A DNA stretch of 64,000 nucleotides, taken from positions 209,677-273,676 of the forward strand of contig DATJLR010000002.1 in the NCBI GenBank assembly GCA_035509435.1. Reading direction: 5' to 3'. How positions within the stretch are numbered: position 1 is the first letter of the stretch; the number at the start of each line of letters is the position of its first letter. This DNA is from Minisyncoccota bacterium. GTDB taxonomy: Bacteria; Patescibacteriota; Minisyncoccia; UBA6257; 2-01-FULL-56-20. The position numbers and the translations under genes were made by a program. Of the stretch, positions 1 through 64,000 are shown piece by piece. The notes below the pieces were generated by a model. It ran no database searches, was not told the origin of the DNA, and was given only the letters and a program-made list of their open reading frames with translations.

Positions 1-744
1 GCGGTCAAATTATGGCGGCAGGTGATCGGCTCCATGAAGGGCAACGTCATATCGCTCGGCTTCCAGTTTTTGCCGGAGATGTGGATGGTGCTCCGCGGCG
101 GCATGCCGAAGATGATCATGCTCGTGGAACTCACGGGCAATGATGAGAACGAGCTGAACGCAGAGCTCGCCACGCTTGCCGCCGCGGTGCGCAAGTTCGC
201 GCAAACGCACAAGGGCATCCAGGTGCTGCCGCTCAAGAACGAGAAGCAGGAGCAGAAATACTGGACGATCCGCCGCGAAAGCTTTGCGCTTCTACACAAC
301 AACACAACAGGCAAGGACACCGCGCCCTTTATCGACGACTTCATCGTAAAGCCGGAGTACATGCCGGAGGTTCTGCCCAAAGTGAACGCCATCCTTGAGA
401 AGTATAAAAAAGACCTTATCTACACGATCGCGGGCCATCCTGGCAACGGCAATTTCCATATCATCCCGCTCATGAACCTAAAGGACGAACGCGTCCGCGC
501 GCTGATCCCCAAGATCTCCGAGGAGGTATATCGGCTCGTCTTCAAATATCATGGTTCCATCACCGCCGAGCACAACGATGGCCTGATCCGCACGCCATAC
601 CTGGAGGAAATGTACGGCCCCAAGATCGAGGAGTTATTTATAGAGGTAAAAAAGATCTTTGACCCGCTGGGCATCTTCAATCCTGGCAAAAAAGTGGGCG
701 GCAGTCTGAAGTATAGCGAGGAGCATATCGCGTCGACGCAGTAA
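1..744 (+). CDS. FAD-linked oxidase (GlcD/D-lactate dehydrogenase family), C-terminal part; 5'-partial, continues upstream of the window
   Basis: The open frame runs from base 1 (AVKLWRQVIGSM...). The C-terminal domain resembles FAD-oxidase_C of glycolate oxidase GlcD / D-LDH (…HIIPLMNL…GSITAEHNDGLIRTPYL…FDPLGIFNPGK). Confidence 0.6.
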   Translation, partial: AVKLWRQVIGSMKGNVISLGFQFLPEMWMVLRGGMPKMIMLVELTGNDENELNAELATLAAAVRKFAQTHKGIQVLPLKNEKQEQKYWTIRRESFALLHNNTTGKDTAPFIDDFIVKPEYMPEVLPKVNAILEKYKKDLIYTIAGHPGNGNFHIIPLMNLKDERVRALIPKISEEVYRLVFKYHGSITAEHNDGLIRTPYLEEMYGPKIEELFIEVKKIFDPLGIFNPGKKVGGSLKYSEEHIASTQ

Positions 745-809
745 AAAAGTGCGGTCGGGCGGTTTCCATCTTTAATATTTCTTTAATCCACTTTTGCTAA
801 GGTGGAGAG

Positions 810-1778
810 GTGAGGACGCCTGCCCGCACCATCTCATACTTCCTGTCGCTTGCCGCCATCGCTGCGATATTTTTCAGCGTGGAGTTTTTCACGGAGAAAT
901 ATTTCTATCCGAACGATGAGGTGGTGGATATCCTTGCGGCGATCATCGGAGCTCTGTCGTTCGCGCCATGCAAGCGTATTTTCGATCGGGTGACGGACAG
1001 TGTGTTCTCGCGCGGCCCGCGCGACGCGCACGCGGAGTTCTTCCTGAACGTTTCGCACGAGCTGCAGACGCCGCTTGCGATCCTGCGCGGCAACGTGGAA
1101 CTGCTCCAGCGGCGCGGCATCACGGACGCGGAGCGCGCGGCGTCCGAGCGCGTGATCATGTCGACGCTCGACGGCATGTCGCACTTGATCGGTGGCGTGC
1201 TCGAGGGCGCAAAAGCGCGGTCCTCGCGCGTATCGCTCGCCGAGAAATATGTTTCCGTCGGGCCGTTGATGCAGGAAGCGTACGAGGACTGCCTTTTGCT
1301 CGCGGAGGATCGCGGCATAACGCTCTCGGCCGATGCGGAAGACAATATCTTTGTGCGCGGCGACCGGGGAAAGCTCAAAGAGGTATTGCTCAACCTTGTG
1401 AGCAACGCGCTCAAGCACACGCCGCGCGGCGGCACGATCATGCTGCGGGCGGAGAATGCCGGAACCGCCGCGTGGATCGCGGTAGAGGATACGGGCTGCG
1501 GCATAGCCCCGGAAGATCTGCCTCACATCTTCGAGCGGTTCTACCGGATCCACCAGCCCGCGGATTCCGTGCCGGGCACCGGCCTCGGCCTCAATATCTG
1601 CCGTGAGATCGTGGAGGCGCATGGCGGTACGATAAGCGCCGAGAGCGAGTTCGGAAAGGGGAGCCGGTTCATCGTCCACATCCCGCTGTCGGTGCCATCC
1701 GCGCCGCCGGGACGAGGTCCGGCGGCGGCCACAGGCGTCCACGCCGCGCGCGACATTTCTGCTATAATTAACTCATGA
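810..1778 (+). CDS. sensor histidine kinase (HisKA + HATPase_c)
   Basis: GTG start. N-terminal TM segment. H-box HELQTPLAILRGNVELL. G-boxes DTGCGIAPEDL and GTGLGLNICREIVEAHGG. No response regulator gene is adjacent. Confidence 0.8.
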   Translation: MRTPARTISYFLSLAAIAAIFFSVEFFTEKYFYPNDEVVDILAAIIGALSFAPCKRIFDRVTDSVFSRGPRDAHAEFFLNVSHELQTPLAILRGNVELLQRRGITDAERAASERVIMSTLDGMSHLIGGVLEGAKARSSRVSLAEKYVSVGPLMQEAYEDCLLLAEDRGITLSADAEDNIFVRGDRGKLKEVLLNLVSNALKHTPRGGTIMLRAENAGTAAWIAVEDTGCGIAPEDLPHIFERFYRIHQPADSVPGTGLGLNICREIVEAHGGTISAESEFGKGSRFIVHIPLSVPSAPPGRGPAAATGVHAARDISAIINS

Positions 1779-2548
1779 CCCAAACCACTATGGCCTCCAA
1801 AAAACTGTATTCCCAGCCGGCGTCCGGCGACCTTGTTCTCGTTGACGGCGATGGCGCGCAGGATAAACAATATGTGCTCAAACTGCGCGACCTTCCCGCC
1901 GACGAAAAGCCGCGCGAGAAGCTCGTCAAGTACGGCCCGTCGGTGCTCTCGCTCGCGGAGCTGTTCGCCGTCGTGCTGAATGTCGGCACAAAAAAGGAAG
2001 AGGTGCTCACTATGTCGCGCCGCTTGCTCAAAGAATACGGCGACAGCGCGATCGTCAACCAAAAAGATCCGGCCAAGATCAGCGAAATGCTCGGCATCCC
2101 GCTCGGCAAAGCGTGCCAGGTCGTCGCCACGTTCGAGCTCGGCCGCCGGTTCTTCAAAGCGCCGGATGGCCGCAAGCCGCTCATGATCCGCACCGCGAGC
2201 CAGGTCTACGAATATTTAAAAGACATGAAAGACCTGCCGAAGGAGCACCTGCGCGGCCTGTATCTTGACTCGCACTACCAGTTGATCCACGACGAGGTCG
2301 TTTCCATCGGCACGCTCACCTCGAACATCATCCATCCGCGGGAGGTGTTTCGCCCCGCGCTCGAGTACTCCGCGTCCGCGGTGATCCTCGCGCACAACCA
2401 TCCCTCCGGCGTCGCCAAGGCGAGCGACGCGGACATCGCGATCACGCGCCAGATCGTGGAAGCGGGAAAGATCCTCGGCATCTCGCTCCTCGATCACGTC
2501 ATCATCACCAAGAACAAGTTCGAGAGCGTGCCGGTGGAATACGAGTAG
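1775..2548 (+). CDS. radC: RadC-like JAB/MPN domain protein
   Basis: Has the JAMM motif HNHPSG and a RadC-like HhH N-terminal region. Its start overlaps the histidine kinase stop by 4 nt. Confidence 0.8.
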   Translation: MTQTTMASKKLYSQPASGDLVLVDGDGAQDKQYVLKLRDLPADEKPREKLVKYGPSVLSLAELFAVVLNVGTKKEEVLTMSRRLLKEYGDSAIVNQKDPAKISEMLGIPLGKACQVVATFELGRRFFKAPDGRKPLMIRTASQVYEYLKDMKDLPKEHLRGLYLDSHYQLIHDEVVSIGTLTSNIIHPREVFRPALEYSASAVILAHNHPSGVAKASDADIAITRQIVEAGKILGISLLDHVIITKNKFESVPVEYE

Positions 2549-2589
2549 TCGCCCTTTTTGCCGGGCAAATTTTCTGCTATAATCTCCCT

Positions 2590-3348
2590 ATGGTGGATTT
2601 CTCGCATCTCACGAAAGCCTATAAAAAGAAAGTGGTCGTGGACGACTTCACACTTTCCGTAGACGTGCCGATCTTCGGCTTTTTGGGGCAGAACGGCGCG
2701 GGAAAGACGACGATCATGAAGATGATCGTGGGGCTGCTCGAGCCCACGAGCGGTTCGATCACGATCGACGGGGCGCTCTCGTCGCACCCGATATTCAAAA
2801 AGAAGCTGGGCTATATGCCGGAGACGCCGTACTTTTACGAGCGCATGACGGGCATGGAATTTTTGCGCTTTTGCGACGAGCTCTTTGAGCCGTCGGGCGG
2901 CAAAACGCCGCAGTATGAGGAAATTTTAAAGAAAGTGGGGATCTATGCCGCGCGCAACGCGGAGATCCGGACGTATTCCAAGGGCATGCGCCAGCGCCTC
3001 GGCTTCGCCCAATCGCTCGTGAACGATCCGGAATATTTATTTTTGGACGAGCCGCTCGACGGCCTCGACCCGATCGGCCGCCGCGAAATGAAAGAGGTGA
3101 TGCTCGCGCTCAAACACGAGGGCCGCAGGATATTTTTGAACACCCACATCCTCGCTGACGTGGAGGAGATCTGCGACGAGGTGGGGATCGTGCATAAAGG
3201 CAAATTGCTTTACGCCGGATCGGTAAAGGCATTCTGCGCCGGCAAGCCGCTCGAGGAGCGCTTCATGGAGGCAGTGCAGCAGCATGAGATGCAGGAGCGG
3301 CTGGGGCCGACCGCCGATGCGCCGCGGGCGTCAACCTCGGCAAAATAA
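2590..3348 (+). CDS. ABC transporter ATP-binding protein
   Basis: Walker A GQNGAGKTT, signature-like YSKGMRQRLGFAQ and Walker B LFLDEP. Confidence 0.85.
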   Translation: MVDFSHLTKAYKKKVVVDDFTLSVDVPIFGFLGQNGAGKTTIMKMIVGLLEPTSGSITIDGALSSHPIFKKKLGYMPETPYFYERMTGMEFLRFCDELFEPSGGKTPQYEEILKKVGIYAARNAEIRTYSKGMRQRLGFAQSLVNDPEYLFLDEPLDGLDPIGRREMKEVMLALKHEGRRIFLNTHILADVEEICDEVGIVHKGKLLYAGSVKAFCAGKPLEERFMEAVQQHEMQERLGPTADAPRASTSAK

Positions 3349-3366
3349 TCCTACGATCACCCCCCC

Positions 3367-4131
3367 ATGAGAAACATTTGGATAATCGCAAAGAATACGC
3401 TGAAGCTCGAGATCCGGGACAAGATCCTGTACGGCATCATTATCTTCGGCCTGCTCTACGTGCTCTTCAGTTTGTTCATGGCGGACCTGGTGCTCAAGGA
3501 AATTCCGATGGTGAAGGCGTTCGGCCTTACGGGGATCTACTTCTTTAACGCCATCATCGCGCTCTTCCTCGGCACAACGTCGTTCTTCAAAGACGTGGAC
3601 CGCAGGGTGGTGTACTTCATCCTTTCAAAACCCGTATCCCGCGCGCAATTCCTGCTCGGCAAGTTCCTGGGGCTCTGTCTGGTGCTGCTCCTTACGAGCG
3701 CGATCCTCGGCGTTGCGTACGTCGGCGTCGTGCTCTACGAGCATGGCGGGTTCGACTGGATCGGGCTGGGGGCGATCGGGATGCAGTTCCTGGAGATGGC
3801 GCTTTTCCTCGCGTTCGCGATCTTTGTGTCCACATTTTCGAGCTCGGTCATTTCCATCGTGTACACTTCCGCGGTGTTCTTCCTCGGCCATATCGTGAGC
3901 CAGCTCGTCACGGACGCGAAGGCCATCAACCTCGGCGGCATCCGGCTGTGGCTCGTGGAGATCCTCTATTATATATTCCCCAACCTGGAAAAGTTCGACG
4001 CGCGGGATTTTGCGATCCACGTCGTCGCCATTCCGTGGACCGAATTCGCGCTCGCGCTCGCCTATGCCGTTGTATATGCCGTCGTGCTCCTTGGCGCGGC
4101 GATCTGGATATTCGATAAGAAGGAGCTATAG
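3367..4131 (+). CDS. ABC-2 type transporter permease
   Basis: Polytopic hydrophobic 254-aa protein immediately downstream of the ABC ATPase. Confidence 0.7.
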   Translation: MRNIWIIAKNTLKLEIRDKILYGIIIFGLLYVLFSLFMADLVLKEIPMVKAFGLTGIYFFNAIIALFLGTTSFFKDVDRRVVYFILSKPVSRAQFLLGKFLGLCLVLLLTSAILGVAYVGVVLYEHGGFDWIGLGAIGMQFLEMALFLAFAIFVSTFSSSVISIVYTSAVFFLGHIVSQLVTDAKAINLGGIRLWLVEILYYIFPNLEKFDARDFAIHVVAIPWTEFALALAYAVVYAVVLLGAAIWIFDKKEL

Positions 4132-4134
4132 CGC

Positions 4135-5007
4135 ATGATGGCACGGCTGAACAACGGATACACGAAGGTCGCGGTGTTCATCCTGCTGCTCGGGCTCGTG
4201 GCCTTACTTCAGCTTGAGTATGATGCGGTGAAGGTAACCCTGCCCGCGTCGTCGGAGCAGGACGTGTCGCCGTTCATGGTGCGGCTGCTCGACATGGGCT
4301 TCCATCCGGCGGTCGCGTCGTTCCTGTGGGCAACGACGATGCCGGAGATCCTCGATCTCTGGAACGGCAAGACGGAATATTTCACCGATCTCGCGTTCGT
4401 GAACGCCGTCGACCCCAAGCTGAGCTATCCGTACGCGTTCTCGGTGCTCACGCTCACGGCAGTGCCGTCACAGGACGATCCCGACGCGATAGCGCAATCG
4501 ACGGCGATCGGCGAAGAGGGGATCGCGAACGGCGATCCGGACTGGCGCATCCCGTACTATATGGCGACGAACGAATTTTTGTACGCGAAGGACGACGCCG
4601 CCGCCGCGAAATATTATGATATGGCCGCGAACACGCTGGGTGTGCCGCAGTACGCCGCGCGGTTCTCGTTGAACTTCGGCATCGAGACGGACCAGCGCGC
4701 GAAAACGGAGCAGTTGTGGGAGACCATCAAAGATTCCACGAACGACCCGGATGAGAAGGCGCGCGCGCAGGCGTACATCGACCACCTGGAGGACTTTGAT
4801 TATCTGGACGCCGCCTCAAAGGCGTACAAGGCAAAATTCGGCGTCTATCCGACGTCCACCGACGAACTCGTGGCCAAGGGCATCATTCCGTCCGTACCCG
4901 TTGACCCCTTCGGATTCACGTTCATCATCAACTCCGATGGCACGTCGGCGATCGATCTTGCGACGAGCGCATTGCCGTCATATATCCTCGCGGAACCGTC
5001 CCAGTAG
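4135..5007 (+). CDS. hypothetical secreted/membrane-anchored protein
   Basis: N-terminal TM/signal segment (VAVFILLLGLVALL) and an acidic soluble domain. Directly follows the ABC transporter genes. Confidence 0.5.
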   Translation: MMARLNNGYTKVAVFILLLGLVALLQLEYDAVKVTLPASSEQDVSPFMVRLLDMGFHPAVASFLWATTMPEILDLWNGKTEYFTDLAFVNAVDPKLSYPYAFSVLTLTAVPSQDDPDAIAQSTAIGEEGIANGDPDWRIPYYMATNEFLYAKDDAAAAKYYDMAANTLGVPQYAARFSLNFGIETDQRAKTEQLWETIKDSTNDPDEKARAQAYIDHLEDFDYLDAASKAYKAKFGVYPTSTDELVAKGIIPSVPVDPFGFTFIINSDGTSAIDLATSALPSYILAEPSQ

Positions 5008-5058
5008 GACAATGAAAAACACCCTCGCGCCTTTACGCGGGGGTGTCTTTCATATCAT

Positions 5059-5943
5059 TTACTCGTAGATGGTTCCCGTCGCCGTGCTGGTGGACGATGC
5101 GGGAGGGCATCCCGCAGTGCTTGTCGCGCCTGCCGGTATCATCGGGCAGGCAGCAGGGAGCGTTGCCGTGGAAGAGACGGTCGTTGTGGCCATCCCGAGT
5201 TCCGCTTCAAGCTGGATCGCGAGCGTTTCCAGTTGGTTCAATTCCGCCTGGAGCTCCGCGGTCGTGCTTGTTCCTGCCGTTATACCCGCCCCTGTCGTCA
5301 CCGTGCCGCCCGCGGATGATCGCGAGAGGTCGCGCACGATCTCTGCGTCCATCGTGCCGGTGCCGTCATAGTAGCCGTACACGTTGATCGCGTCTCCCGG
5401 CATGATGTTCGCGACCGCCATCGGCGTCCGGTCGTTTGCTTCCACCTGGGTCGCCGCGTCCACTACGACCGCATACGGATTATAGTAGGCGGGAGACGAG
5501 GTGGTGGAGGTCGGCGTCATCATGGGCGTCGCCACCGGACAGGCCACCGACGTTCCGATAGGCGAACTGTCCGTGATGAACTGTTCGCACGCCGCGCCGG
5601 ATGGCGGCACGGTCGCCATGACCTGCGTCACCGAAGTGCCCGATGCCGTCGTTCCAATGGATGCCACGGCCAGGCCGCTCATCTGCATATATTCCGCTGA
5701 GAGCGGATTTACGGCAGGCAAGGGCGCCGCGACCGTGGATGTCGCCGTCGCGGTCATCGCGGTGGACGTGCTTGACGATGCGGCCACGGTGGATGACGTG
5801 GTTGTTGTCGCGTTGATCACCGATGAGCTCGGTGTCGTGGTGCTTCCTGCGGGAAAAAGTTGCGCGTTGGCGATGCCGCCCGCCGCAACCATGATCCCGA
5901 ACGCCGCAATGATCGCGGCCATCATCATTATTTTTTTATACAT
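5059..5943 (-). CDS. Thr/Ser/Ala-rich secreted low-complexity (mucin-like) protein
   Basis: Signal peptide MYKKIMMMAAIIAAFGIMVAAGGIANA, long T/S/A tracts, and a short coiled-coil ELQAELNQLETLAIQLEAEL near the C-terminus. Confidence 0.55.
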   Translation of the reverse strand: MYKKIMMMAAIIAAFGIMVAAGGIANAQLFPAGSTTTPSSSVINATTTTSSTVAASSSTSTAMTATATSTVAAPLPAVNPLSAEYMQMSGLAVASIGTTASGTSVTQVMATVPPSGAACEQFITDSSPIGTSVACPVATPMMTPTSTTSSPAYYNPYAVVVDAATQVEANDRTPMAVANIMPGDAINVYGYYDGTGTMDAEIVRDLSRSSAGGTVTTGAGITAGTSTTAELQAELNQLETLAIQLEAELGMATTTVSSTATLPAACPMIPAGATSTAGCPPASSTSTATGTIYE

Positions 5944-6103
5944 CGCATATATTATTTTTTTGACGTGATCGAAGACCTTTAGGCGGCGGCCGTATTATGG
6001 GGAACGAAACCGTCGCCACTAGGTATTACGTGACCAAAATGGAAATAATTACAATGATTCCGGGCGCCGCCCCTCGTTGATTTTTTAATGAAATTTTCAT
6101 ATA

Positions 6104-7141
6104 GTGAGAGCAATGAAACTCTCCATCGGCATCGTCGGGCTTCCGAACGTGGGCAAGTCGACGCTTTTCAAGATGCTTACGCGGCAGGATATCACGATCG
6201 CGAACTATCCGTTCGCCACGATCGATCCGAATGTCGGCGTCGTTCCCGTCCCCGACGAGCGCCTGGAAAAATTGAACGCGCTTTCCGCCTCGCGCAAGAA
6301 AATTCCCGCAGTCGTGGAATTCTTCGACATCGCGGGCCTTGTGAAAGGCGCCAACAAGGGCGAGGGACTGGGCAACGACTTCCTTGACGACATCCATCTC
6401 ACGCAGGCGATCGTCATGGTCGTCCGCGCGTTCGAGAATCCGGATATCATCCACGTGGAGAATTCCGTTGACCCCGTCCGCGACATCGACGTGATCAACC
6501 TGGAGCTGATGCTGAAGGACCTCGCGGCCGTGGACAAGCGCCTGCTTCGCGTGGAAGCCGAGGCGCGCGCGGGCAAGAAGGAGGCGTTGCACGACAAGGA
6601 GATCTTGGAACGGTTCAAGAAGTCGCTCGAGAGCGGCGTGCTGCCGGTGAGCAATGCGGAACTGTTGCACGACATCAAGAACGATCCGCGCTTTGGCGAC
6701 CTGCGCCTGCTCACCGCAAAGCGGCAGCTGTACCTGATCAACGGCAAGCCGGAAGATGCTTCAAAAGAATTGCTTGAGAAGATCACCGCGCTCGGTGCGG
6801 AACACCTCGTTGTCGATCTTTCGTCGCCCGACGTGGAGTCAAAAGGCATCCCGGACCTCGTCAAAAAGGCGTATCACACGCTCGACCTCATCAGTTTCTT
6901 TACGACCGGCGAGGATGAGACGCGCGCGTGGACGATCGAGCGGGGGACGAAGGCGCCGCAGGCGGCGGGCGTCATCCACACCGATTTTGAGGAGAAGTTC
7001 ATCCGCATGGAAGTGGTGCCCACAGACAAGCTGCTTGAGGCAGGCGGCTGGAGTAAGGCCAAGCAAAAAGGATGGCTTCGCGTGGAAGGGAAGGAATACG
7101 TGGTAAACGACGGCGACGTTATAGAGGTCCGCCACGGGTAG
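6104..7141 (+). CDS. ychF: ribosome-binding ATPase YchF (Obg-family GTPase with TGS domain)
   Basis: IGIVGLPNVGKSTLF P-loop and a C-terminal TGS domain (KEYVVNDGDVIEVRHG). An alternative start at ATG 6113 is possible. Confidence 0.9.
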   Translation: MRAMKLSIGIVGLPNVGKSTLFKMLTRQDITIANYPFATIDPNVGVVPVPDERLEKLNALSASRKKIPAVVEFFDIAGLVKGANKGEGLGNDFLDDIHLTQAIVMVVRAFENPDIIHVENSVDPVRDIDVINLELMLKDLAAVDKRLLRVEAEARAGKKEALHDKEILERFKKSLESGVLPVSNAELLHDIKNDPRFGDLRLLTAKRQLYLINGKPEDASKELLEKITALGAEHLVVDLSSPDVESKGIPDLVKKAYHTLDLISFFTTGEDETRAWTIERGTKAPQAAGVIHTDFEEKFIRMEVVPTDKLLEAGGWSKAKQKGWLRVEGKEYVVNDGDVIEVRHG

Positions 7142-7151
7142 AAGGATAGGA

Positions 7152-7637
7152 CTATGCGCGATACTCTTTTTCCGTCGCGATGATCTTTTTTGCGAGCTGT
7201 TCGAAATGCTCCAAATAGCGCTTGTCTTTGCGCCGCTCGCGGTTCCGTACGACGTATTCTTGTATCTCCCCATTCTCCCACGCCCGGGCGATGTAGTTGC
7301 CGAACATCTCGTCCACAAGGTCGAGCGACACGATGCCTCCCGCGATGAACCGTTCGATCATCTCAAAGTAGCGCAGGTAGGCGTGGATGTCGTATTCCGT
7401 GAACTCGCCGCCGTTCTTTTGGAAGACCGGCTGATGCTCCTCGATCGCTTTGATGATCTTGCGGTTCGTCGGGTTTTCGTAAAAGAATTCGCGGTTGAGC
7501 CGCGCGATGAAATCCGCGTTACTTTGGCTGCGGATCTTGTTCACCTGATAATAGGCCACGTAAAGCAGGCCGAGGGTGGCAAGGAACAGTCCCACTTGGG
7601 AAACGGTATTCACGACATCCAAAGTGCCGGGAGTCAT
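7152..7637 (-). CDS. hypothetical membrane-anchored protein
   Basis: 161-aa ORF with an N-terminal TM helix, divergent from the next gene. Confidence 0.45.
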   Translation of the reverse strand: MTPGTLDVVNTVSQVGLFLATLGLLYVAYYQVNKIRSQSNADFIARLNREFFYENPTNRKIIKAIEEHQPVFQKNGGEFTEYDIHAYLRYFEMIERFIAGGIVSLDLVDEMFGNYIARAWENGEIQEYVVRNRERRKDKRYLEHFEQLAKKIIATEKEYRA

Positions 7638-7703
7638 GCTTTAAGTATATCAAAATCGTCTCATTTCGTAATTTTTTAATGTACGGATTGGTATAATGGT
7701 TCT

Positions 7704-8336
7704 ATGCGGCCATTTCCTAAATCCGTCCTTGAGCAATACCCCAAGGAATTTTCGGTGTTCAAAAAGCTGCGCACGCCGGGCGATGTACAGGATCTTTTGA
7801 ACGCGCTCAAGATGAACTTCGAGACCACGCATGAGCGGTGCCGGTCGCCGCTGCTCGTTTTGCGCGACGGCAAAGCGCATTGCATGGAAGGCGCGCTTCT
7901 TGGCGCCGCCGCGCTGTGGAATCAGGGCCACCCACCGCTCTTGCTCGATCTCAAGACCGCCGATCCGGACGTGGACCATGTCATCGCGCTGTTCAAAGAC
8001 GGCGACCGGTGGGGCGCCGTCAGCAAGACGAATCACGCCGTTTTGCGTTACCGCGATCCCATCTTTATGAACGTGCGCGAGCTCGTGATGTCATACTTCA
8101 ATGAATATTTTTTGGACAGCGGCGTGAAGACCCTGCGCAGCTACTCCGCCGTGCCATTCAGCATGCTGCGCTACGGGGTGAAGTGGCTGACGACCGAGGA
8201 TGACCTGGACGACGCAGTCGTCGCGCTCGACCATGCGCGCCACACTCCGATTTTTAAAAAAGGCGCCGAACGGCGCCTGCGCCGCGCGGAGCCGGTGGAG
8301 ATCAAGGCAGGGAAGATCGTGGAGTGGAAGGTTTAG
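7704..8336 (+). CDS. hypothetical protein with a possible Cys-His-Asp triad
   Basis: 210-aa ORF. It carries a conserved-looking C (AHCMEG), H (DHVIALF) and D arrangement that recalls papain/transglutaminase-like folds. This is inference only. Confidence 0.45.
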   Translation: MRPFPKSVLEQYPKEFSVFKKLRTPGDVQDLLNALKMNFETTHERCRSPLLVLRDGKAHCMEGALLGAAALWNQGHPPLLLDLKTADPDVDHVIALFKDGDRWGAVSKTNHAVLRYRDPIFMNVRELVMSYFNEYFLDSGVKTLRSYSAVPFSMLRYGVKWLTTEDDLDDAVVALDHARHTPIFKKGAERRLRRAEPVEIKAGKIVEWKV

Positions 8337-8373
8337 CATTTTCATGAGAAGATTGATTTGTTATACTTGAAAT

Positions 8374-9648
8374 ATGAGTCCTCTCGAGAGACATAGTTCC
8401 ATGCGAACTGAGGCCGCTTTTACTCTCATCGAGCTTCTCGTCGTGATCGCGATCATCGCCATTCTCGCGGTGGTCGTCGTGCTGACACTCAACCCGGCCG
8501 AGCTCCTGCGCCAGAGCAGAGACTCCAATCGATTGTCTGACCTCAGCACCATAAGTGACGCAGTGAACCTCTATAACACGGATCAAGGGGGAAACTCTTC
8601 CTACACCTTGGGGGTCGCCTCCGATACTTATCTTTCGATCCTCGATCCCACGGCTACATCCACGACATCAGGAAATCAATGTTCGGGAATTGGCGTCGCG
8701 AGTGCTCCCGGGACCTACAGTTATCATTGCTCAGCGAGCAGCACATATCGTAATATCAACGCAACCGGCTGGATCCCGGTCAATTTTTCGACGCTTTCCG
8801 CGGGATCTCCCATATCAAGTCTTCCTATCGATCCAATCAATCAGACAAGCTCCGACCTCTATTACACCTATCAGACGAACGGAAGCCTATACAAGATCAC
8901 CGCTTTCATGGAATCGAGTAAATATGCGAAAGCTGGCATTATGGATGGAGGCACCGATCCTACCGTTGCAGAATCAGGTTCGGGGGTTGCGGCCATTCCC
9001 GACGTGGGAAGAGGCCTTATAGGTGACTGGCCGCTCAATGAAGGGGCTGGGGGTGCTGCGATTGATTGGGGCGGCGGAATGAACAACGGGACGTGGGGCG
9101 GTACACAGGCCGGAAGTTCGACGTATTATGGCTCTGGCAATAATGTGTTCCAATGGTCCGGATATTTCAATGGAACCAACGATTATGTGAGCGGTGCAGG
9201 CCTTGTTAGTTTTGGAAGTAGCGCCAATGGCACTATCCTGGCATGGATCAAGCCGTCTTCGTTGCCGGCTACCCAGACGATCCTGAGGCAAGGATTGCTT
9301 GGACAGTGTTATAGTTATGCCGCGTCCCTTCGTGGATCGACGCTCTATTCGGGCGATACTAACGGCGACTTTCTGCTTGGAGGTACGATCGCCACCGGAA
9401 CATGGCAACAGATTGCGGTCGTATTCACTCCCAGCGGGTCGCAAGGGTTTGTGAACGGAGCTGCCGTAGGCAGTAATGCGGACGGCCCTACCAATTGTAG
9501 TTCCGCCCAGAATTATTTTGCCATCGGCGTACAGGGGTATAATGCATCGTCGGCGCTGTTCTTTTCCGGATCGATGAGCGACGTACGTGTGTACGCGCGC
9601 GCCCTTTCATCGGGCGAGATCCAGCAGATCTATAATGCAGAGAAATAG
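8374..9648 (+). CDS. type IV pilin-like protein with a C-terminal LamG/ConA-like lectin domain
   Basis: Prepilin-type N-terminal methylation motif FTLIELLVVIAIIAILAVVVVLTLNP. C-terminal LamG signature (…SMSDVRVYARALSSGEIQQIYN). Paralog of the ORF at 57712-58998. Confidence 0.8.
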   Translation: MSPLERHSSMRTEAAFTLIELLVVIAIIAILAVVVVLTLNPAELLRQSRDSNRLSDLSTISDAVNLYNTDQGGNSSYTLGVASDTYLSILDPTATSTTSGNQCSGIGVASAPGTYSYHCSASSTYRNINATGWIPVNFSTLSAGSPISSLPIDPINQTSSDLYYTYQTNGSLYKITAFMESSKYAKAGIMDGGTDPTVAESGSGVAAIPDVGRGLIGDWPLNEGAGGAAIDWGGGMNNGTWGGTQAGSSTYYGSGNNVFQWSGYFNGTNDYVSGAGLVSFGSSANGTILAWIKPSSLPATQTILRQGLLGQCYSYAASLRGSTLYSGDTNGDFLLGGTIATGTWQQIAVVFTPSGSQGFVNGAAVGSNADGPTNCSSAQNYFAIGVQGYNASSALFFSGSMSDVRVYARALSSGEIQQIYNAEK

Positions 9649-9651
9649 ATA

Positions 9652-10257
9652 TTAATTCCTCCTCTCGAGCGCCGAGCCCAAGGTCTCGTCGTCCGCGAAT
9701 TCGATCTCGCCGCCGGTAGGAAGGCCGCGTCCGAGGCGGCTGACCTTCTTGGTGAGCGGCGCGAGCTCTTTCAATAAGAGCGACGCCTGAAAATCGCCGA
9801 GCGCCGTCGGGTTGAAGCCGAGGATGATCTCATCCGCCGCGCCGCCGAGCTCACCCTCTATATATTTTTTTAGGCTTGCCAGTCTGCTAGTTTGCCAGGC
9901 TTCCAAGTAACCAGTTTTTGGCACTGGGCCGACGATGAAGTATCGTCCGGTGAACTTTTTGGTGTTCTCGAGCGAGAGATAGTCCGTCTCTTTTTCCACC
10001 ACCATGATGACGCGCTGGTTCCGCGCCGGATTCGCGCAGACGTCGCAGAGCGCACCCTCGTTCTGATGGATGAAGAAGCACCGCTCGCAGATCTTGATAG
10101 CGCGGAGCGCGTCGATGCTTCCTGCCAGCGTGTGGAGCTGGTCTTTCGGCTGTCCGATCAGATAGAACGCCAGCCGCACCGCCTGGCGCGGCCCGATGGA
10201 CGGCAGCTCGGCGAGCGCGTCCACCACCTTTTGCACCGGCTCGGGAAGTTTCATCAT
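9652..10257 (-). CDS. recR: recombination protein RecR
   Basis: HhH N-terminus (LPSIGPRQAVRLAFYL), a C4 zinc finger (CERC…CDVC) and a Toprim domain. Confidence 0.9.
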   Translation of the reverse strand: MMKLPEPVQKVVDALAELPSIGPRQAVRLAFYLIGQPKDQLHTLAGSIDALRAIKICERCFFIHQNEGALCDVCANPARNQRVIMVVEKETDYLSLENTKKFTGRYFIVGPVPKTGYLEAWQTSRLASLKKYIEGELGGAADEIILGFNPTALGDFQASLLLKELAPLTKKVSRLGRGLPTGGEIEFADDETLGSALERRN

Positions 10258-10277
10258 GAGGTAATTATAAATTAGGA

Positions 10278-10670
10278 CTAGGATTTTTCTTGAATCATCT
10301 TTTCCAGCTGTGAAATTAAGTCCTCTGCTGTTTTATAAGTAATGAACTTGTTGGTAATAAAAACCAATGAATGGGAAATCACGCTTTTTTCTTGGTAAAC
10401 ACAAATTATTGGACGACTATAAATATCTGCCCATCCCAATTCTATGCCTTGGCCGGTGGACGGATAGGAAACTTCGGCGATTACGAGGTCGCAATGTTCG
10501 ATTCGCTCTTTTGTGATCTGTTCTGGTTTATCTTTCTCCTGCGGGAGAAAAACTTCATTCATCTTATAGAGCTCAGAACTTTGGATAGATTTATAGAGAT
10601 CATCTTTCCATGGAAGTGCGCTTGCGTGTGTTACGACAATTTTCATATAGCCATTATAGCCTATGTTCAA
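10278..10670 (-). CDS. nucleoside 2-deoxyribosyltransferase-like protein (low-GC insert)
   Basis: 130-aa ORF. The motif VIAEVSYPSTGQGIELGWA resembles the N-deoxyribosyltransferase / SLOG-type active-site loop. Local GC is about 35%, against about 65% for its neighbours. Confidence 0.45.
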   Translation of the reverse strand: MNIGYNGYMKIVVTHASALPWKDDLYKSIQSSELYKMNEVFLPQEKDKPEQITKERIEHCDLVIAEVSYPSTGQGIELGWADIYSRPIICVYQEKSVISHSLVFITNKFITYKTAEDLISQLEKMIQEKS

Positions 10671-10709
10671 ATTTCGAGATACTTGAAGACCAGAAAGCCG
10701 TGCAAAGCC

Positions 10710-12071
10710 TCAGAGCGCCGGCAGCTCGTCGTAGCGCTTCTCCACGGTCTTGAACGTCGTGTGCTCGCCGTCGAAGAAGAAGTCGATGTCCTTCAGCGCG
10801 CCGTTGCGGTGTTTGGCGATGCGCAGGTGGACGGTGTTGTCGAGCGAGGAAGCCGTGTCGTTCGGGTTGCGCTCGTCGCGATAGAGGAACATGACGACGT
10901 CCGCGTCCTGCTCGATGGAGCCCGAGTCGCGGAGATCGGAGAGGCGGGGGATCTTGTGGTCGCGCTGCTCGAGTCCGCGCGAGAGCTGCGAGAGCGCGAG
11001 CACCGGCACTTTGAGCTCGCGGGCGAGCGCCTTGAGGCCGCGCGAGATCTCGGTGATCATGTTCACCATGCTGTCGCTCTGGCGCCGTGCGTTGATCAGC
11101 TGGAGGTAATCCACGACGAGCAGGTCAAGGCCATGCTCCACCTGCAGGCGACGCGCCATGGATCGCATCTGGAGGACGTTCAGCGACGGCGAATCGTCGA
11201 TATAGAGCTTGATGTCCGAGAGGCGGTCGAGCGCGCCCTGGATCATCGTGAACTCTTCGTCGTTGCGGATCCGGCCGGTGAGGATGTTCCAGAGCGGCAC
11301 CTGCGATTCCGCGGAGATGATGCGGTCCTGCAGGGATTCGCGGGACATCTCGAGCGAGAAAATGCCGACGCTCGCGCCTGCCTTCGCGGCATTGCGCGCG
11401 ATGTCCAATGCGAGCGACGTCTTGCCGACCGACGGCCGCGCGCCGAGGATGATGAGTTCGGACTTGTGCAGTCCGGAGAGCGTTTCGTCGAGCGCGGGGA
11501 AACCGGTGGGTACGCCGCGCAATTTTCCGCCGCCGGCGTGAAGGTTCGCGATGCGCTCGTATGCCGTCGTAAGGTCTTCCTTCAAAGAGACGAAATTCTG
11601 CGGCATCGACTTCTGCGAGATGGAAAGGATCTTCTGCTCGACGCCATCGAGCAGGTCTTCCACGTCATCGCCCGAGAACACGTCCTCCGCGATCTCCGCT
11701 GATGCCTTGATGAGGTCGCGCAGTATCTTCTTCTCCTTTACGATCGTGGCGTAGTGCTGCACGTGCGACGCGCTCGACACATGGTTCGTGAGCTCGGAAA
11801 GGTATGTGGCGCCGCCGACCTCTTTGAGGGTCTCATGCTCCTTCAGATAATTGGTAAGGCTCAGCACATCGATCGGCTGGTGCTTCTCGTAGAGTGAAAG
11901 GATGGCGGCGTAGATGCGCTCGTGCGCCGGCGTGTAAAAATCCGGCGGCGTCAAAATGTCCGCCACGCGGAAGATCGCGTTCTTGTCGATGAGGACCGAG
12001 CCGAGCACCGCCTGCTCCGCTTCCAGATTCTGGGGCGGAAGCTTCAGTTGTGATTTCTTGCCTGGGGGCAT
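10710..12071 (-). CDS. dnaB: replicative DNA helicase DnaB
   Basis: N-terminal domain LEAEQAVLGSVLID, Walker A GARPSVGKTSLALD, 453 aa with no intein. Confidence 0.9.
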   Translation of the reverse strand: MPPGKKSQLKLPPQNLEAEQAVLGSVLIDKNAIFRVADILTPPDFYTPAHERIYAAILSLYEKHQPIDVLSLTNYLKEHETLKEVGGATYLSELTNHVSSASHVQHYATIVKEKKILRDLIKASAEIAEDVFSGDDVEDLLDGVEQKILSISQKSMPQNFVSLKEDLTTAYERIANLHAGGGKLRGVPTGFPALDETLSGLHKSELIILGARPSVGKTSLALDIARNAAKAGASVGIFSLEMSRESLQDRIISAESQVPLWNILTGRIRNDEEFTMIQGALDRLSDIKLYIDDSPSLNVLQMRSMARRLQVEHGLDLLVVDYLQLINARRQSDSMVNMITEISRGLKALARELKVPVLALSQLSRGLEQRDHKIPRLSDLRDSGSIEQDADVVMFLYRDERNPNDTASSLDNTVHLRIAKHRNGALKDIDFFFDGEHTTFKTVEKRYDELPAL

Positions 12072-12080
12072 GTATTAAAA

Positions 12081-13478
12081 CTATTTGAAAAACTTTTTGA
12101 CAAGAGAGGAGCCCTCCGCCCCGTCCCTTACCTCATATCCTACGCTTTCCAGCTCCTTCCTCAAAGCGTCGGACTGGATAAACTGTTTATTTCCGCGGAA
12201 TGCCCGATATTTGTCGAATTTTTCCGTGATTTCCGCGGGAATTTCGCCTGCGCCCGCGACCGCCTCTTTTATATCGAGCATGGCTGTCCGGTCGAATGCC
12301 TTCAAAAACGCCACTTTTTCCCCGGGCGAAAGTTTATCATCTTTTAACATCTCGAAAACGATCGAAAATGCCTTCGGGGTGTTCAGGTCCTCGTCGAGAG
12401 CGGCGTGGAACGCTTTTTTCCACTTGGCGCCGGCGGCCGTTTCTTCGGGCGTGTCGGTGTTTTCGCCCGCATCGTGCGCCGCTTTCTTTGCGCGGAGCGC
12501 AAGCGTATAGAGATTTTCCAGTTCGCTCTTTGCCTGCGCAACGACGCGTTCGGAAAAATCGAGAGGGGAGCGATAATGGTGCGAGAGGACGATCCATCGC
12601 AGGACGACGGCAGGATTCGCGGAAAGGAATTCGCGGATGGTGATGAAGTTGCCGACGCTCTTGGACATCTTCCTGCCCTCCACGGTGAGTGCGCCGACGT
12701 GCACCCAGAATTGGACGAACGGCTTGAGGCCGGACGCGGATTCCTGTTGTGCGATCTCCGCTTCGTGATGGGGAAACTTGAGATCGATCCCGCCGCCATG
12801 GATCTCGTATTGCGGGCCGAAATAGAATTCGGAGATCGCGGTGTCCTCGATGTGCCATCCGGGGCGCCCGTCGCCGAGCGATGACGGCCAGCGCGGCTCA
12901 AGGTCTTTGAGCGACGTCTGCGTAAATTTCCAGAGGCAAAAATCCCCCTTGTTGCGCTTGTTCACCGATTCGTCGATGCGCGTGACGCCGTCCTCGGCCT
13001 GTTCCACGGTGCGGCCGGAGAGCTTGCCGTAATCGGCATCTTTTGAAATATCAAAGTACCATCCGTCGCCGTCGATCTTGTACGCGAAGCCCTTGTCGAT
13101 CAATCGCTCAACCTGGGCGACGATCTGCGTGATGAACTTCGTCGCGGGAGCGTAGGTGGTCACGGCGTCGACGCCGAGCACTTTCATGTCCTCGAAATAT
13201 GCTTCGGTAAAGAAGCGGGCGACCGCGTCCGTCTTGGTGTTGTCCGTCATCGCGCGGGCGATGATCTTGTCGTCGACGTCGGTGATGTTCTGGACGTACG
13301 CCACGTCGTAGCCGCGCGCACGGAGCAGTTTTGCGAAAAAATCAAAGAAAATATACGTGCGCGCGTTCCCGATATGGAGGTAGTCGTACACCGTCGGCCC
13401 GCACACAAAGAGCCGGATTTTCTTCTGGTCCGGCAGCGGCTCCTCGGTACGCGAGAGGGAGTTATAGAGATGGAGCAT
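12081..13478 (-). CDS. cysS: cysteine--tRNA ligase
   Basis: HIGH motif (HIGNARTY) and KMSKS motif (KMSKSVGNF). Confidence 0.9.
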   Translation of the reverse strand: MLHLYNSLSRTEEPLPDQKKIRLFVCGPTVYDYLHIGNARTYIFFDFFAKLLRARGYDVAYVQNITDVDDKIIARAMTDNTKTDAVARFFTEAYFEDMKVLGVDAVTTYAPATKFITQIVAQVERLIDKGFAYKIDGDGWYFDISKDADYGKLSGRTVEQAEDGVTRIDESVNKRNKGDFCLWKFTQTSLKDLEPRWPSSLGDGRPGWHIEDTAISEFYFGPQYEIHGGGIDLKFPHHEAEIAQQESASGLKPFVQFWVHVGALTVEGRKMSKSVGNFITIREFLSANPAVVLRWIVLSHHYRSPLDFSERVVAQAKSELENLYTLALRAKKAAHDAGENTDTPEETAAGAKWKKAFHAALDEDLNTPKAFSIVFEMLKDDKLSPGEKVAFLKAFDRTAMLDIKEAVAGAGEIPAEITEKFDKYRAFRGNKQFIQSDALRKELESVGYEVRDGAEGSSLVKKFFK

Positions 13479-13504
13479 ATTAAATCATTATAAAACTCCG
13501 ACCG

Positions 13505-13565
13505 AAACAAAGACAGCCTTGCGCCGAACTATCATCTCCAGGGAGGCGCAAGGCTGTCTTTGTTT
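13505..13565 (-). terminator. intrinsic terminator after corA (21-bp perfect inverted repeat)
   Basis: AAACAAAGACAGCCTTGCGCC…GGCGCAAGGCTGTCTTTGTTT followed by a T-tract on the minus strand. Confidence 0.6.
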
Positions 13566-14449
13566 TAAAACCATCCCTTCCGCTTGAAGTAGACCGTAAG
13601 GCACACCATCCCGACGAGCATGATGCCGAGAATGATCCACCACGCGCCGGGGATATCAAGCAGCGGCGTGTCGCGGGTGTTCATGCTGAAGAGCGCGGCG
13701 ATGAGCATGAAGGGGAATGTGAGGAACGAGAGCGACGTGAACGTCTTCATCACGCTGTTGATCTTGAGGTTCATCAGCTGGTTGTTCGTGTCCTCAAAGT
13801 CCGAGATCGCCTCGCGATAATCTTCCAGCTGGTTTACCACCTTGAGCTGGTCGCCCATCAGGTCGCTCAGGTAAATTTCAGCGCTGTCGCCCCAGAACTT
13901 TTTCCCTTTGACGAGCAGTGACTTGAGGATCGGTTCCTGGAGCCGCACGACGATGCGATACTCCGACACGTCGCGCTTGACGTAGGTGATCCGTTCCAGA
14001 ACCTCCTTCTCGCGGTCTTTGAAAATTTCTTTGCCTACCGCCTCCACTTTTTCGCGGATGTGGCGCAGCTGCCGCTCCTGGAAGTTGAGCAGGTGTTCGA
14101 TCAGGTGGTACATCACGGCGAGCGACGTGTCCCAGTGCGGCGACATCCTGAATCCGTCCAGAACATCGTTCAGCTCGTCATAATGCACGGTCGCCACGCT
14201 GTCCTTCGTGATGATGAAGTCGATCTCGGTGCGCGCCGATGCCTCGTCCTCGGTGTCGTAGATGGGAAAGTAATAGATGAAGTACAGGTAATCCTTGTAC
14301 GCCTCCACGCGCCCGCGCGCGGATGGTCCGCGCAGCTCTTCCGCGATGACGGGATGCAGGCGATATTCCTTGGCGAGCCATGCGATGTCTTTTTCGGCCG
14401 GCCGTTCGACATCCACCCACTGGACGCCTTTGCCCTTCTTGATCTCCAT
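13565..14449 (-). CDS. corA: CorA-family magnesium transporter
   Basis: 294-aa protein with two C-terminal TM helices and an SMN (GMN-like) motif. Confidence 0.6.
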   Translation of the reverse strand: MEIKKGKGVQWVDVERPAEKDIAWLAKEYRLHPVIAEELRGPSARGRVEAYKDYLYFIYYFPIYDTEDEASARTEIDFIITKDSVATVHYDELNDVLDGFRMSPHWDTSLAVMYHLIEHLLNFQERQLRHIREKVEAVGKEIFKDREKEVLERITYVKRDVSEYRIVVRLQEPILKSLLVKGKKFWGDSAEIYLSDLMGDQLKVVNQLEDYREAISDFEDTNNQLMNLKINSVMKTFTSLSFLTFPFMLIAALFSMNTRDTPLLDIPGAWWIILGIMLVGMVCLTVYFKRKGWF

Positions 14450-14513
14450 AAGGATATTTTAGCATACCACCATGCGTTTCCGGCCGCTGCCGCCGTGAAG
14501 TTTTCCCCAGCCC

Positions 14514-14542
14514 TTGCTTTTTTATTGAGGGCGTGGTATAGT
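14514..14542 (+). promoter_or_regulatory. sigma70-like promoter (TTGCTT-N17-TATAGT)
   Basis: Hexamers with 17-nt spacing upstream of the small ORF/sRNA locus. Confidence 0.35.
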
Positions 14543-14798
14543 GAAAAAAGAAGTTGCAGTTACCCCACAGTGGAGAAAAACAGTGGATGCAAACAGTGGC
14601 AAAGCAGTAGCGCCCAGTGCGGCCAGTATTACCAAGGATGCACACAAGCGGTCGCGTCAACGGACCTATCACCCGGCTTTCATGGAACCGCTGGATTCCA
14701 TCGGCGACATTGCCGCACGGGTTCGTGAGTCCGAGAGGTCTCCGGGGATGGAGGAGCTGTTCGGGCTTATCACCCTCAGCGAGGCCTTGGCTAACTGA
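14541..14798 (+). CDS. small hypothetical protein (85 aa from GTG) or an sRNA
   Basis: ORF in the corA-hrcA intergenic space with a GAGGG SD-like element 9 nt upstream. A strong intrinsic terminator follows at 14820-14853. The start is uncertain because the predicted -10 overlaps the GTG. Confidence 0.35.
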   Translation: MKKEVAVTPQWRKTVDANSGKAVAPSAASITKDAHKRSRQRTYHPAFMEPLDSIGDIAARVRESERSPGMEELFGLITLSEALAN

Positions 14799-14819
14799 TG
14801 GACACTGTGACCCATAAGC

Positions 14820-14853
14820 GGTCGAGACCCCAACTCGACCGCTTTCTTTTTTT
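14820..14853 (+). terminator. intrinsic terminator
   Basis: GGTCGAG-ACCCCAA-CTCGACC followed by GCTTTCTTTTTTTAT. Confidence 0.65.
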
Positions 14854-14881
14854 ATATTGTTTTAATGCGGCAAATGCCATA

Positions 14882-14908
14882 CTGGCACTCTCTTGACGAG
14901 ATTGCTAA
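14882..14908. promoter_or_regulatory. CIRCE-like inverted repeat (HrcA operator)
   Basis: CTGGCACTC-N9-GATTGCTAA matches TTAGCACTC-N9-GAGTGCTAA at 7/9 and 8/9. It overlaps a TTGACG(14893)-N16-TATAAT(14915) promoter just upstream of hrcA. Confidence 0.6.
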
Positions 14909-14928
14909 CGGCGGTATAATGAGCAGGC

Positions 14929-15600
14929 ATGACGGAAAGGACTGCGCAAATCTTGGAGGCGGCGATACAGGAGTTCATCAACACCGGCGGACCGGTGAGC
15001 TCGGGATTGCTGTACGATCGCTACGAGTTTGGCATCAAGCCGGCGATGATCCGGCTCGAGCTCGACGACCTTGAGTCCGCCGGATATCTTGAACAGCCCT
15101 ACCATTCGGCGGGGCGCGTGCCGACGAACGCCGGCTACGAGTTTTTCGCCAAACGGATGCTCGGCGCCGCCGCGGCCGCGAATACGGCGCGACAGAACGA
15201 GTTCCGCGCGCTGATAGAAGAGCGCGCATGGCCCGATCTTTTGAGCGAGCTCTCCGACCAGCTCGGCCTCTTGAGCATCTGCGCCGACCTCACGCGCGAG
15301 GCGGTGTACAAAGCCGGTCTCCAGCACCTGATCGACAGCCTTGACTGGCAGGACCAGAACGGCATCCGCTCCGTCATCCGCGATTTCGAGGAGGTGGACG
15401 GCCGCCTTCCCCGCGCGGCGGAAAAGATGGGCGCCGGCCCGCAGATCTTCATCGGCAAAAAAAGCCCGGTGACCTCAAGTGACGAGCTCTCCGTGGTTGG
15501 CGGCAACTATCAGATCGGCGACACGACATTTTCCATCTTTGCGATCGGTCCCAAGCGGATGGACTACAAAAAGGTCATACGAATATTCAAAAATCTATGA
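14929..15600 (+). CDS. hrcA: heat-inducible transcription repressor HrcA (short, 223 aa)
   Basis: Winged-helix N-terminus (ILEAAIQEFINTGGPVSSGLL). Sits first in an hrcA-grpE-dnaK arrangement. Shorter than the canonical roughly 340 aa. Confidence 0.75.
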   Translation: MTERTAQILEAAIQEFINTGGPVSSGLLYDRYEFGIKPAMIRLELDDLESAGYLEQPYHSAGRVPTNAGYEFFAKRMLGAAAAANTARQNEFRALIEERAWPDLLSELSDQLGLLSICADLTREAVYKAGLQHLIDSLDWQDQNGIRSVIRDFEEVDGRLPRAAEKMGAGPQIFIGKKSPVTSSDELSVVGGNYQIGDTTFSIFAIGPKRMDYKKVIRIFKNL

Positions 15601-16091
15601 ACGACGAAAAAGAAATTCAGCAGCCGGAGCCGAACGAGCTCGAGGCGAAGCTCGCGGAGGCCGAGAAGGCGCGCGACGAATACCTTGCCGGATGGCAGCG
15701 CACGAAGGCGGATTTCATCAATTACAAAAAAGAGGAGATGAAGCATTTGGAGGACGTGGCGCGGTACGGCAGCGAGGACCTGATCAAAGACCTGATCGGC
15801 GTGATGGACAACTTCGACCTCGGCCTGCGCACGATGGAGAAGAACGGGCCGGTGGAGCGCGGCATCTACCTGATCCGCTCGCAGATCGACGATATTTTAA
15901 AGAAGCGCGGGCTGGTGAAAGTGGAGATCAGGCCGGGCGACGAGTTCGACCCGATGATCGCGGAGGCGATGACGGAAGTGCCGTCCGAGCGCCCGCCGGG
16001 CACGATCGTGGAGGAAGTGGAGCCGGGCTATTGCCTTCACGAGAAAGTATTGCGGCCGGCGAGGGTAATACTAAGCAAGGGAAAGGAATAA
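15597..16091 (+). CDS. grpE: nucleotide exchange factor GrpE
   Basis: GrpE core (KADFINYKKEEMKHLEDVARYG…LIGVMDNFD). Its start overlaps the hrcA stop. Confidence 0.85.
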   Translation: MNDEKEIQQPEPNELEAKLAEAEKARDEYLAGWQRTKADFINYKKEEMKHLEDVARYGSEDLIKDLIGVMDNFDLGLRTMEKNGPVERGIYLIRSQIDDILKKRGLVKVEIRPGDEFDPMIAEAMTEVPSERPPGTIVEEVEPGYCLHEKVLRPARVILSKGKE

Positions 16092-16126
16092 TAAAAAGAA
16101 ACTAATCATTAAAAAATATTAAAACT

Positions 16127-18016
16127 ATGGCAAAGATAATCGGAATCGACTTGGGAACTACGAATTCGGCGGTGGCGGTGATGGAAGGCGGCGAGCCGAA
16201 GATCCTGGAGAATGCGGAGGGCAACCGCACGACGCCGTCCATCGTTGCGATCTCCAAGGGCGGGGAGCGGCTCGTGGGCCTGCTCGCGAAGCGGCAGTCG
16301 GTGACGAATCCGAAGAACACGATCTTCTCCGTAAAGCGCCTGATTGGGCGCAAGTTTACGGATGAGGTGGTGCAGAAGGATAAGACATGGCTTCCGTATG
16401 AGATCAAGGCCTCCGCGAACGGCGGCGTTGACGTGAAGATGGGCGAGAAGTGGTATTCGCCGGAGGAAATTTCCTCTTTTATATTGTCAAAACTGAAGGC
16501 CGATGCGGAAGCGCGGCTCGGCGAAAAGGTGGAAGAGGCGGTGATCACGGTGCCGGCGTATTTTGATGACGCGGAGCGCCAGGCGACGAAGAACGCCGGC
16601 GAGATCGCGGGCCTCAAGGTACGGCGCATTTTGAACGAGCCGACGGCGGCCGCGCTCGCGTACGGCATGAACAAGCAGAAGAACGAGAAGATCGTCGTCT
16701 ACGACTTCGGCGGCGGTACGTTCGACATTTCGGTGCTCGAGGTGGGCGATGACACGGTGGAGGTCAAGGCCACCGGCGGTGACACGCATCTTGGAGGCGA
16801 TGACTTCGACAAGAAGATCCAGGAATTTTTGGTGGACGAGTATCGCAAACAGGAAGGCGTGGATATCTCAAAGGACCCGCTCGCACTCCAGCGGCTGAAG
16901 GAAGCGGCGGAGAAGGCAAAGCACGAGCTTTCGAGCGCCGCGGAGACGGAGATCAACCTTCCGTACATCACGTCCGGGCCGGAAGGGCCGAAGCACTTTG
17001 TGATGAAGCTCTCGCGCGCAAAGTTGGAGTCGCTTGTCGCGGAATACATCGATCGTTCGATCGCGCTCACCAAGGAAACGGTGACGGCCGCCGCGCCGAA
17101 GGGCGCCGGCTTCCAGCTCTCCGAGATCAACGAGGTGATCATGGTCGGCGGACAGACGCGCATGCCGGCGATGGTGGACGCGGTAAAGAAGCTGTTCGGC
17201 AAGGATCCGCATCAGGGCATCAATCCGGACGAGGTCGTCGCGATCGGCGCGGCGGTGCAGGCCGGAATTCTCCAGGGCGACGTGAAGGACATTTTGCTTT
17301 TGGACGTGACGCCGCTCACGCTCTCGATCGAGACGTTCGGCTCCGTCGCGACGCCGATGATCCCGAAGAACACGACGGTGCCGACGGCGAAGACGCAGGT
17401 GTTCTCGACCGCCGCCGACAACCAGACGTCGGTGGAGGTGCACGTGACGCAGGGCGAGCGCCCGATGGCGGCGGACAACAAGACGCTTGCGCGGTTCATC
17501 TTGGACGGCATCCCGCCCGCGCCGCGCGGCGTGCCACAGGTGGAGGTCACCTTCGACATCGACGCGAACGGTATCCTGAACGTGTCAGCGAAGGACAAAG
17601 CGTCGGGCAAGACGCAATCGGTCAAGATCGAGGCGTCCACGTCGCTTTCAAAAGACGACATCGAGCGTATGAAGAAAGATGCCGCGGAGCACGCGGCGGA
17701 AGATGAAAAGAAGAAGGCGCTCATCGAGGTGCGCAACCAGGCGGAGTCGCTTGTCTACACGACGGAGAAGGCGGTCAAGGACGCGGGCGACAAATTGCCC
17801 GCGGATGTGAAAGTTGGCGTGGAAGAGAAGCTTGCGGCGCTTAAGACCGCAAAGGAGGGCGAGGACGAGGCCGCCATCAAGGCGGCTATAGAGGCGCTTT
17901 CCACAGAGATACAAAAGATCGGCCAAGCGGCGTATAATGATCAGAATGGACCTAAGGGAAGTGATAGCGGGAGCACCGAGGGACCCGCAAGCGCAGAACC
18001 TGATCAATCCGTCTAA
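16127..18016 (+). CDS. dnaK: chaperone DnaK (Hsp70)
   Basis: [18 protein letters not shown]…, 629 aa, with the canonical Hsp70 motifs throughout. Confidence 0.95.
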
Positions 18017-18968
18017 GATCGACGCGCTCGGTCATCCGCCAGGACGATGGCGCGCGTTTGGCCTTGACGCCGCCGTGGTGATCCTGGCGGGGCTCTTCGG
18101 ATATCTGTATTACCGCTATCTGAGCGGGGGGATATCGGTATGGTTCGTGTTCGCCGCGCTCCTTCTTTTCGGCGCGGCATCCGCAATGGAAGTGTTCCTG
18201 GCAAAGAGCAACTGGCGGAGTTTCGCCGTGATATTTCTCGAGACCGCCGCATCGCTCGCGGCCTTCTGGCGCGACAACCTGCAGATCCTGGGCATCACGG
18301 GACTCATCATGCTCATAATGCTCATGTGGGGGCATTTTTCCGCCCGATCGCACGTGATGAACAGTTTGGAGATCCCGTTCTTCGGCGCGAGCGGGAACGT
18401 GCTCGGCAAGTTCACCACGGCGGTGCTGTTCTTCATGATCCTCACCTATGTGCCGCAGCTCGGCGGCAACGCGCTCGTCGTTTCTTCGCAAAGCTTCCGG
18501 ACGTTCTTCGACTGGACCTCGGGGCTCGTGAACAGTTTCTATCCGGAGCTCGCGCTGAACGGCTCGTTCGGGGATTTCGCGCAAAGCGTTTCCAAGATGG
18601 AGCTTGCGGACAATCCGAGCTTCCAAAGCCTGAGCGCGGCGCAGCAGAACGCCGCCCTCCAGCAGGAATCGGCGCAGTTCTCGCAGAGCTTCCTTCAGGG
18701 CTCGGCGCAGCCGGTCGCGTCGTCCACGCCGACGAGCGACGCGTTCTATAACGTGCTCGACGGCGTGCTCTCCGCATGGAAGAGCCAATCGTCGGGATGG
18801 TTCGATGTCGGCTGGGTGACCGTGCTCTTCATCGGCCTTCGCACGATCGGCATCCTGTTCGTGTGGCTCGCGCAGTTCGTTTCGCTCATCGTGTACGAGC
18901 TCCTGCTCGCGCTCGGATTCATGAAGATCACGCAGGAACCGCATTCCCGCGAGCTGATAGGATACTGA
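17937..18968 (+). CDS. hypothetical polytopic membrane protein within the dnaK operon
   Basis: Multi-TM ORF between dnaK and dnaJ. The ATG at 17937 overlaps dnaK by 80 nt; the GTG at 18076 is an alternative start. Confidence 0.5.
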
Positions 18969-18995
18969 TCGCCCGCAAAAATGTATTAACTATCC

Positions 18996-20072
18996 ATGAA
19001 AGACTATTATTTGATTTTAGGGATACAAAAGACCGCGTCCGAGGACGAGATCAAAAAGGCGTACCGCAAGCTTGCGCACCAATACCATCCGGACAAGGCC
19101 GGAGGCAACGAGGCGAAGTTCAAAGAGATCAACGAGGCCTATCAGGTGCTGTCCGACAAGAACAAGCGTGCGCAGTACGACCGTTTCGGCACCGCGGATC
19201 CGATGGGCGGCTTCGGCGGCGCGCAATGGGGCGGATTCCCAGAAGGTTTCGACCCGTCGCAGTTCGGCGACATGGGCGACTTCGGGGACATCTTCGAGAC
19301 GTTCTTTGAGGGCATGGGCGTCCGCCCGCGCCGCAAGACGTACGAGAAGGGCTCGGACCTTGAGATGCAGGAGCAGGTGACGCTCGAAGAGGCGTTCAAG
19401 GGAATCATGAAGACCGTGCGGCTGAAGACGCTCGTCAAATGCGCGAAGTGCGACGGCAAAGGCGCGGAGCCGGGCAGCGGTTTTGAAAAGTGTTCCACCT
19501 GTGACGGCCAGGGTCAGATCCGCGAACAGCGCCGGACGTTCTTTGGCAGCTTCTCGCAGGTCAAAACGTGCGCCAAATGCCACGGCACTGGCGAGGTTCC
19601 CCAAAAGCCGTGCAGCGTGTGCAAGGGCGCGGGCCGCGTGGAGTCCACGCGCGAGGTGCAGATCAACATCGTGGCAGGCATCGAGGACAACCAGCTGATC
19701 AAGGTGCAGGGGATGGGCGAGGCCGGCGAGCGCGGCACCGCGAGCGGCGACCTCTACGTGCGCGTGCGCGTGAAGCCGCACGCGATCTTCGCCCGGCACG
19801 GCGCCGACCTTGTCGTCACGCAGGAGCTCAAGCTGATCGACGTCCTCCTTGGCAAGACGATCGCGGTGCCCGTTATCTCGGGGGGCACGATGACGGTTGA
19901 GATCCCCGCAGGATTCAACCTTAAGGAAAATTTAAAGATCGCCGGACAGGGGATGCCGCATATCGGTTCGCGCTCGCGCGGCGACCTCCTCGTGAACTTC
20001 GTGATCAAGGCGCCGAAGAAGCCGAATTCGAAGGTGAAGGAATTGCTCGAAAAGCTTGAAAAAGAGCAGTAA
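18996..20072 (+). CDS. dnaJ: chaperone DnaJ
   Basis: J-domain with HPD (YHPDK), a G/F region and four CxxCxGxG zinc-finger repeats. Confidence 0.95.
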
Positions 20073-20115
20073 ACCCTGCATTTTCCGTTTAATCAATTTT
20101 TAATGTGCATCTGCT

Positions 20116-20424
20116 ATGATCGGGTGCATGAAAACGAAAAATGTGGAAGCGATGCCCTCCTGGGCCGGAGCGCTGATAGAGCATTTTGACGCCAAGTTCA
20201 ACTTGCTCATTGACGGCTATGCCGCGCTGGATAAAAAGATCGATGATAAGGTCGACGGGCTTCGCGCGGAAATGAACGAGCGATTCGCGGCGGTCGATCA
20301 GCGCTTTGGCGCTATCGAACAACGGCTTGATGCCATCGAGGCACGGCTTGATTCGATCGAGTCGCGGTTTGAACAATATGATGCCCAATTCGAGGTCGTT
20401 TTTGAGGAGCTGCGCAAGCAGTAG
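20116..20424 (+). CDS. hypothetical coiled-coil protein
   Basis: 102-aa ORF with repeated heptads (IEQRLDAIEARLDSIESRFEQ). Confidence 0.45.
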   Translation: MIGCMKTKNVEAMPSWAGALIEHFDAKFNLLIDGYAALDKKIDDKVDGLRAEMNERFAAVDQRFGAIEQRLDAIEARLDSIESRFEQYDAQFEVVFEELRKQ

Positions 20425-20438
20425 GGTATAATGGACGA

Positions 20439-20849
20439 ATGGAACAGGGGATCTTCATTTCCACCAATCGCGCGCGGGTGAAACCTGCCGAGGCGGCGGC
20501 GCTCTACGTGGAGCTTGGGTGGGGGACGCCGCGCGAGTATTCCGTGGCGCGCATGCGCCGCTCGCTCGCGCATTGTGACATCGTCGTCTCCGCGCGCAAC
20601 GCCGCGGGCGAGCTCGTCGGCCTCGGCCGCGCGTTGAGCGACTTTGCGATCGACACGAAGATCCTCGACCTTGTGATCGCGCCCGAATACCAGCGCCAGG
20701 GCCTCGGCCAGGCGATGATGAAGCGCATCGCCGCCGCCGCGCGCGGCACGTCCATCTACTTCGAGACCGAGCACAAGCACTTCGCCTTCGCGAAGAAGTG
20801 CGGCTACGAAAAACGGAAAGGGCTCACCGTGTTTCGTAAAAAAAGTTGA
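20439..20849 (+). CDS. GNAT family N-acetyltransferase
   Basis: Acetyl-CoA binding motif VIAPEYQRQGLGQAMM. Confidence 0.7.
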   Translation: MEQGIFISTNRARVKPAEAAALYVELGWGTPREYSVARMRRSLAHCDIVVSARNAAGELVGLGRALSDFAIDTKILDLVIAPEYQRQGLGQAMMKRIAAAARGTSIYFETEHKHFAFAKKCGYEKRKGLTVFRKKS

Positions 20850-20898
20850 ATTTATCGCGATTTTTCATTATAGTAACGATGACGCATCGGCGTCAGCC

Positions 20899-20971
20899 GC
20901 CCCCATAGCTCAGTCGGTAGAGCAGCTCCCTTTTAAGGAGAGGGTCCCAGGTTCGAATCCTGGTGGGGGCA
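20899..20971 (+). tRNA. tRNA-Lys (anticodon UUU)
   Basis: Cloverleaf folded by hand: acceptor GCCCCCA/TGGGGGC, D-arm GCTC/GAGC, anticodon loop CTTTTAA, T-arm CCAGG-TTCGAAT-CCTGG, discriminator A. CCA is not encoded. Confidence 0.85.
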
Positions 20972-21004
20972 CGCCGCGCGGAAAGGTATCCATTCATATT
21001 TTCA

Positions 21005-21103
21005 CCTCGCTGCCGGCGGCAATGAGAGTGTCCCAGGTTCGGGAATCGGCAGCGAGGCAGTAATGAGAATAAATTCTCATTACTGCCGAGCGAACCGATT
21101 CAG
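21005..21103. repeat. compound hairpin/palindrome structure inside the 147-bp tRNA-Lys-adjacent insert
   Basis: An 11-bp stem CCTCGCTGCCG/CGGCAGCGAGG (21005-21057) encloses a copy of the tRNA T-arm half GTCCCAGGTTCG. A 32-nt perfect palindrome GGCAGTAATGAGAAT-AA-ATTCTCATTACTGCC (21056-21087) is flanked by GAATCGG/CCGATTC. Confidence 0.6.
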
Positions 21104-21118
21104 CAAATTCTTATTTGC

Positions 21119-21134
21119 AATCCTGGTGGGGGCA
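21119..21134 (+). repeat. 16-bp direct repeat of the tRNA-Lys 3' end (att-like)
   Basis: AATCCTGGTGGGGGCA is identical to 20956-20971. Confidence 0.7.
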
Positions 21135-21136
21135 CA

Positions 21137-21172
21137 AAAAAGAGGGGATGGATTCCACCGCCCTCTTTTGCC
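21137..21172. terminator. bidirectional intrinsic terminator
   Basis: AAAAAAGAGGGG-ATGGATTCCACCG-CCCTCTTTTG serves the tRNA region on plus and the HicB-like gene on minus. Confidence 0.6.
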
Positions 21173-21188
21173 GATCTTGCCAGAAATG

Positions 21189-21494
21189 CTACCCGGCTTT
21201 TTGCAGGTGCTCGTTGAAGGCGTCGATGGTGAACTTCATCGTGCCCGCGAGCTCGGAACGGTCCATGGAATCATGAGATTCCTGCTGGATCACGATGAGT
21301 TGCTTTAGGTTGTTCACGGCTTCTTCTTCGTCGGCTCCGACGCCGTCGACCGCCATGCAAAGCTCGGGCGCGCTTGCCCAGATCTTGCCGTCGCCTTCCG
21401 AAAGGACAACCCTGATCGGAGCTGAAATTTTATACGGGCTGTCGTTTCCGAGATCGTTGATGTGTCTTACGCCGACAATTCGATCCATCGCCAT
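21189..21494 (-). CDS. HicB-like / UPF0150 family protein (antitoxin-like, solo)
   Basis: Pattern …RVVLSEGDGKIWASAPELCMAVDGVGADEEEAVNNLKQLI… fits the HicB N-terminal domain. No HicA partner is seen. Confidence 0.4.
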   Translation of the reverse strand: MAMDRIVGVRHINDLGNDSPYKISAPIRVVLSEGDGKIWASAPELCMAVDGVGADEEEAVNNLKQLIVIQQESHDSMDRSELAGTMKFTIDAFNEHLQKAG

Positions 21495-21646
21495 CTCCTT
21501 TTCCTACGACTGATTTAAGGATACCTTGGATTCGGCTTTGGTCAAGGATAAAAGGATAATATGAGAAGATGTAGGAGAATAAAAATACGCGCAGGGGAGA
21601 AGGATCATTGGCCGCCCTCTCCTTCTGCGCGTACGTGGATCAACCG

Positions 21647-22030
21647 CTACTGGGCCGCTGGCAGGATCTGCCACGCCTCCTGCTCGTGAGGCGATCCGAA
21701 GTTCTTGTGGCGGACCAGGGTGCCATCGGGATAAATATCATAGTCGATGGCATCTCCTTGATAGGCGCCCGAGACGACGAGCCAGTTGAGGCACGCTCCT
21801 CCATCGGGCGTGGTCCGGAACGTGATCTTGATCGTCGCCCTGGCGTCGAAATCCCGGTGGAATTCCGCGACGTTCGACATGGCGCGGGTGTTGGCCACCG
21901 TAATGGCGTGCTGTACAAGCCCGAGACGAAGCGCCTCGGTCGCTTTTTTATTTGCCTGGACACTGTTCCAGAGCGCGATACCGCTCACTGCCAAAGTGGC
22001 GGCAAAGAAAAGTGCTATCAATGTGCGCAT
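21647..22030 (-). CDS. hypothetical small secreted protein
   Basis: Signal peptide MRTLIALFFAATLAVSGIALWNSVQA. A terminator hairpin follows on the minus strand at 21585-21630. Confidence 0.5.
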   Translation of the reverse strand: MRTLIALFFAATLAVSGIALWNSVQANKKATEALRLGLVQHAITVANTRAMSNVAEFHRDFDARATIKITFRTTPDGGACLNWLVVSGAYQGDAIDYDIYPDGTLVRHKNFGSPHEQEAWQILPAAQ

Positions 22031-22115
22031 GCATACCTCGCGCGGAGATTATAATATATGGATTTATATGAGTCAACGTTATAGGCATTTTTATTATCTT
22101 TGCTATACTTACCCC

Positions 22116-22706
22116 ATGCCGAACCGCGACTTAGAATTTCTTTTTGAGATAGGGACCCTGCGCAACGTTGAGCGCGGGTGGAAGCAGCACCTTGCCGTAA
22201 AGTGTGCGACCGATCCGGAGCACAGTTTTCGCGTTGCGTTCATCGCGCTCCTGCTTGCGCGCAAGGAAGGCGTCAAAAACGAGGAGAAGATCATCAAGAT
22301 GGCGCTCGTGCATGACCTTGCGGAGACGCGCGTGTCGGATCACAGCTATATGCAAAAGGTGTACGTGACGTCCGACGAGGAGCGCGCCGCGCAGGACCTT
22401 TTTGCAGGCACCGCGCTCGATGACCTACGGAGCGAAATTTTGAACGAGTATGAGGCGCGCCAGACGATCGAATCAAAGATCGTAAAAGACGCCGATAACC
22501 TCGACGTGGACCTTGAGCTCAAAGAGCTGGAGGAGCACGGCTCGCAGCTGCCGCGCAAGTGGGCCGCAACGCGGCGCATCGTCCGCGACGAGAAGCTTTA
22601 CACACAGGCGGCGAAGGACCTTTGGGACGAGCTACAGGCGGCCGATCCATCCAGCTGGCACCTTACAAGCAACAAGTGGTTCAAGATTCCCGGAGCGGGG
22701 AAGTAG
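22116..22706 (+). CDS. HD-domain phosphohydrolase (YfbR-like 5'-deoxynucleotidase family)
   Basis: H…HD motif (EHSFRVAFIALLLA…MALVHDLAETRVSD). Start refined to ATG 22116 behind a TATACT -10. Confidence 0.7.
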   Translation: MPNRDLEFLFEIGTLRNVERGWKQHLAVKCATDPEHSFRVAFIALLLARKEGVKNEEKIIKMALVHDLAETRVSDHSYMQKVYVTSDEERAAQDLFAGTALDDLRSEILNEYEARQTIESKIVKDADNLDVDLELKELEEHGSQLPRKWAATRRIVRDEKLYTQAAKDLWDELQAADPSSWHLTSNKWFKIPGAGK

Positions 22707-22749
22707 CGCCACTCGCCGCCATTTGCCTCCGTGGTAAACTAAAAGAGCA

Positions 22750-23223
22750 ATGGACCAACCGACCTGGCCGCCAGAATCATCGTCCGGACCGCAACCTGCG
22801 GTGCCGGTGCCGCAGCCGAATGCCACTGCTCCCATGCAGCCACAGGCAGGCGCGCCGGGCATGGGCGTCGCCGTGTCGTTCATCTGTCCGCGCTGCCATT
22901 TTCCGGTAAAGCCGGAATATTATTTTTGTCCCAATTGCGGCGTGAAGCTGACCGAACCGCCGATCGGCGTCGGCCTCTTGGACCAGCTCTTGCTCTATGC
23001 GTTCAGTATCATCCTGCCGTGGATCGCGTATCTCGCGATCACGAAATGGCAGGGGATCAAATATCTCCGCTCGGCGGATGCGCGCGCGAAGCAGATCGGA
23101 CTCATCGCGCTCATCTTGCTCGTCGCGTCGAGCGTCGTGGCGTTCTGGCTGACGTACCAATGGATCGAAGGAACGGTCCAATCATCGGTGAACGCCGTCA
23201 ACAGTAATTTAGGAGGGTTTTGA
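22750..23223 (+). CDS. zinc-ribbon membrane protein
   Basis: P/Q-rich N-terminus, CPRC…CPNC zinc ribbon, two TM helices. Confidence 0.5.
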   Translation: MDQPTWPPESSSGPQPAVPVPQPNATAPMQPQAGAPGMGVAVSFICPRCHFPVKPEYYFCPNCGVKLTEPPIGVGLLDQLLLYAFSIILPWIAYLAITKWQGIKYLRSADARAKQIGLIALILLVASSVVAFWLTYQWIEGTVQSSVNAVNSNLGGF

Positions 23224-23873
23224 CCGTGGGCCGCACGAGGTGGGTGATCGGCATTGACGAAGTGGGCCGCGGCGCATTGGCGGGGCCGGTGACGGTGGCC
23301 GCGGCGATGATCGCGCTCGGCGCGCGCGGCCGCGTCGCGCACGCGCCCTTCCGGACATTAAAAGATTCTAAAAAGCTGAGCGCGGCGCAGCGCGAGGCGT
23401 GGGCGCGTGAGCTGCGCGCGAATGAGGGCGTCCGCTTCGCGGTCGCGCGCGTGTATCCGCGCGGGATAGAGCGCCTGAACATCTCCGCGGCCGCGAACCG
23501 CGCCGCGCTCCGCGCCTTCACGCGATTGTCAAAAGACCATAAAATCCCGCCGGACACGGGCATATTCCTTGACGGCGGCCTCTTTCTCGGCAGCCGGGCA
23601 TGGCAGGAAGGCGCCGTAGCGGCGCGTGAGATCGTGGCCGCGACCGTCGTGAAGGGCGACGAAACGGTGCCGGCGGTCGCCGCGGCGTCCATCATCGCAA
23701 AGGTCTCGCGCGACGCCTTCATGCGCCGCCTGGCGAAAAAACATCCCGCGTACGGCTTTGAGGTGCACAAGGGCTATGGCACCGCCGCCCATCGCCGCGC
23801 GATCAAAAAGAACGGCCCGTGCGACGCGCACCGGTTGACTTTTCTTGCAAAAAGGCCTACCATGAACAGATAA
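23220..23873 (+). CDS. rnhB: ribonuclease HII
   Basis: Catalytic N-terminus VIGIDEVGRGALAGPV. Confidence 0.85.
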   Translation: MTVGRTRWVIGIDEVGRGALAGPVTVAAAMIALGARGRVAHAPFRTLKDSKKLSAAQREAWARELRANEGVRFAVARVYPRGIERLNISAAANRAALRAFTRLSKDHKIPPDTGIFLDGGLFLGSRAWQEGAVAAREIVAATVVKGDETVPAVAAASIIAKVSRDAFMRRLAKKHPAYGFEVHKGYGTAAHRRAIKKNGPCDAHRLTFLAKRPTMNR

Positions 23874-23896
23874 TTAATTAACTTTTAACTCTATTT

Positions 23897-24049
23897 ATGG
23901 GTGGCGTACCAACCAAGCATCATACTCGCAGCAAGACCGGCAACCGCCGCTCGCATCTTGCGATGAAGAAGCAGAAGCTCCTCGTCTGCAAGAATTGCGG
24001 CGCTCCGCGCAAGCCGCACCGGACCTGCCCGCAGTGCGGAAAAATGTAG
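23897..24049 (+). CDS. rpmF: 50S ribosomal protein L32
   Basis: 50-aa ORF MGGVPTKHHTRSKTGNRRSHLAMKK…CKNCG…CPQCG, basic with a CxxC…CxxC arrangement. It is below the ORF-track size cutoff. Confidence 0.75.
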   Translation: MGGVPTKHHTRSKTGNRRSHLAMKKQKLLVCKNCGAPRKPHRTCPQCGKM

Positions 24050-24105
24050 TATCCTTATAGAATGAGTCAGTCGCTCTTTGCAGAAATCGCACCTTCCTAA
24101 ATCCC

Positions 24106-24546
24106 ATGGCCACACGACACCTCATACGAACCGTCGTCCTCCAATCGCTTTACGAGTGGGATTTTTATGGGCAAAAGAAGGACATCACCGAGATCCTGGA
24201 GCGCAACATGAACGAGTTCGCGCCGGGCGTGGACGAGCCGGAGTTCGGCTGGAAGATATTGCAGGGCGTCGCCATGCATCTTAAAGATATCGATGCGGTG
24301 ATCCGCCGCGCCGCGCCGGAGTGGCCGCTCGAAAAGATCGCGGTGATCGATCGCAACATTTTGCGCATCGGCCTCTACGAGCTGCTCTACGCGGACCCGA
24401 ACGAAGTGCCGCCCAAGGTGGCGATCAACGAGGCGATCGAGCTCGCCAAGAATTACGGCGGCCCGAACGCCGCGCGGTTCGTGAACGGCGTGTTGGGGAC
24501 GGTGTACCGGGAGAAGGTTCCTGCGGCAAGCGGCGGACCACAATAG
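24106..24546 (+). CDS. nusB: transcription antitermination factor NusB
   Basis: [19 protein letters not shown]… NusB fold, 146 aa. Confidence 0.85.
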
Positions 24547-24560
24547 CGGGAGTATTTATC

Positions 24561-25253
24561 ATGTCTTTATCATCCGACGAACTTGAAAAGAATATCGGGA
24601 TCACGTTCAACAACAAGGACCTTTTGACGGAAGCGCTCACGCACCGCTCGTATCTCAACGAATACCCGCGATGGCCGCTCCCGCATAACGAACGGCTGGA
24701 ATATCTGGGCGACGCCGTCCTGGAGCTTTTTGTTTCCGAGGAACTGTTCCGCCGTTTTCCGCGCGAGCAGGAAGGCCAGCTTACGGTGTTCCGCGCGGCG
24801 CTCGTCAACTATCAGATATTGGCGAAGGTGGCCGAGCGGATCGACCTCCAGAAATTCATTCTGATGTCGCGCGGCGAAAAGAAAGACACCGGCCGCGCGC
24901 GCGAGGTCATCCTCGCGAACGCGATGGAGGCGCTCGCCGGCGCGATCTATCTTGACCAGGGATTCGAGGCGATGCGCCCCTTTGTGGAAAAATTCGTGAT
25001 GAGCAACCTGGACGAAGTGCTCAAGAACAAGACATACAAAGACGCCAAGAGCGAGCTCCAGGAGATGATCCAGGAAAAGATGAAGCTCACTCCCACGTAT
25101 CGCACGCAGGACGAGACCGGCCCCGCGCACAAGCGCATTTTTACGATGGGCGTCTATTTTGGCGACAAGCTGATCGCGGAAGGGAGCGGCCCGTCCAAGC
25201 AGGAAGCGGAGCTCGAGGCCGCAAAGAACGCGCTCAAGAAAAACCATAAATAG
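24561..25253 (+). CDS. rnc: ribonuclease III
   Basis: RNase III signature ERLEYLGDAVLELFVSEELF and a C-terminal dsRBD. Start refined to ATG 24561. Confidence 0.9.
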   Translation: MSLSSDELEKNIGITFNNKDLLTEALTHRSYLNEYPRWPLPHNERLEYLGDAVLELFVSEELFRRFPREQEGQLTVFRAALVNYQILAKVAERIDLQKFILMSRGEKKDTGRAREVILANAMEALAGAIYLDQGFEAMRPFVEKFVMSNLDEVLKNKTYKDAKSELQEMIQEKMKLTPTYRTQDETGPAHKRIFTMGVYFGDKLIAEGSGPSKQEAELEAAKNALKKNHK

Positions 25254-25269
25254 CCGTGCGAATTTTATC

Positions 25270-27579
25270 ATGTCAGAATCACACTTTCTCAAGCGGCTCG
25301 AACTGAACGGATTCAAATCATTCGCGGGGAAGACCGTGCTGGAGTTTCCGGCGGGGATCGTGGCGGTCGTGGGGCCGAACGGCTCCGGGAAGTCGAATAT
25401 CGTGGACGCACTGCGGTGGCTTTTGGGTGAGCGTGACGCGAAGAATCTGCGCGGCGCGCGCGTGGAAGACCTGATCTTCGCGGGGACGCAGAAGCGCGCC
25501 CGCGTCGGCATGGCGCAGGCCAGCTTATTTTTTGAGAACAAGAACAAGTTCTTTCCGGTGGATTTCGAGGAGGTGGTCGTGTCGCGCCAGATCGACCGTT
25601 CCGGCAATAGTAAATATTATCTTAACAAGTCGGAGATATTGCTGCGGGACCTGATCGACTTTTTCGCAAAGGCGCGGCTCGGCTCGCGCGGGCTCATCAT
25701 CATCGGACAGGGCGACAGCGACCTTTTCATCCGTTCCACGCCGCTCGAGCGCCGCGAAATGATAGAAGAGATCCTCGGCTTGCGTGAATATCAGATCAAG
25801 AAAGCCGATGCGGAGCGAAGGTTAAAAAATTCTAAAATAAATCTTGACAAAGTAACGGCGCTCATCGAAGAGATCGAGCCGCATTTGCGCTCGCTCAAGC
25901 GCCAGACCGGACGCTGGGAGCGCCGCGGGGCGTTGGAAGAAGAATTGCGCTCGCTCGAGAATGCGTTCTTTGGCTCGCAGCTGCACGACCTGCGGGTGAA
26001 GGGCTCGCAGGTGGAGGAGCGCGTTGCGGCGCACGCAAAGCAATATGAGGTTTTGGAAAAAGAGAAGAGCGCCGCGGAAACGCGCCAGACGGCCATCGAG
26101 GAGAGCCAGCCGGAGGAGCGCAAGCGCCTGGCGAAGATAAAAGAGGAAGTGACCGCGCTCATGGACGCCCGGAGCAAGCTGCAAAAAAGCGTGGGGCGCA
26201 TCGAGGCGGAGATCGAGATGGCAAAGCGATCCGGCGCCGCGGCATCCGCGCGGGGCGGCGGCGATGACCGCTCGTCAGAGCGCTTCATCGATGTTCTGGA
26301 AAAGATCAAAGCCGAATTGGAATCGGTGTTGAACGAAGAGCCGCTCGCGGTGCTCTCTACTATCGAGACGGTGTTGGAAGAGATCACGTTTGCGCTCGAA
26401 GAAAAAGACGAGCCGCGCACTGCCGGCAATAAAACCGCGGCCAAGGAAAGCGAGGGCGCAGTGCCGGAGCCGTTGCGTCGCGAGTTCGAGCAGGCGGCGA
26501 AGGAGCTCGCCGAGATGGAAAAGAGCATCGCCGCGCTCCGCGCGCGCGAGAAAGAGCTGGAATCCAGCCAGGAAGATTTTTACGCTACATTCAAGGGAGC
26601 TGTCGCCGACGTTCAGCAGGCGCAGGGAAAGCTCGACGCGTGGGAAAAGATCAATCGCGAGCTCCAGCTCGAAAAAGAGCGCATCGACCTGCGCCGCGAG
26701 GACGTTTTGCACCAGATCGACCAGGCCGGCCGCAAAGCGGAGGAATTCCGCACGGATGGCAATGAAGGCATGTCGCTCGAGGATGCGGTCAAGGCAACCG
26801 CCGCCGCGGGTTTTTCCGGCAGCTTGTCCGACATGGAGCACCGCATCTTCCGCCTGCGCGGCGACCTTGCGAGCATCGGTGAAGTGGACCACGCGCTCAT
26901 GAAGGAGGCCGAGGACACCGCCAAGCGCCACGAGTTCCTCCTCAAAGAATCGGAGGACCTCAATAAGGCCGTCGCGGACCTGACCGCGCTCATGCACGAG
27001 CTGAACGAGAAGATCAAGAGCGAATTCGACAAGTCGCTTTCAAAGATCAACGACGAGTTCGCAAAGTTCTTCGCGCTCATGTTCGACGGGGGATCGGCAA
27101 AGCTGAAAGTGCTGAAGCCCAAAGCCGAGCGCACGGCCGAAGACGATGAGGATGATGGCGCCGGCGCGCGCGAAAGCGCTGACGTCAAAGACACGGGCGA
27201 GCAGACGGAGGACGAGATCTATCAGGAAAAGAACGGCGGCGTGGAGATCGAGATTAAGCTGCCGCGCAAGAAGACGACGTCGCTCGACATGCTTTCCGGC
27301 GGCGAGCGGTCGCTCGTGGGCATCGCCGCGCTCTTTGCGATGGTGTCGGTGAGCCCGCCGCCGTTCCTCGTGCTCGACGAGATCGACGCGCCGCTCGATG
27401 AGCGCAACGCGCGCCGCTTCGGCACGATGCTCAAGGACTTCTCCAAGCGAACGCAGTTCATCGTCGTCACGCACAACCGCGCCACGATGGAGGCCGCCAA
27501 CATCCTTTATGGCGTCACGTTGGCCGAAGACGGCAGCTCAAAGGTGGTGTCGCTCAAGCTGGAGCCGGAGGGGGCTTAA
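25270..27579 (+). CDS. smc: SMC-family chromosome segregation ATPase (short 769-aa variant, no obvious hinge)
   Basis: N-terminal Walker A GPNGSGKSN, long coiled coils, C-terminal LSGGERSLVGIA and Walker B FLVLDEIDAPLDE. The rnc-smc synteny is conserved. Confidence 0.7.
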   Translation: MSESHFLKRLELNGFKSFAGKTVLEFPAGIVAVVGPNGSGKSNIVDALRWLLGERDAKNLRGARVEDLIFAGTQKRARVGMAQASLFFENKNKFFPVDFEEVVVSRQIDRSGNSKYYLNKSEILLRDLIDFFAKARLGSRGLIIIGQGDSDLFIRSTPLERREMIEEILGLREYQIKKADAERRLKNSKINLDKVTALIEEIEPHLRSLKRQTGRWERRGALEEELRSLENAFFGSQLHDLRVKGSQVEERVAAHAKQYEVLEKEKSAAETRQTAIEESQPEERKRLAKIKEEVTALMDARSKLQKSVGRIEAEIEMAKRSGAAASARGGGDDRSSERFIDVLEKIKAELESVLNEEPLAVLSTIETVLEEITFALEEKDEPRTAGNKTAAKESEGAVPEPLRREFEQAAKELAEMEKSIAALRAREKELESSQEDFYATFKGAVADVQQAQGKLDAWEKINRELQLEKERIDLRREDVLHQIDQAGRKAEEFRTDGNEGMSLEDAVKATAAAGFSGSLSDMEHRIFRLRGDLASIGEVDHALMKEAEDTAKRHEFLLKESEDLNKAVADLTALMHELNEKIKSEFDKSLSKINDEFAKFFALMFDGGSAKLKVLKPKAERTAEDDEDDGAGARESADVKDTGEQTEDEIYQEKNGGVEIEIKLPRKKTTSLDMLSGGERSLVGIAALFAMVSVSPPPFLVLDEIDAPLDERNARRFGTMLKDFSKRTQFIVVTHNRATMEAANILYGVTLAEDGSSKVVSLKLEPEGA

Positions 27580-27643
27580 GGTTGTAGTAACGGAAATGGA
27601 CCAAGAAGAAGTGGATTGATTTAGGCGAAATGTAAGGTATTTT

Positions 27644-27680
27644 TTGGATGTCTAACTCCCGCCTCAGCAATGCGAATGCC
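27644..27680. repeat. degenerate partial copy of the tRNA-Ala 3' portion
   Basis: The 27-nt stretch AACTCCCGCCTCAGCAATGCGAATGCC (27654-27680) is identical to 28353-28379 inside the tRNA-Ala gene. The TTGGA upstream may correspond to the tRNA 3' end with a 14-nt deletion. Confidence 0.6.
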
Positions 27681-27684
27681 ATTG

Positions 27685-28320
27685 TTATTTTGCTAAAGTC
27701 AAAGCTTTCAGTCTATCGAGATAAATCGTAGCTCTTTCTTGTTGCCGTTCATCCGCGATCTTTGAGATTGCAGCTTCAAGTTTTTCTTCGTCAAATCCAC
27801 GAGGATTTTTCGTCTGCCAGTCAGCGTCTTCGAGGTGGACATCATCAAGGTAGATGAGTGCGTCGCCATTTTCGCTGTATGTGAAGTTGCACGTCGTCGT
27901 GTCTATCTCAACGCCCAGCTCTTCCAATGATCCGATCAGCTGTTTATATTTCGGATCTTCATAGATCTTATCCGATGCGTCACTTGCCTTTAGATAGGCT
28001 TCTTTCGGAATCTCGCCTAACTTTGCTTCGAGTTCTCCGGCGTGTTGGATTGATTGGTGTAGGGGATCAAGAATTACTCTTTCGCGGCGGGTGGCCTGAG
28101 GATTTGATGTCGCAAGATCTACGTCTGGTATATTTTGAGGGAAAAGAATGTGGAGTATCTTCTTCAGATAGAACCTCGCTTTTATCTTCCTTTCGCGATC
28201 TTCGGTATCTTCTTTTCCTTCTTTGCGTATAGCAATGACTCGATTTGGATTATTAGAATCCTCATGGACGTCATTATCAGACCCTCCTCCAATTCGTTCT
28301 CCTGCGCCAAACTTTTTCAT
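27685..28320 (-). CDS. hypothetical protein encoded in a low-GC islet
   Basis: 211-aa acidic ORF in a roughly 40% GC segment bounded by the tRNA-Ala gene and its partial repeat. Confidence 0.5.
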   Translation of the reverse strand: MKKFGAGERIGGGSDNDVHEDSNNPNRVIAIRKEGKEDTEDRERKIKARFYLKKILHILFPQNIPDVDLATSNPQATRRERVILDPLHQSIQHAGELEAKLGEIPKEAYLKASDASDKIYEDPKYKQLIGSLEELGVEIDTTTCNFTYSENGDALIYLDDVHLEDADWQTKNPRGFDEEKLEAAISKIADERQQERATIYLDRLKALTLAK

Positions 28321-28334
28321 TAGAGTTGATTTTG

Positions 28335-28405
28335 TGGACCCGGGGAGAATCGAACTCCCGCCTCAGCAATGCGAATGCCGCGTTATACCACTTAACTACG
28401 GGCCC
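28335..28405 (-). tRNA. tRNA-Ala (anticodon CGC)
   Basis: Reverse complement folds as acceptor GGGCCCG/CGGGTCC with the G3:U70 Ala identity pair, D-arm GTTA/TAAC, anticodon loop TTCGCAT, T-arm GGGAG-TTCGATT-CTCCC. Confidence 0.85.
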
Positions 28406-28475
28406 GTCCCATCGCACATAACTATAAAGAAAATGGTAATAATTTCAAGCCCGATACGTTATACTATATATCACT

Positions 28476-29084
28476 ATGATCACCATCAAGGGCGTCATCT
28501 TCGACATCGGCGGCGTGCTTCTCGACTCGGAGAAGTCGTTTGACGGCATATTCGAGGAATTCGCCCGCGCGCTCGGCGTGGATCCGGAGAAGATGGTGGC
28601 GCTCCACAAGCGTTATCTGGACCGGATGCTTTCCGGCAAAATGTCCGCAAAGCAATTTTTCAGCGCCATCAAGAAGGAGTTTCACTTAAAGCGTCGCGAT
28701 ATGGAAAAGGTCTGGCTCGCGATCGCGCTCAAGCATATCAAACTGAACAAGAAGCTGCTCGCGGTGACGGACAAGATGCGCGCGCACTACCGGCTCGCGC
28801 TGCTTTCGAACGTGAGCGAGCCGCGCTCGCTCGTGGACCGCGAGTTCGATCTCTACAGCCACTTCGATCAGGTGTTCCTTTCGTACAAATTGCACATGCA
28901 GAAGCCGTCCAAGCGCACGTTCCGGCACGCGCTCAAAAAAATGCGCCTCAAGACGAACGAAGCGCTCTTTATAGACGACAAGGAGATCAACCTGAACGCC
29001 GCCCGCGCGCTTGGCATCCAGTCCATCCAGTTCAACAACAATGCACAGCTCCTCACGGAACTCGCGCGCCTCGGTTTGGTATAA
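28476..29084 (+). CDS. HAD-superfamily hydrolase
   Basis: Motif I FDIGGVLLD and a C-terminal ALFIDDKEINLNAARALG. Confidence 0.75.
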   Translation: MITIKGVIFDIGGVLLDSEKSFDGIFEEFARALGVDPEKMVALHKRYLDRMLSGKMSAKQFFSAIKKEFHLKRRDMEKVWLAIALKHIKLNKKLLAVTDKMRAHYRLALLSNVSEPRSLVDREFDLYSHFDQVFLSYKLHMQKPSKRTFRHALKKMRLKTNEALFIDDKEINLNAARALGIQSIQFNNNAQLLTELARLGLV

Positions 29085-29147
29085 TTATAGTAAAGGGAAA
29101 AGGTCGAAATAGGGGATAGAAACACGCTATTTTATTTCATCATTACT

Positions 29148-29834
29148 ATGGTTGTACAAAGTTGGACGGATGTGGTGGTAGGGTCCCTCCAGAACCTCTG
29201 GTGGGGAGTTGTCAATTATCTGCCGAACCTGATCGGCGCGCTCGTCGTGCTGGTGATCGGGCTCATCGTCGCGGCAGGACTCGCGGCCCTCGTTGAGAAG
29301 ATCCTTGAAGGGATCCGACTCGACAAGTTCCTTGAACGGATCGGGCTGAAGCCGATATTCGAGCGCGCTGGCATGCGGATCCGCGCGGCATACTTCTTCG
29401 GCAAGCTGGTCTACTGGTTCATCATCGTCGCGTTCCTCGTGGCGATCACGGACAGCCTGCAGCTCTACGCGCTCTCGGCGTTCCTCTCGTCGGTGCTGAA
29501 CTATCTGCCGAACGTGATCGCGGCGGTGCTCATCATGCTCGCGGCGCTCATCCTCGCGCACTTCCTGCGCAAGCTCGTGACGGCGTCGGTGATGGGCGCG
29601 AAGCTCCATTCGGGGCCGTTCCTCGGAACGGTGACGTACTGGGCGATCGCGGTCTTCGGGTTCCTGACGGCGCTCACGCAGCTCAATATCGCGGCGCAGA
29701 TCATCCAGACGATCATCACCGGATTCATCGCGATGCTCGCCCTCGCCGGCGGCCTGGCCTTCGGCCTCGGCGGCAAGGACTACGCGAATCATCTCTTGAA
29801 CCGGCTGAAGGACCGGACGGAGAACCGGTACTAG
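29148..29834 (+). CDS. membrane protein with duplicated conserved TM-helix repeats (MscS-N-terminal-like)
   Basis: Two repeats, NYLPNLIGALVVLVIGLIVA and NYLPNVIAAVLIMLAALILA. Confidence 0.55.
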   Translation: MVVQSWTDVVVGSLQNLWWGVVNYLPNLIGALVVLVIGLIVAAGLAALVEKILEGIRLDKFLERIGLKPIFERAGMRIRAAYFFGKLVYWFIIVAFLVAITDSLQLYALSAFLSSVLNYLPNVIAAVLIMLAALILAHFLRKLVTASVMGAKLHSGPFLGTVTYWAIAVFGFLTALTQLNIAAQIIQTIITGFIAMLALAGGLAFGLGGKDYANHLLNRLKDRTENRY

Positions 29835-29837
29835 AAA

Positions 29838-29906
29838 TAAAAGACCCCTCCTTTTGCGATTGGAATGTCCGCACATAGATCGCAAAAGGAGGGGTCTTTT
29901 ATTTCT
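29838..29906. terminator. bidirectional intrinsic terminator (22-bp stem)
   Basis: TAAAAGACCCCTCCTTTTGCGAT…ATCGCAAAAGGAGGGGTCTTTTATTT. Confidence 0.7.
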
Positions 29907-29933
29907 TGACCTTTTTTCCTTGTTTGATATAAT
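29906..29933 (+). promoter_or_regulatory. sigma70-like promoter for rpsP (TTGACC-N16-TATAAT)
   Basis: The -10 ends 7 nt before the rpsP ATG, implying a leaderless mRNA. Confidence 0.5.
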
Positions 29934-29940
29934 GGAACCC

Positions 29941-30330
29941 ATGTTGGCAATCAAGCTACAACGCATCGGAAAGAAGCACCAGCCGAGCTATCGGGTGGTC
30001 GTTGCCGAGAAGCGCTCAAAGATGCTCGCCCCGCCGGTGGAGGACCTGGGCTCGTACGACCCGCGCACCAAGGCGACGACCGTCAAGAACGAGCGTGTTT
30101 TGCATTGGATCAAGATGGGCGCCCAGCCGACCGTCACCGCGCACAATCTTTTGGTAAAGGAAGGCGCGATCACCGGCGCAAAGCTAGCGGTCAAGATGCC
30201 GAAGGCGGTTTCCAAGGCGGAACAGCCGGCGGTAGAGGAAGCAAAAGCTGAGGCGTCCGCGGAAGCGGCGTCGCCTGCGGAGGAAGCTCCGGCAGCGGAG
30301 GCATCGACAGATGCGGAAGCGGGCGCGTAG
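29941..30330 (+). CDS. rpsP: 30S ribosomal protein S16 with an Ala/Glu-rich C-terminal extension
   Basis: MLAIKLQRIGKKHQPSYRVVVAEKRSK…. Confidence 0.9.
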   Translation: MLAIKLQRIGKKHQPSYRVVVAEKRSKMLAPPVEDLGSYDPRTKATTVKNERVLHWIKMGAQPTVTAHNLLVKEGAITGAKLAVKMPKAVSKAEQPAVEEAKAEASAEAASPAEEAPAAEASTDAEAGA

Positions 30331-30345
30331 CATTTTTCCGTCAGC

Positions 30346-30374
30346 TTGACAGATAATTTAATATACGGTATACT
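30346..30374 (+). promoter_or_regulatory. sigma70-like promoter (TTGACA-N17-TATACT)
   Basis: Consensus hexamers upstream of the KH-domain gene. Confidence 0.5.
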
Positions 30375-30429
30375 TTCCCCATAATTCGGAATTGAAACGT
30401 AACGAAAGGTCGCGAACGAACAGAACACA

Positions 30430-30741
30430 ATGTCGAATTCATCTTCAGCGGACCAGGAGTTTCTCGAGTATCTGGTGAAGTCGCTCGTCGACCATCCGGA
30501 TGATGTGCGCGTCGATCGCAAGGTCGACGAGATGGGCGTCCTGCTCACGCTCCACGTGAACGCGCAGGACATGGGCCAGGTCGTCGGCCGCCAGGGTGCG
30601 ACCGCGAAGGCCATCCGCTCGCTTTTGCGGATCGTCGGCGTCAAGAACAACGCCCGCGTGAACCTCAAGATCGAAGAGCCGGAAGGCGGCACCCGCGCCC
30701 CTCGCGCGGAACAGCCCCAGACGGAAGGAGCGAGCGAGTAA
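30430..30741 (+). CDS. KH-domain RNA-binding protein (UPF0109/YlqC-like)
   Basis: GxxG KH core (VVGRQGATAKAIRSLLRIVG) in the usual position after rpsP. Confidence 0.75.
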   Translation: MSNSSSADQEFLEYLVKSLVDHPDDVRVDRKVDEMGVLLTLHVNAQDMGQVVGRQGATAKAIRSLLRIVGVKNNARVNLKIEEPEGGTRAPRAEQPQTEGASE

Positions 30742-30760
30742 TCATTCTTCTGTTTTTGCA

Positions 30761-30789
30761 AAAATGCCCGCACTCCGGGCATTTTTGTT
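30761..30789. terminator. intrinsic terminator
   Basis: AAAATGCCCG-CACTC-CGGGCATTTTTG. Confidence 0.55.
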
Positions 30790-31107
30790 TAACATAGACT
30801 TAATGCAGTATTCGGTATGCTGTTCTCATGATCATTGACCGGGTTCTTGCATTATTTGATTGGTGCAAGGCGCAGCTATTTTTATGGAATAAAAACTCCC
30901 AGGCATCTTTTAAGGAGGGCGAAATTTGGTGGTGCAGCGTCGGATTAAAAATATGTCCCCGCCATGGGGCGGGGATCATCGGGACTTCCCAAAAATACTT
31001 CATTATTATACTTCCGGGATAATTTCAGTCAAATTTCTTTTAATGATTTTTTAATCTTCTATGAGGGGAGTTGCAAACTTCAATGTTTTTGCTACAATAT
31101 ATCCGAT

Positions 31108-31671
31108 ATGGCACTCGCATATACCGATTTGACCAAAGGCGTTCTCTTCATCATGGACGGCGCGCCGTACGAGGTCGTGGAGACCCATTTTTTGCGCATG
31201 CAGCAGCGCAAGGCCGTCGTGCAGACCAAGATCCGCAACCTCATCACCGGCAAACTTTTGGACCGCAACTTCCAGGCGAGCGACAACTTTGAAGAGGCGG
31301 AAGTGGAGCGCAAGTACGCGATGTTCATCTACGAAAGCAAGGGCCAGTACTGGTTCCACGAGGAGGGCAATCCCAAGAACCGGTTCGCGCTCGATGCCGA
31401 TGTCGTCGGCGGCCAGGGCCGTTTCCTCAAGCCGAACACGAAGGTGACGACGATGGTCTTTGAGGGCAAGGTGATCCAGGTGGAGATCCCGGTCAAGATG
31501 GAGTTCAAAGTGACCGAGGCGCCGCCGTCCATCAAGGGCAACACCGCGCAGGGCGGCACCAAGACGGTGACGATCGAAGGCGGCGCGAAGATCAACGCCC
31601 CGCTCTTCATCAACGAAGGCGACATGATCCGCGTGAACACGCAGACGGGGGATTACGTGGAGCGAGTGTGA
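31108..31671 (+). CDS. efp: elongation factor P
   Basis: EF-P KOW and OB domains (…VVQTKIRNLITGK…KPNTKVTTMVFEGKVIQVEIP…). Start at ATG 31108 after a TACAAT -10. Confidence 0.9.
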   Translation: MALAYTDLTKGVLFIMDGAPYEVVETHFLRMQQRKAVVQTKIRNLITGKLLDRNFQASDNFEEAEVERKYAMFIYESKGQYWFHEEGNPKNRFALDADVVGGQGRFLKPNTKVTTMVFEGKVIQVEIPVKMEFKVTEAPPSIKGNTAQGGTKTVTIEGGAKINAPLFINEGDMIRVNTQTGDYVERV

Positions 31672-31745
31672 TGCGTAATAGAAATACGCGACCCCAATTT
31701 CTAAGGGTCGTGTTCAGTGGAACTTGTCCAGATGTAATAATGCTT

Positions 31746-31907
31746 TCAGTGTGTTTCGAACGTCTGTTTGTCTGACTCTTCCAACATTCCCATTGAAAGG
31801 GTGAAGAGCAAAAAGCCGATCGCTACCGTGACGTGAGAGTGGGAATCGATACCAGATATCAGCATAATTCCTCCGGCGAAACTAAAAATCTCCCACACGC
31901 TTTCCAT
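31746..31907 (-). CDS. small hypothetical membrane peptide (53 aa)
   Basis: MESVWEIFSFAGGIMLISGIDSHSHVTVAIGFLLFTLSMGMLEESDKQTFETH in a low-GC intergenic space. Not in the ORF track. Confidence 0.25.
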   Translation of the reverse strand: MESVWEIFSFAGGIMLISGIDSHSHVTVAIGFLLFTLSMGMLEESDKQTFETH

Positions 31908-31946
31908 CTGATGCCTCCTGCGTATAGAGTATAATAATAAATATAT

Positions 31947-33095
31947 ATGTCAAGAATTGGTCATAAAGTTTTTGTCGGGATGTCGGGCGGGGTGGACAGC
32001 TCCGTCGCGGCGCATTTACTTAAAGAACAGGGTTACAACGTCGTGGGCGTGTTCATGAAGTGCTACAACATCGACGGCTGTGCCGAAGCGGACGCCGAGG
32101 ACGCGCGGCGCGTGGCGGAGCACATCGGTATCCCGTTCTACGTTTGGAATTTCGAGCAAGAGTATAAGGATCGCGTGGTGCAGTATATGATAGAGGGCTA
32201 TCGCGCCGGGATCACGCCGAATCCGGACGTGATGTGCAACCGCGAGATCAAGTTCGGATTGTTTTTGGAAAAGGCGCTCGCGAGCGGCGCGGATTTTGTG
32301 GCGACGGGGCACTATGTGCGGCTGAAGGCAGTCAAGGCGGAAGTTCCGGAAGCCAAGTCGCAGGCTTCGCAGAAATCACAGAATGTGATCTATAAATTAT
32401 ACGAGGCCAGCGACCCGAACAAAGATCAGTCATACTTTTTATGGACGCTCGGCCAGCATCAGCTTGCGCATTGCCTCTTCCCGATCGGCGGCTATAAGAA
32501 GCCGGAGGTGCGTGAGATCGCGCGTCGCGCCGGCCTGCCGACCGCGGAAAAGAAGGATTCGCAGGGGATCTGCTTCCTCGGCAAATTCTCACTGGATGAT
32601 TTCCTTAAGCAATATATTCCCGAGCGGCGCGGCGCGCTCATGACGACCGCGGGCGAGAAGATCGGCGAGCATTCCGGCGCGGAATTCTATACGATCGGCC
32701 AGCGGCATATCGATGCGGACTTTGCGTTCCCGAAAACGGGGCCGACGGGCGGCGCCGGCGCGGCGCGCAAGCCGTTGTATGTGGCGTCAAAGGACTCAAC
32801 GACGAACACGGTGGTGCTTGCCGAGGGAAGCGACGATCCGGCGCTGTACCGCGAAGATGTCGCGCTCGCGCAAATGAATTTTATTTCCGCCACAGCACCG
32901 AGAGCCGGCGAGCGGCTGAGCGTCCGCTCCCGCGTGCGCTATCGCCAACCGCTTTCGGAAGCGGCGCTTTCGCGCCTCGGGGATGGAAATTGCCGGTTGG
33001 AGTTCGCCGTGCCTCAAAAATTCGTGGCACAGGGCCAATCGGCGGTGTTCTACGGAGCGGATGGCGAGATGCTCGGCGGCGGCGTGATCATGTAA
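31947..33095 (+). CDS. mnmA: tRNA-specific 2-thiouridylase MnmA
   Basis: PP-loop VGMSGGVDSSVAA and catalytic Cys motifs. Confidence 0.9.
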   Translation: MSRIGHKVFVGMSGGVDSSVAAHLLKEQGYNVVGVFMKCYNIDGCAEADAEDARRVAEHIGIPFYVWNFEQEYKDRVVQYMIEGYRAGITPNPDVMCNREIKFGLFLEKALASGADFVATGHYVRLKAVKAEVPEAKSQASQKSQNVIYKLYEASDPNKDQSYFLWTLGQHQLAHCLFPIGGYKKPEVREIARRAGLPTAEKKDSQGICFLGKFSLDDFLKQYIPERRGALMTTAGEKIGEHSGAEFYTIGQRHIDADFAFPKTGPTGGAGAARKPLYVASKDSTTNTVVLAEGSDDPALYREDVALAQMNFISATAPRAGERLSVRSRVRYRQPLSEAALSRLGDGNCRLEFAVPQKFVAQGQSAVFYGADGEMLGGGVIM

Positions 33096-33195
33096 TTCAG
33101 CACATTAAATTTTCATTAAAAACTCTTTGACTTGGTGTTGTGGCATGTCCATAATGTATCAACAAAGGTCGTTTTTAAATAAATTTAATGAAGTT

Positions 33196-33375
33196 ATGCC
33201 CATGAGAAAATGCGATCTGTGCGGAAAGGAGGTTGCCTGGAATCATTACATAAAGATAGAGTGGCCGGGGATGCTTTCGCATTACCGGTTTTGCGATGAG
33301 TGCGGCGCCCCGCTTGTGGCATTTTTAGAGAGGAATCAGCTAGCAAACGAAGGGAAAAAGTTAATACATTTTTAA
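33196..33375 (+). CDS. small zinc-ribbon protein (59 aa)
   Basis: CDLCG…CDECG. A TTGACT-N17-CATAAT promoter lies at 33128-33156. Confidence 0.4.
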   Translation: MPMRKCDLCGKEVAWNHYIKIEWPGMLSHYRFCDECGAPLVAFLERNQLANEGKKLIHF

Positions 33376-33398
33376 TCCGCGGTGAGTATGATGGTTCC

Positions 33399-33590
33399 AT
33401 GGAACCATCAGAAAAAGAGAAATTGCTTGAAGAGGTGCGGCTTATCGTCCGTGAGGAAGTGTCGCCTGCGCTCAATATAATCATGACGTATCTTGATACG
33501 CAGTTCGATATTGTCGAAGAGCGCTCTGACCGCCTGTTCGAAGGGGTTGCCGAAGCACTCACGAAGATCGTGGAGCTGCTTGAGCGGTGA
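33399..33590 (+). CDS. small hypothetical protein (64 aa)
   Basis: MEPSEKEKLLEEVRLIVREEV…, likely helical. Start chosen at the internal ATG. Confidence 0.3.
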   Translation: MEPSEKEKLLEEVRLIVREEVSPALNIIMTYLDTQFDIVEERSDRLFEGVAEALTKIVELLER

Positions 33591-33636
33591 TTTTGGCAAT
33601 TGATTGCCCCGGCTTTCGGTGCTAAAATCACCCTAT

Positions 33637-34860
33637 ATGCGCCAATCCGAGCTATTCACGAAGACCGAGCGGAACGCCCCGAAGGACGAGACGACGGTAA
33701 ATGCCCAGCTTTTGGCGCGGGCGGGGTTCGTCTCCAAGCTAATGGCGGGAGTATACAGCTATCTGCCGCTCGGTCTGCGGGTTCTGAGGAATATTGAGGA
33801 AATCGTGCGCGAAGAGATGAACGCCGTCGGCGGCCAGGAAATTTCCATGCCGATCATCCATCCGAAAAGCATCTGGGCGACGACGGGCGGCTGGGATAAG
33901 ATCGACGTGCTTTTTAAAGTAAAGAGCCGCACCGAAAAAGATTATGCGCTCGGCCAGAGCGAGGAAGAGGTGGTAACGCCGCTCGTCATGAAGTACGTGA
34001 ACACGTACAAAGACCTTCCGAAGGCAGTGTACCAGATCAACTGGAAGTTCCGCGACGAGCTGCGCTCCAAATCCGGCCTGCTCCGCGGCGTGGAGTTCCT
34101 GATGAAGGACATGTACAGCTTTCATGCCACGCAGGAGGACTTTGACCGTTTTTACGCGGAGATGAAGAAGGCGTATCTGCGCGTGTATGGCCGGATGGGG
34201 CTTGTGGCGAAGGTCACGGAGGCTTCGGGCGGTGCGTTCACGGAAAAAGCGTCGTACGAATTCATGGTACTGACCGACGCTGGCGAGGATGATATTTTAT
34301 ATTGCGATGCATGTGATTTTTGCGTGAACGTGGAGATCGCAAAAGAAAAAGAGGGGGAGAAATGTCCGCGGTGCGGAAAAGGGAAGCTGGCAAAAGCGCG
34401 CGCGTCGGAGGTGGGAAACGTTTTTGATCTTGGGCAAAAGTTCGCAAAGGATTTCGATGTGACGTACGCCGACAAAGAGGGCAAGCGGCAGTACCCGATC
34501 ATGGGTTGTTTTGGCATCGGCATCTCCCGCGCGATGGGCGTGATCGTGGAAAAATTCCATGATGACGCGGGTATCATCTGGCCGGACAGCGCGGCGCCGT
34601 TCCGGGCCCACGTGATTGCGCTCGGCGGCGCGGATGGCGAGGCGCTCTATGAATCTTTACAAAAAGCGGGCGTCCAAGTACTCTATGACGATAGGGAAGT
34701 TTCCGTGGGTGAAAAGTTCGCGGAGGCCGATCTTATCGGCATTCCGTGGCGCATCGTGCTCAGCCCCAAGCTGGGCGACAAGGTGGAGATCAAGCGCCGG
34801 AGCGAAAAAGAGCCCCGCGTGGTGGACCCGAAAGAAGCGATCGAACTCATTAAAAAATAA
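33637..34860 (+). CDS. proS: proline--tRNA ligase (short form lacking the editing insertion)
   Basis: MRQSELFTKTERNAPKDETTVNAQLLARAGFVSKLMAGVYSYLPLGLRVL… and class II motifs. The TAAAAT -10 sits 10 nt upstream, so the mRNA is probably leaderless. Confidence 0.85.
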   Translation: MRQSELFTKTERNAPKDETTVNAQLLARAGFVSKLMAGVYSYLPLGLRVLRNIEEIVREEMNAVGGQEISMPIIHPKSIWATTGGWDKIDVLFKVKSRTEKDYALGQSEEEVVTPLVMKYVNTYKDLPKAVYQINWKFRDELRSKSGLLRGVEFLMKDMYSFHATQEDFDRFYAEMKKAYLRVYGRMGLVAKVTEASGGAFTEKASYEFMVLTDAGEDDILYCDACDFCVNVEIAKEKEGEKCPRCGKGKLAKARASEVGNVFDLGQKFAKDFDVTYADKEGKRQYPIMGCFGIGISRAMGVIVEKFHDDAGIIWPDSAAPFRAHVIALGGADGEALYESLQKAGVQVLYDDREVSVGEKFAEADLIGIPWRIVLSPKLGDKVEIKRRSEKEPRVVDPKEAIELIKK

Positions 34861-34904
34861 TTAACACAAGTATCTAGGTCTACTAGAACCCAATTACCAG
34901 GCAT

Positions 34905-35948
34905 ATGGCTCTCTTCGACAACGTTTTTAAGGATATCGGCATCGATCTTGGCACGGCGAACTCGCTCATCTATTTAAAGAACAAGGGCATCGTGGTGAAC
35001 GAACCGTCCGTCGCCGCGATCAATACAAAGACCAATCACGTGTTGGCGGTTGGCGATGAGGCGAAGAAGATGCTCGGCCGCGTGCCGCCGCACATCAACG
35101 TCGTGCGTCCGCTCGTGAACGGCGTGATCTCCGACTTTGAAATGACGGAAGAGATGTTGCGCCATCTGCTCAGCCGCCCGAAGGCGAGCCCGATCATGTC
35201 GTATCGCCGCGCGATCCTCGCGATCCCGAACAACCTTACCGAAGTTGAGCGCAAGTCCGTGGAGGACGCCGCGCTGAACGCCGGCTGCTCAAAAGTGTAT
35301 CTCGTGGAATCGCCGACGGCGGCCGCGCTCGGCGCCGGTCTGCCGATCATGTCGCCGTCGGCGAGCATGATCATCGACATCGGCGGCGGCACCACGGACA
35401 TCGCCGTGATCTCGCTCGGCGGCACCGTTGTTTCCCGCACGCTCAAGGTGGCGGGGGACAGGTTCAACGAGGACATCATCCGCTACGTGCGCGACGAGTT
35501 CCATCTGGCGATCGGCGAGCCGACGGCGGAATTCGCCAAGATCGCGGTCGGTTCCGCGATCCCGCTCGACGAACGCATGGAGGTGCCGATCCGCGGCCGC
35601 GATTATTCGAGCGGGCTTCCGCGCGAGATCGGCATGAAGAACAATCATGTGCGCATGGCGCTCGCAAAGTCGCTGCGCCAGATCATCGATTCGGTGCACG
35701 AAGTGATAGAGGAAACTCCGCCGGAGCTCGCGGGCGACGTCCTGCGCCAGGGCATCGTGATGTGCGGCGGCGGCGCGCTCCTGCGCGGCTTCGACGAGCT
35801 GCTTGAAAAAGAGACGGGCGTGACCGTGACGGTGGCGGACGATCCGCTGACGTGCGTGGTGCGCGGCCTCGGGCAGATGGTGGACGACTTTGACGCGCAT
35901 CGCGAGCTGCTCGACAATCCGCTGAAGCCGCTCTCTATAAATCTGTGA
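34905..35948 (+). CDS. mreB: rod shape-determining protein MreB
   Basis: Actin-fold motifs GIDLGTANSLIY and DIGGGTTDIAV. Confidence 0.95.
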   Translation: MALFDNVFKDIGIDLGTANSLIYLKNKGIVVNEPSVAAINTKTNHVLAVGDEAKKMLGRVPPHINVVRPLVNGVISDFEMTEEMLRHLLSRPKASPIMSYRRAILAIPNNLTEVERKSVEDAALNAGCSKVYLVESPTAAALGAGLPIMSPSASMIIDIGGGTTDIAVISLGGTVVSRTLKVAGDRFNEDIIRYVRDEFHLAIGEPTAEFAKIAVGSAIPLDERMEVPIRGRDYSSGLPREIGMKNNHVRMALAKSLRQIIDSVHEVIEETPPELAGDVLRQGIVMCGGGALLRGFDELLEKETGVTVTVADDPLTCVVRGLGQMVDDFDAHRELLDNPLKPLSINL

Positions 35949-35961
35949 TCAGCAAACGGTA

Positions 35962-36669
35962 ATGGGTCGGCAACGCACATCAAACAATCGCTGGATCTCG
36001 GGCGCGCTCATCGTCATCCTCGCCGCCCTTATTTTTTTTGCACCCTCGTACGGTTGGACGTTGCGTTCATGGTTGAGCCCCATAATGGGCGGAACCGCCG
36101 CCTCTGGCGCCGCCCCGTCGCAGGCCGACAGCCAGACGCTTGCCGCGCAAAATGACGCGCTAGAGGCCCAGCTCGCGCAACTGCAGGTCGTGGCGGCAGA
36201 GCTGCCGACATCATCGCCGGACGAGATCCGCGCGATGGTCTACTCGCGGTATCCGATGAATTTCCGGAACGAGCTTTTGGCGAACGCCGGCGCGGACCAG
36301 GGCGTCGCGTCAGGCAGCGCGGTGATGTTCCAGGGCATGCTTGTGGGACAGGTAACCGGGGTGTATGCCGGGTCATCGCTTGTGCAGACTGTCTTTGACA
36401 ACGATCTGAAGATGCCGGTGCGCATCGGGTCCACCGGCGCGAACGGCCTTTTGCAGGGCGGTTCGGATCCCACGATCGGGTCCATCGCGGAAGGTTCCGC
36501 CGTCGCGCCGGGCGACATCGTCTATTCCGCGGCGCCGGGGCTTCCCTACGGCCTGCCCATCGCCACCATAACGGCCACGAGCACCTCTCCCGACAATCTC
36601 TTCGAACAGGCATCGCTTTCTTTCCCGTATGACGTGAACGATGTTGAAACCGTGCTTATCATGAAATAA
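35962..36669 (+). CDS. mreC: rod shape-determining protein MreC
   Basis: N-terminal TM, coiled coil, C-terminal beta domains. Follows mreB. Confidence 0.8.
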   Translation: MGRQRTSNNRWISGALIVILAALIFFAPSYGWTLRSWLSPIMGGTAASGAAPSQADSQTLAAQNDALEAQLAQLQVVAAELPTSSPDEIRAMVYSRYPMNFRNELLANAGADQGVASGSAVMFQGMLVGQVTGVYAGSSLVQTVFDNDLKMPVRIGSTGANGLLQGGSDPTIGSIAEGSAVAPGDIVYSAAPGLPYGLPIATITATSTSPDNLFEQASLSFPYDVNDVETVLIMK

Positions 36670-36670
36670 C

Positions 36671-37108
36671 ATGCGCCTGCGATTCATTCTTGCCATCCTC
36701 ATTTTACTGCTCGCATGCTCGCTCCAGTTCTGGTTCGCGTCCGCGAACGTGTTCGTGAACTTCATCCTCGCCGCGCTCATCGTGTTCGCGTTCTTCTTCG
36801 ACTTTTGGGAGATGCTTGTGTTCGTGCTTTTTGCGGTGTTCGTGGTCAACTGGGCGCCGGCGCCGAGCGTGGACATCGTTGTGTTCGGCCTCATCCCGCT
36901 CGCGGCGTTCGCGTTCCATAAAGCGTTTCGCTGGTCGCGCTGGGCCGGCGCCCCTGTCGCCATCGTCGCCGGATTCCTCCTCCTGTATCTTGCCATCGCC
37001 CCTGCCGCCTTCCTCCCGGGCTGGGAATCGTTCCTGACGGATCTCTTCGGCGGCCTGGTGTTCGGCGCGCTCGTGTTCTTCACGATGGACCGCCTGGCGC
37101 TTCCGTAA
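36671..37108 (+). CDS. mreD: rod shape-determining protein MreD
   Basis: Small polytopic membrane protein after mreC. Confidence 0.7.
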   Translation: MRLRFILAILILLLACSLQFWFASANVFVNFILAALIVFAFFFDFWEMLVFVLFAVFVVNWAPAPSVDIVVFGLIPLAAFAFHKAFRWSRWAGAPVAIVAGFLLLYLAIAPAAFLPGWESFLTDLFGGLVFGALVFFTMDRLALP

Positions 37109-37118
37109 TATCATCATC

Positions 37119-39029
37119 GTGATGAGAAAGAAAAAGACCGATATTCCGTTCGAGGAATCGCTGAACGACGACTGGAGCCATGACCTCAATATGGTGGAAG
37201 TGCCGCTCGGTTCGCGCCCGCTTGTCGTCCTCGGCGGCGTGATCATCGCGATCGCGCTTGTCGTCCTCGGGCGCGTCGTCTACCTCAACGTGAAGTATGG
37301 CGGATACTATGCCGCGCGCGCGGAGGACAATGCCACGGCCGCGCAGGCAACTCCCGCGCCGCGCGGCATCATCTACGATGCCGAGGGAGATCCGCTCGTC
37401 GAGAACAAGGCGGTGTTCGATGCGGTGCTGAACGCGCGCCTTTTCATTTCGGACCCCGCCACGCAGAGCTCAACGCTCGCGGAAGCGCAAAGCATCCTCG
37501 GCGTCCCGTCGTCCACGGTGTGGTCATTGCTCAACCAAAGCGAGGCGCAGGATTTTTCCACGCCGGTGGTGCTCGCGCAAAATCTCGACCAGGGCCAGCT
37601 CGTAAACCTGCAGGCGCTCGGCAGTTCCACCATAGAAGTGCAAAGCAGTTTTGAGCGCTCCTACCCCGACGGGCCGGTGTTCTCGTCGGTCGTCGGCTAT
37701 GTGGGACAGGTGAGCCAGACAGACCTTGCGGCCGATCCGAAGCTCACGGCCACCGACCTTGTCGGGAAGGCCGGCATCGAAGAGGAATATGATACGACGC
37801 TTCAGGGCACGCCGGGAGTGAGCATCAAGTTCGCCAATGCGCAAGGCACGGTGCTCGGCGAGACCCAGGAATCCGCGCCGACCGTCGGAGGGTCCGTGCA
37901 TCTTACGATCGACGGCGGATTGCAGACCGAGCTGTATGACGCAATTCAGAACGAGCTGGCGGTCCTCAACCGCCAAGTGGGCGTCGGCCTTGCCATCAAC
38001 CCGCAGACGGGCGCCGTGCTCGCGCTCGTGAATCTGCCCGGCTTCGATAACAACGCTTTTTCCGATCCGGCGAGCAACACGGCGGAGATCGAAAATTATC
38101 TCACGTCTCCCGACAAGCCGCTCTTCAACCGCATCATCTCCGGGCAATACCAGCCGGGTTCCACGATCAAGCCGCTCGACGGCGTCGCGGCGCTGAAGGA
38201 GGGGATCATCACACCGGACACGACGCTCTATTCGCCGGGATATCTTATGGTGCCCAACCCGTATGATCCCTCGTCGCCCACGAAATATGCCGACTGGGAG
38301 CCGCACGGCTATATCAACCTCGCGGCCGCGCTCGCGCAATCGTCGGACGTCTACTTCTATATCGTCGGCGGCGGATCGCCGGCATACACCACGCCGCCGC
38401 TCAACAATTCGGTTGATTACGGCATCACGGGGCTCGGGCCCGCGCAGCTTTATCAATGGTGGCAGACGTTCGGACTTGGCACAAAGACCGGCATCGATCT
38501 GCCGGGCGAAGCGGCGGGATTCTTGCCGACGCCCGCCTGGTGGAGCACAGTCTCCACGCGGCCATGGTCGCTCGGCGACACCTATAACGTCTCGATCGGC
38601 CAGGGATCGCTCGCGGTCACGCCGCTCCAGCTCCTCAGCTATATCGACGCGATCGCGAACGGCGGCACGGTCTATCAGCCGTTCCTTAATGCGAGCACGA
38701 CGCCGCACGTTACGGCCGACCTGACGGACCTCCTTCCGCAGATCCAGGATGTCCAGCAGGGCATGCTCGAGGCCGTGACGTCGCCGCAGGGTACGGCATA
38801 CACGATGCACGGCCTTCCGGCACAGGCGTGCGCAAAGACCGGCAGCGCGCAGGTACAGAACAACCAGGAGGAGAACGCCCTCTTCGTCGGATATTTTCCG
38901 TGCAATGATCCGCAGATCGCGCTGCTCATCCTCATTGAAAATTCCAAGCAGGGAAGCCTGAACGCGGTTCCTATCGCAAACAATGTCCTTGATTGGTATT
39001 ATAATAACAGGATGGCCACGGGGAAGTGA
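37119..39029 (+). CDS. mrdA: penicillin-binding protein 2 (peptidoglycan D,D-transpeptidase)
   Basis: Transpeptidase STIK (SxxK) motif. Follows mreBCD. Confidence 0.9.
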   Translation: MMRKKKTDIPFEESLNDDWSHDLNMVEVPLGSRPLVVLGGVIIAIALVVLGRVVYLNVKYGGYYAARAEDNATAAQATPAPRGIIYDAEGDPLVENKAVFDAVLNARLFISDPATQSSTLAEAQSILGVPSSTVWSLLNQSEAQDFSTPVVLAQNLDQGQLVNLQALGSSTIEVQSSFERSYPDGPVFSSVVGYVGQVSQTDLAADPKLTATDLVGKAGIEEEYDTTLQGTPGVSIKFANAQGTVLGETQESAPTVGGSVHLTIDGGLQTELYDAIQNELAVLNRQVGVGLAINPQTGAVLALVNLPGFDNNAFSDPASNTAEIENYLTSPDKPLFNRIISGQYQPGSTIKPLDGVAALKEGIITPDTTLYSPGYLMVPNPYDPSSPTKYADWEPHGYINLAAALAQSSDVYFYIVGGGSPAYTTPPLNNSVDYGITGLGPAQLYQWWQTFGLGTKTGIDLPGEAAGFLPTPAWWSTVSTRPWSLGDTYNVSIGQGSLAVTPLQLLSYIDAIANGGTVYQPFLNASTTPHVTADLTDLLPQIQDVQQGMLEAVTSPQGTAYTMHGLPAQACAKTGSAQVQNNQEENALFVGYFPCNDPQIALLILIENSKQGSLNAVPIANNVLDWYYNNRMATGK

Positions 39030-39070
39030 CATTCTCCATGATCGGTTCCAATGCCATTCAATAAAAATCA

Positions 39071-40060
39071 ATGAGCGAATTAAGGCAGGATCTTGCGTCG
39101 GGGGATTGGGTGCTGATCGCGCCGGGGCGCGCCGCGCGGCCGAAGTTTTTGGACAAAAAAAAGCAGCCGCGGAAGCCGTCGCCGAGCTCCACCTGCCCGT
39201 TCGAGGATCTTCGCGCGAGCGGCAACTGGCCGCCGGAGCTCGTCTATCCCGACGAGCGCCATTGGAAGGTAGCGGTGATCCCCAACAAGTATCCGGCGAT
39301 CGAGCGCGGCGCGGCGTGCTCCGTGCCGTTCCGGCATGGCATCTATCACGCGCGCACCGCGGTGGGCACGCACAGCCTGCTCGTCACGCGGGACCATAAC
39401 CGGCACTTCGTGGACCTTTCTGACGCCGAGGCGGCGAAAGTGTTCGAGGTGCTCCAGGCGATGCATCGCATGGCCGCCGCCGATGAATGCGCCGCGTATG
39501 TCTCGTCGTTCTATAATTACGGGGCCGACGCCGGCGCGTCAGTGTGGCATCCGCATTACCAGATCATGTCGCTTCCGATAATCCCGCCGCATAACGTGCG
39601 CTCCCTTCGCGGCGCGAACGAATATTTCAAAAAATTCGGACGGTGCGTGCGGTGCGACATCATCAAAGTGGAACGCCGCAAGCGCGTGCGCGTCGTCGCG
39701 GAGAACGAGCATGCGATCGCGATCGCGCCATACGCGTCGCGCCGCCCCTTCGAGGTAAGCGTACTTCCCAAGAAGCACTGGCCGTCGTTCCGCGAGACGC
39801 CGCCGGCGGCCGTGCGTGGCATCGCGCTTGCGCTCCGTTCGGCGCTGCGCGGGATGAAGCGGCATATCGGCGATCCGGACCTGAACTTCTTTGTGCATGA
39901 CACGCCGCTCGACCATAAAGACTACCGCCACCATCACTGGCACATCGAAGCGATCCCGAAGACGAGCTATGAGGCGGGATTCGAATTCTCCACGCGGATC
40001 GACATCAATGTAGTGGATCCGGACAATGCCGCCGCGATCCTTCGCGGAAAAAGATCATGA
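39071..40060 (+). CDS. galactose-1-phosphate uridylyltransferase family (HIT-like) protein
   Basis: GalT-type HPHxQ motif (WHPHYQIM) and a CxxC zinc motif. Confidence 0.6.
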   Translation: MSELRQDLASGDWVLIAPGRAARPKFLDKKKQPRKPSPSSTCPFEDLRASGNWPPELVYPDERHWKVAVIPNKYPAIERGAACSVPFRHGIYHARTAVGTHSLLVTRDHNRHFVDLSDAEAAKVFEVLQAMHRMAAADECAAYVSSFYNYGADAGASVWHPHYQIMSLPIIPPHNVRSLRGANEYFKKFGRCVRCDIIKVERRKRVRVVAENEHAIAIAPYASRRPFEVSVLPKKHWPSFRETPPAAVRGIALALRSALRGMKRHIGDPDLNFFVHDTPLDHKDYRHHHWHIEAIPKTSYEAGFEFSTRIDINVVDPDNAAAILRGKRS

Positions 40061-40398
40061 TAAAAAAGATCGTAAAGTACCGCACCGTCAGCCTGCTTTT
40101 CCTTGCTTCGTTCGCGTTCGCAGCGTCGGGGTTCTTCTGGGCGTGGGTGGCGCTCGCCCCATCCTCCGGCCCGCTCATCCTGCACTTCAATGATATGGGT
40201 GGCATCACCGCCACCGGCACCTTTGCGACCTTTCTCCTGATGGGGATCCTCGGCATCGCTATCGTTATTATGAACTTCGTGATCGCGCTCGGCCTGGAGG
40301 AACGCGACCGGATACTCGGCAAGATCGTCGCCGTGCTGACGCTCGTCATGGCCATCTTGCTTTTTCTCGCCTTCGCGGCTATAATCAAAGTCAATTAA
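40057..40398 (+). CDS. hypothetical small membrane protein
   Basis: 113-aa ORF with 3 TM helices. Its start overlaps the stop of the preceding gene. Confidence 0.45.
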   Translation: MIKKIVKYRTVSLLFLASFAFAASGFFWAWVALAPSSGPLILHFNDMGGITATGTFATFLLMGILGIAIVIMNFVIALGLEERDRILGKIVAVLTLVMAILLFLAFAAIIKVN

Positions 40399-40423
40399 AA
40401 GGCATTATATAAGCATTAAAACC

Positions 40424-40738
40424 ATGGCAAATGATTTTGCGGTGATCGAGACGGGCGGCAAGCAATACCGGGTATCCGCCGGAACCAAGCTTAAGATCGA
40501 AAAGCTCGACGTAAAGCCGGGCGACAAAGTGGTCTTTGACACGGTGCTTTTAACGTCGCTGGGAGACGCGGTCAAAGTGGGCGCGCCGTATGTTGCGGGC
40601 GCAAAGGCAGAGGCAAAAGTGATAGGCGCCGCCCGTGGCAGGAAGGCGATCATTTTCAAATACCATCCAAAAACCCGCAGCCGCAAGAAGAAAGGGCACA
40701 TTCAGGAATACACCGAGATCGAGATCGTAAAAATATAA
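40424..40738 (+). CDS. rplU: 50S ribosomal protein L21
   Basis: FAVIETGGKQYRVSAG…. Confidence 0.9.
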   Translation: MANDFAVIETGGKQYRVSAGTKLKIEKLDVKPGDKVVFDTVLLTSLGDAVKVGAPYVAGAKAEAKVIGAARGRKAIIFKYHPKTRSRKKKGHIQEYTEIEIVKI

Positions 40739-40849
40739 AAAGGCCTATTAGGTATCTCGCTCCAGCGTTGGAACGCCCACTCGCTCAATGCCCAAGGGTA
40801 TTTTTTGTTGTGCGTTAGATGATTCCGTTCCCGTTGTAATATATAAAGC

Positions 40850-41827
40850 ATGAAACAAAGGACACTGGGAGGAAAACTGAAGGTCTCGGAGATCGGACTT
40901 GGCTGCATGGGCATGAGCGAATTTTACGGGAGGGGTGACGAAGGCGAATCGGTGCGCGTCATTCACGCGGCGCTCGACCTTGGAGTGAATTTTTTGGACA
41001 CTGCGGACATGTACGGCCCGTTCACGAACGAGATGCTCGTGGGCCGCGCGATCGGCGACCGGCGCGGCAAAGTGGTGCTTGCGACCAAGTTCGGTAATGA
41101 GCGCGGGCCGAACGGTGAACGTCTCGGCGTGAACGGACGGCCGGAATACGTCCGCGCCGCGTGTGACGCGAGCTTAAAGCGCCTTGGCGTGGATCATATC
41201 GACCTCTATTATCAGCACCGCGTCGACCCAAAGGTGCCGATCGAAGAGACCATCGGCGCAATGGCGGAGCTCGTCACTGCGGGAAAAGTGCGCCACCTCG
41301 GCATGTCCGAGGCCGCGCCCGCGACGATCCGCCGCGCGCACAAAGTGCATCCGATCACCGCGCTCCAGACGGAATATTCGCTCTGGTCCCGTGATCCGGA
41401 AGGCGAGCTCCTCGACACTGTCCGCGAGCTCGGCATCGGTTTCGTGGCATACAGCCCGCTCGGCCGCGGATTCCTGACAGGCCGTTTTGAAAAGCCGGAG
41501 GACATTCCGGAGGGCGATTTCCGCCGGAACCATCCGCGCTTCCAGGGTGAGAATTTTTACAAGAACCTGGAGCTTGTAAAAAAAGTGAAGGAGATCGCCG
41601 TGGAAAAAGATGTGACGCCGGGCCAGCTCGCGCTCGCGTGGGTGCTTGCGCAGGGCAACGACATCGTTCCGATCCCGGGTACCAAGCACGAGGGCTACCT
41701 TCGCGAGAATGTGGAGGCGATGGCCGTCAAGCTCACCAAGAAAGAGCGCGATCGGCTGGACGCCGTGGCACCGAAGGGCAGCACTGCGGGCGCGCGGTAC
41801 GCGGATATGTCCACTGTTGATCGATAG
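40850..41827 (+). CDS. aldo/keto reductase
   Basis: LGCMGMS…[12 protein letters not shown] and the rest of the AKR fold. Confidence 0.9.
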
Positions 41828-41830
41828 CGG

Positions 41831-42079
41831 GTGTGGTATAATGAATGCATGGATATATTAAACACGGGTGGTGCGGGGCTTGCGTCGTTCGGGCCGTGGT
41901 TGCTGGTGCTTATCGTGTGGAGCTTATTCTGGAAAGGTCTTGCGCTCTGGCATTCCGGCCGCCGCGGTGAGCCGTGGTGGTTCGTGATCATGCTTGTGAT
42001 CAACACCGTCGGCATCCTGGAGATCATTTATCTCTTCGCCGTGTGCAAGCTGAAGTTCGGGGAACTGTTCAAGAAATAA
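41831..42079 (+). CDS. hypothetical small membrane protein
   Basis: 82-aa ORF with 2 TM helices. Confidence 0.4.
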   Translation: MWYNECMDILNTGGAGLASFGPWLLVLIVWSLFWKGLALWHSGRRGEPWWFVIMLVINTVGILEIIYLFAVCKLKFGELFKK

Positions 42080-42091
42080 AAAGACCATAAA

Positions 42092-42127
42092 AACGGCGGG
42101 GCGAAATCGTCCGGTCGTTTTTTGTTT
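42092..42127. terminator. bidirectional intrinsic terminator
   Basis: ACGGCGGGGCG-AAAT-CGTCCGGTCGT followed by TTTTTGTTTTG. Confidence 0.5.
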
Positions 42128-42136
42128 TGACACTTT

Positions 42137-43654
42137 TTAATTTATATCAAAGACATCCGTGTTCGGCGTTTCTGCCGGGATGCTGCTTGTTTGGTTCGGC
42201 AGAAGGTAGTGGATGTTCCGCGCCGCGGCGTCCGCGGCGGTAAAGGAGTGCGTGACGAACATCGTCGTTTCCGCGGGCACGGGGATCCCGCGCGCAAGGA
42301 CGCCGCCCGCGTTCACGACCACATATTTGGGCGTGCTCGTGGGGAGCGCGTTCATCTCATCGCCGATCGTCACGTAGTTCGCGCTGAACGCGCCCGGCAC
42401 ATTCGGATTTTTTGCCCACACCACAAAGTAGTCGTAGTAGCCGAACACGCCGACGACGACGAGCAGGACGATCATGAGCGATTTCGCCGCGTTCGTGTTC
42501 CAGTGTTTTTCGATCAGCCGATAGAGCCACATGCCCGCGAGCGCGGCGAGGATGAGCGCGGGGTCGAGCGCGAGGATGGAGCGCAACGCGTGCGGGATGC
42601 CTTCGTCCGATGCCGCCGCAGGCAGGATCCCGCACGCGAGCCACGCGATGACGAGCAATGTGCCGAAGAGCGGGAACAATTTTTCATCCGCCGCATTCAC
42701 ATATTTTTTACGCCGCCGCCGGACCCAGAAATAGATCACGAGCACGATGCCGAGCAGGAATAGGATCCCCACCGGCAAAAACAGTTCCGGGGCGCCGCTG
42801 ATGTTCTGCCGCCAGTTATAGTCGCCGTGATAGTTGAACATCAAAAGCTCTTTGCCGATGTTCACCGCAAAGTCGTGGACCGGATTCGACGCCGCGGTGA
42901 CGGCGATCTGCGCCGTGCGGCCAAAGAAGCTTCCTGGTGTCGTCGCGAAATACCATCCGATCGGCGCGGCCACGATGAACGTGACAACGATAAAAAGTGC
43001 CGCGCGCTTCCAAAAGCCCGGCATTTTCCGGAAGAAGGGGATAAAGAGCAAGAACAGGAGCGGCGTGATGCGGTAGGCGATATAGGTATAGAATCCCAGG
43101 CCATAAATGACGCCGGCGGCCGCGGCATACCACAGTGCCGCCCTCTTATTGCCGGAGCGGAATGCTTTTGTGATGAGCCACAGCGCCCACACGAGCATGA
43201 GCGGCGCCAGGATCGCGCGGAATCCGATGCGCGAAAAAATAACACCCCAAAAACTGGTGGCGAGCAAAAAAGAAGCGAGCAACCCCGGGCCATTACCAAA
43301 GAGCTCCGCCACGAGCAGATATAATCCCCAGACCGTGAGCACGCCCGCGACGGCCGCGGGCAGGCGCACGATCCACGGCTCGGTAGTAGGCCATACCTTG
43401 AGGACGACCGCCAGGATGTTTATATAGAGCCCTTCGCGGCCGTTGTCTTCCGGATAGAAGACCTTGAAGTGGCCCGTCTCCGCCACTTCCGTGGCGTTGT
43501 TCCCGTTCATCCCTTCATCCGGATAGAGTCCTGGCGGCACGCTCGTGAAATGGTAGAACCGGAGGAAGGTTGCTATAATCAATATACCCGTGAGCAGGGT
43601 ATAACGTTCGGACTTGGACATTCCTTCTATTATATCAAATGGACACCTCGCCAA
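42137..43654 (-). CDS. GT-C fold membrane glycosyltransferase (ArnT/PMT family 39-like)
   Basis: Polytopic 505-aa protein. N-terminus FLRFYHFTSVPPGLYPDEGMN is typical of the ArnT/PMT family. The alternative start at 43621 avoids overlap with the divergent gene. Confidence 0.7.
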   Translation of the reverse strand: MARCPFDIIEGMSKSERYTLLTGILIIATFLRFYHFTSVPPGLYPDEGMNGNNATEVAETGHFKVFYPEDNGREGLYINILAVVLKVWPTTEPWIVRLPAAVAGVLTVWGLYLLVAELFGNGPGLLASFLLATSFWGVIFSRIGFRAILAPLMLVWALWLITKAFRSGNKRAALWYAAAAGVIYGLGFYTYIAYRITPLLFLLFIPFFRKMPGFWKRAALFIVVTFIVAAPIGWYFATTPGSFFGRTAQIAVTAASNPVHDFAVNIGKELLMFNYHGDYNWRQNISGAPELFLPVGILFLLGIVLVIYFWVRRRRKKYVNAADEKLFPLFGTLLVIAWLACGILPAAASDEGIPHALRSILALDPALILAALAGMWLYRLIEKHWNTNAAKSLMIVLLVVVGVFGYYDYFVVWAKNPNVPGAFSANYVTIGDEMNALPTSTPKYVVVNAGGVLARGIPVPAETTMFVTHSFTAADAAARNIHYLLPNQTSSIPAETPNTDVFDIN

Positions 43655-44061
43655 ACTTTGAGAACGCGCTTGAAGCGGATATGAAAACGCTTGCGGCGGA
43701 GATCAAGCGCGCGCAGGAATTAAAAGATGTTAAAAACGCGGCGGGGGTGGAGGTCGTAAAGGAGGCGATCCGGGCGTTCCCGCAACTGGAGCGTTCATCG
43801 AGCAACGGCGTTCCGACGCCGCCCACGCCCGGCGGCGCAGGCGCGCCGACGGATACCAACCCTTTGCCCGCGTACGCGCAGAGCGCGCCGCCCGAGGTCA
43901 AGCTGGAGATCGAGTACCTGATCGATGTCGCGCTGCATAAAGGAATCGCCACCGCCCTCACCGAGTCGCAGAAGTCGCCGTATTTCGTGCAGGACGCGTT
44001 CCACGACGCGCTCGCGGGAAAGTTATATCCCGAATTGCAGCGGCGCGGGGTGGTACAATAA
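43639..44061 (+). CDS. hypothetical protein (140 aa)
   Basis: Helical N-terminus and a Pro-rich linker. It ends 7 nt before the VirD4-like gene. Confidence 0.45.
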   Translation: MDTSPNFENALEADMKTLAAEIKRAQELKDVKNAAGVEVVKEAIRAFPQLERSSSNGVPTPPTPGGAGAPTDTNPLPAYAQSAPPEVKLEIEYLIDVALHKGIATALTESQKSPYFVQDAFHDALAGKLYPELQRRGVVQ

Positions 44062-44067
44062 GATCAC

Positions 44068-46476
44068 ATGGCGGCTTTTTACATCTTTCTCGGCATCGTG
44101 GTCGGAGCAGTCGCCATTGTCGTGATATTTTTTGTCGTCCGCGCCGCGGGGCGCCGTCGCATTTTCGATTCCCTGAGGACCTCGCTTTTTTTGATAAAGG
44201 TCCCCAAAGCTGCGCCGGCGGACCAGGCAAAATCGGGAGGAGGCGAGGGGGGAGATTTCAAGACGGAGATCGCGCACTTTGAGCAGTTGCTCGGAAGCCT
44301 TACGTCGATCAAACGGCCGGTGATCTTCGAGATCGCCGTGCCGCACGTGGGAGAGGAGATCCACTTCTATATCGGTGTGCCGAAACTTTCCGCCGAGACC
44401 GCGATAAAACAGATCCAGGGATTGTGGAACGGCGCGAGCGTGGAGCTCGTCCAGGACGATTTCAACATCTTCAACCCGAACGGCGCGACCGCGGCGGCGT
44501 ACGTCGCCCAGAAGGAAAACGTCGCGTTGCCGGTGAGAACGTACGCGGAACTCGGCGTTGATACTTTTGAATCCATCGTCGGCGCGTTCGCAAAGATCAG
44601 CGAGATCGGGGAAGGCGCGTCGCTCCAGATTCTCCTGCGTCCCGCGCCGAGCGGCTACAAAAAAGAGATCAGCCATCACATCGAATCGCTCAAAAAAGGC
44701 GAGCCGATCAAAAAAGTGCTCGGGCGCGGGATCGCGTCCGGCGTGAGCGTGTCGAACGTCGCCGACGTCTTCAATCCGAAAACAAAAGAGCAGCAGGCGG
44801 AGGAGAAAAGCAATCGCGTGGTGGATGACGAGGCGGTGAAGGCGCTCCAACTGAAGATCGCAAAGCCGCTCTTTGAGGTGAACCTGCGGCTCGTGGCGTC
44901 GGCGGGATCGCCTTTTCAGGCGAACGATATTCTGGATGGCCTCACGGCCGGTTTCAGCCAATTTGGCAGCCCGATGCGCAACGAATTCCGGATCGTAAAG
45001 CCGCGGAATCCAAAGAATATCGTGAATGATTTTATTTACCGCATTTTTGACGGCGGCGAGAAGATGGTGCTCTCGGCCGAGGAGATCGCGAGCATCTACC
45101 ACCTGCCGATCTCGTCCACGGAGACGCCGCGCGTAAAGTGGCTGAAGGCAAAGGAAGCCGCGCCGCCGGAGAATCTGCCCACGAGCGGGATCCTGATCGG
45201 GGACGCGACGTTCCGCGGCACCGCGAAGCCGGTGTATATCACGGACGACGACCGGCGCCGCCACATCTACGTGATCGGACAGACCGGCACCGGTAAATCC
45301 ACGCTGCTCGGCAACATGATCATAGAGGATATCCAGTCGGGCAAGGGGGTCGCGATCATCGATCCGCACGGCGACCTTGTTGAGAACGCGCTCGGCTTCG
45401 TGCCGAAGGAGCGGCTGGATGACGTGATCTATTTCAATCCCGGCGACCTCGAGCGCCCGCTCGGCCTCAATATGATCGATTTCAATCCGGCGCGGCCGGA
45501 GGAGAAGACATTCATCGTGAACGAAATGCAGAGCATCTTCAACAAGCTGTTCTCGCAGGAAACGATGGGCCCGATGTTCGAGCAGTATATGCGCAACGCG
45601 CTGCTCCTTTTGATGGAGGATTCCGCGAACGAACCGGCCACGCTCGTGGAGGTGCCGCGCATATTCACTGACTCGCAGTACCGCACGCGCAAGCTCGCGC
45701 GCATCCATAATCCCGTCGTCATCGACTTCTGGGAAAAGGAGGCCGTCAAAGCCGGCGGCGAAGCGTCGCTCGCGAACATGACGCCGTACATCACCTCAAA
45801 GTTCAATAACTTCATTTCGAACGACTATATGCGGCCGATCATCGGCCAGCCAAAGTCCGCGTTCAACTTCCGCGAGGTGATGGACAGCAAAAAGATCCTG
45901 CTCATCAATCTTTCCAAGGGCAAGATAGGGGACATCAACGCCGGGCTTCTCGGCATGGTCTTCACCGGCAAGATCCTCATGGCCGCGCTCTCGCGCGTGG
46001 ACATCGCGGACGCCGACAAGCGCACCGACTTCAACCTATATATAGATGAGTTCCAGAACTTTACGACCGATTCCATCGCGACGATCCTCTCCGAGGCGCG
46101 CAAATACCGGCTCAACCTCACGATGGCGCACCAGTTCATCGCCCAGCTGGAGGACAAGATCAAGAACGCTGTCTTCGGCAACGTCGGCTCCGAGCTCGTG
46201 TTCCGCGTGGGTGTCCAGGACGCCGAATTCCTCGTAAAGCAGTTCGAGCCCGTGTTCAACCAGAACGATCTCGTGAACATCGACAACCTCAACGCCTATG
46301 CAAAAATTTTGATCAACGGGCAGACGTCAAAACCGTTCAACCTCAAGATCGCCACCACGTCATGGGGCGGCGGCGACAAGGCGCTTGCGGAGAAGCTCAA
46401 AGAATATTCCCGCACCAAGTACGGCCAGGACCGCCAGGTGATCGAAGACGATATCTATAGAAGGTTGAGGGCATAG
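44068..46476 (+). CDS. VirD4/TraG/TraD-like type IV coupling-protein-family ATPase
   Basis: N-terminal TM helix, Walker A GQTGTGKSTLLGN, Walker B LYIDEFQNF and the sensor-like motif EARKYRLNLTMAHQ. Confidence 0.6.
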   Translation: MAAFYIFLGIVVGAVAIVVIFFVVRAAGRRRIFDSLRTSLFLIKVPKAAPADQAKSGGGEGGDFKTEIAHFEQLLGSLTSIKRPVIFEIAVPHVGEEIHFYIGVPKLSAETAIKQIQGLWNGASVELVQDDFNIFNPNGATAAAYVAQKENVALPVRTYAELGVDTFESIVGAFAKISEIGEGASLQILLRPAPSGYKKEISHHIESLKKGEPIKKVLGRGIASGVSVSNVADVFNPKTKEQQAEEKSNRVVDDEAVKALQLKIAKPLFEVNLRLVASAGSPFQANDILDGLTAGFSQFGSPMRNEFRIVKPRNPKNIVNDFIYRIFDGGEKMVLSAEEIASIYHLPISSTETPRVKWLKAKEAAPPENLPTSGILIGDATFRGTAKPVYITDDDRRRHIYVIGQTGTGKSTLLGNMIIEDIQSGKGVAIIDPHGDLVENALGFVPKERLDDVIYFNPGDLERPLGLNMIDFNPARPEEKTFIVNEMQSIFNKLFSQETMGPMFEQYMRNALLLLMEDSANEPATLVEVPRIFTDSQYRTRKLARIHNPVVIDFWEKEAVKAGGEASLANMTPYITSKFNNFISNDYMRPIIGQPKSAFNFREVMDSKKILLINLSKGKIGDINAGLLGMVFTGKILMAALSRVDIADADKRTDFNLYIDEFQNFTTDSIATILSEARKYRLNLTMAHQFIAQLEDKIKNAVFGNVGSELVFRVGVQDAEFLVKQFEPVFNQNDLVNIDNLNAYAKILINGQTSKPFNLKIATTSWGGGDKALAEKLKEYSRTKYGQDRQVIEDDIYRRLRA

Positions 46477-46494
46477 AGGAGTTTGTGGTATAGT
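46465..46494 (+). promoter_or_regulatory. sigma70-like promoter (TTGAGG-N18-TATAGT)
   Basis: Overlaps the last codons of the VirD4-like gene, upstream of the mini-ORF. Confidence 0.35.
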
Positions 46495-46563
46495 AAAGAC
46501 TGCTCCGTAACCTTCCCCAAACCTGCTCAAGGGTGCGGAGACTATCGCATACGAGGTCGCACA

Positions 46564-46647
46564 ATGGTGAGATATGGCGGTTACGACACTCGCGTCGACA
46601 CCTGGGACCTGAACGGTGGCGGCACCAACAAGGGCGGCGGTACCTGA
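46564..46647 (+). CDS. mini-ORF (27 aa, Gly-rich)
   Basis: MVRYGGYDTRVDTWDLNGGGTNKGGGT. A GAGGT SD lies 7 nt upstream and a strong terminator lies downstream. Could equally be an sRNA. Confidence 0.3.
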   Translation: MVRYGGYDTRVDTWDLNGGGTNKGGGT

Positions 46648-46662
46648 TCGCAACAGCGGCTC

Positions 46663-46707
46663 GCGCCGCAGATCCTCCTTAGGGTCTGCGGCGCATATTT
46701 TTTATTT
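46663..46707 (+). terminator. intrinsic terminator
   Basis: GCGCCGCAGATC-CTCCTTA-GGGTCTGCGGCGC followed by ATATTTTTTATTT. Confidence 0.7.
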
Positions 46708-46719
46708 ACATCCCGCGAT

Positions 46720-48006
46720 CTACATCCGCTGCCAAGCCTTGAACGCTTTCCACGGCGACATGATCATCAGCAAATAATTGAACTCCACAAGGCGGCTGAA
46801 CTCCCAGCCGGGCCAGCCGGAAAAGATGAACGGCCCAAATTTTGCAGCCGCCCAGCGTTCACCGATCGGGATCACGTAGGGATATTCTGCGGGGACATAT
46901 GTCTTGTTGCGCGGCGAGTAGGCATGGCCGTTTCCCGCGATATCCGCCTCCGCTTTTTTTATCTCTTCCACCAGATTGTGCGCGGCGATCGCGCCTTCTA
47001 GTATCGCGACGTGCGCCACCGCGGGCACGGGGCGCTGGGTCTTCGGGTCCATAAAGCATACATTGTCGCCGATCGCGTAGACCATCGGCGCGAACTTGAG
47101 GTCGGGCGTGCCCGGCAGGCAGACCATATCGCTTTCCGCCATCGGCTTGCCGCGTTTGTCTTTGGAGAGGGGCACGGCGGTCAGGAGATCCGGCGTCTTC
47201 GTGCCGCCGGTCCAGATCAGGATGTCGAACGGGATGGGCGCGGGCGGGGGGAGCGGCGGTGCGCCTGCCGCCGCTGCCGGAGCGCCGATCGTGATCGTGT
47301 TCTCCGACACCGACTCGATCTTCATGTTGGTCATCACCGGGATCTTCAGCCGCGCAAGGCGCTCCATGGCGATCGCGATCACGCGCGGCGCGAAGCCGGG
47401 CAAGATCGTGGGCATCGCTTCCACGATGGAGACGGTCACGTGCAGGGCCGGATTTTTCTTTTCTTCTTTGTTTGCCCACAAGCGGAGCTCTGCGGCGAGC
47501 TCGATGCCGTTCGGGCCGCCACCGCCAGCCACGATGCGCACGTCGCCGCCTTTTGCGAACGCGGCCGAGACGGCGGCGCGGATCTCCACCGCGCTCTCAA
47601 GCGTTTTTAACTGAAGAGAATGTTCCTTGAGTCCCGGGATGCCGAAGTAGTTTGTCTCGGAGCCGAGCGCGATCACAAGATAGTCGGCATGGATCGTGCG
47701 CCCGTCCTTGAGCGCGATCACGCCGCCCGCGACGTCCGGCGAAACGATCTCGCCCTGCACGAACGTGATGGGCATTCCCTTGAGTAGCGTCGCGATGTCG
47801 TACGAACAACTGTTCACATTCTCCGGCTCCGGCCGCGCGGCAACTTTATAGAGGAGGGGAATGAAGATATGGCAGTCGTTGCGGTCAATGAGCGTCACGG
47901 CATAGCGGTCGAGCAGCTTCAGGCGCCCGAGCTCGCGCGCGATGTCCATCGCCGCGCGAAGGCCGCCGAATCCGGCGCCGAGTATCACGACATTCTTCTT
48001 CTCCAT
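46720..48006 (-). CDS. NAD(P)/FAD-dependent oxidoreductase (type II NADH dehydrogenase-like)
   Basis: Two Rossmann dinucleotide-binding motifs (VVILGAGFGGL and a second GGGPNGIE). Confidence 0.75.
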   Translation of the reverse strand: MEKKNVVILGAGFGGLRAAMDIARELGRLKLLDRYAVTLIDRNDCHIFIPLLYKVAARPEPENVNSCSYDIATLLKGMPITFVQGEIVSPDVAGGVIALKDGRTIHADYLVIALGSETNYFGIPGLKEHSLQLKTLESAVEIRAAVSAAFAKGGDVRIVAGGGGPNGIELAAELRLWANKEEKKNPALHVTVSIVEAMPTILPGFAPRVIAIAMERLARLKIPVMTNMKIESVSENTITIGAPAAAAGAPPLPPPAPIPFDILIWTGGTKTPDLLTAVPLSKDKRGKPMAESDMVCLPGTPDLKFAPMVYAIGDNVCFMDPKTQRPVPAVAHVAILEGAIAAHNLVEEIKKAEADIAGNGHAYSPRNKTYVPAEYPYVIPIGERWAAAKFGPFIFSGWPGWEFSRLVEFNYLLMIMSPWKAFKAWQRM

Positions 48007-48100
48007 TCCTTCATTATAGCCGGATTTGACTTATTTATATAATAAATGTATAATACAAGGCAGAATCTTGAATTGCGCGAAAAGCGCGGAGGAAAGCGTT

Positions 48101-48631
48101 ATGTGCCTTGACGTAGCAAATTCGATGGCCGCACAGTGGTATGCCCTGGTTGAGCTCGCTGGACTGCTCGGCAGGGAAATTCCAACACAATCCGTGAAGA
48201 AACATTCGAAGGGCGACAGCTGTCTGAAGCGGCGCCAGCGCAAGCAGAAGTGCGACGGCCTCATTGAGGAAGCCGTGGGGCTCTACCGGATCGCTTACGA
48301 CCTGTTCTGGAACGAAATGAAAGAGCCAAGCCGGCAGCGCCTCGAGGAGTTGCGGAACGTGGCGGGTCGGTTGTATAACGGCCTGGCGATCTCTCCTGAT
48401 AGCGCATGGGCATTCGGAGTGGTGAACGATCACTTCGCTTCCGCAATGAACGCTCTTTCCGCGGATCCTGTCAGCGAACCGCAGAAAGTTGTCGATGGCT
48501 TTCGGGAAATTCCAAAGGCCATCAAAGTGCTCCAGTGGCACAACGACAACCATTTGCGCATCAGTTTCGACCCGCGTCGGCACAAGCCGCCGACCCGAGT
48601 CGTCGCAGGGCTTCACCTGCGGACCGCATAG
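48101..48631 (+). CDS. hypothetical protein
   Basis: Start refined to ATG 48101 behind a GGAGG SD. Terminator hairpin at 48644-48687. Confidence 0.45.
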   Translation: MCLDVANSMAAQWYALVELAGLLGREIPTQSVKKHSKGDSCLKRRQRKQKCDGLIEEAVGLYRIAYDLFWNEMKEPSRQRLEELRNVAGRLYNGLAISPDSAWAFGVVNDHFASAMNALSADPVSEPQKVVDGFREIPKAIKVLQWHNDNHLRISFDPRRHKPPTRVVAGLHLRTA

Positions 48632-48702
48632 ACACAACCCGATGGCGGGTCACTCAGTAACACGAGTGGCTCGCCGTCTTTTTTTCTGATAAAATAAAGG
48701 AG

Positions 48703-49797
48703 ATGATACAGTATCTCTCCGCCGCAAGCCGGAAATCGCTCGCGGGAACCGCACTTCTGCGCCTTGATTTCAATACGGAAGACGATTGGCGCATGGTGGC
48801 CGTTGTGCCGACCATTAAATTATTGTTAAAAACATCCGGGCGTATTGTGGTCGTGAGCCATCGCGGCCGTCCTGCCGGATTCGATAAAAAGCTGAGCTTG
48901 CGCGCGGACGCGACGAAGCTCTCCAAGCTGTTGGGCGGCAGGAAAGTGACGTTCGTGGACAACTTTCGCTTTGCGGAAATAAAAAAGCGCGTGGCAGCCG
49001 CGCCGCGCGGATCGGTTTTTCTTTTGGACAACCTGCGATTCCTGCCCGGCGAGGAAAAAAACGACCCGAAGCTCGGCAAACAGCTTGCATCGCTCGCGGA
49101 TTTTTACGTGAACGATGCGTTTGCGGTCTCGCATCGCGCGAACGCATCGGTCGTTGCTGTGACGAAATTTCTGCCGAGCTATGCCGGCCTGGAGCTTGAG
49201 GGCGAGATCAGATCGCTCGGCCGCGCGATCACCGCGCCGAAGCATCCGGTGGTGCTCGTGCTTGGCGGCGCGAAAGCCGCGGACAAGCTGGGCGTCATCG
49301 CATATTTTAAAAATAAGGCGGACTGGTTCCTGCTCGGCGGCGGCGCCGCGAACACGGTGCTGTGGCTGAAAGGGGTGGATGTCAAAAATTCCATAAAAGA
49401 CAGCGACCCGAAGGACCGCCGCGCGCTCAAAGCGCTTGCGACACAAAAAAATGTGATCGTGCCGACGGACCCCGTCTGGGGTGGCGGCAAGATCCTGGAT
49501 GCCGGCCCGAAGACCGTGGCGGCATTTGGCAGGAAGATCGCGTCGGCGCGCACGATCATCTGGAGCGGCCCGCTCGGCCTCATCGAAAAGAAAAAATATG
49601 CGAAGGCGAGCATCGCCGTCGCGCGGGCGATCGGGCGCAACCGCCGCGCATTCTCCGTTTCCGGCGGGGGAGAGACGGTGATGTTCCTCAAGCAATACAA
49701 ACTGGACAAGAAATTCAGCTTCATCTCCACTGGCGGCGGCGCGATGGTGGACTTCCTGGCGGGAAAGAAATTACCGGGGATCGAAGCGTTAAAATAA
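48703..49797 (+). CDS. pgk: phosphoglycerate kinase (short, 364 aa)
   Basis: RLDFN…, the SHRGRP (SHLGRP-like) motif and C-terminal nucleotide-binding motifs. Confidence 0.85.
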   Translation: MIQYLSAASRKSLAGTALLRLDFNTEDDWRMVAVVPTIKLLLKTSGRIVVVSHRGRPAGFDKKLSLRADATKLSKLLGGRKVTFVDNFRFAEIKKRVAAAPRGSVFLLDNLRFLPGEEKNDPKLGKQLASLADFYVNDAFAVSHRANASVVAVTKFLPSYAGLELEGEIRSLGRAITAPKHPVVLVLGGAKAADKLGVIAYFKNKADWFLLGGGAANTVLWLKGVDVKNSIKDSDPKDRRALKALATQKNVIVPTDPVWGGGKILDAGPKTVAAFGRKIASARTIIWSGPLGLIEKKKYAKASIAVARAIGRNRRAFSVSGGGETVMFLKQYKLDKKFSFISTGGGAMVDFLAGKKLPGIEALK

Positions 49798-49798
49798 A

Positions 49799-50686
49799 AT
49801 GAAAAAGGTTCGATTAAAGACTCCCACGCAGAAGATCGTCGTCATCTATCATGGCCGGTGCCCGGACGGGTTCGGCGCCGCGTGGGCGGCGTGGAAAAAG
49901 TTCGGCACCCGCGCCGCATACCTTCCCGCCCGCGACCGCAATAAGCCGCCGGTCCCGCTCAAGGACAAGATCGTCTACCTGATCGATTACACGTATGACG
50001 AGCCGATCGTAAAGAAGCTCATCAGGGACAACGTCCGCGTGACGGCGATCGATCATCACGTGAGCCAGAAGAGCGCGACGATGCTCACTGAAAAATATCT
50101 GTACGACGTGAAGCGCTCCGGCGCGACGCTTGCGTGGCAGTATTTCCATCCCGGAAAAAAAGTGCCCATGCTCCTGCTCTACGTGGAGGACCGCGACATC
50201 TGGAAATGGAAGCTGCCGCATTCGCGCGAGATGCTCACGCTCATCGACCTTACGGAATTTGATTTCAAGGCATGGAGCCGGCTTGCGAAGGATCTCGATG
50301 ACCCGCGCACCCGCGCGATGCATCTCAAAAAAGGCGCATTGCTCGATCTCCAGTATACTTCGCTCTATCGCAAATTGATCCCCAATGCGGAGCTGGCAAC
50401 GTTCGCCGGATACAAAATATATGTCCTTAACTGCCCGTATTATTTTGCGGACGATCTTGGCCACGAGCTCGCGCTCAGGACAAAGTCATTCTCGCTCCTG
50501 TGGAACGAATCGGGCGGCCGCATCCGCTGCTCGCTCCGCTCTGCGGGAAAGATAGACGTTTCAAAGATCGCGAAAAAGTACGGCGGCGGGGGGCACAAGG
50601 AGTCGTCGGGATTCTCGTTCCCGGTCGGAAAAAAGACGCCATGGAAATTATTGCCGGAGGCGTACAGCAAGGAACGCATTTCCTGA
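49799..50686 (+). CDS. DHH-family phosphoesterase (NrnA-like)
   Basis: DHH motif (TAIDHHV) and a DHHA1-like C-terminus with GGGH. Confidence 0.75.
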   Translation: MKKVRLKTPTQKIVVIYHGRCPDGFGAAWAAWKKFGTRAAYLPARDRNKPPVPLKDKIVYLIDYTYDEPIVKKLIRDNVRVTAIDHHVSQKSATMLTEKYLYDVKRSGATLAWQYFHPGKKVPMLLLYVEDRDIWKWKLPHSREMLTLIDLTEFDFKAWSRLAKDLDDPRTRAMHLKKGALLDLQYTSLYRKLIPNAELATFAGYKIYVLNCPYYFADDLGHELALRTKSFSLLWNESGGRIRCSLRSAGKIDVSKIAKKYGGGGHKESSGFSFPVGKKTPWKLLPEAYSKERIS

Positions 50687-50718
50687 TCGGCCGCTCCATC
50701 CATTTGCCATTGCCATCC

Positions 50719-51381
50719 ATGCCCGCAAAAAAGAAAAAATATTACGCGTACTTCGTCCCGGCGTTCGGCGCGGCCATAGCGTCCGGCGCGAAAGCGGCAA
50801 AGCCCGTGCAGGGCGTCACCGACAGCTGGGCCGTCTGCGAGAAGTTCGTGTCGGGGAAGACCGGCGCGCGGTTCAAAGCTTTTGAGAACAAAGCTGACGC
50901 CGAGGCATGGCTTTCGGGCGGGGCGATGTACGAGTCGCGCGCCACGCGGCCGCGGCCCGCGCTCGAGCGCGGCGTGTACTTCGACGCCGGCACCGGCCGC
51001 GGCGAAGGCGTGGAAATAAGTGTCACTGACGAGAAGGGAAAGAACCTGCTTCACAAGGCGATCCCGCGCGGCGAGCTGAACAAGTTCGGCAAGCATCTGC
51101 TTGGCGACGCGGCAGCCACCAACAATTATGGCGAACTGCTCGCGCTCAAGTACGCGCTCCAGGTCGCGCGCAAGGAGAAGATCGAAAAAGTGTTCGGCGA
51201 CAGCAAGCTCGTGATCGAATTCTGGTCGCAGTGGCGCATCAAGCGGAAAGATCTGCCGGAAGAGACGGTCGCACTCGCGCACGAGGTCTCGAAATTGCGT
51301 GAAACCTTCGAAGCCGCGGGCGGCACCGTGGAGCGCATCGGGGGCGACCACAATCCCGCGGACCTGGGATTTCATAAATAA
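50719..51381 (+). CDS. rnhA: ribonuclease HI with an N-terminal hybrid-binding domain
   Basis: HBD pattern KYYAYFVP…W…C…G…FK.F….A..W. RNase H core NNYGELLALKYAL. Start refined to ATG 50719. Confidence 0.75.
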   Translation: MPAKKKKYYAYFVPAFGAAIASGAKAAKPVQGVTDSWAVCEKFVSGKTGARFKAFENKADAEAWLSGGAMYESRATRPRPALERGVYFDAGTGRGEGVEISVTDEKGKNLLHKAIPRGELNKFGKHLLGDAAATNNYGELLALKYALQVARKEKIEKVFGDSKLVIEFWSQWRIKRKDLPEETVALAHEVSKLRETFEAAGGTVERIGGDHNPADLGFHK

Positions 51382-51462
51382 TAGAGAGGATTCGAATAAG
51401 GAAATACCGGTGCGCGAGGCACCGGTATGGAGTGGAGACAAAAGTGAAGCTCAAGCTTCCGG

Positions 51463-51681
51463 TCAGCGGCATTCCTTGAGGAGGTCGGTGACCTTGCACT
51501 TGAGGATCCCGGCGAACCTGATCAGGGTGTGAAGGTGGGGATCTCCCCAGCCGTCCAGATACTCGTTCAGCGTCTCTTTCGTGATCCTCAGCTTGGCGGC
51601 GAATTTCTCATCGCTTAGGCCGAGCTGGGACTTGATCATCCTGAGATTGCATCCCAGGAGGTCTTTGCGGGGTTTTCTCAT
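51463..51681 (-). CDS. XRE-family helix-turn-helix protein (73 aa from the internal Met)
   Basis: HTH LGLSDEKFAAKLRITKETLNEYLDG. Terminator-like hairpin at 51404-51428. Confidence 0.5.
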   Translation of the reverse strand: MRKPRKDLLGCNLRMIKSQLGLSDEKFAAKLRITKETLNEYLDGWGDPHLHTLIRFAGILKCKVTDLLKECR

Positions 51682-51890
51682 TACCCCTGACGTATGGGTG
51701 TGGTGTTCGCCATGGCGAACATCTTCCGATGCGGTATCTGCGTACACTTTTGTCCTCCGTGTGATGGGAAATAAAAAAGCAGACTTCATATTACAGAATC
51801 CTAGGGGGTTGTCAATCGGTCGCTTTGCCATCTCTCACAAAAGAAAGCCGGCGCTGTGGGGCGCCGGTCAGGAAAGACAGATCGTTAAAA

Positions 51891-52241
51891 TCAGGTTTGT
51901 CTTTCCACAAACCTGATCTCCGCATTCGCGCGGAAGACCTCTTCCAACGCAGTTTTCCGCTGGTCCCATTCCGCCATGCGGTTGGGGAGCTGCACCGCGC
52001 ATCCGAGCATGGCCGCGACGGCATCAAGCTTTTTAAGGTTCATTCCCTGGGTCGTTTGCCTGCCCTTCAGGAGGTGTCGGATGTTGACGTCGCTGACTCC
52101 CGAGCGGCTTACGAGCTCCGACTCGGTGATATCGAGTTTTCGCATGAGGTCCCGTAGTTTTATCGAGAGGTCCGTGCGGAGGCTCTCCAATAATGCTTCG
52201 AATTCGGTCGGCCGCATTGTCCTCGAAATAATGGATCCCAT
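51891..52241 (-). CDS. XRE-family helix-turn-helix protein
   Basis: HTH LDITESELVSRSGVSDVNIRHLLKG. The long 172-aa ORF is truncated at Met 52241 so that it does not overlap rnpB. Terminator on the minus strand at 51831-51866. Confidence 0.5.
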   Translation of the reverse strand: MGSIISRTMRPTEFEALLESLRTDLSIKLRDLMRKLDITESELVSRSGVSDVNIRHLLKGRQTTQGMNLKKLDAVAAMLGCAVQLPNRMAEWDQRKTALEEVFRANAEIRFVERQT

Positions 52242-52305
52242 AAAATCCTCTCTGCGTGGTGATGGAGTGAATATGCCGCACTGAATTATAGTAGCTTCCA
52301 CAAAG

Positions 52306-52334
52306 TTGTCAAGAAAATCGGCGCATGCTATAAT
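52306..52334 (+). promoter_or_regulatory. sigma70-like promoter for rnpB (TTGTCA-N17-TATAAT)
   Basis: The hexamers end about 6 nt before the P1 stem. Confidence 0.5.
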
Positions 52335-52340
52335 ATTTTT

Positions 52341-52771
52341 GCTGGTCATCCAGACGGTCGCTGTGCGATGTTCCTTGAACGGACGCCGCGCAGAGGAAAA
52401 TCCGGACACTCTCTTTGCTGCAACGCGTTCACGCGCGGCGTGGCGAAGACAAGAAGGTAGCGGCTAACAGCCGCCGTTCGCAAGAATAGAGGTGCGAGCA
52501 GTGACGCCTCCGGGCGAAAGCCCGTTCAAAGCCGGAAACGGCTGAGGGGACCCGATCCCGAGCTAGATGGTCCAATTCCGCCATAGGGACAAAAAAGCGG
52601 AAGTGAAACGGCAAAATCCTTACCGAGCGCAAGGCCGTGCTCTCTGTCGATCCGCAAGGATCCCGGAGAGAGTGCCGCACGAGCCCGCGAGCGATCAAGG
52701 GCCCAGATGAATGACCGTCCGCCGCGCTTCACCGCGCGGCCGACAGAATCCGGTTTATGGATCGCCAGCAC
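52341..52771 (+). ncRNA. rnpB: RNase P RNA (bacterial type A)
   Basis: 5' P1 GCTGGTCATCCAGACGGTCGC resembles E. coli GAAGCUGACCAGACAGUCGCC. It has the GAGGAAAATCCGGAC P4 element (GGAAAGUCCGGGC-like). The 3' region CCAGATGAATGACCGTCC…GACAGAATCCGGTTTATGG matches AGAUGAAUGACUGUCC…ACAGAACCCGGCUUAUCGG. The 3' end pairs back to P1. A weak terminator lies at 52776-52805. Confidence 0.85.
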
Positions 52772-53311
52772 AGGGACAGCTTCAGCAATGAGGCTGTTTT
52801 TGTTTGACGATATACGAGCCTGGTTCTGCTTTTCACCGATGCAGATTCCAAACTGCGGGCTAGGGCACAGGCGATAATCTGTGGCGCAGGCTTTGCGTCA
52901 TTTCTTATTGCCTTCCTGATCCGTTCGATCTGGAATGTTGGCGATGTCCGTTCAGGGTTCAGCTTATTTTTGTGGTTATGTTTCCTGTTGTTCTTCGTGT
53001 CTGGCGTGAGGAAGTGGAGGCATGTTGATGACGTCTGGGCCGGGACGGGAGGCGGCGCTGAGGTTTGACGTCGACCGTGTCACAGCAGGCAGCTTTCGCA
53101 CCACGCGAGGCTGCCTGTTTTCTTTTCTCAGCGATTGAAATTTTTATATCTATTCATAAGATTAAATTATGACATTGAGCCATATCAGCTTCTTTAGCCC
53201 CAGCAACCTCTATCGAAGAAGGGGCTAGTTAGCGGGCGTTTCGAAACTACCACAACCTCTTCTTCGGAAGAGGTGTTTTGTCTTCCGATTACAGCACTTT
53301 GGAGGTGGAGG

Positions 53312-53527
53312 ATGGAAACGTTCACAACGATTAAAAGGAAAATAGAATCGATTGAACGTAAAATACGCAAACTTGACCAAGAAAAGGAAACTTTGAAGCT
53401 TAGCCTGCAAGAAGCATGCAGCCATCCCAAGCGTTACCGGAGTCACAGGGGGTCAGGTTGTGAGATGTGTGACAAATGTGAAAAAATACTCAAATGGTGG
53501 CCAGCGTCCTTTCGCAACCCCATTTAA
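53312..53527 (+). CDS. small coiled-coil / Cys4 zinc-ribbon protein (71 aa)
   Basis: GGAGGTGGAGG SD, then METFTTIKRKIESIERKIRKL…C…CEMCDKC. Lies in a roughly 38% GC segment. Confidence 0.45.
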   Translation: METFTTIKRKIESIERKIRKLDQEKETLKLSLQEACSHPKRYRSHRGSGCEMCDKCEKILKWWPASFRNPI

Positions 53528-53681
53528 TGTCTATGCGGTATTAGGGCGCACCAGCAACAACGGTGCGCTCTTTCTCTATATCGCCATAAATCTTCTTTGA
53601 TTGATCGCTTGCGCGATCGTCGACTTTTGCAAAAGCAGATGCAATTTGATATGGTAGGGGCAGTCACGTGGAGGTGAACGG

Positions 53682-53840
53682 GATGGTAAAATGTTTGAAC
53701 AGCACTTGCAATAAAGAGGCGATTCCGGGGCTGACCGTTTGCAGCGCAACGTGTTTGATGGCCGCCCTGCATCAGGGACTCATTGTTGAGCCACGAAAGA
53801 TAGAGGATGAGCAGAAACGGCAGATCGACAATCCACGGTA
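53682..53840 (+). CDS. small Cys-rich zinc-ribbon protein (52 aa)
   Basis: GGAGG SD, then MVKCLNSTC…CSATC. Not in the ORF track. Confidence 0.35.
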
Positions 53841-53871
53841 ACGCATACACATTTTTGACCACGGAGGCGTT

Positions 53872-54069
53872 ATGAAGTTTGTTCATTACAAATCTAACGC
53901 CATCGTGGACGGCATAGCGTTAGAGGCAGGTGATGTTTTGCGTGCAACCGACGTGTATGATTCCACAAGCGGAAAATGGAGTCCGATCCCGCCCGCGCTC
54001 GTGGGCACGGCCATCGTGAAAGAAGCTGCCGCAGTGTTCGTCCGCCCGAGCGCCGAAGGTTCAAACTAA
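53872..54069 (+). CDS. small hypothetical protein (65 aa)
   Basis: GGAGG SD, followed directly by the tandem-hairpin terminator. Confidence 0.45.
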   Translation: MKFVHYKSNAIVDGIALEAGDVLRATDVYDSTSGKWSPIPPALVGTAIVKEAAAVFVRPSAEGSN

Positions 54070-54070
54070 T

Positions 54071-54129
54071 GCCGTGATGGTGTCATCACGGCCAGCAGTT
54101 CTCGTTACGCGAGAACTGCTTTTCTTTTT
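54071..54129 (+). terminator. tandem-hairpin intrinsic terminator
   Basis: GCCGTGATGG-TG-TCATCACGGC, then CAGCAGTTCTCG-TTACG-CGAGAACTGCT followed by TTTCTTTTT. Confidence 0.7.
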
Positions 54130-54177
54130 GCATAAAACGATGGGTAATATTATCCGGCGACAGACGTATATCTCTGC

Positions 54178-54537
54178 ATGGATGCATATAATTCGCCGAC
54201 CACAAAGCCGCTCTTCCGGGCCACGCAGGTGATCTGGTATCTGTGCGATCTATTGGAGGTCATCCTTGCGTTCCGTTTCTTCCTCCGCTTTGCGGGCGCA
54301 AATCCGGACGCCGGATTCACCAGTTTTATCTACGCGATCAGCTGGCCGTTCGTCGCGCCGTTCTTTGCCGTGTTCCGGACGACCGTCGTTGCGGGCAGTG
54401 TCGTGGAATGGACGACGCTCCTTGCAATGCTCGTGTACGCGCTCATCGTGTGGGGGATAGTGCGCTTGCTCCTCATGAGCAAGACCGTGTCAACGCCGGA
54501 GGCGGCCGCCAAGCTGGAACAGCAGGAAAAGGAATAG
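54178..54537 (+). CDS. YggT-family membrane protein
   Basis: YggT signature …FRFFLRFAGANPDAGFTSFIYAISWPFVAPFFAVFR…. Confidence 0.75.
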   Translation: MDAYNSPTTKPLFRATQVIWYLCDLLEVILAFRFFLRFAGANPDAGFTSFIYAISWPFVAPFFAVFRTTVVAGSVVEWTTLLAMLVYALIVWGIVRLLLMSKTVSTPEAAAKLEQQEKE

Positions 54538-54590
54538 CGCCCAGCAATAAAAATCGCCCGCAAGGCGGTTTTTTGTGTTATCCTATACCT

Positions 54591-54860
54591 ATGGAGATCG
54601 TCCTATTGCTGGCCCACCTTCTCTCCGCCTTCGGGAGCATGGCCTATGCCACGTATCTTTTCTTTTTCCCATCCCGCAAGGGGATCCGCATGGCATATTC
54701 GGGGGTGGGGCTTACGATCGGGACCGGAATATGGCTGATATTTGCGTCAAGAGTCCCTATCGGCACGGTGTGCATAACCGGACTGCTGTATTTGGGCTAT
54801 GTCTCCACAGCCCTTGTAATATCTAGCAAAAAGCTTGCTTTGGTCCGCGCCAGGCAGTAA
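54591..54860 (+). CDS. small hypothetical membrane protein (89 aa)
   Basis: Three hydrophobic helices. A weak terminator follows at 54846-54878. Confidence 0.45.
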   Translation: MEIVLLLAHLLSAFGSMAYATYLFFFPSRKGIRMAYSGVGLTIGTGIWLIFASRVPIGTVCITGLLYLGYVSTALVISSKKLALVRARQ

Positions 54861-54879
54861 AAACTGCCCGTTTTTATCC

Positions 54880-55567
54880 CCAGTTTTCGCCACCTTTTCC
54901 ACACGTTATAAACTTTGCAGGGGATTTTACGCTGTTTTTTCGCTTGACGATGTTTTTACATGGGCTATTCTTGATAATAGCGAAAGCAACAAGTTAAACA
55001 TCGTTGGATCACCAGAAGGTCCGGTCGGGTTCTCTCCGAAGAGAACAAGATCAAGCGGGAATAGATCCGCAGGACAGAATGGGATGCTCGCCGTTTACGG
55101 ATGAGCAAAACAAACTGATCTGTGATCGAAACCGGGACTTCTGGTTCCCAAGAAAGAAAAGGAATGCGTTTACGGCGAAAGCTAAGAGCGCAGGAAGAGG
55201 CGAGCCCGGTTCCCGGGCAAAGAGTTTCCTGACGGCAACGTTAGGGGCTCCGCGGAGGTTTTTCGCAAAGATGATGCGTCCTTCGGGCGTAGCATGACTG
55301 GCGGGAATGACCTGTCTTTTCACTTCTGTTTTCCGGGGGTTTGTGGACCCGGAAATGATGGCGGCTGAAAGGTCGTCGTTTGGGATGAAAATCCTGCTGA
55401 AAGTCCTTTTCCAACGATGTCCACTACGAGAGTGGAACCTGTCAACGATCGATGCCTGCCTCTTGGATGCTGCGCATGCGGCGAAATGGGGTACCATCGG
55501 GAGATAGATCTTCCACTCTCACACACCGCCGGGGGCTGCTGAATTCGCGCAGCCCCCGATTTATTTT
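54880..55567 (+). other. about 0.7-kb ORF-poor GC-rich structured region ending in a strong terminator; candidate ncRNA
   Basis: No credible ORF; all frames are short or of biased composition. A long-range helix pairs CACCAGAAGGTCCGG (about 55010) with CCGGGACTTCTGG (about 55135). There are local hairpins (GTTCTCT-CCGAAG-AGAGAAC) and a repeated CGTTTACGG motif. Terminator GGGGGCTGC-TGAATTCGC-GCAGCCCCC followed by a T-tract at 55530-55567. Confidence 0.35.
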
Positions 55568-55616
55568 TTTATAATCATATTCGTCTTCATTTGCATTTCA
55601 TGAACTTTTCATTATT

Positions 55617-57674
55617 GTGAAGGGTACCATGGAAGCAGTCATCCCATCCGGTCGGCCGGCATATCAAAAATTTCTCGTCACATTCCTTTTATATTTCGCG
55701 ACCGGCGTCGGCGCGGAATATCTTTTTTATTCATTGCACACGGGACCGACGGTGCTCTGGCTGCCGGCCGGGATCGCGCTCGCGCTCATCGTGATATGGG
55801 GATATTGGCAATGGATCCCGATCGCGCTTGCGCAATTGTTCGTGCTCATCGCAAATCCGGCGCGGCCCGACGCTTTGTTCATTGCGGTGAACATCGTCGC
55901 GTATACGGGCCAGGCCCTCTTTGGCGGATATGTCCTTAAAAAATTGAAGTTCGACGGCGCGATCGTGCATCTTCGGGATGTGATCGTGCTGTTATGCGCG
56001 GGCGCCGTGACGACGGCGATCGCCCCCACCGTCCTTATCTGGGCTTCGGTATTGTTGTACGCGCATCCGTTCTCGTTCTGGACGAGCTGGAGCCGGATAT
56101 GGGTGGGCGGCCTTATGGGAACGCTCATCATCACGCCGCTCATCACGTCGTGGTACTACAGCGCACGCGAGGATTTTGTCGGCCTTGACTGGAAGCGATG
56201 GGGCGAGGCGGCCGTCGCCATGGTCGCCGTCGGCGTCACTACCTATTTTCTTTTTTGGACGACCGTGCTGGGCGACTATGGATTTGTCATGATCTATGTC
56301 CTGTTCGGGATCCTGTTTCTGGTGGGGTTCCGTTTCCGCCCGCGCGTCCTTCTTGTGGCGCTTTCTCTCTCTGCGGCATTCGGGATCACGGGAACGTTCG
56401 TTTTGCACGCGGGAGCCGCAACGCTCGGAACCCAGTTCTTCTCCGACGAACTTTTCTATATCCTCATTGCGCCGATATTCCTTATCATGGGGGTCCTCGT
56501 GGCCGAGCGCCAGCTTATCATCTTCCAGCTCGAGCAGGAGAAGCGCGGGCTCGCGGCGGCCATGGACCGGCTTTCCGAGCAGGACCGTTCCAAAAACGAG
56601 TTCATCAGCGTGTTCGCGCATGAACTGCGCAATCCGCTCGCGCCCGTCGTGAGCACACTTGAATATCTGCGGCTCAATGAAAAAGATCCGGAGAACATGA
56701 AGGTGGTGGAAGTGGCGGACCAGCAGGTGCGCATCGTGCGGCGGCTCCTGGATGACCTGCTCGATGTTTCGCGCATCAACCAGCGGAAGCTCAATTTGCA
56801 AAAAGAGACGGTTGCGCTCAGTCCGATCATCCAATCAGCCGTTGCCGCGGTACGGCCATTCTATGGTTCCCGTGGGCACTCCTTCTGGTTCTCGCTTCCG
56901 GATGACGAAGTGTATGTGAACGCGGATCCGGCGCGGATGACGCAGGCGCTCATGAACCTCCTTTTCAACGCCGGAAAATATACGCCGCCGGGCGGCATGA
57001 TCGAGCTTGTCTGCCGGCGCGAGGATGATGCGGTGTCGATCGTCGTGAAGGACAACGGCGCCGGCATTTCTCCGGACGCCATGCCGCTCATCTTTGAGCC
57101 GTTCCAGCAGGCATCGCGCGAAGCGGCAATGGGAAGCGGCCTTGGCCTGGGGCTTTTTATCACGCGGCAGCTGGTGGAGATGCATGGCGGAACGATCGCA
57201 GCGGCAAGCGCGGGGATCAACAAGGGAGCGGAATTCGTGCTCCGTTTTCCTGCGTTGCAGCGCGCGCCGGCAACGCTCGGCGTCCGTGCCGCGACCGCTT
57301 TCGGCGCGCCGGGCCGCTCGCTCGACATCCTTATCGTCGATGACAATATCGCCGGGGCGCAGGCGTTGCAAAAATTGCTTGTGCTGCGCGGCCACTCGGT
57401 ACGCATTGCCCTCGGCGCGGATGACGCACTGATGGCGATCGGCGATGCGGTCCCTGACATGGTCCTTTTGGACATCGGCTTGCCGGGAATGAACGGCTAT
57501 GACCTTGCGCGGGAGATGCGGAAGCGCGCCGCCAGGATCCGCATCGTTGCGCTTACCGGATACGGACAGGAAGAGGACCGGCGCGAAGCGGAGCGCGCGG
57601 GATTCGACCATCATCTTACGAAGCCGATCGGCCTTGCGGACCTTGAGCGCGTGTTCGTTGCGGTCGCGCGGTAG
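55617..57674 (+). CDS. hybrid sensor histidine kinase / response regulator with an N-terminal MASE1-like membrane domain
   Basis: About 8 TM helices. H-box HELRNPLAPV. HATPase GSGLGLGLFITRQLVEMHGG. C-terminal receiver ILIVDDN…DMVLLDIGLPGMNG. Own TATAAT promoter after the upstream terminator. Confidence 0.85.
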   Translation: MKGTMEAVIPSGRPAYQKFLVTFLLYFATGVGAEYLFYSLHTGPTVLWLPAGIALALIVIWGYWQWIPIALAQLFVLIANPARPDALFIAVNIVAYTGQALFGGYVLKKLKFDGAIVHLRDVIVLLCAGAVTTAIAPTVLIWASVLLYAHPFSFWTSWSRIWVGGLMGTLIITPLITSWYYSAREDFVGLDWKRWGEAAVAMVAVGVTTYFLFWTTVLGDYGFVMIYVLFGILFLVGFRFRPRVLLVALSLSAAFGITGTFVLHAGAATLGTQFFSDELFYILIAPIFLIMGVLVAERQLIIFQLEQEKRGLAAAMDRLSEQDRSKNEFISVFAHELRNPLAPVVSTLEYLRLNEKDPENMKVVEVADQQVRIVRRLLDDLLDVSRINQRKLNLQKETVALSPIIQSAVAAVRPFYGSRGHSFWFSLPDDEVYVNADPARMTQALMNLLFNAGKYTPPGGMIELVCRREDDAVSIVVKDNGAGISPDAMPLIFEPFQQASREAAMGSGLGLGLFITRQLVEMHGGTIAAASAGINKGAEFVLRFPALQRAPATLGVRAATAFGAPGRSLDILIVDDNIAGAQALQKLLVLRGHSVRIALGADDALMAIGDAVPDMVLLDIGLPGMNGYDLAREMRKRAARIRIVALTGYGQEEDRREAERAGFDHHLTKPIGLADLERVFVAVAR

Positions 57675-57711
57675 CGGGAAGCGCCTGCGGGACGCGTGAT
57701 ATAATTTTTCT

Positions 57712-58998
57712 ATGCGCGCACCAGGCCCTTTCCGGCAGAGGAAGGGTTTTACCCTTATTGAACTCCTCGTGGTCATCGCGATCATCGCCATTCTGGCGGT
57801 CGTCGTTGTTTTGACATTGAACCCGTCGGAGCTTTTGAAGCAGTCGCGGGATTCCAACCGCATCTCCGACATGGCAACGCTCAGTTCCGCGCTCAGCCTG
57901 TATTCCACGGACCAGTCCGGAGGGTCGGGGTTTTCCATGGGTACGCCGGGCTGGGTTTATGTTTCCATTCCTGATCCGCAGGCGACCTCCACGGCGGGAG
58001 ACCAGTGCCAAGGGCTCGGCCTGCCGACGCTTCCTGCGGGATACGCCTATCATTGCGCCGCGTCGTCCACCGTCCGGAGCGTCACGAACGCCGGATGGGT
58101 TCCGGTGAATTTCGCGGCGATCTCGTCTGGGGCGCCGCTCAGCTCGCTGCCGTTGGATCCGGTGAACGCTTCGTCCTCGCGCCTTTATTACACGTACGAA
58201 ACGAACGGCACGCAGTATGAAGTGACGGCAGTGATGGAGTCGCAGAAATACAAAGCGGGAGGAAGCGGCGATGTGATCACGCCTGACGGCGGACGGCTCG
58301 CCTCGGTATACGAAAAGGGGACCGCGCTCGGCCTTGAGCCGCTCGATTACGGCGACGCCTCGCTTGTCGGGTTCTGGCCGATGGATGAAGGATCCGGCAC
58401 GGTCGCGTACGACGACTCCGGCAGCAATGCGACCGGCACATGGAACGGCGGACAGGTGGGAACGGCAAGCGGCTATTACAGCGCGGGGAAAATCGGATCA
58501 TATGCCGGCGCCTTCGACGGGTCGAGCACCTATCTTGCGAACACCGGGAACAATCCGGCGCTTGTGCTCACGAACGCCATGACGCTCGTTGCGTGGGTGA
58601 AGGTGAACGCGTCGGGCACGGACATGAAGGTGATCTCCAAGAGGCCGTCGTACGTGCTTACCGTCTTCAGCAATAACATTCCGGAGACGGAGATATTCAT
58701 CGGAGGCACTTCAAAAGACACGCGCAGCGCAAGCGGCGGCACGACGCTCGTGAACGGCGTATGGTACCAGCTCGCGGGCACATATAACGGCAGTACGCTT
58801 ACTACGTACGTGAACGGCGTGCTTGACCGCCAGATCTCCGTAAGCGGCACGATGGACAGCACGGCGTACGTCCTTGACCTTGGGAAGACCGCCGACGGCA
58901 CGAATGCCAATTTCAACGGCCTTATTGATGACGCGCGGGTGTATAACCGGGCCCTGTCCGCCGCGGAAATAGCGGCGCTCTATAACGGCGGCAAGTAA
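57712..58998 (+). CDS. type IV pilin-like protein with a C-terminal LamG/ConA-like domain (paralog of 8374-9648)
   Basis: GFTLIELLVVIAIIAILAVVVVLTLNP prepilin motif and the LamG C-terminus (…DDARVYNRALSAAEIAALYNGGK). Confidence 0.8.
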   Translation: MRAPGPFRQRKGFTLIELLVVIAIIAILAVVVVLTLNPSELLKQSRDSNRISDMATLSSALSLYSTDQSGGSGFSMGTPGWVYVSIPDPQATSTAGDQCQGLGLPTLPAGYAYHCAASSTVRSVTNAGWVPVNFAAISSGAPLSSLPLDPVNASSSRLYYTYETNGTQYEVTAVMESQKYKAGGSGDVITPDGGRLASVYEKGTALGLEPLDYGDASLVGFWPMDEGSGTVAYDDSGSNATGTWNGGQVGTASGYYSAGKIGSYAGAFDGSSTYLANTGNNPALVLTNAMTLVAWVKVNASGTDMKVISKRPSYVLTVFSNNIPETEIFIGGTSKDTRSASGGTTLVNGVWYQLAGTYNGSTLTTYVNGVLDRQISVSGTMDSTAYVLDLGKTADGTNANFNGLIDDARVYNRALSAAEIAALYNGGK

Positions 58999-59074
58999 GG
59001 AGGGCGGCCGGTAAAATGTAAGAAAGTGGTATAATGAAAGAAAGGCCGAAAAACCTCAATCCATCATTACCACC

Positions 59075-59221
59075 ATGTGGAAACAATGGGTGAACGTATT
59101 GCTGGGGTTGCTCGTCATCGTGCTTGCCTATTCCTCGGGCGGCACAATGTGGTCCGCCATTGCGGGCTTGGTCGTGGCGATCCTCGCGTTGTGGTCGGCG
59201 CTCGAGAAGAAAAAAATGTAG
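59075..59221 (+). CDS. small membrane protein (48 aa, 2 TM)
   Basis: MWKQWVNVLLGLLVIVLAYSSGGTMWSAIAGLVVAILALWSALEKKKM, followed by a strong terminator at 59238-59277 (GCAAAGACCCCGC…GCGGGGTCTTTGC followed by a T-tract). Confidence 0.45.
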   Translation: MWKQWVNVLLGLLVIVLAYSSGGTMWSAIAGLVVAILALWSALEKKKM

Positions 59222-59319
59222 ACCGTTTTCTTCGGGCAGCAAAGACCCCGCCTTCGCGCGGGGTCTTTGCTTTTTATCGGCGCGCGCCGGATGGTGTTGG
59301 CGGTGGTACTATATATGCG

Positions 59320-60444
59320 ATGCGCATCATCGGACATCTTGATATGGACGCTTTCTTTGCCTCCGTGGAGGAGCGGGACAATCCGCGCCTTGCGGGGCGC
59401 CCAATCGTCGTCGGCGCCGATCCGGAAGGCGGCCGCGGGCGCGGCGTCGTCTCCACCGCCAACTACGCCGCGCGCGCGTACGGGATCCGTTCGGCGCTGC
59501 CGATCAGCACGGCGTGGCGCTACTCCGAAGCGGCGCGGGCGAAAGGGCTGCCGGCTGCCGTATTCATGGATGTGAATGTGGAAAAATACGCGGCGGAGTC
59601 GCGGCGCGTGATGGCGATCGTGCGTGCCCACATACAAGGCGAGATCGAGCAGGCGAGCGTGGATGAAGCGTACATCGATCTTTCGTTCGCCGGTTCGTAC
59701 GCGCGCGCGGAGAAGGTCGCGCGCGAAATAAAAGATGAAATAAAGATAAAAGAACACTTGACGGCGTCGATGGGCATCGGGCCGAACAAGCTCATCGCGA
59801 AGATCGCGAGCGACCGGCAGAAGCCGGACGGCCTTACGGTGGTGCGCGAAGAGGATGCGGAACAATTCCTTGAGCCGCTCACGTTGCGGACCATCCCGGG
59901 CGTTGGGCCGAAGAGCGAGCAGCAGTTCGCCAAGCGTGGCATACGCACGGTGCGCGACGCGAAGCGTCTTACCCGCGCCGAGCTCACCGACATGATGGGC
60001 AAGTGGGGCGCGGAGCTGTACGAAAAGCTGCGCGGGCGCGGCGATGCGGAGCTTGTCTCCGAATGGGTGCAGAAATCCATAAGCGAGCAGACGACGTTCG
60101 ACGATGATATTCCGGTGGACGGCCAGCTGAAGCATCGGAAGCGGCTCGAGGCGGCGCTCGGCGCGCTCGCGGAGGACGTCCACGCAAATCTGCTTGCCGA
60201 GATCGCCGCAGGCGCGCCGTTCACCTCGTTCAAGAGCGTGGGCATCACCGTGCGCTTCGCCGACTTCACCACGAAGACGCGCGTTGTCACGCTCAAGGCG
60301 CCGGTGGCGGCCGCCGACGTTACAGCGCCGGCGGTCATCAAATTCCAGGCGCTGCGGCTTTTTATGCCGTTTCTCGACCGGCGCGAGAATCCCGCGCACA
60401 AGGCGATCCGGCTGTTGGGCGTTAAGGTGGAGCGATTTGAATAA
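59320..60444 (+). CDS. dinB: DNA polymerase IV (Y-family)
   Basis: MRIIGHLDMDAFFASVEERDNPRL…. Start refined to ATG 59320; the upstream part of the track ORF is intergenic. Confidence 0.9.
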   Translation: MRIIGHLDMDAFFASVEERDNPRLAGRPIVVGADPEGGRGRGVVSTANYAARAYGIRSALPISTAWRYSEAARAKGLPAAVFMDVNVEKYAAESRRVMAIVRAHIQGEIEQASVDEAYIDLSFAGSYARAEKVAREIKDEIKIKEHLTASMGIGPNKLIAKIASDRQKPDGLTVVREEDAEQFLEPLTLRTIPGVGPKSEQQFAKRGIRTVRDAKRLTRAELTDMMGKWGAELYEKLRGRGDAELVSEWVQKSISEQTTFDDDIPVDGQLKHRKRLEAALGALAEDVHANLLAEIAAGAPFTSFKSVGITVRFADFTTKTRVVTLKAPVAAADVTAPAVIKFQALRLFMPFLDRRENPAHKAIRLLGVKVERFE

Positions 60445-60520
60445 CGTGGAACACTTTCATCCGGAAAACGTATTTTATTATGGTACGTCCCACAGCTATC
60501 GATCTTTACGAGGAGGGTTA

Positions 60521-60754
60521 ATGGAGGATGTGAGCATTCAGCACCTTGGCCTGGAGGGTTGCGGCTGGTATATAAAGAGAAAAACCGCAGACATCCAGAA
60601 GCCCGATTATCTTCACAGCGACGGAGTATGGCGCAAAACCACATACCAGCTTGTTGACGGCAAAAAGATCTTCACCGGATATTTTTCCACGGAAGAAGAA
60701 GCGCGGTCTGCATGTGATGGCGAGGTTTCTACCGGACTTCCTATCGCCGCGTGA
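60521..60754 (+). CDS. small AP2-like DNA-binding domain protein (77 aa)
   Basis: AGGAGGG SD. The stretch GWYIKRKTADIQK…DGKKIFTGYFSTEEEARSACD resembles the AP2 core (GKW.A.I….GKR..LG.F.T.EEAARAYD). Terminator at 60785-60813. Confidence 0.45.
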   Translation: MEDVSIQHLGLEGCGWYIKRKTADIQKPDYLHSDGVWRKTTYQLVDGKKIFTGYFSTEEEARSACDGEVSTGLPIAA

Positions 60755-60835
60755 TCCCGGTTTTTGTTTCACAACCCAAGCCCAAAGCCCGGCACAACCC
60801 GCCGGGCTTTTTCGTAATCTGGTAAACTTATATGA

Positions 60836-63352
60836 ATGGCAGACCAACCGTCGCTCGCCGCGCTCGCGGGCAAGAATATCAATGATGTGTTTGCGTCGCT
60901 CAAGACATCCGCAAAAGGGCTCTCGCCCACGGAGGCGACCGCGCGGCTTAAAGAGTACGGCCCGAACGAGTTTGCGGGAAAGAAAAAGCTCCAGCCGGTT
61001 TTGATATTCTTCTCCAAGTTCCGGAGCCCGCTCCTGCTCCTGCTCATCGTCGCCGCGATCATCTCCGGGATCCTCGGCTCGCGCATCGAGGCGACGATCA
61101 TTCTCGCAATCGTGATCGGCAGCGCGTTCATCGATTTTTTCAATACATACAAGTCAGCGCAGGCAGCGGAGGAGCTCCAGGAAAAGGTGACGATCACCGC
61201 GGGGGTCATGCGCGGTGGCGAGCTCAAAGAGCGCAATATGCGCGAGGTGGTGCCCGGCGATGTGTTCGCGCTTGAGGCGGGCGACCTCGTGCCGGCGGAT
61301 GCGATCCTTTTCGAAGCGAAAGATCTGTTCGTGAATGAAGGCGTCCTGACGGGGGAATCGTTGCCGGTGGAGAAAGCGGCGGATGGCACAAGCGCGGCGG
61401 CGAAAGGCACCACGAACACCGTGCTCCTCGGCACCAGCGTCGTTTCAGGAAAGGGCATGGCGGTCGCGGTGGCGACCGGCGCGCGCACGAGCGTGGGGAA
61501 CATCGCCGATAAGCTAAAGAAGCCCGACGCGCCGACGGAGTTCGAAAAGAACCTGAGCGACTTCAGCTCCTTCATCTATCGGACCACGCTCGCGCTCGTG
61601 CTCGTCGTGCTCCTGCTCAATATTTTCATCATCCACCGCGACTGGTTCCAGGTGATAATATTCGCCGTCGCGATCGCGGTCGGCCTCACGCCGGAACTGT
61701 TGCCGCTTATTGTCACGAGCAATCTGGCTAAGGGCGCGATCGAAATGTCCAAGAACGGCGTGATCGTAAAGAAGCTCGCCGCGATCCACAATTTTGGGAG
61801 TGTCGACGTGCTTTGCACCGACAAGACCGGCACGCTTACGGAAGACCGCATCACGCTCATCAAGTGCGTGGATGCCACCGGGAAGGATAGTGAAGAGACG
61901 AACCTGTGGGGCTATCTGAGCAGCAAGAACTTGACCGGCGTGCGCGGCGTGCTCGACGAGGCGATAGAGCGCTTCAAAAAGATCGACATCGCAGGCTGGG
62001 AAAAAGTGGACGAAGTCCCGTTCGACGCGGAGCGCAAACTGGAATCGGTGATCGTGCACAAGGGAAAACAGACGGTTCTGATCGCAAAAGGCGCGCCGGA
62101 AGAGATAGTAAAACTTTCTAAACATACCGCCGCGCTCCGTACGAAGATCACGAAAGAGTACGAGGCGCTCTCGGCGGACGGCTTCCGTGTGCTCGCGCTC
62201 GGCGTAAAGGGTGTGCCGCTCCGCAAGACGGCATCGTACGACAAGCGCGACGAGGCGGGCATCTCGTTCGTGGGATTTCTCGCGTTCCTCGATCCGCCGA
62301 AGCGCACCGCAAAGGACACGCTCGCCAAGATGGCGGCGCACAATGTGGCGGTCAAGATCATCACGGGGGACAATTATCTCGTCACAAAAAAGATCATGGA
62401 CGAGATCGGGGTACCGATCGTCGGGTGGTATAACGGCGACGCGATCGCCGCCATGCACGAGCACGAGTTCAAGAAAAAAGTGGAGACCGCGAACGTCTTC
62501 ACGCGCGTCACGCCCGAGCAGAAAGAGATGATCATCCGATTGTTGCGCGAGAACGGCCACGTCGTGGCGTACATGGGCGACGGCGTGAACGACGTGCTCT
62601 CCATCAAAGAGGCGGATGTCGGCATCTCGGTGAACAACGCGGTGGACATCGCAAAGGAAACGGCGGACATCATTCTATTGCGCAAAGGCCTCGGCGAGAT
62701 CATTGACGGCATCGTGGAGGGCCGCAAGACGTTCGCCAACACGTTCAAATATCTGATGATGGCGCTCTCGTCCAACTTCGGCAACATGTTCAGCATGCCG
62801 ATCGCGTCCATCTTCCTGCCGTTCCTCCCCATGACCGCGCCGCAGATCCTGCTCAACAATTTCCTCTACGATTCGTCGCAGCTTGCGATCCCGTTCGACA
62901 AGGTTGACGACGATTTCCTCGCGCGACCCAAGAAATTTAACATCGTTCTCATGAAAAAGTTCATGTATATATTCGGGCCGCTTTCGTCGCTCTTTGACTT
63001 CGCCACGTTCGGCGTTTTGCTCTTTGTATTGCACGTGAACGGCACCGCGTTCCAGACCGGCTGGTTCCTGGAATCCATCGCCACGCAGACGCTCGTCGTG
63101 AACATCATCCGGAGCAAGTTCAATTTTTGGGCGAACGGGGGACCGAGCCGGGCGCTCGTCGGCGCCACCGTGAGCGCGGTCATCGTCGGATGGGGCATCA
63201 CGTACTCCTTCCTCGCGCCCGCCTTCGGCTTCGCAAAGTTCGGCTGGTATCCGGTTGCGCTCATCCTTGTGATCGTCGTTGCATACCTCGCACTCGTGGA
63301 GTTCGCAAAGAAGTATTTTTACAAAAAATACGAGTATCTGATAGAGAAATAA
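60836..63352 (+). CDS. mgtA: magnesium-translocating P-type ATPase
   Basis: P-type motifs DKTGTLT, TGES and GDGVNDV; MgtA-like N-terminus and 838 aa. Confidence 0.85.
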   Translation: MADQPSLAALAGKNINDVFASLKTSAKGLSPTEATARLKEYGPNEFAGKKKLQPVLIFFSKFRSPLLLLLIVAAIISGILGSRIEATIILAIVIGSAFIDFFNTYKSAQAAEELQEKVTITAGVMRGGELKERNMREVVPGDVFALEAGDLVPADAILFEAKDLFVNEGVLTGESLPVEKAADGTSAAAKGTTNTVLLGTSVVSGKGMAVAVATGARTSVGNIADKLKKPDAPTEFEKNLSDFSSFIYRTTLALVLVVLLLNIFIIHRDWFQVIIFAVAIAVGLTPELLPLIVTSNLAKGAIEMSKNGVIVKKLAAIHNFGSVDVLCTDKTGTLTEDRITLIKCVDATGKDSEETNLWGYLSSKNLTGVRGVLDEAIERFKKIDIAGWEKVDEVPFDAERKLESVIVHKGKQTVLIAKGAPEEIVKLSKHTAALRTKITKEYEALSADGFRVLALGVKGVPLRKTASYDKRDEAGISFVGFLAFLDPPKRTAKDTLAKMAAHNVAVKIITGDNYLVTKKIMDEIGVPIVGWYNGDAIAAMHEHEFKKKVETANVFTRVTPEQKEMIIRLLRENGHVVAYMGDGVNDVLSIKEADVGISVNNAVDIAKETADIILLRKGLGEIIDGIVEGRKTFANTFKYLMMALSSNFGNMFSMPIASIFLPFLPMTAPQILLNNFLYDSSQLAIPFDKVDDDFLARPKKFNIVLMKKFMYIFGPLSSLFDFATFGVLLFVLHVNGTAFQTGWFLESIATQTLVVNIIRSKFNFWANGGPSRALVGATVSAVIVGWGITYSFLAPAFGFAKFGWYPVALILVIVVAYLALVEFAKKYFYKKYEYLIEK

Positions 63353-63412
63353 AACAGGATTGCTTCGCCTCCAGGCAGATGACCGTTCGACGAAGCAATC
63401 CTGTTTTATTTC
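63351..63412. terminator. bidirectional intrinsic terminator
   Basis: AAAACAGGATTGCTTCG…CGAAGCAATCCTGTTTTATTT. Confidence 0.7.
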
Positions 63413-63475
63413 TTCCGTGATCATGAAAAGATGCCGCTCGGTTTCCCAAGCGGCATCAAAGCAGTGCTACCACGT

Positions 63476-64000
63476 TCAGCTTTTGAGTATAAACCATCCT
63501 TCAGCTTTCGCTTTTTCAGCGAGAGCGTTGCCGCGGTCGACGACGACACGGAGCTCGGCGTATTCCAGCATCGGGAGATCGTTCATGCTGTCTCCGAGAG
63601 CGAGTATCGGTCTCACGCTGGGGGAGATGATCTCCTTTATGCATGAGACCTTTCCGTCGAAGATCGACAGCGGCTCCAGAAGATCCGAGGTCACGATGCC
63701 TCCATATACGATATTCCGGACACCGATCACCCCGTCGACTTCCAGGTTGAAGTATTCGACCACTCCACGAACTACGATTTCCGGCGAGGCGCTGACGATC
63801 CATACGGCGATGCTGTGGGCGCGAAGCTGTCTCATAAGGGCGACGACGCTTTCGCGGAGGTTGATCCCTTTCGCGATCGTGCGGCCGAAGAGGGTGGTGG
63901 TGGAAATGACGGTTCCTTCTTCGATCAATGCTTGCCGTACGGCCGCATTGACCCTTTGAGTGGTCAAATTGCGCAGGGTCTTTGCCCCGAACCGATAGGC
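63476..64000 (-). CDS. HAD-IB family hydrolase (phosphoserine-phosphatase-like); partial, continues beyond the window end
   Basis: C-terminal HAD motifs (…GDSMNDLPMLEYAEL…). The open frame runs to the window edge. Confidence 0.55.
   Translation of the reverse strand, partial: AYRFGAKTLRNLTTQRVNAAVRQALIEEGTVISTTTLFGRTIAKGINLRESVVALMRQLRAHSIAVWIVSASPEIVVRGVVEYFNLEVDGVIGVRNIVYGGIVTSDLLEPLSIFDGKVSCIKEIISPSVRPILALGDSMNDLPMLEYAELRVVVDRGNALAEKAKAEGWFILKS

Follow-up and report, generated by a model that had tools for sequence, protein, structure and literature searches.

Which proteins might two related genes of a Candidatus Paceibacterota genome place at the cell surface, and what would these proteins bind there? 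The DNA analysed here (hereafter the window) is a 64-kb stretch of a MAG assigned to Candidatus Paceibacterota (Minisyncoccota). The bacterium belongs to the CPR, in keeping with the episymbiotic bacterium assumed in an earlier note on this DNA. NCBI taxonomy now lists the phylum of Candidatus Paceibacterota as Minisyncoccota. The same note had described two paralogous open reading frames, and both are present on the forward strand, encoding 424 and 428 amino acids. The genes and their parts are as follows (window positions; residue numbers refer to the proteins).

8374..9648, + strand: copy 1, modular type IV pilin gene, 424 aa (ORF; NCBI HUC01638.1)
8374..8418, + strand: copy 1 leader peptide, 15 aa (6 aa from the ATG at 8401), last residue Ala(−1)
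8419..8916, + strand: copy 1 pilin module, with F1-T-L-I-E5, hydrophobic α1N, α1 at residues 18–71, β head at 84–178 and the pair C103/C119
8917..9015, + strand: copy 1 linker from pilin head to LamG, residues 182–214 (AF2 model)
9016..9645, + strand: copy 1 LamG/ConA-like β-sandwich, residues 215–424 (Pfam, AF2 model)
57712..58998, + strand: copy 2, modular type IV pilin gene, 428 aa (ORF; NCBI HUC01691.1)
57712..57747, + strand: copy 2 leader peptide, 12 aa, basic, last residue Gly(−1)
57748..58251, + strand: copy 2 pilin module, with F1..E5, α1 at residues 15–68, four-strand head at 81–173 and the pair C99/C115
58252..58353, + strand: copy 2 linker, residues 181–214, conserved in sequence, pLDDT < 50 (AF2 model)
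58354..58995, + strand: copy 2 LamG/ConA-like module, residues 215–428 (Pfam, AF2 model)

Neither gene is new to the databases. By NCBI protein comparison, copy 1 is 100% identical to HUC01638.1 and copy 2 to HUC01691.1, both named ‘LamG-like jellyroll fold domain-containing protein’. The JGI/ENA gene calls for copy 1 begin at the second ATG (8401), which yields 415 aa, and the name ‘prepilin-type N-terminal cleavage/methylation domain-containing protein’ is given by JGI to many of the relatives. From these names it follows that both domains have already been annotated by standard pipelines. The two proteins align over their full length with 42% identity (E 3e-101). A prepilin motif and a LamG signature had been claimed for both, and the domain searches bear this out with scores above the Pfam thresholds. 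PF07963 (N_methyl) scores 28.3 bits in copy 1 and 36.1 bits in copy 2 (gathering cutoff 21.2), while PF13385 (Laminin_G_3) scores 69.6 bits (E 4e-19) and 96.7 bits (E 2e-27), respectively (cutoff 27.6), and is matched in both copies from profile position 1 to 151, that is, over its whole length. Furthermore, TIGR02532 (prepilin-type cleavage/methylation domain) lies above its NCBIfam cutoff. A six-frame scan of the 64 kb returned F[TS]LxE prepilin motifs only in copy 1 and copy 2. An ARAGORN ‘tRNA-Stop’ prediction was rejected.

Both copies carry the marks of type IV pilins: a short leader with Gly or Ala as its last residue, and behind it Phe1 and Glu5. The cleavage site reads ...RQRKG↓FTLIE in copy 2 and ...RTEAA↓FTLIE in copy 1. 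In an alignment of 57 relatives, F1, T2, L3, E5 and the cysteine pair of the head are invariant, and position −1 is Ala in 34 of the 57 and Gly in the other 23. Ala at this position, as in copy 1, is non-canonical for bacterial prepilin peptidases and counts against the reading as pilus subunits. The conserved sequence features across the family indicate that the determinants of processing and assembly are under selection. In addition, the N-terminal 60–80 residues of the family profile match solved type IV pilins and GspG, and its C-terminal part matches domain 4 of AbnA and an S-layer-domain protein.

The AF2 models, for which 57 and 60 relatives were aligned, predict the same layout for both proteins: a long α1 helix, a β head, a linker and a β-sandwich. 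The copy 2 model has a mean pLDDT of 80, with values mostly > 90 in the β-sandwich (218–425) and a break of the α1 helix at N37-P38. The copy 1 model reaches a pLDDT of 84 and a pTM of 0.75. In fold searches the β-sandwich resembles carbohydrate-binding folds, the HCN domains of neurotoxins, CBM40 sialic-acid-binding modules and pentraxins; laminin LG and neurexin LNS domains were matched as well. The C-terminal module thus combines a PF13385 match above the gathering score with a predicted two-sheet β-sandwich jelly-roll, the features that define LamG/ConA-like domains. A pilin helix joined to a LamG fold had been proposed, with the LamG fold as the point on which the proposal could fail, and here two AF2 models and the fold searches agree with it. 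Taken together, domain matches and predicted structures confirm that both genes encode a type IV pilin fused to a LamG/ConA-like module, i.e. modular pilins as defined by Raynaud et al. 2021 (PMC8179133).

The two halves of these proteins have diverged very unequally. Identity between copy 1 and copy 2 decreases along the chain, from 72% in residues 1–40 (signal and α1N) to 53% in 41–200 (pilin head), 38% in 201–265 (linker and pre-LamG) and 25% in 266–428 (the rest of LamG), and it is lowest in residues 281–400, which span most of the sandwich. The earlier note had located the differences between the paralogs in a middle region; this must be revised, since the head is 53% identical and LamG only 25%, so that divergence is concentrated in LamG. 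The same holds across the family, where column entropy is 0.65–1.3 bits in the pilin head and linker and 2.4–3.1 bits in residues 281–400. The carrier, as we call the part preceding LamG, contains a single variable stretch (residues 61–80, 1.8 bits), and conservation returns in the last LamG strand and the C-terminal helix (...IDDVRVYNRALSAAEI...).

The family is large. At E<1e-5, copy 2 matches >1600 proteins and copy 1 >1000, nearly all of 400–440 aa and with the same two Pfam domains. Searched against 1.84 billion representatives, the carrier alone (residues 1–215) retrieves 1015 representative clusters at E<=1e-30. When 194 full-length relatives are compared, their carrier parts form one single-linkage cluster at >=50% identity (median 58%), whereas their LamG parts are spread over 147 clusters (median 36%). 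The similarities of the two parts are only loosely related (r = 0.31), and among 5614 pairs with a carrier identity of >=65%, 3662 have LamG modules that are <=40% identical. In a few relatives, the same carrier bears fn3 repeats, a β-propeller, PPC, or DUF2341 together with LamG, either replacing LamG or adding to it. Full-length combinations of pilin and LamG with 25–31% identity also occur, among the matches listed, in contigs labelled Gammaproteobacteria, Sedimentisphaerales and Phycisphaerales. A scan of reference genomes with the pattern [AG]FTLIELL[VI], which is common to most pilins, returned mostly unrelated pilins among its listed matches.

The LamG modules of the two copies have different companies. 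That of copy 2 belongs to a cluster of 22 retrieved proteins (itself and 21 others, linked at >=50% identity), the size of which is partly a product of how matches were selected, and it is 64–80% identical to five tabulated members. For the LamG of copy 1, no counterpart more than 39% identical is found among the relatives retrieved. Used alone as a query, this module gave one match at 31% and missed its own protein too, a result that therefore provides no evidence of uniqueness.

Further paralogs are present. A single contig of 439,088 bp carries four (HUC01424.1, HUC01477.1, HUC01638.1 and HUC01691.1), dispersed over ~270 gene numbers, and the genome total is at least four. Their LamG parts are 25–33% identical, as against 53–68% for residues 1–265. 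Paralogs which share a carrier and differ in LamG to this extent probably differ in binding specificity, to judge from their sequences. Concerning the origin of the variation, blastn of each gene against the window detected DNA similarity between copy 1 and copy 2 only in an 87-nt stretch of α1N (82% identity), and synonymous codons are identical at only 27–50% of the sites with identical amino acids. No DGR template, silent copy or tract of DNA identity between paralogs was found in the 64-kb window. Gene conversion, a DGR or cassettes of the pilE-pilS type were consequently rejected as the source of LamG variability within the window, on the grounds that DNA repeats are absent and synonymous sites have diverged. 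By their DNA, the two copies represent an old duplication.

These patterns lead us to a tentative proposal. The LamG pilins of Paceibacterota might form a receptor-binding repertoire comparable to the tips of phage tail fibres, in which interchangeable modules set the host range of an episymbiont; we regard this as possible rather than likely. Exchange of modules is proposed because of the low correlation between the two parts and the occasional fn3, β-propeller or PPC in place of LamG. A conserved carrier may thus display fast-diverging, swappable effectors, several per genome and four in this one, an idea that we hold with some doubt. Equally speculative is the corresponding division of the modules, with the LamG of copy 2 as a widely shared ‘core’ type and the others unlike any retrieved.

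How would a single such protein work? We consider it reasonably probable that each is a modular type IV pilin of the minor, tip-proximal kind whose LamG module binds a ligand, likely a glycan, on the surface of a host or substrate. Several steps of this scheme draw in part on the general biology of type IV filaments. The prepilin would be inserted into the membrane, and a prepilin peptidase would cut the short basic leader after Gly or Ala(−1) and methylate Phe1. The type IV pilus machine could then polymerise the subunit by means of its hydrophobic α1N and Glu5. LamG would project from the filament across a linker of ~35 residues, the subunit being most likely minor, of low abundance and close to the tip. 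Finally, the projected module would attach to a ligand exposed by a host cell or substrate, a glycan being the most likely candidate. We infer processing, pilus assembly, a minor or tip location, the class of ligand and a role in host attachment from comparison with other systems. Proteins and other compounds are also among the ligands of LamG folds, which counts against taking a glycan for granted. The pilus adhesin suggested in the earlier note is plausible, and matches modular pilins that have been studied by experiment, namely PilC of S. sanguinis (PMC9934059) and PilX1 of Saccharibacteria (PMC11623550).

Three points speak for the minor, tip-proximal role: the analogous cases of PilB and PilC in S. 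sanguinis and of PilX1 in TM7x, the multiplicity of paralogs, and the orphan locations of the genes. The invariant Glu5 and the full-size pilin head are equally compatible with a placement along the filament body. The proteins could also be major subunits; whole filaments, made of a 420-aa pilin, would then be thick and coated with LamG domains. In favour of this, the pilin module is complete and has its invariant Glu5 and disulfide pair, the carrier is strongly conserved and widespread (the 1015 representative clusters above), a flexible linker would let LamG sit outside the filament core, and Raynaud et al. left room for a location in the filament body (PMC8179133). We nevertheless judge this unlikely. 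Four divergent paralogs per genome, scattered among housekeeping genes rather than placed in a pil locus, are not what a major subunit would suggest. Moreover, the characterised modular pilins are minor, the major pilins of Saccharibacteria and S. sanguinis are small (PMC11623550, PMC9934059), and one relative of our genes is adjoined by a gene for a small pilin of 196 aa.

A second possibility concerns the machinery itself. A Pfam scan of the ORFs in the 64-kb window found no pilB, pilC, pilM, pilT or prepilin peptidase (Peptidase_A24-like) gene, and T4P machinery is likewise absent within ~8–10 kb of the pilin genes at the loci of six relatives. A motif scan for GspE, PilT and PilD over 88 sequences found none in the window or in the flanks of close relatives; machinery appeared only in distant pilin loci recovered by the generic FTLIELL pattern. 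In Parcubacteria and other CPR genomes, T4P biogenesis genes are reported to be common (PMC5220378). Given the empty surroundings of the window copies and of the six relatives, the class III signal might serve solely for membrane anchoring or export, and the proteins would then be unpolymerised surface binding proteins for substrate capture, similar to the archaeal ‘bindosome’. The resemblance of LamG to carbohydrate-binding modules of glycosidases would suit such a task, and there is a weak NCBIfam match to the bindosome protein BasA. This match (E 0.007) is at noise level and far below the cutoff, for which reason membership in the BasA family was rejected. In addition, a pilin head, cysteine pair and Glu5 that are conserved family-wide are hard to explain for a mere anchor. 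We therefore find this explanation quite improbable and retain the polymerised, minor pilin as the preferred reading.

The surroundings of the genes bear on two further questions, their expression and their function. Upstream of the coding regions, the following elements were recorded.

8359..8367, + strand: TGtTATACT, an extended −10 box whose end is 6 nt away from the ATG of copy 1 (consensus match, positional enrichment)
57697..57705, + strand: TGaTATAAT, an extended −10 box within the 37-nt gap, whose end is 6 nt away from the ATG of copy 2 (same evidence as for copy 1)
55617..57674, + strand: hybrid histidine kinase with MASE1, HisKA, HATPase_c and Response_reg (Pfam), a neighbour for which membership is unsupported

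A third paralog, P0123, also has an extended −10 box of this type (TGnTATAAT/TATACT) that ends exactly 6 nt before its ATG. In the window as a whole, −10-like hexamers lie 6–8 nt before the start codon in 15 of 62 crude ORFs, compared with ~0–2 at any other offset, and just three of these 62 ORFs have a Shine-Dalgarno-like motif. A −10 box that abuts the start codon thus appears, from the sequence, to be a genome-wide habit. Given its own −10 box and this window-wide enrichment, each pilin gene is probably an independent, leaderless transcription unit. A literature search on leaderless transcription in Patescibacteria found no papers.

The genomic context was compared at eight loci, of which two lie in the window and six belong to relatives from other genomes:

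copy 1: hypothetical 210-aa protein and RecR
copy 2: MASE1 kinase and DinB
relative: UvrD-PDDEXK helicase
relative: RmuC, RRM and RecR
relative: dCache_1 protein and small pilin (196 aa)
relative: DprA-TopA and RelA (locus L088)
relative: FtsA-FtsZ-Gmad2
relative: LepA and DivIC

The six relatives occupy six different neighbourhoods. One relative, P0013, holds the RecR-DnaB-CysS position that belongs to copy 1 here, yet it bears a LamG of the copy 2 type (70% vs 28%).

A MASE1 hybrid histidine kinase had been placed directly upstream of the second copy, and it is indeed found there; its ORF ends 37 nt before copy 2 on the same strand. The regulated expression which the earlier note saw suggested by this arrangement is not supported, because a MASE1 kinase stands beside the pilin gene at none of the six loci from other genomes and the 37-nt gap has its own −10 box. 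Copy 2 could still be co-transcribed with or controlled by the kinase, with a shared strand, a short gap and no terminator-like hairpin between the two genes in favour of it. We hold this to be very doubtful: the adjacency is missing at all six loci of relatives, including the one where the nearest relative of copy 2 (77% identity) follows a UvrD-type helicase and not a kinase; the gap contains the TGaTATAAT box at a distance of 6 nt to the ATG; this layout recurs at copy 1, P0123 and many unrelated genes of the window; and no DNA-binding response regulator is adjacent. The kinase–pilin pair was rejected as a conserved unit, and nothing supports a functional coupling of kinase and pilin.

The least probable reading, that of competence-pilus subunits whose LamG captures DNA or another uptake substrate, is very unlikely: DNA uptake has been suggested as a function of type IV pili in CPR (PMC5220378) and several neighbours are DNA-metabolism genes (RecR, DinB, UvrD-like; DprA-TopA in L088), but such neighbours change from locus to locus and belong to the usual housekeeping set of a small genome, the structural neighbours of LamG bind glycans or proteins rather than DNA, and pilin mutants of T4P-2 in Saccharibacteria keep normal competence (PMC11623550).

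The preferred reading remains a minor pilin that displays a LamG adhesin, and the value of the finding lies in the pattern of the family rather than in the two genes themselves. Host recognition and attachment by CPR/Patescibacteria are little understood, Paceibacterota are almost uncultured, and type IV pili are leading candidates for these functions; recent work on Saccharibacteria has implicated lectin-like minor pilins. A widespread family that combines a constant carrier with a highly variable LamG (at least 1000 clusters at 50% identity) offers concrete candidates for host specificity. The pattern of conserved carrier and hypervariable LamG, together with the repertoire of paralogs, makes the hypothesis of a host-range determinant testable, still at a bioinformatic stage. 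Glycan-array screening of expressed LamG modules would require no culture of the organism.

How do these proteins compare with known systems? PilC of S. sanguinis (PDB 7OA7/7OA8; Shahin et al. 2023), the analogue characterised by experiment, is a minor pilin with a ConA-like module that binds glycans, and it is part of a tip complex (PMC9934059). It has a short, unstable pilin moiety and an extra Ig-like module, and its gene lies inside the pil locus. In contrast, our copies have a full-size pilin module, no Ig module and orphan genes. The family profile found no match to S. sanguinis PilC at E<=1. In the absence of detectable sequence similarity and with another module layout, membership in the PilC family was discarded.

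Within Patescibacteria, the nearest analogue is PilX1 of Nanosynbacter lyticus TM7x, described as a putative minor pilin from sequence and expression (Grossman et al. 2024 preprint, PMC11623550). It is likewise a Patescibacteria pilin, with a C-terminal β-jelly-roll that is predicted to be L-type-lectin-like and a proposed role in glycan-dependent host binding (PMC11623550). PilX1 differs in that it belongs to another phylum, its gene is located in a T4P locus and its jelly-roll is not recognised by domain databases, unlike the clear PF13385 found here. The likeness is one of analogy.

Other similarities are more remote. AbnA domain 4 (PDB 5HON), CBM40 and the HCN of clostridial neurotoxins are domains of secreted enzymes or toxins and not pilins, and their ligand specificity is not transferable since identity is only 15–24%. 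Haloarchaeal TafC, a subunit of Tat-fimbriae (NF052521), is also associated with filaments and matches weakly, in the LamG region only (41 bits, E 1e-10). However, it is archaeal, Tat-secreted and devoid of a class III signal, and membership was rejected with 41 bits far below the NF052521 cutoff of 410 bits.

The closest description is the catalogue of Raynaud et al. 2021 (PMC8179133). It comprises proteins with a class III signal (IPR012902/PF07963) and pilin, a short linker and a C-terminal PF13385, as in our copies. Pilin plus PF13385 is among its 15 commonest modular-pilin architectures, and the representatives listed for these include several from CPR phyla (PMC8179133). The catalogue is purely bioinformatic and gives no description of the Paceibacterota subfamily, the 200-residue carrier, the multi-paralog repertoire or the extreme divergence of LamG. 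The architecture of both genes is thus already annotated and catalogued; what goes beyond the catalogue is the pattern of a conserved carrier with a hypervariable LamG, and the repertoire of several paralogs in one genome.

Besides copy 1 and copy 2, the two modular type IV pilin genes of the window that carry a C-terminal ConA-like LamG module, the same 439,088-bp contig encodes two more LamG pilin paralogs outside the window. Their accessions are HUC01424.1 (P0123) and HUC01477.1 (P0186); both are upstream of copy 1, at distances of about 160 and 210 gene numbers. The L086 coordinates for this pair are:

L086 1238-2488, LamG pilin paralog, outside the window

L004 is a related contig of 190 kb. 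Its gene at 10001-11251 encodes a LamG pilin and adjoins RecR-DnaB-CysS, the position that copy 1 has in the window (8374-13478). The LamG encoded there is of the copy 2 type, with 70% identity to the copy 2 module and 28% to the copy 1 module. Two readings fit this: the LamG at the locus has been swapped for another, or it has diverged very rapidly in the lineage of the window. When the copy 1 LamG module was used alone as query (window 9016-9645), a single match at 31% was returned and the protein itself was missed; the full-length copy 1 query had recovered it. The miss appears to reflect limited sensitivity of the word-indexed search and not biology.

Some metagenomic relatives (P0316, P0334, P0225, P0286 and P0266, all outside the window) combine the same N-terminal pilin carrier, 53-64% identical over ~200 residues, with other modules: fn3 repeats, a Vgb_lyase/SGL-type beta-propeller, a PPC domain, or DUF2341 together with LamG.

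The residue preceding Phe1 is alanine in 34 of the 57 aligned family members and glycine in the remaining 23. Copy 1 belongs to the alanine group (residue 15, window 8416-8418). The prepilin peptidase in these organisms would need to tolerate alanine at position -1. Further downstream, the pilin head of copy 2 is joined to LamG by a linker:

58252-58353, copy 2 linker from pilin head to LamG, residues 181-214

The linker is well conserved (consensus ...GGSNDVISxDGGTLASVYEKGSxLGLEPLDYGD...) but has pLDDT below 50 in the model. Its role may be that of a docking or interaction segment instead of a passive tether.

Across the whole window, 15 of 62 crude ORFs display a TATAAT-like hexamer, often preceded by TGn, which ends 6-8 nt ahead of the start codon, and only three carry a Shine-Dalgarno-like motif. 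Examples of these -10-like boxes and the ORF immediately upstream of copy 1 are:

8359-8367 (+), TATAAT-like hexamer with upstream TGn
57697-57705 (+), TATAAT-like hexamer with upstream TGn
upstream of 1775, 2590, 7704, 9652 (-), 13565 (-) and 46720 (-), further TATAAT-like hexamers
7704-8336 (+), 210-aa ORF

The 210-aa ORF, for which a Pfam scan gave no match, is preceded by a TGgTATAAT box of its own, 6 nt from the start; outside the window, TGaTATACT lies 6 nt upstream of the P0123 start codon (ATG). Hexamer spacing and the scarcity of Shine-Dalgarno-like motifs suggest that this Paceibacterota genome relies mainly on leaderless mRNAs. A literature search on leaderless mRNAs in Patescibacteria found no paper.

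Two other genes of the window deserve mention. ARAGORN called 20899-20972 (+) a 'tRNA-Stop' with anticodon TTA. A suppressor tRNA is rejected because the Rfam tRNA alignment (71.9 bits) sets the anticodon loop as CUUUUAA; the gene encodes a regular tRNA-Lys(UUU) that has a mismatch at G27-A43. At 44068-46476 (+), near which no further conjugation genes were recognised, an 802-aa ATPase is encoded. Since it matches HerA/DUF87, T4SS-DNA_transf, TrwB and TraG-D_C, it looks like a coupling protein of the VirD4/TraG type.

Follow-up and report, generated by a model that had tools for sequence, protein, structure and literature searches.

A short low-GC gene lies between the core genes recR and dnaB in a 64,000-nucleotide stretch of DNA from a Minisyncoccota bacterium (referred to here as the window), and it raises the questions of how the gene came to lie there and what its product does. 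The original prediction, made from the letters of the sequence, considered it a nucleoside 2-deoxyribosyltransferase-like gene that was horizontally acquired and that might act in nucleotide salvage or in anti-phage defense. It also proposed three checks: a structure or profile search, the presence or absence of the gene between recR and dnaB in related genomes, and a search for homologs in defense islands. Patescibacteria (CPR) lack most of nucleotide biosynthesis and depend on scavenging, and the enzymes that rebalance or clean their deoxynucleotide pools are poorly known. We consider it probable that a single gene was acquired horizontally as the cassette 10258-10709, between core genes that otherwise adjoin each other, by a high-GC Paceibacterota (Parcubacteria/Minisyncoccia) bacterium, and that the product of this gene is an enzyme of the N-hydrolase type.

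The gene and its start codon

The 130-amino acid open reading frame reported on the minus strand at 10278-10670 is present together with the motif quoted for it, and the flanking genes were correctly named as recR and dnaB (Table 1). The 130-residue form, however, comes from a mechanical call that starts at a TTG codon. Because the homologs (about 190, of about 120 amino acids each) all start with MKI at the alignment position of the ATG at 10646, the true product is most likely a protein of 122 residues encoded by 10278-10646, rather than one of 130. An identical database entry, P0002, is annotated as 94 amino acids, in which the first strand and helix would be missing. This call is probably a gene-calling error, most likely due to the atypical composition of the gene, and the annotation of the gene, which is now hypothetical or truncated, can be corrected. 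An open reading frame on the plus strand (10371-11702) was judged to be spurious, as it runs antisense to dnaB in GC-rich DNA.

Table 1. Features at the dnaB/recR junction, in positions of the window; residues are numbered in the 122-amino acid protein.
Feature	Position	Strand	Remarks
recR	9652..10257	-	core gene, downstream boundary of the insertion site; from the ORF list and comparison with relatives
recR leader, 20 nt	10258..10277	-	TATAAT at 10264-10269 (6 nt ahead of the recR ATG); homologous to the spacer next to recR in insertion-carrying relatives
122-aa DNPH1/NDT-like CDS	10278..10646	-	ATG 10644-10646, stop TAG 10278-10280; GC 38.8%
Ser91 codon	10374..10376	-	predicted second phosphate-binding serine; = rat S117 / human S128 (hhalign); nearly invariant
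Catalytic loop, residues 55-73	10428..10484	-	VIAEVSYPSTGQGIELGWA; aligned to DNPH1/Rcl VVAEVTQPSLGVGYELGRA
Glu69 codon	10440-10442	-	putative nucleophile; = Rcl E93 / DNPH1 E104; G-x-E-L-G loop after beta3
Ser63 codon	10458-10460	-	predicted phosphate binding; = Rcl S87 / human S98 (hhalign)
His7 codon	10626..10628	-	end of strand beta1; family-invariant; at Gly of the DNPH1 G-S-I-R-G-G loop
Upstream stretch inside the mechanical ORF call, 24 nt	10647..10670	-	probably non-coding; carries TATAAT
Spacer between dnaB stop and cassette, 39 nt	10671..10709	-	46% GC; first ~6 nt GGCTTT (GGCWTW in relatives)
dnaB	10710..12071	-	core gene, upstream boundary of the insertion site; 45-90% identical to DnaB of 46 Patescibacteria species

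Insertion between dnaB and recR

In species-representative genomes, a scan with DnaB recovered 46 loci from Patescibacteria, of which 17 have a DnaB identity of at least 80% (best segment) and are labelled Paceibacterota, Parcubacteria or Minisyncoccia. While the gene order cysS-dnaB-recR is widely conserved among the 46 loci, none of these related species has an NDT-like gene at the dnaB-recR junction (0/46), and in five of them (L014, L020, L021, L023 and L039) the stop codon of dnaB overlaps the start codon of recR (GCGCTATGATGAAA), forming a translationally coupled empty site. The predicted insertion between the two genes was thus confirmed, and the gene is not universally conserved at this position. 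In the closest relatives the dnaB-recR gap is 178-2065 nt long and holds unrelated cargo of 35-46% GC, which includes a Peptidase_S51 with a glyoxalase-family protein, a 2H phosphoesterase with a serine hydrolase, VanY, a transglutaminase-like protein, an AAA-type kinase-like protein, and unknowns. Since unrelated low-GC cargo occupies the same junction in these genomes, the dnaB-recR junction is a clade-specific insertion hotspot, with different low-GC cargo in each species, and the 452-nt occupant in the window is unique among the genomes sampled.

We found no target-site duplication and no terminal inverted repeats flanking the insert, only short repeats at the level of chance, and no recombinase gene accompanies it. 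An apparent duplication of TGA at the junction was rejected as a target-site duplication, as it is explained by keeping the dnaB stop and the recR start. The 39-nt spacer next to dnaB is probably ancestral rather than imported DNA, as its first approximately 6 nt are common to the spacers of related genomes. At the other end, every insertion-carrying relative (L007, L010, L011, L012, L013, L015 and L017) has a TATAAT or TATGAT 6-8 nt ahead of the recR ATG, as does the window (Table 1). A TATAAT also lies at 10653-10658, 6 nt before the ATG of the NDT-like gene (found by eye and in relatives), and directly upstream of the gene in its two closest homologs, L001 and L133. A consensus scan around the cassette detected no sigma-70 -35/-10 pair and no terminator. 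The spacing between TATAAT and ATG suggests that these boxes, as putative promoters, drive leaderless transcripts.

The composition of the gene sets it apart from its surroundings. The open reading frame has a GC content of 38.4% and the segment 10258-10709 of 38.5%, as compared with 59.9% in recR, 61.7% in dnaB and 57.5% in the whole window. The contrast noted in the original prediction is therefore real, although its figures (about 35% against about 65%) were somewhat overstated, the measured values being 38.4% against 60-62%. The gene is the lowest-GC 393-nt stretch of the 64 kb, about 4 SD under the mean (0.09% of sliding windows are equally low), and ranks lowest in GC among the 72 gene-like open reading frames of the window. 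Its dN is 0.128, its dS 2.2 and its dN/dS 0.058 in comparison with the homolog L001 (78% identical). With a dN/dS this low at saturated synonymous sites, the gene is under purifying selection and therefore functional.

Across 67 loci, the GC content of the homologs tracks that of the flanks or host (r 0.78, slope 0.69, median -3.5 points), and the gene is therefore a settled resident in most genomes. The window copy is a strong outlier from this relationship with a deficit of 20 points; the other outliers among the 67 loci are L001 (19 points), L096 and L126. The three closest copies sit at three different loci: the window copy (gene GC 38%, flank GC 60-62%) between dnaB and recR; L001 (78% identity to the window protein; gene GC 36%, flank GC about 57%) after uvrB; and L133 (70% identity; gene GC 47%, flank GC 50-57%) by a histidine-phosphatase-like and an HtrA-like gene identified by eye. 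For the window and L001 copies, the best explanation is that each was acquired independently, with lower-GC genomes as the putative donors, whose GC content would be roughly 40-45% by the 67-locus regression. Could the low GC content have arisen without transfer, in an ancestral gene whose AT-richness is maintained by selection or reflects its amino-acid content? In 87% of the surveyed homolog loci the gene does exceed its flanks slightly in AT, and the window and L001 copies, although anciently diverged (dS about 2.2), are both still AT-rich in high-GC hosts, as such an origin would have it. However, the GC3 of the open reading frame is 0.405, as compared with 0.78-0.86 for recR and dnaB, so the anomaly does not stem from amino-acid composition; the family otherwise follows host GC; the gene is absent from the junction in 46/46 relatives, where the empty site is an overlapping dnaB/recR pair; and the closest copies are scattered. 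An origin without transfer is thus highly improbable, and the horizontal acquisition originally proposed is borne out by the 20-point deficit against a host-tracking family and by the different locations of the closest homologs.

A compact relative of nucleotide N-hydrolases

The only Pfam match of the protein was PF05014 (nucleoside 2-deoxyribosyltransferase), with 23.4-23.7 bits and an E value of 6e-5, which is under the gathering threshold of 28.8; the same model was matched by 48 of 64 family members at E<0.01 (best 4e-7). A search of the protein against NCBIfam gave no match, and a search against PHROGs gave only an insignificant one (E 0.059), to a phage nucleoside deoxyribosyltransferase family. 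The sequence search of the PDB matched only DNPH1/Rcl, BcmB (4jen), BlsM and MilB, over residues 46-89 in the 122-residue numbering. An AlphaFold2 monomer model of the 122-residue protein had a pLDDT of 89.6, and Foldseek and the sequence searches alike placed only N-hydrolases on top, with DNPH1/Rcl as the best match in both. The AlphaFold2 model, Foldseek and hhalign thus found the fold and the nucleophile loop of the NDT superfamily, and the likeness to an N-deoxyribosyltransferase catalytic loop held up, with a refinement: the protein is more like the nucleotide N-hydrolases of the DNPH1/BcmB/MilB branch than like the transferases.

Homology searches recovered 189 proteins of about 120 amino acids, and the named sources (3 of the 120 homologs listed) are Patescibacteria or soil metagenome. 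An exhaustive profile search of 1.84 billion representatives returned 169 clusters (50% identity) at E<=1e-30 and 463 at E<=1e-10. Longer family members were uninformative as to domain fusions, except for one fusion to Peptidase_S51, which may be a read-through gene call. Our literature searches found no description of an approximately 120-amino acid family of this kind in Patescibacteria. By its sequence, the protein is classified as a miniature member of the nucleoside 2-deoxyribosyltransferase superfamily, in an uncharacterized subfamily of Patescibacteria.

In human DNPH1, Y24, D80 and E104 form the catalytic triad, S98 binds the phosphate together with S128' of the partner subunit, and E55 and H56 belong to a helical LTEHV element; in MilB, Phe17 replaces the Tyr and accommodates ribose, and Glu62 replaces the His (PMC10603095). 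The NDT transferases have no phosphate pocket, and at the 5' position Asp or Asn binds the 5'-OH in NDTs while hydrolases have small uncharged residues (PMC10603095, PMC12884076). We aligned the family profile with rat Rcl by hhalign, with a probability of 96.5%; the landmark numbering of the Rcl sequence used is self-consistent, and one segment of it was confirmed against the PDB search. The putative nucleophile Glu69 is invariant in the family alignment A1 and has a single exception among about 80 loci, the Asp of L125. At position 63, about 75% of loci have Ser and about 25% have Ala. The Asp/Asn that binds the 5'-OH in classical NDTs is absent, with Ser or Ala at the nucleophile-minus-6 position and Ser at the position of the second 5' ligand (positions as in PMC12884076).

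Other positions of the active site vary. Position 4, which aligns with the catalytic Tyr of strand beta1 (Rcl Y13, DNPH1 Y24, NDT Y7), is Tyr in the consensus and in roughly half the loci, the others having Phe, Leu, Val, Ile or Cys; the window copy has Val. Position 36, which aligns with the His that contacts the base and stabilizes the leaving group (Rcl H45, DNPH1 H56), is His in the consensus and Gln in the window copy. The family has a motif L-P-H-E, which reads L-P-Q-E in the window copy and in which the conserved Glu37 comes after His/Gln36, while in the LTEHV element of DNPH1, which follows beta2, Glu55 comes before His56. Positions 4 and 36 covary, with Tyr/His in 36 loci and Phe, Leu, Val or Ile with Gln in 28 loci, and the window copy is of the second type. 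For the general-acid Asp of helix alpha2 (D72 in NDT, D69 in Rcl, D80 in DNPH1, D78 in MilB), hhalign gives Glu47 in a region of low confidence and an ungapped extension gives Thr45; most family members have Asp or Glu at position 47, which is not invariant. Since two of the three triad positions in the window copy depart from the canonical residues (Val4 for the Tyr, and Glu47 or Thr45 for the general-acid Asp), its activity or specificity may differ from that of canonical enzymes. His7, Pro35, Trp72, Cys82 and Tyr104 are invariant in the family alignment, with single exceptions in the wider locus survey; Cys82 has a counterpart in Rcl (Cys106), but His7, Pro35, Trp72 and Tyr104 have none.

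The DNPH1/Rcl-type nucleotide N-hydrolases split dNMP into a free base and deoxyribose 5-phosphate, and they are homodimers, in which the active site of one subunit is completed by a helical extension of the other. Among known enzymes, DNPH1/Rcl (2'-deoxynucleoside 5'-phosphate N-hydrolase; 5-hydroxymethyl-dUMP N-hydrolase) shares with this protein the flavodoxin-like fold, the nucleophile loop AEV-x-x-PS-x-G-x-G-x-ELG, and the two aligned phosphate-binding serines, and its LTEHV His aligns with the family-consensus His36. A pyrimidine deoxynucleotide context may be a further likeness, as suggested by the thyA linkage of the family. DNPH1/Rcl, however, has about 150-175 amino acids as compared with 122 here, where the shielding loop is largely absent, and the overall identity is about 20-25%; the window copy has Val for Tyr and Gln for His, with no clearly conserved general-acid Asp; and the present family is bacterial (Patescibacteria) and found in thymidylate operons. 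MilB, BcmB and BlsM are CMP and hydroxymethyl-CMP N-glycosidases of nucleoside-antibiotic pathways. Their motif F-L-(G/A)-(G/A)-P-F-(R/K)-x-L with Arg23 (PMC4081090) is absent: the N-terminus of the window copy is MKIVVTHASALPW, with V-V-T-H-A-S-A-L-P-W in place of F-L-(G/A)-(G/A)-P-F-(R/K), and the family consensus MKIYVxHSSxFDF contains no P-F-R/K. MilB and BcmB are linked to a ThyA/MilA-like pyrimidine C5-(hydroxy)methylase. The present family is likewise linked to a ThyA, but one that keeps Asn177 and lies together with DHFR, and no antibiotic-cluster context is seen here. Like the window copy, MilB and BcmB have no catalytic Tyr (Phe17 in MilB; PMC10603095).

Thymidylate neighborhood and candidate function

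We surveyed the context of the gene in 80 metagenomic loci and five loci from exact look-ups, in which open reading frames up to four genes from the homolog were clustered and recurrent neighbors were confirmed by Pfam. Thymidylate synthase is a neighbor in 13 loci, mostly directly upstream with overlapping stop and start codons; DHFR in 11 loci, mostly directly downstream; and SHMT in 8 loci. HAD phosphatases, dCTP deaminase, NUDIX hydrolases, histidine phosphatase and a TK-dNK fusion kinase also recur. Of the 62 loci that remain when homologs are dereplicated at 90% identity, 11 have ThyA at most two genes away, usually in the order thyA-X-folA-glyA, as compared with a chance expectation of 4/800 (binomial P about 2e-14), and both active-site subtypes are linked to thyA. 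The window copy itself adjoins dnaB/recR and has no thyA linkage. In a separate observation, an IS91-family transposase adjoins the gene in one redundant contig set (L097, L098, L100 and L101).

The linked ThyA is 40-45% identical to E. coli ThyA and keeps C146, H147, R166, S167, D169, N177, H207 and Y209, as numbered in an E. coli reference sequence with internally consistent landmarks. The conserved N177 and the adjacent DHFR point to a true dUMP thymidylate synthase, rather than a MilA-type (CMP) hydroxymethylase. The homologs therefore support a functional tie of the gene family to the thymidylate cycle, as an accessory gene of nucleotide metabolism.

We infer the chemistry, substrate and dimerization of the protein as follows. 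The enzyme, flavodoxin-like and probably dimeric, would bind a (deoxy)nucleoside 5'-monophosphate, with Ser63 and Ser91 holding the phosphate. Glu69 would attack C1' to form a covalent (deoxy)ribosyl-5-phosphate-enzyme intermediate, the free base would leave, and the intermediate would then undergo hydrolysis or possibly donate its sugar phosphate to another base. As other Patescibacteria carry the family inside thyA-X-folA-glyA/dcd operons, the likely substrates would be pyrimidine deoxynucleotides of the thymidylate branch, such as dUMP/dTMP analogues (for example 5-hydroxymethyl-dUMP), or surplus dNMPs. Such an enzyme may serve to sanitize the nucleotide pool, or for salvage, in bacteria that feed on scavenged nucleotides.

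Other functions have to be weighed against the N-hydrolase assignment. One alternative is a classical nucleoside 2'-deoxyribosyltransferase, which for salvage would exchange bases among deoxynucleosides rather than nucleotides, alongside deoxynucleoside kinases. In comparison with the class I/II NDTs (PF05014), for which the score is under the gathering threshold, the protein has phosphate-pocket-type serines where those enzymes have the 5'-OH-binding Asp/Asn: Ser or Ala, as in hydrolases, stands at the first of these positions (PMC12884076), and the second phosphate-binding serine of DNPH1 has its aligned counterpart in Ser91. Together with the rank order of the sequence and Foldseek searches, this makes a classical transferase unlikely. 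A different transfer is known from the phage enzyme DmtZ, a dAMP hydrolase and deoxyribose-5-phosphate transferase, which is a small NDT-family enzyme acting on dNMP, has small uncharged residues in the 5' pocket, adjoins nucleotide-metabolism genes, and demonstrates that an NDT-family enzyme is capable of deoxyribose-5-phosphate transfer (PMC12884076). A natural phosphodeoxyribosyltransferase of this kind would move deoxyribose-5-phosphate from scavenged dNMP onto uracil or thymine to give dUMP or dTMP directly, feeding or bypassing thymidylate synthase. The active-site features agree with this transfer as well as they do with hydrolysis, and the transfer would give a metabolic rationale for the tight thyA-X-folA operon, in which stop and start codons overlap. 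On the other hand, the proposal is pure inference, and DmtZ is a distant relative: it is phage-encoded, purine-specific and linked to dUTPase and PurZ, the viral structure matches are weak, and no close sequence or structural relationship was detected. We therefore regard such a transferase as quite unlikely.

The two roles originally offered fared differently. The role in nucleotide metabolism is supported by the thyA-folA-glyA linkage, while that in anti-phage defense, which would make the gene a TIR/SLOG-like effector or sensor on a defense islet, did not survive. PADLOC gave 0 matches, a scan of viral contigs with the family alignment found no relatives, and the recurrent neighbors in 74 homolog loci are thymidylate and nucleotide enzymes with no defense-type gene among them, so homologs were not found in defense islands. 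In addition, the other cargo of the hotspot consists of miscellaneous small enzymes, and the motif matches the NDT/DNPH1 nucleophile loop, not TIR. A defense function is thus barely credible, and an N-hydrolase remains our preferred assignment.

A broader proposal is that the approximately 120-amino acid family belongs to the core of the thymidylate branch in Patescibacteria and has so far gone unrecognized there. In its thyA-X-folA-glyA setting, the enzyme would act as a minimal dNMP N-hydrolase or natural phosphodeoxyribosyltransferase, either turning scavenged deoxynucleotides into dUMP/dTMP precursors or removing contaminants of the 5-hydroxymethyl-dUMP type. It would be a bacterial counterpart of human DNPH1 and would in addition move between genomes in a single-gene cassette with its own promoter, and the covarying subtypes Tyr4/His36 and Phe/Leu/Val/Ile4/Gln36 would mark a switch in substrate specificity. 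We put this forward tentatively, as a speculative and doubtful extension.

The event itself appears to be an ordinary but clean horizontal transfer, and the product a new member of a known enzyme superfamily with its chemistry predicted by homology. The locus is a clean example of single-gene acquisition by tiny genomes, in which a coupled dnaB/recR pair was opened into a hotspot, and this hotspot and the thyA-X-folA linkage are the most useful leads. The DNPH1 enzyme class is now pursued as a cancer drug target, and the family would give a bacterial, easily expressed model for it. The picture of nucleotide metabolism in Patescibacteria would gain a step with a compact DNPH1-like enzyme in tight association with thymidylate synthase, DHFR and SHMT.

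An insertion hotspot between dnaB and recR

The Paceibacterota clade to which the window belongs has an insertion hotspot at the junction of dnaB and recR. The cargo found there (GC 35-46%) differs from species to species and includes Peptidase_S51 with glyoxalase, 2H phosphoesterase with serine hydrolase, VanY, transglutaminase-like and AAA kinase-like proteins, and unknowns; in more distant relatives, dnaB and recR overlap. The table below lists the inserts; in it, L007 to L039 denote dnaB-recR loci of related Patescibacteria species.

Several of these relatives carry, just past dnaB, an element that is some 135 nt long and rich in GC. The element is predicted to fold into a three-way junction of 41 base pairs, 17 of which show compensatory changes. 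A covariance model placed further copies elsewhere in either orientation. Because the copies are dispersed in both orientations, a single ncRNA gene is ruled out, and the element is a dispersed structured repeat of the REP/MITE-like kind. A tRNA identity was also rejected, and Rfam returned no match at gathering thresholds (best permissive match, E 0.36). The 64-kb window has no copy of the element.

Coordinates of the features in the window and in related or homolog-bearing loci
Feature	Sequence	Position	Strand
dnaB-recR insert (equivalent)	window	10258-10709
dnaB-recR insert	L007	3776-4858
dnaB-recR insert	L008	5363-6827
dnaB-recR insert	L009	5351-6263
dnaB-recR insert	L010	5357-6367
dnaB-recR insert	L011	5363-7234
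dnaB-recR insert	L012	5363-6013
dnaB-recR insert	L015	5332-6448
dnaB-recR insert	L017	5352-5923
dnaB-recR insert	L025	5351-6268
~135-nt element past dnaB	L013	3879-4018
~135-nt element past dnaB	L008, L011, L012	5366-5505
~135-nt element past dnaB	L009	5354-5496
~135-nt element, further copy	L010	2455-2589
~135-nt element, further copy	L011	8660-8798	-
~135-nt element, further copy	L022	1613-1710	-
~135-nt element, further copy	L039	1559-1670
~135-nt element, further copy	L028	5391-5536	-
TATAAT box before recR	window	10264-10269	-
TATAAT box before NDT-like gene	window	10653-10658	-
Position 4 codon	window	10635-10637
Position 36 codon	window	10539-10541
NDT-like homolog	L097, L098, L100, L101	about 5001-5357
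IS91-family (Y2_Tnp) transposase	L097	3679-4803
Type IV pilin-like protein, first	window	8374-9648	+
Type IV pilin-like protein, second	window	57712-58998	+

Transcription and start of the NDT-like gene

TATAAT or TATGAT boxes lie 6-8 nt 5' of the start codons, and Shine-Dalgarno sequences are absent. Such a box also precedes recR in L007, L010-L013, L015 and L017. The short distance from box to start, together with the missing Shine-Dalgarno sequence, suggests that recR and the inserted NDT-like gene are transcribed without a leader in the window's clade. The public call for the latter, P0002 (window 10278-10562), is only 94 aa long, begins at Met29 of the 122-aa protein and does not include strand beta1 or the invariant His7; its start is likely mis-annotated.

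Other genes of the window

The second clearly low-GC gene of the window (27685-28320, minus strand) encodes 211 aa with a GC content of 44% and a GC3 of 0.41, has no Pfam match and directly adjoins a tRNA gene (28335-28405, minus strand). This gene is possibly a further acquired islet. The window also encodes two large proteins that resemble type IV pilins, each with the N-terminal methylation motif FTLIELLVVIAIIAILA. A Laminin_G_3/ConA-like lectin domain is present as well in the first, whose gene sits directly 3' of recR, on the other strand. The gene for a DUF4760 protein (7152-7637, minus strand) has ychF on one side and an unannotated 210-aa gene on the other, and GC is slightly lower around it (47-49% at about 7400-7900).

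Possible mobility and active-site variation of the NDT-like family

In the metagenomic loci L097, L098, L100 and L101, a redundant low-GC contig set, the NDT-like homolog stands directly downstream of an IS91-family transposase, and a second upstream ORF has the appearance of a putative phage-type integrase. Together, the transposase and the integrase-like ORF might mobilise the gene. In the family member P0159 (341 aa), a Peptidase_S51 domain is fused or read through; Peptidase_S51 is also hotspot cargo in L007 (3783-4397). The NDT-like family and Peptidase_S51 may belong to one shared accessory gene pool.

Within the family, positions 4 and 36 of the 122-aa protein, which align with the catalytic Tyr and with His56 of the human nucleotide N-hydrolase DNPH1, respectively, covary strongly. 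Tyr/His occupies the two positions in 36 loci, and Gln at position 36 goes with Phe, Leu, Val or Ile at position 4 in another 28; Phe/His accounts for 7 loci and Cys/His for 4. Linkage to thyA is present in both main types. This covariation may mark a switch of specificity in the family.

Follow-up and report, generated by a model that had tools for sequence, protein, structure and literature searches.

A tRNA-Lys(UUU) gene followed by a split tRNA-Lys 3' half and a palindromic hairpin element: probable debris of a tRNA-within-tRNA locus

What is the strongly palindromic DNA that follows the tRNA-Lys gene at 20899–20971, and how did a copy of the 3' end of this gene come to lie beyond it? The initial annotation of the window (the whole stretch of 64,000 nucleotides analysed here) described a 147-bp insert between direct repeats of the tRNA 3' end and regarded these as attL/attR. 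The tRNA-Lys gene, the downstream repeat of its 3' end and the strong palindromes in between were all found to be real, with coordinates and sequences in need of small corrections only. An exact direct repeat is present but is 17 nt long rather than 16: AATCCTGGTGGGGGCAC occurs on the plus strand at 20956–20972 (tRNA positions 58–73 and one further base) and again at 21119–21135, 17/17 identical, with no further copy in the 64 kb, and shuffled sequence yields 0.31 matches even with three mismatches allowed. The partial tRNA copy ascribed to the insert is likewise there (21021–21041 compared to 20935–20955, 19/21 identical), as is the perfect palindrome, with 15+15 nt at 21056–21087 and no match in shuffled sequences. 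The arms of the longer hyphenated palindrome (GAATCGG…CCGATTC) and the hairpin with an 11-bp stem, a pairing of CCTCGCTGCCG with CGGCAGCGAGG, can be read directly from the sequence, and the folding that had been suggested as a check gave -64.5 kcal/mol (z=-6.2) for the 147-nt stretch. Over 361 nt, the locus is 100% identical in a second, independent assembly (Logan SRR8879132, L001) and is thus not an assembly artefact. What had been missed is that the two tRNA-derived pieces, equivalent to positions 37–57 and 58–74, adjoin each other in the tRNA.

The gene itself (73 nt, plus strand, CCA not encoded) is predicted to be functional. It was recognized as a tRNA by Rfam (71.9 bits, E=1.8e-15, gathering score 29), and its 7-nt anticodon loop, CUUUUAA with U33 and a purine at position 37, identifies it as tRNA-Lys(UUU). 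The 42 nt from the anticodon loop to the 3' end gave an exact pattern match in 28 species representatives, two degenerate positions being allowed. ARAGORN labelled the gene 'Stop(tta)', using an anticodon-stem register shifted around a G27·A43 mismatch, a register that requires two bases between the D and anticodon arms as well as an internal C·A mismatch. This label is an artefact, because the identical arm was called Lys(ttt) by the same program at 12 other loci and because TAA is the commonest stop of the long ORFs in the window (17 TAA, 13 TAG, 12 TGA). A UAA-suppressor tRNA was rejected, as TAA is the normal stop of conserved genes (dnaK, dnaJ, rnhB and smc of the window all terminate in it) and the Rfam loop is that of Lys(UUU). 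Upstream of the gene, a consensus scan pointed to a promoter-like site, TTGAAT-17 nt-TATAGT (20846–20874, plus strand; a consensus match only), and the tRNA-Lys genes of relatives carry TTGAAA…TATAAT-like boxes at a comparable distance.

Sequence comparison suggests that the 'insert' comprises a trailer, an orphan tRNA-Lys 3' half and a 77-nt element splitting that half. The trailer (20972–21019, plus strand) is the predicted 3' strand of an ancestral leader:trailer hairpin, with the motif CTCGCTG at 21006–21012 and the arm CCGGCGG at 21013–21019. Occupying about 48–49 nt directly after the tRNA, it is conserved in related Paceibacteria and collinear with the trailers of four of them (L031, L023, L038, L026). 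A half-model HMM based on free-standing metagenome elements only matched it at 20997–21021 (E=0.013), and also matched the trailers of L017, L020, L021, L023, L026 and L028; the half-model search found no match, and hence no matching leader, upstream of the tRNA in the window. The first part of the orphan half (part A, 21020–21041, plus strand) corresponds to tRNA positions 36–57 with three substitutions (T36>C, G39>T, G45>T), and in relatives an uninterrupted TAAGGAGATGGTCCCAGGTTCGAATCCTGGTGGGGGCA is found in its place. The second part (part B, 21119–21135, plus strand) covers positions 58–73 and one further base and resumes the tRNA sequence exactly where part A stops. Once the 77-mer is removed, the tRNA-derived sequence downstream therefore amounts to 38 nt (positions 36–74), and what had looked like a 16/17-nt 'direct repeat' is no more than the distal part of this half.

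The 77-nt palindromic element or 'mini-element' (21042–21118, minus strand), delimited by a covariance model match, its fold and comparison of boundaries, sits in the T-loop of the orphan half, between G57 and A58 and without target duplication; the boundaries were set by comparison with the intact tRNA, L031 and L023. Read on the minus strand, it consists of a P1 hairpin (21103–21118), helix A (arms 21095–21101 and 21043–21049), an inner motif of TTCGCTCG (21087–21094) and CTCGCTG (21050–21056), and helix B (21073–21086 and 21057–21070), with a fold of -40.9 kcal/mol (z=-9.2). The 11-bp 'hairpin' arises because the trailer and the reversed element bear the same motif in opposite orientations. 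Directly after part B follows a predicted ancestral bidirectional terminator hairpin (21136–21169; A-run, GAGGGG…CCCTC, T-run), folding at -19.1 kcal/mol on the plus and -22.7 kcal/mol on the minus strand, and a terminator-like site was also called on the minus strand in this region. A homologous CACAAA(C)AAAAAG sequence with hairpin lies directly after the tRNA in L011 and after a decayed copy in L009. The terminator serves the tRNA transcript as well as a convergent 101-aa ORF (21189–21494, minus strand). The label of the latter as a solo HicB-like gene could not be supported: no Pfam (E<=1), NCBIfam or PDB sequence match was obtained, and a single-sequence AlphaFold2 model reached a pLDDT of 46, too low for a fold search.

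The origin of the trailer and the orphan half becomes apparent from related genomes, where 28 genome-contig loci match the tRNA-Lys pattern, 27 of them distinct (L040 is the same contig region as L014). In 10 of the 28 related species, a complete tRNA-Lys interrupts a second tRNA-Lys within the anticodon loop (35/36) of the latter, in the order outer 5' half, leader, inner tRNA, trailer, outer 3' half; the 5' 35 nt of the tRNA are thus duplicated in addition to the 3' part. The nested cassette comprises a small hairpin (P1), the leader, the complete inner tRNA-Lys and the trailer, with leader and trailer pairing into a helix of roughly 50 bp that holds the inner tRNA at its tip. Cognate leader:trailer duplexes averaged -52.7 kcal/mol compared to -23.5 ± 8.8 for non-cognate ones, and the cognate partner was the best in 10/10 rows of this comparison; the two arms co-evolve across the nested species. 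In L023 and L038, the nested unit folds as a double cloverleaf (z=-7). In L038, the nested form is flanked by the GNAT gene and the zinc-ribbon membrane protein gene that also flank the locus in the window, and the downstream gene is shared by L023, too. Only the trailer side is found in L031, L039, L043 and the window, although the upstream part of L039 is cut off by the contig end. Outer halves and inner gene show concerted evolution, the former following the species-specific D-loop variants of the latter, and the mean pairwise identity of the outer halves among relatives is 0.93 versus 0.63 for the leaders, which argues against simple neutral debris everywhere. Half-models built from free-standing copies of the hairpin element matched both leaders and trailers of the nested loci. 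Neither trailer, leader nor element matched an Rfam family at permissive thresholds, and the literature searched for nested tRNAs or palindromic elements in CPR contained nothing pertinent except a report on group I introns (PMC13011429).

We therefore consider it likely that the window has a working tRNA-Lys(UUU) gene and, behind it, some 165 nt of debris from a 'tRNA-within-tRNA' locus, interrupted by the 77-nt hairpin element and closed by the original terminator. The ancestor would have carried the nested locus, as suggested by the ten species, one of them syntenic on both sides. Recombination between the identical 35-nt 5' halves could then have deleted the outer 5' half and the leader, leaving promoter, tRNA, trailer, orphan 3' half and terminator. 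Exactly this arrangement, with the same trailer and an uninterrupted 3' half, is found in L031, and comparison of L031 with L037 demonstrates gain or loss of repeat units of this kind. Finally, judging from the exact boundaries and the model score, the 77-nt element would have entered the T-loop of the dead orphan half in reverse, at G57/A58. Transcription of the tRNA probably starts at the upstream promoter and runs across the debris as far as the terminator, with RNase P and RNase Z-type processing then freeing the tRNA, and the debris is most likely without function in this genome. Several gains or losses must be assumed in this history, since the nearest relatives by GNAT identity (L009 and L011, 90–92%) have no trailer.

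The history set out above replaces the integration scar proposed at the outset, according to which a small element integrated site-specifically at the tRNA-Lys 3' end, with the 17-nt repeats as attL/attR and the 147 nt as the element or a deletion remnant. The crossover would then fall in the T-loop, with a core of AATCC…GCAC; as a variant, a long staggered cut at insertion would have duplicated positions 58–74. The stretch from T-loop to tRNA end is a classic sublocation for tyrosine integrases, and the repeat spans just this stretch to slightly beyond the tRNA end, as a direct repeat identical to the tRNA 3' end (17/17) flanking the insert. Relatives differ in what lies between the tRNA and the conserved zinc-ribbon gene, and comparable patterns recur in other isotypes. 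In L093, an intact tRNA-Tyr is followed by a short insert, a 16-nt repeat of its own 3' end and a near-identical mini-element in the same T-loop position and orientation; in L094, a short insert and a 23-nt repeat of the tRNA 3' end come after an intact tRNA-Phe, and a mini-element lies within the insert or next to it. As no nested form is known for tRNA-Tyr or tRNA-Phe, these loci leave room for a model whereby the duplicate of the tRNA 3' end is made by the insertion itself. The 17-mer matched viral contigs seven times, three times in tRNA-Met genes, twice as attP-like lone tRNA 3' fragments (large phage contigs L003 and L007) and twice without a tRNA call, but the flanks of these matches are unrelated to the insert.

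Several observations make an integrase-borne origin unlikely. No integrase, excisionase or cargo was found at the locus: there is no ORF between the repeats, no integrase, transposase or recombinase domain in the neighbouring ORFs of the window, and, at syntenic or related loci, no integrase or island that would separate tRNA-Lys copies within the stretches read on either side of the tRNA. With the 77-mer subtracted, the duplicated tRNA sequence is 38 nt (36–74) rather than 17, and the duplication extends beyond the 3' portion in the ten related loci. The 49-nt piece is a conserved trailer, paired with a leader in 10 species, in which a 5' orphan half is likewise retained, and in L031 this trailer is accompanied by an uninterrupted 3' half. 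A 5' orphan half together with complementary arms is not predicted by attP x attB recombination. The initial interpretation was thus correct in assuming an old insertion event in a tRNA gene and in considering a miniature non-autonomous element with copies elsewhere, but not in the attL/attR assignment. It had named, as the outcome that would count against it, a segment shared by relatives as a conserved tRNA trailer and without copies elsewhere; trailer and orphan half are indeed common to relatives in this way, but a covariance search showed that the 77-mer part of the intervening DNA does have copies elsewhere.

A covariance model (R2) constructed from seven metagenome copies, the window being excluded, detected the 77-mer with 68.7 bits (E=2.8e-17) at 21040–21101 on the minus strand. 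Using a second model (R1), at least 19 copies were found among the matches listed, scoring 26.6–77.7 bits with 18 of them at 45.6 or above; nine of the 19 had served to train R1, and where the search pattern matches by chance, the score does not exceed 25 bits. The copies occupy 18 loci in unrelated contexts and occur singly, apart from a pair in L152 separated by 1.3 kb. The pattern GGTTCGCTC-N24-44-TCGCTGCC mostly hits by chance, with about 17 genuine copies by covariance score among at least 120 metagenome matches listed and none among the 80 covariance-scored matches in viral contigs (of at least 120 listed). The exact palindrome was not found in JGI metagenome contigs. The conserved bases of the family lie centrally (GG-TTCGCTCG…CTCGCTG-CC), and the copies also have inverted arms of variable sequence. 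Of 21 helix pairs, 19 showed double compensatory changes, 85.6% of cells were paired and 0/500 shuffles reached the observed values, in an alignment that was fitted to the model and for copies that were partly chosen for complementarity. Six of the 19 copies lie within 300 nt of a tRNA gene. The insertions in the window and L093 show no target duplication, and a TA duplication is possible in L017 and seven 'TATA-type' copies. No obvious transposase or nuclease was seen near the copies in L152 and L093, among the ORFs of these two loci and one product scanned against NCBIfam. The 77-nt element and the scaffold of the nested cassette belong to one family, and in the window the element runs opposite to its orientation in the cassette.

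Two accounts of how the copies arose were considered and rejected. Free-standing copies as decayed tRNA-Lys insertions were dismissed, as a significant tRNA-Lys 3'-half flank was found in L049 only. That the helix A arms duplicate the target site, in inverted or direct form, would fit L033 and, loosely, the window, but not the other copies.

The strength of these folds raises the possibility that trailer, orphan half and element form a functional, co-transcribed structured RNA kept by selection. Such an RNA might act as a stabiliser or a small RNA, serve tRNA-binding proteins as a decoy, or provide a platform for processing by RNase III/P/Z. The folding is extreme (z=-6.2 to -9.2), and compensatory changes are found in both helices of the element and in the 'loop' (G-C<->A-U at the loop edge; C-G<->U-A in L021, L028 and L042). 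Leader:trailer pairing is kept across species, the outer halves track the D-loop variants of the inner tRNA, and the sole terminator lies 3' of the debris. In the window, however, the leader partner is missing, the orphan half is split and carries three substitutions, and the element is reversed relative to the nested cassettes. Furthermore, close relatives (L009, L011, L014) manage without any of these parts, no Rfam family applies, and a strand test based on fold energy and G·U counts gave no RNA-strand signal, the opposite strand folding equally well or better in 18 of the 19 copies. A selected RNA is on these grounds quite improbable for the window.

An even less probable account, which we regard as very unlikely, takes the downstream pieces as a second, intron-containing or split tRNA-Lys, with the 77-mer as T-loop intron and the trailer as part of the precursor. 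Archaeal tRNAs, which have protein-spliced introns at T-loop positions such as 58/59, offer a parallel, and the whole nested unit of relatives folds as a double cloverleaf. PMC4090602 describes tRNA introns at non-canonical positions in general terms, and Patescibacteria have group I introns at 35/36 of tRNA-Asn and tRNA-Asp (Nakagawa et al. 2026, PMC13011429). For the window, a second tRNA or T-loop intron is already largely refuted and was rejected, as the 5' half is missing. Neither ARAGORN nor Rfam detected a second tRNA in the window, nothing upstream of part A is complementary to the acceptor strand, and the anticodon stem is broken by G39>T. No bulge-helix-bulge could be drawn at the junctions by inspection, no group I intron matched at E<=10 in the window region or at E<=1 in five nested loci, and the element is reversed compared to its cassette orientation.

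The nested loci of relatives invite a bolder proposal, which we put forward tentatively and hold to be possible, if rather doubtful: the hairpin cassette might be an unrecognised self-compensating element or intron of CPR bacteria that has tRNA genes as its targets (tRNA ends, the T-loop following TTCG, and the tRNA-Lys anticodon loop) and carries its own tRNA-Lys at the hairpin tip. Placed at the tip of a two-fold-symmetric hairpin, this tRNA-Lys might permit residence inside an essential single-copy gene, and a dedicated dimeric nuclease or recombinase might recognise GG-UUCGCUCG/CUCGCUG-CC. The outer tRNA of the nested loci may arise by bacterial protein-dependent splicing; if so, the outer halves would be identical to the inner gene because the outer tRNA is still produced. 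On this tentative proposal, the window would represent a decayed locus with a fresh insertion of the mobile core.

At the locus itself, the analysis corrects three likely annotation errors, namely a 'suppressor tRNA', an 'integration scar' and a 'HicB' gene. It also brings to light two features found neither in Rfam 15 nor in the literature searched: the nesting of one tRNA-Lys gene within the anticodon loop of another, kept by at least 10 species of Paceibacteria, and a family of 60–80-nt hairpins that have a conserved two-fold-symmetric inner motif and, in ultra-small bacteria, are enriched beside tRNA genes. The genomes of CPR bacteria are tiny, and their tRNA genes are usually single-copy. 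An element inside an essential tRNA gene, or a novel processing of such a gene, bears on how these organisms make their tRNAs, on the origin of tRNA introns and split tRNAs, and on the mis-annotation of tRNA sets in metagenome-assembled genomes.

When compared to known systems, the 77-nt element resembles REP/REPIN sequences, MITEs and attC sites in being a hairpin of 60–80 nt with variable yet complementary arms and in having copies scattered in the intergenic DNA of many genomes. Its layout of basal helix, unpaired or irregular centre, second helix and variable tip is attC-like, but it is conserved in the centre and not at the termini, and its arms (NNNNNGG / CCNNNNN, without AAC/GTT) lack the R-box consensus RYYYAAC/GTTRRRY by which integron attC sites are defined. 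The GTAG of REP is absent as well, the copy number is low (one in 64 kb), the association with tRNA genes is strong, and neither a consistent target duplication nor a linked RAYT, transposase or integron integrase was seen.

The nested halves of relatives, clamped by complementary insert ends, recall archaeal intron-containing and split tRNAs (Nanoarchaeum-type halves with complementary leaders), and the insertion in the window shares its T-loop position with archaeal non-canonical introns. The host here is bacterial, however, and the insert of relatives carries a complete second tRNA, at position 35/36 and without a bulge-helix-bulge; judged by inspection of sequence and predicted folds, the junctions lack two 3-nt bulges around a 4-bp helix and would instead form a multi-helix junction of anticodon stem, P1 and helix A. 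Unlike archaeal T-loop introns, the insert in the window is reversed and lies in a dead half. Phylum and the 35/36 anticodon-loop position link the ancestral cassette to the group I introns of PMC13011429, but the cassette has no Rfam match (none to Intron_gpI at E<=1 in five nested loci), forms a simple hairpin with some 110 nt outside the inner tRNA, and is of isotype Lys, which PMC13011429 does not mention. The att sites and tRNA fragments of tyrosine integrases share with the window an intact tRNA, a nearby exact repeat of the tRNA 3' end from the T-loop onwards, and an adjoining region of variable gene content. The window differs from them in having neither integrase nor cargo and in a fragment that is a 38-nt half reaching the anticodon loop, and the 5' orphan half and complementary arms of relatives point to the insertion of a whole tRNA-bearing cassette.

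Downstream of the tRNA-Lys(UUU) gene (20899-20971, forward strand; Rfam tRNA match, 71.9 bits; anticodon loop CUUUUAA), the initial annotation described a 147-bp insert flanked by a 16-bp repeat of the tRNA 3' end and containing a partial copy of the T-arm and a palindrome. The repeat is real but 17 nt long, with exact copies of AATCCTGGTGGGGGCAC at 20956-20972 and 21119-21135; the partial copy lies at 21021-21041 (19/21 identical), and the palindrome (15+15 nt, perfect, 21056-21087) has the proposed outer GAATCGG/CCGATTC arms. The fold of the 147 nt was also much more stable than those of shuffled sequences (z=-6.2). The partial copy covers positions 37-57 of the tRNA and the 17-mer covers 58-74; together they comprise a single tRNA 3' half, split exactly between T-loop residues G57 and A58 by 77 nt (21042-21118, minus strand; here called the mini-element). 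This splitting of one half had been overlooked, and the 11-bp hairpin noted at the same time arises because one motif is present in the tRNA trailer in one orientation and in the reversed element in the other. As an independent assembly (L001) was identical to the window locus over 361 nt, the arrangement is no assembly artefact.

A promoter-like site (TTGAAT-17-TATAGT) is found upstream of the gene and a bidirectional terminator hairpin (21136-21169) 3' of the second repeat copy, and transcription probably proceeds from the promoter through tRNA-Lys and on to the terminator. The tRNA would be freed by RNase P and by RNase Z-type cleavage 3' of A73 and, as CCA is not encoded, the addition of CCA would be enzymatic. 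ARAGORN reported 20899-20972 as 'tRNA-Stop (tta)', drawing the anticodon stem shifted by one base, with the D and anticodon arms two bases apart and an internal C.A mismatch tolerated; a G27.A43 mismatch tops the anticodon stem of this tRNA. The same anticodon arm was called Lys(ttt) by ARAGORN in 12 related loci, and TAA is the most frequent stop codon in the window, terminating dnaK, dnaJ, rnhB and smc. The 'suppressor' label is thus artefactual, and a suppressor tRNA is ruled out by the Rfam Lys(UUU) assignment, the register shift and the stop codon usage. L009-L013 and L017, in which the gene is identical, received this label too, which makes it a pitfall for automated annotation of these genomes.

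Related loci were collected by a scan with the 3' 42 nt of the window tRNA using one genome per species, which returned 28 CPR loci. In 10 species (L017, L020-L023, L026, L028, L038, L041 and L042), an entire tRNA-Lys was found to interrupt a second tRNA-Lys at 35/36 of its anticodon loop. The left side of such a nested locus comprises a promoter, tRNA-Lys positions 1-35 (...GCTCCCTTT), a small hairpin (P1) and a leader of ~45-60 nt, followed on the right by a complete tRNA-Lys, a trailer of ~43-53 nt and tRNA-Lys positions 36-73 (TAAGGAG...GGGGGCA), as in L023 (1304-1567, minus) and L038 (5027-5300, minus). Leaders and trailers are strongly divergent between species and complementary within each, with the complementarity extending to both ends of the inner tRNA. 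Cognate leader-trailer pairs had a mean duplex energy of -52.7 kcal/mol, whereas non-cognate pairs gave -23.5 +/- 8.8, and in 10/10 rows of the comparison the best partner was the cognate one. For the whole L023 and L038 units, the minimum free energy fold was a double cloverleaf (z=-7), in which P1 and a long helix tipped by the inner tRNA are predicted to emerge from the outer anticodon loop. Synteny between L038 and the window extends to both flanks (GNAT upstream, zinc-ribbon membrane protein downstream), and L023 has the downstream zinc-ribbon gene in common; a relative thus carries the nested form at the locus corresponding to that in the window.

Conservation in the nested loci is much stronger for the outer halves than for the leaders (mean pairwise identity 0.93 vs 0.63; 1.00 vs 0.56 between L023 and L038), and species-specific D-loop variants are common to the outer halves and the inner gene, which implies gene conversion or selection. 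If selection keeps the outer halves, the outer tRNA may be made via a novel splicing route. Outer halves and inner gene show concerted evolution. Orphan tRNA halves also harbour other small hairpin insertions (L017 361-400, L028, L039, L042), one type with the loop AGCCTGTC in the outer halves of L017 and L028, and a second of ~20 nt (CCTGCCTNCCGGNAGGNAGG) in both halves of L042 and in L039. In L036 (2236-2400), tRNA-Lys UUU and CUU genes lie in tandem ~100 nt apart, the latter being a true second gene and not an orphan half.

Only the right-hand side (tRNA, trailer and orphan 3' half) was found in the window, L031, L043 and L039, the last assigned on its visible side as its upstream part is cut off; the orphan half is complete in L031. 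Window positions 20972-21019 are collinear with the trailers of L031, L023, L038 and L026, and include the conserved trailer end ATTTTCA-C/A-YTCGCTG-CCGGCGG. Moreover, of two half-model HMMs built solely from free-standing metagenome elements, the 3'-half model matched window 20997-21021 and the nested-locus trailers, and the 5'-half model matched the leaders of nested loci, with no match upstream of the window tRNA-Lys. By this homology, we assign the 49 nt 3' of the tRNA as a conserved trailer. L031 and L037 represent a single locus that differs by one [trailer + 3' half] unit, present in one and missing from the other, and L017 carries two such units in tandem, so recombination between the repeated halves gains and loses units. 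We infer that the ancestor of the window lineage carried the nested locus and lost the outer 5' half and leader by recombination between the two identical 5' halves, an event that would yield exactly the window/L031 form; the mini-element would later have inserted in the T-loop of the orphan half, a harmless site. The window holds here a decayed remnant, probably without function, together with one mini-element.

Close relatives were obtained via GNAT orthologues. In L011 (GNAT identity 90%), CACAAACAAAAAG and a hairpin directly follow the tRNA, the same context as after the second repeat copy in the window. In L009 (92%), ~370 bp containing a 74-aa ORF separate the tRNA from a decayed sequence resembling a tRNA end, after which come the same A-run and terminator. 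L009 is the closest relative showing a different state from the window; its ORF (within 3535-3940) contains CxxC, and the decayed sequence, CATCCAGTCGGGCGCAC, precedes the ancestral terminator.

Read on the minus strand, the 77-mer comprises GCAAATAAGAATTTGC (P1), T, GAATCGG, TTCGCTCG, GCAGTAATGAGAAT-TT-ATTCTCATTACTGC, CTCGCTG, CCGATTC and C. This is the layout of the nested cassette (P1, 7-bp arm, TTCGCTCR, long helix, YTCGCTG, 7-bp arm), differing in a 2-nt loop in place of the tRNA, and the P1 of L026 (GCGAATAAGAATTCGC) is almost identical to that of the window. Metagenome contigs were scanned for the pattern; chance matches predominate among those listed, and filtering for arm complementarity left at least 8 clear elements. 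A covariance model of 7 of these elements, with the window excluded, scored the window copy at 68.7 bits (E=2.8e-17), a second L017 copy at 51 bits and an L033 copy at 25 bits. Scores were bimodal over the pattern loci listed (genuine >=45 bits, chance <=25 bits), with nine genuine copies outside the training set and 0/80 viral loci scored as genuine among the matches listed. Across 19 copies, some picked for complementarity and in an alignment fitted to the model, 85.6% of helix cells were paired (slid controls ~40%) and 19/21 helix pairs changed on both sides, values reached by 0/500 shuffles. The central 'loop' covaries too: adjoining helix B, mini-elements have G-C where most nested loci have A-U, and C5-G4' is replaced by U-A in L021, L028 and L042. 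The conserved core thus forms an irregular two-fold-symmetric duplex, with 5'-CGCU-3' on both strands and C.U mismatches. The window 77-mer is one copy of a new hairpin-element family.

Free-standing copies are mostly intergenic, and 6/19 lie <=300 nt from a tRNA gene, ~10x chance by a rough estimate assuming a density of ~45 tRNA genes per Mb. L093 (6753-7020) closely parallels the window, with the order tRNA-Tyr, hairpin, CTCGTATGG-CCGGCAGG, ...CAGGGTTCG, mini-element, ATCCTGCCCGGCGCAC (repeating the end of tRNA-Tyr over 16 nt) and AAAAAAG; its mini-element has the same arms, junction (TTCG/GGAATCGG) and minus orientation. In L094 (911-1270), the 3' end of tRNA-Phe recurs over 23 nt (CGATTCACCGCCCAGGCACAAAA) ~150 nt after the gene, with a mini-element 40 nt on. 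The reading of such 3'-end repeats as an att pair or a long duplication is kept viable for the family as a whole by the Tyr and Phe cases, which show the same pattern, but is not supported for the 49-nt trailer and the 38-nt half found in the window. The initial observation stood, and its interpretation as a trace of integration is supported in part. The L093 sequence left of the mini-element appears more Lys-like than Tyr-like, and a trailer-like motif lies between hairpin and mini-element; L094 has an inverted T-arm copy between tRNA-Phe and the repeat. A lone tRNA 3' fragment (GTTCAAATCCTGGTGGGGGCACC) without a tRNA gene, resembling the attP of a phage that targets a tRNA ending in this way, was seen in the large phage contigs L003 (8779-8800) and L007 (4471-4492), in flanks unrelated to the window.

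Other copies sit differently. In L033 (1781-1930, minus), the mini-element lies directly 5' of tRNA-Ala(CGC), its 3' arm being tRNA-Ala positions 1-7, with GGGCTC duplicated upstream; the window tRNA-Ala(CGC) (28334-28405, minus) has no such element. L111 has tRNA-Ile, 18 nt, the element and a 3' fragment of a different tRNA, and in L049 the element precedes TAATGAGATGGTC, a tRNA-Lys 3' half that is truncated. L152 has two mini-elements (5601-5660 and 6905-6968), spaced 1.3 kb apart, on either side of a 172-aa ORF (no NCBIfam match) and a 107-aa ORF. No target duplication was found at the window or L093 insertion, a TA duplication is possible in L017, and 7 copies end TA/TA...TA/TA. The family has a conserved centre, variable arms, no consistent duplication and no enzyme evident beside the copies inspected, and a strand test was neutral between the RNA and DNA level.

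The tRNA-Lys is preceded by dnaK, one gene, dnaJ, a coiled-coil protein and GNAT, and followed by 101-aa and 127-aa ORFs (both minus), an HD hydrolase, the zinc-ribbon membrane protein, rnhB, rpmF, nusB, rnc and smc, with no recombinase among these surrounding genes. NCBI lists the flanking GNAT protein under 'Candidatus Paceibacterota bacterium', which places the host among the CPR/Patescibacteria. The 101-aa ORF, previously called HicB-like, had no match in Pfam, NCBIfam or PDB sequences, and its single-sequence model was of too low confidence to use (pLDDT 46). The three genes between the terminator and the conserved zinc-ribbon gene (21173-22750) are not in L038 or L023 and are different in L009, L011 and L014, and so form a small variable island adjoining the tRNA.

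The window matters chiefly for what was found in relatives through following it up. No Rfam 15 family matched the element, leader or trailer, and a literature search for palindromic elements or nested tRNA genes gave a single pertinent report. That report, which mentions neither Lys nor nested genes, describes group I introns at 35/36 of tRNA-Asn and tRNA-Asp in Patescibacteria (PMC13011429).
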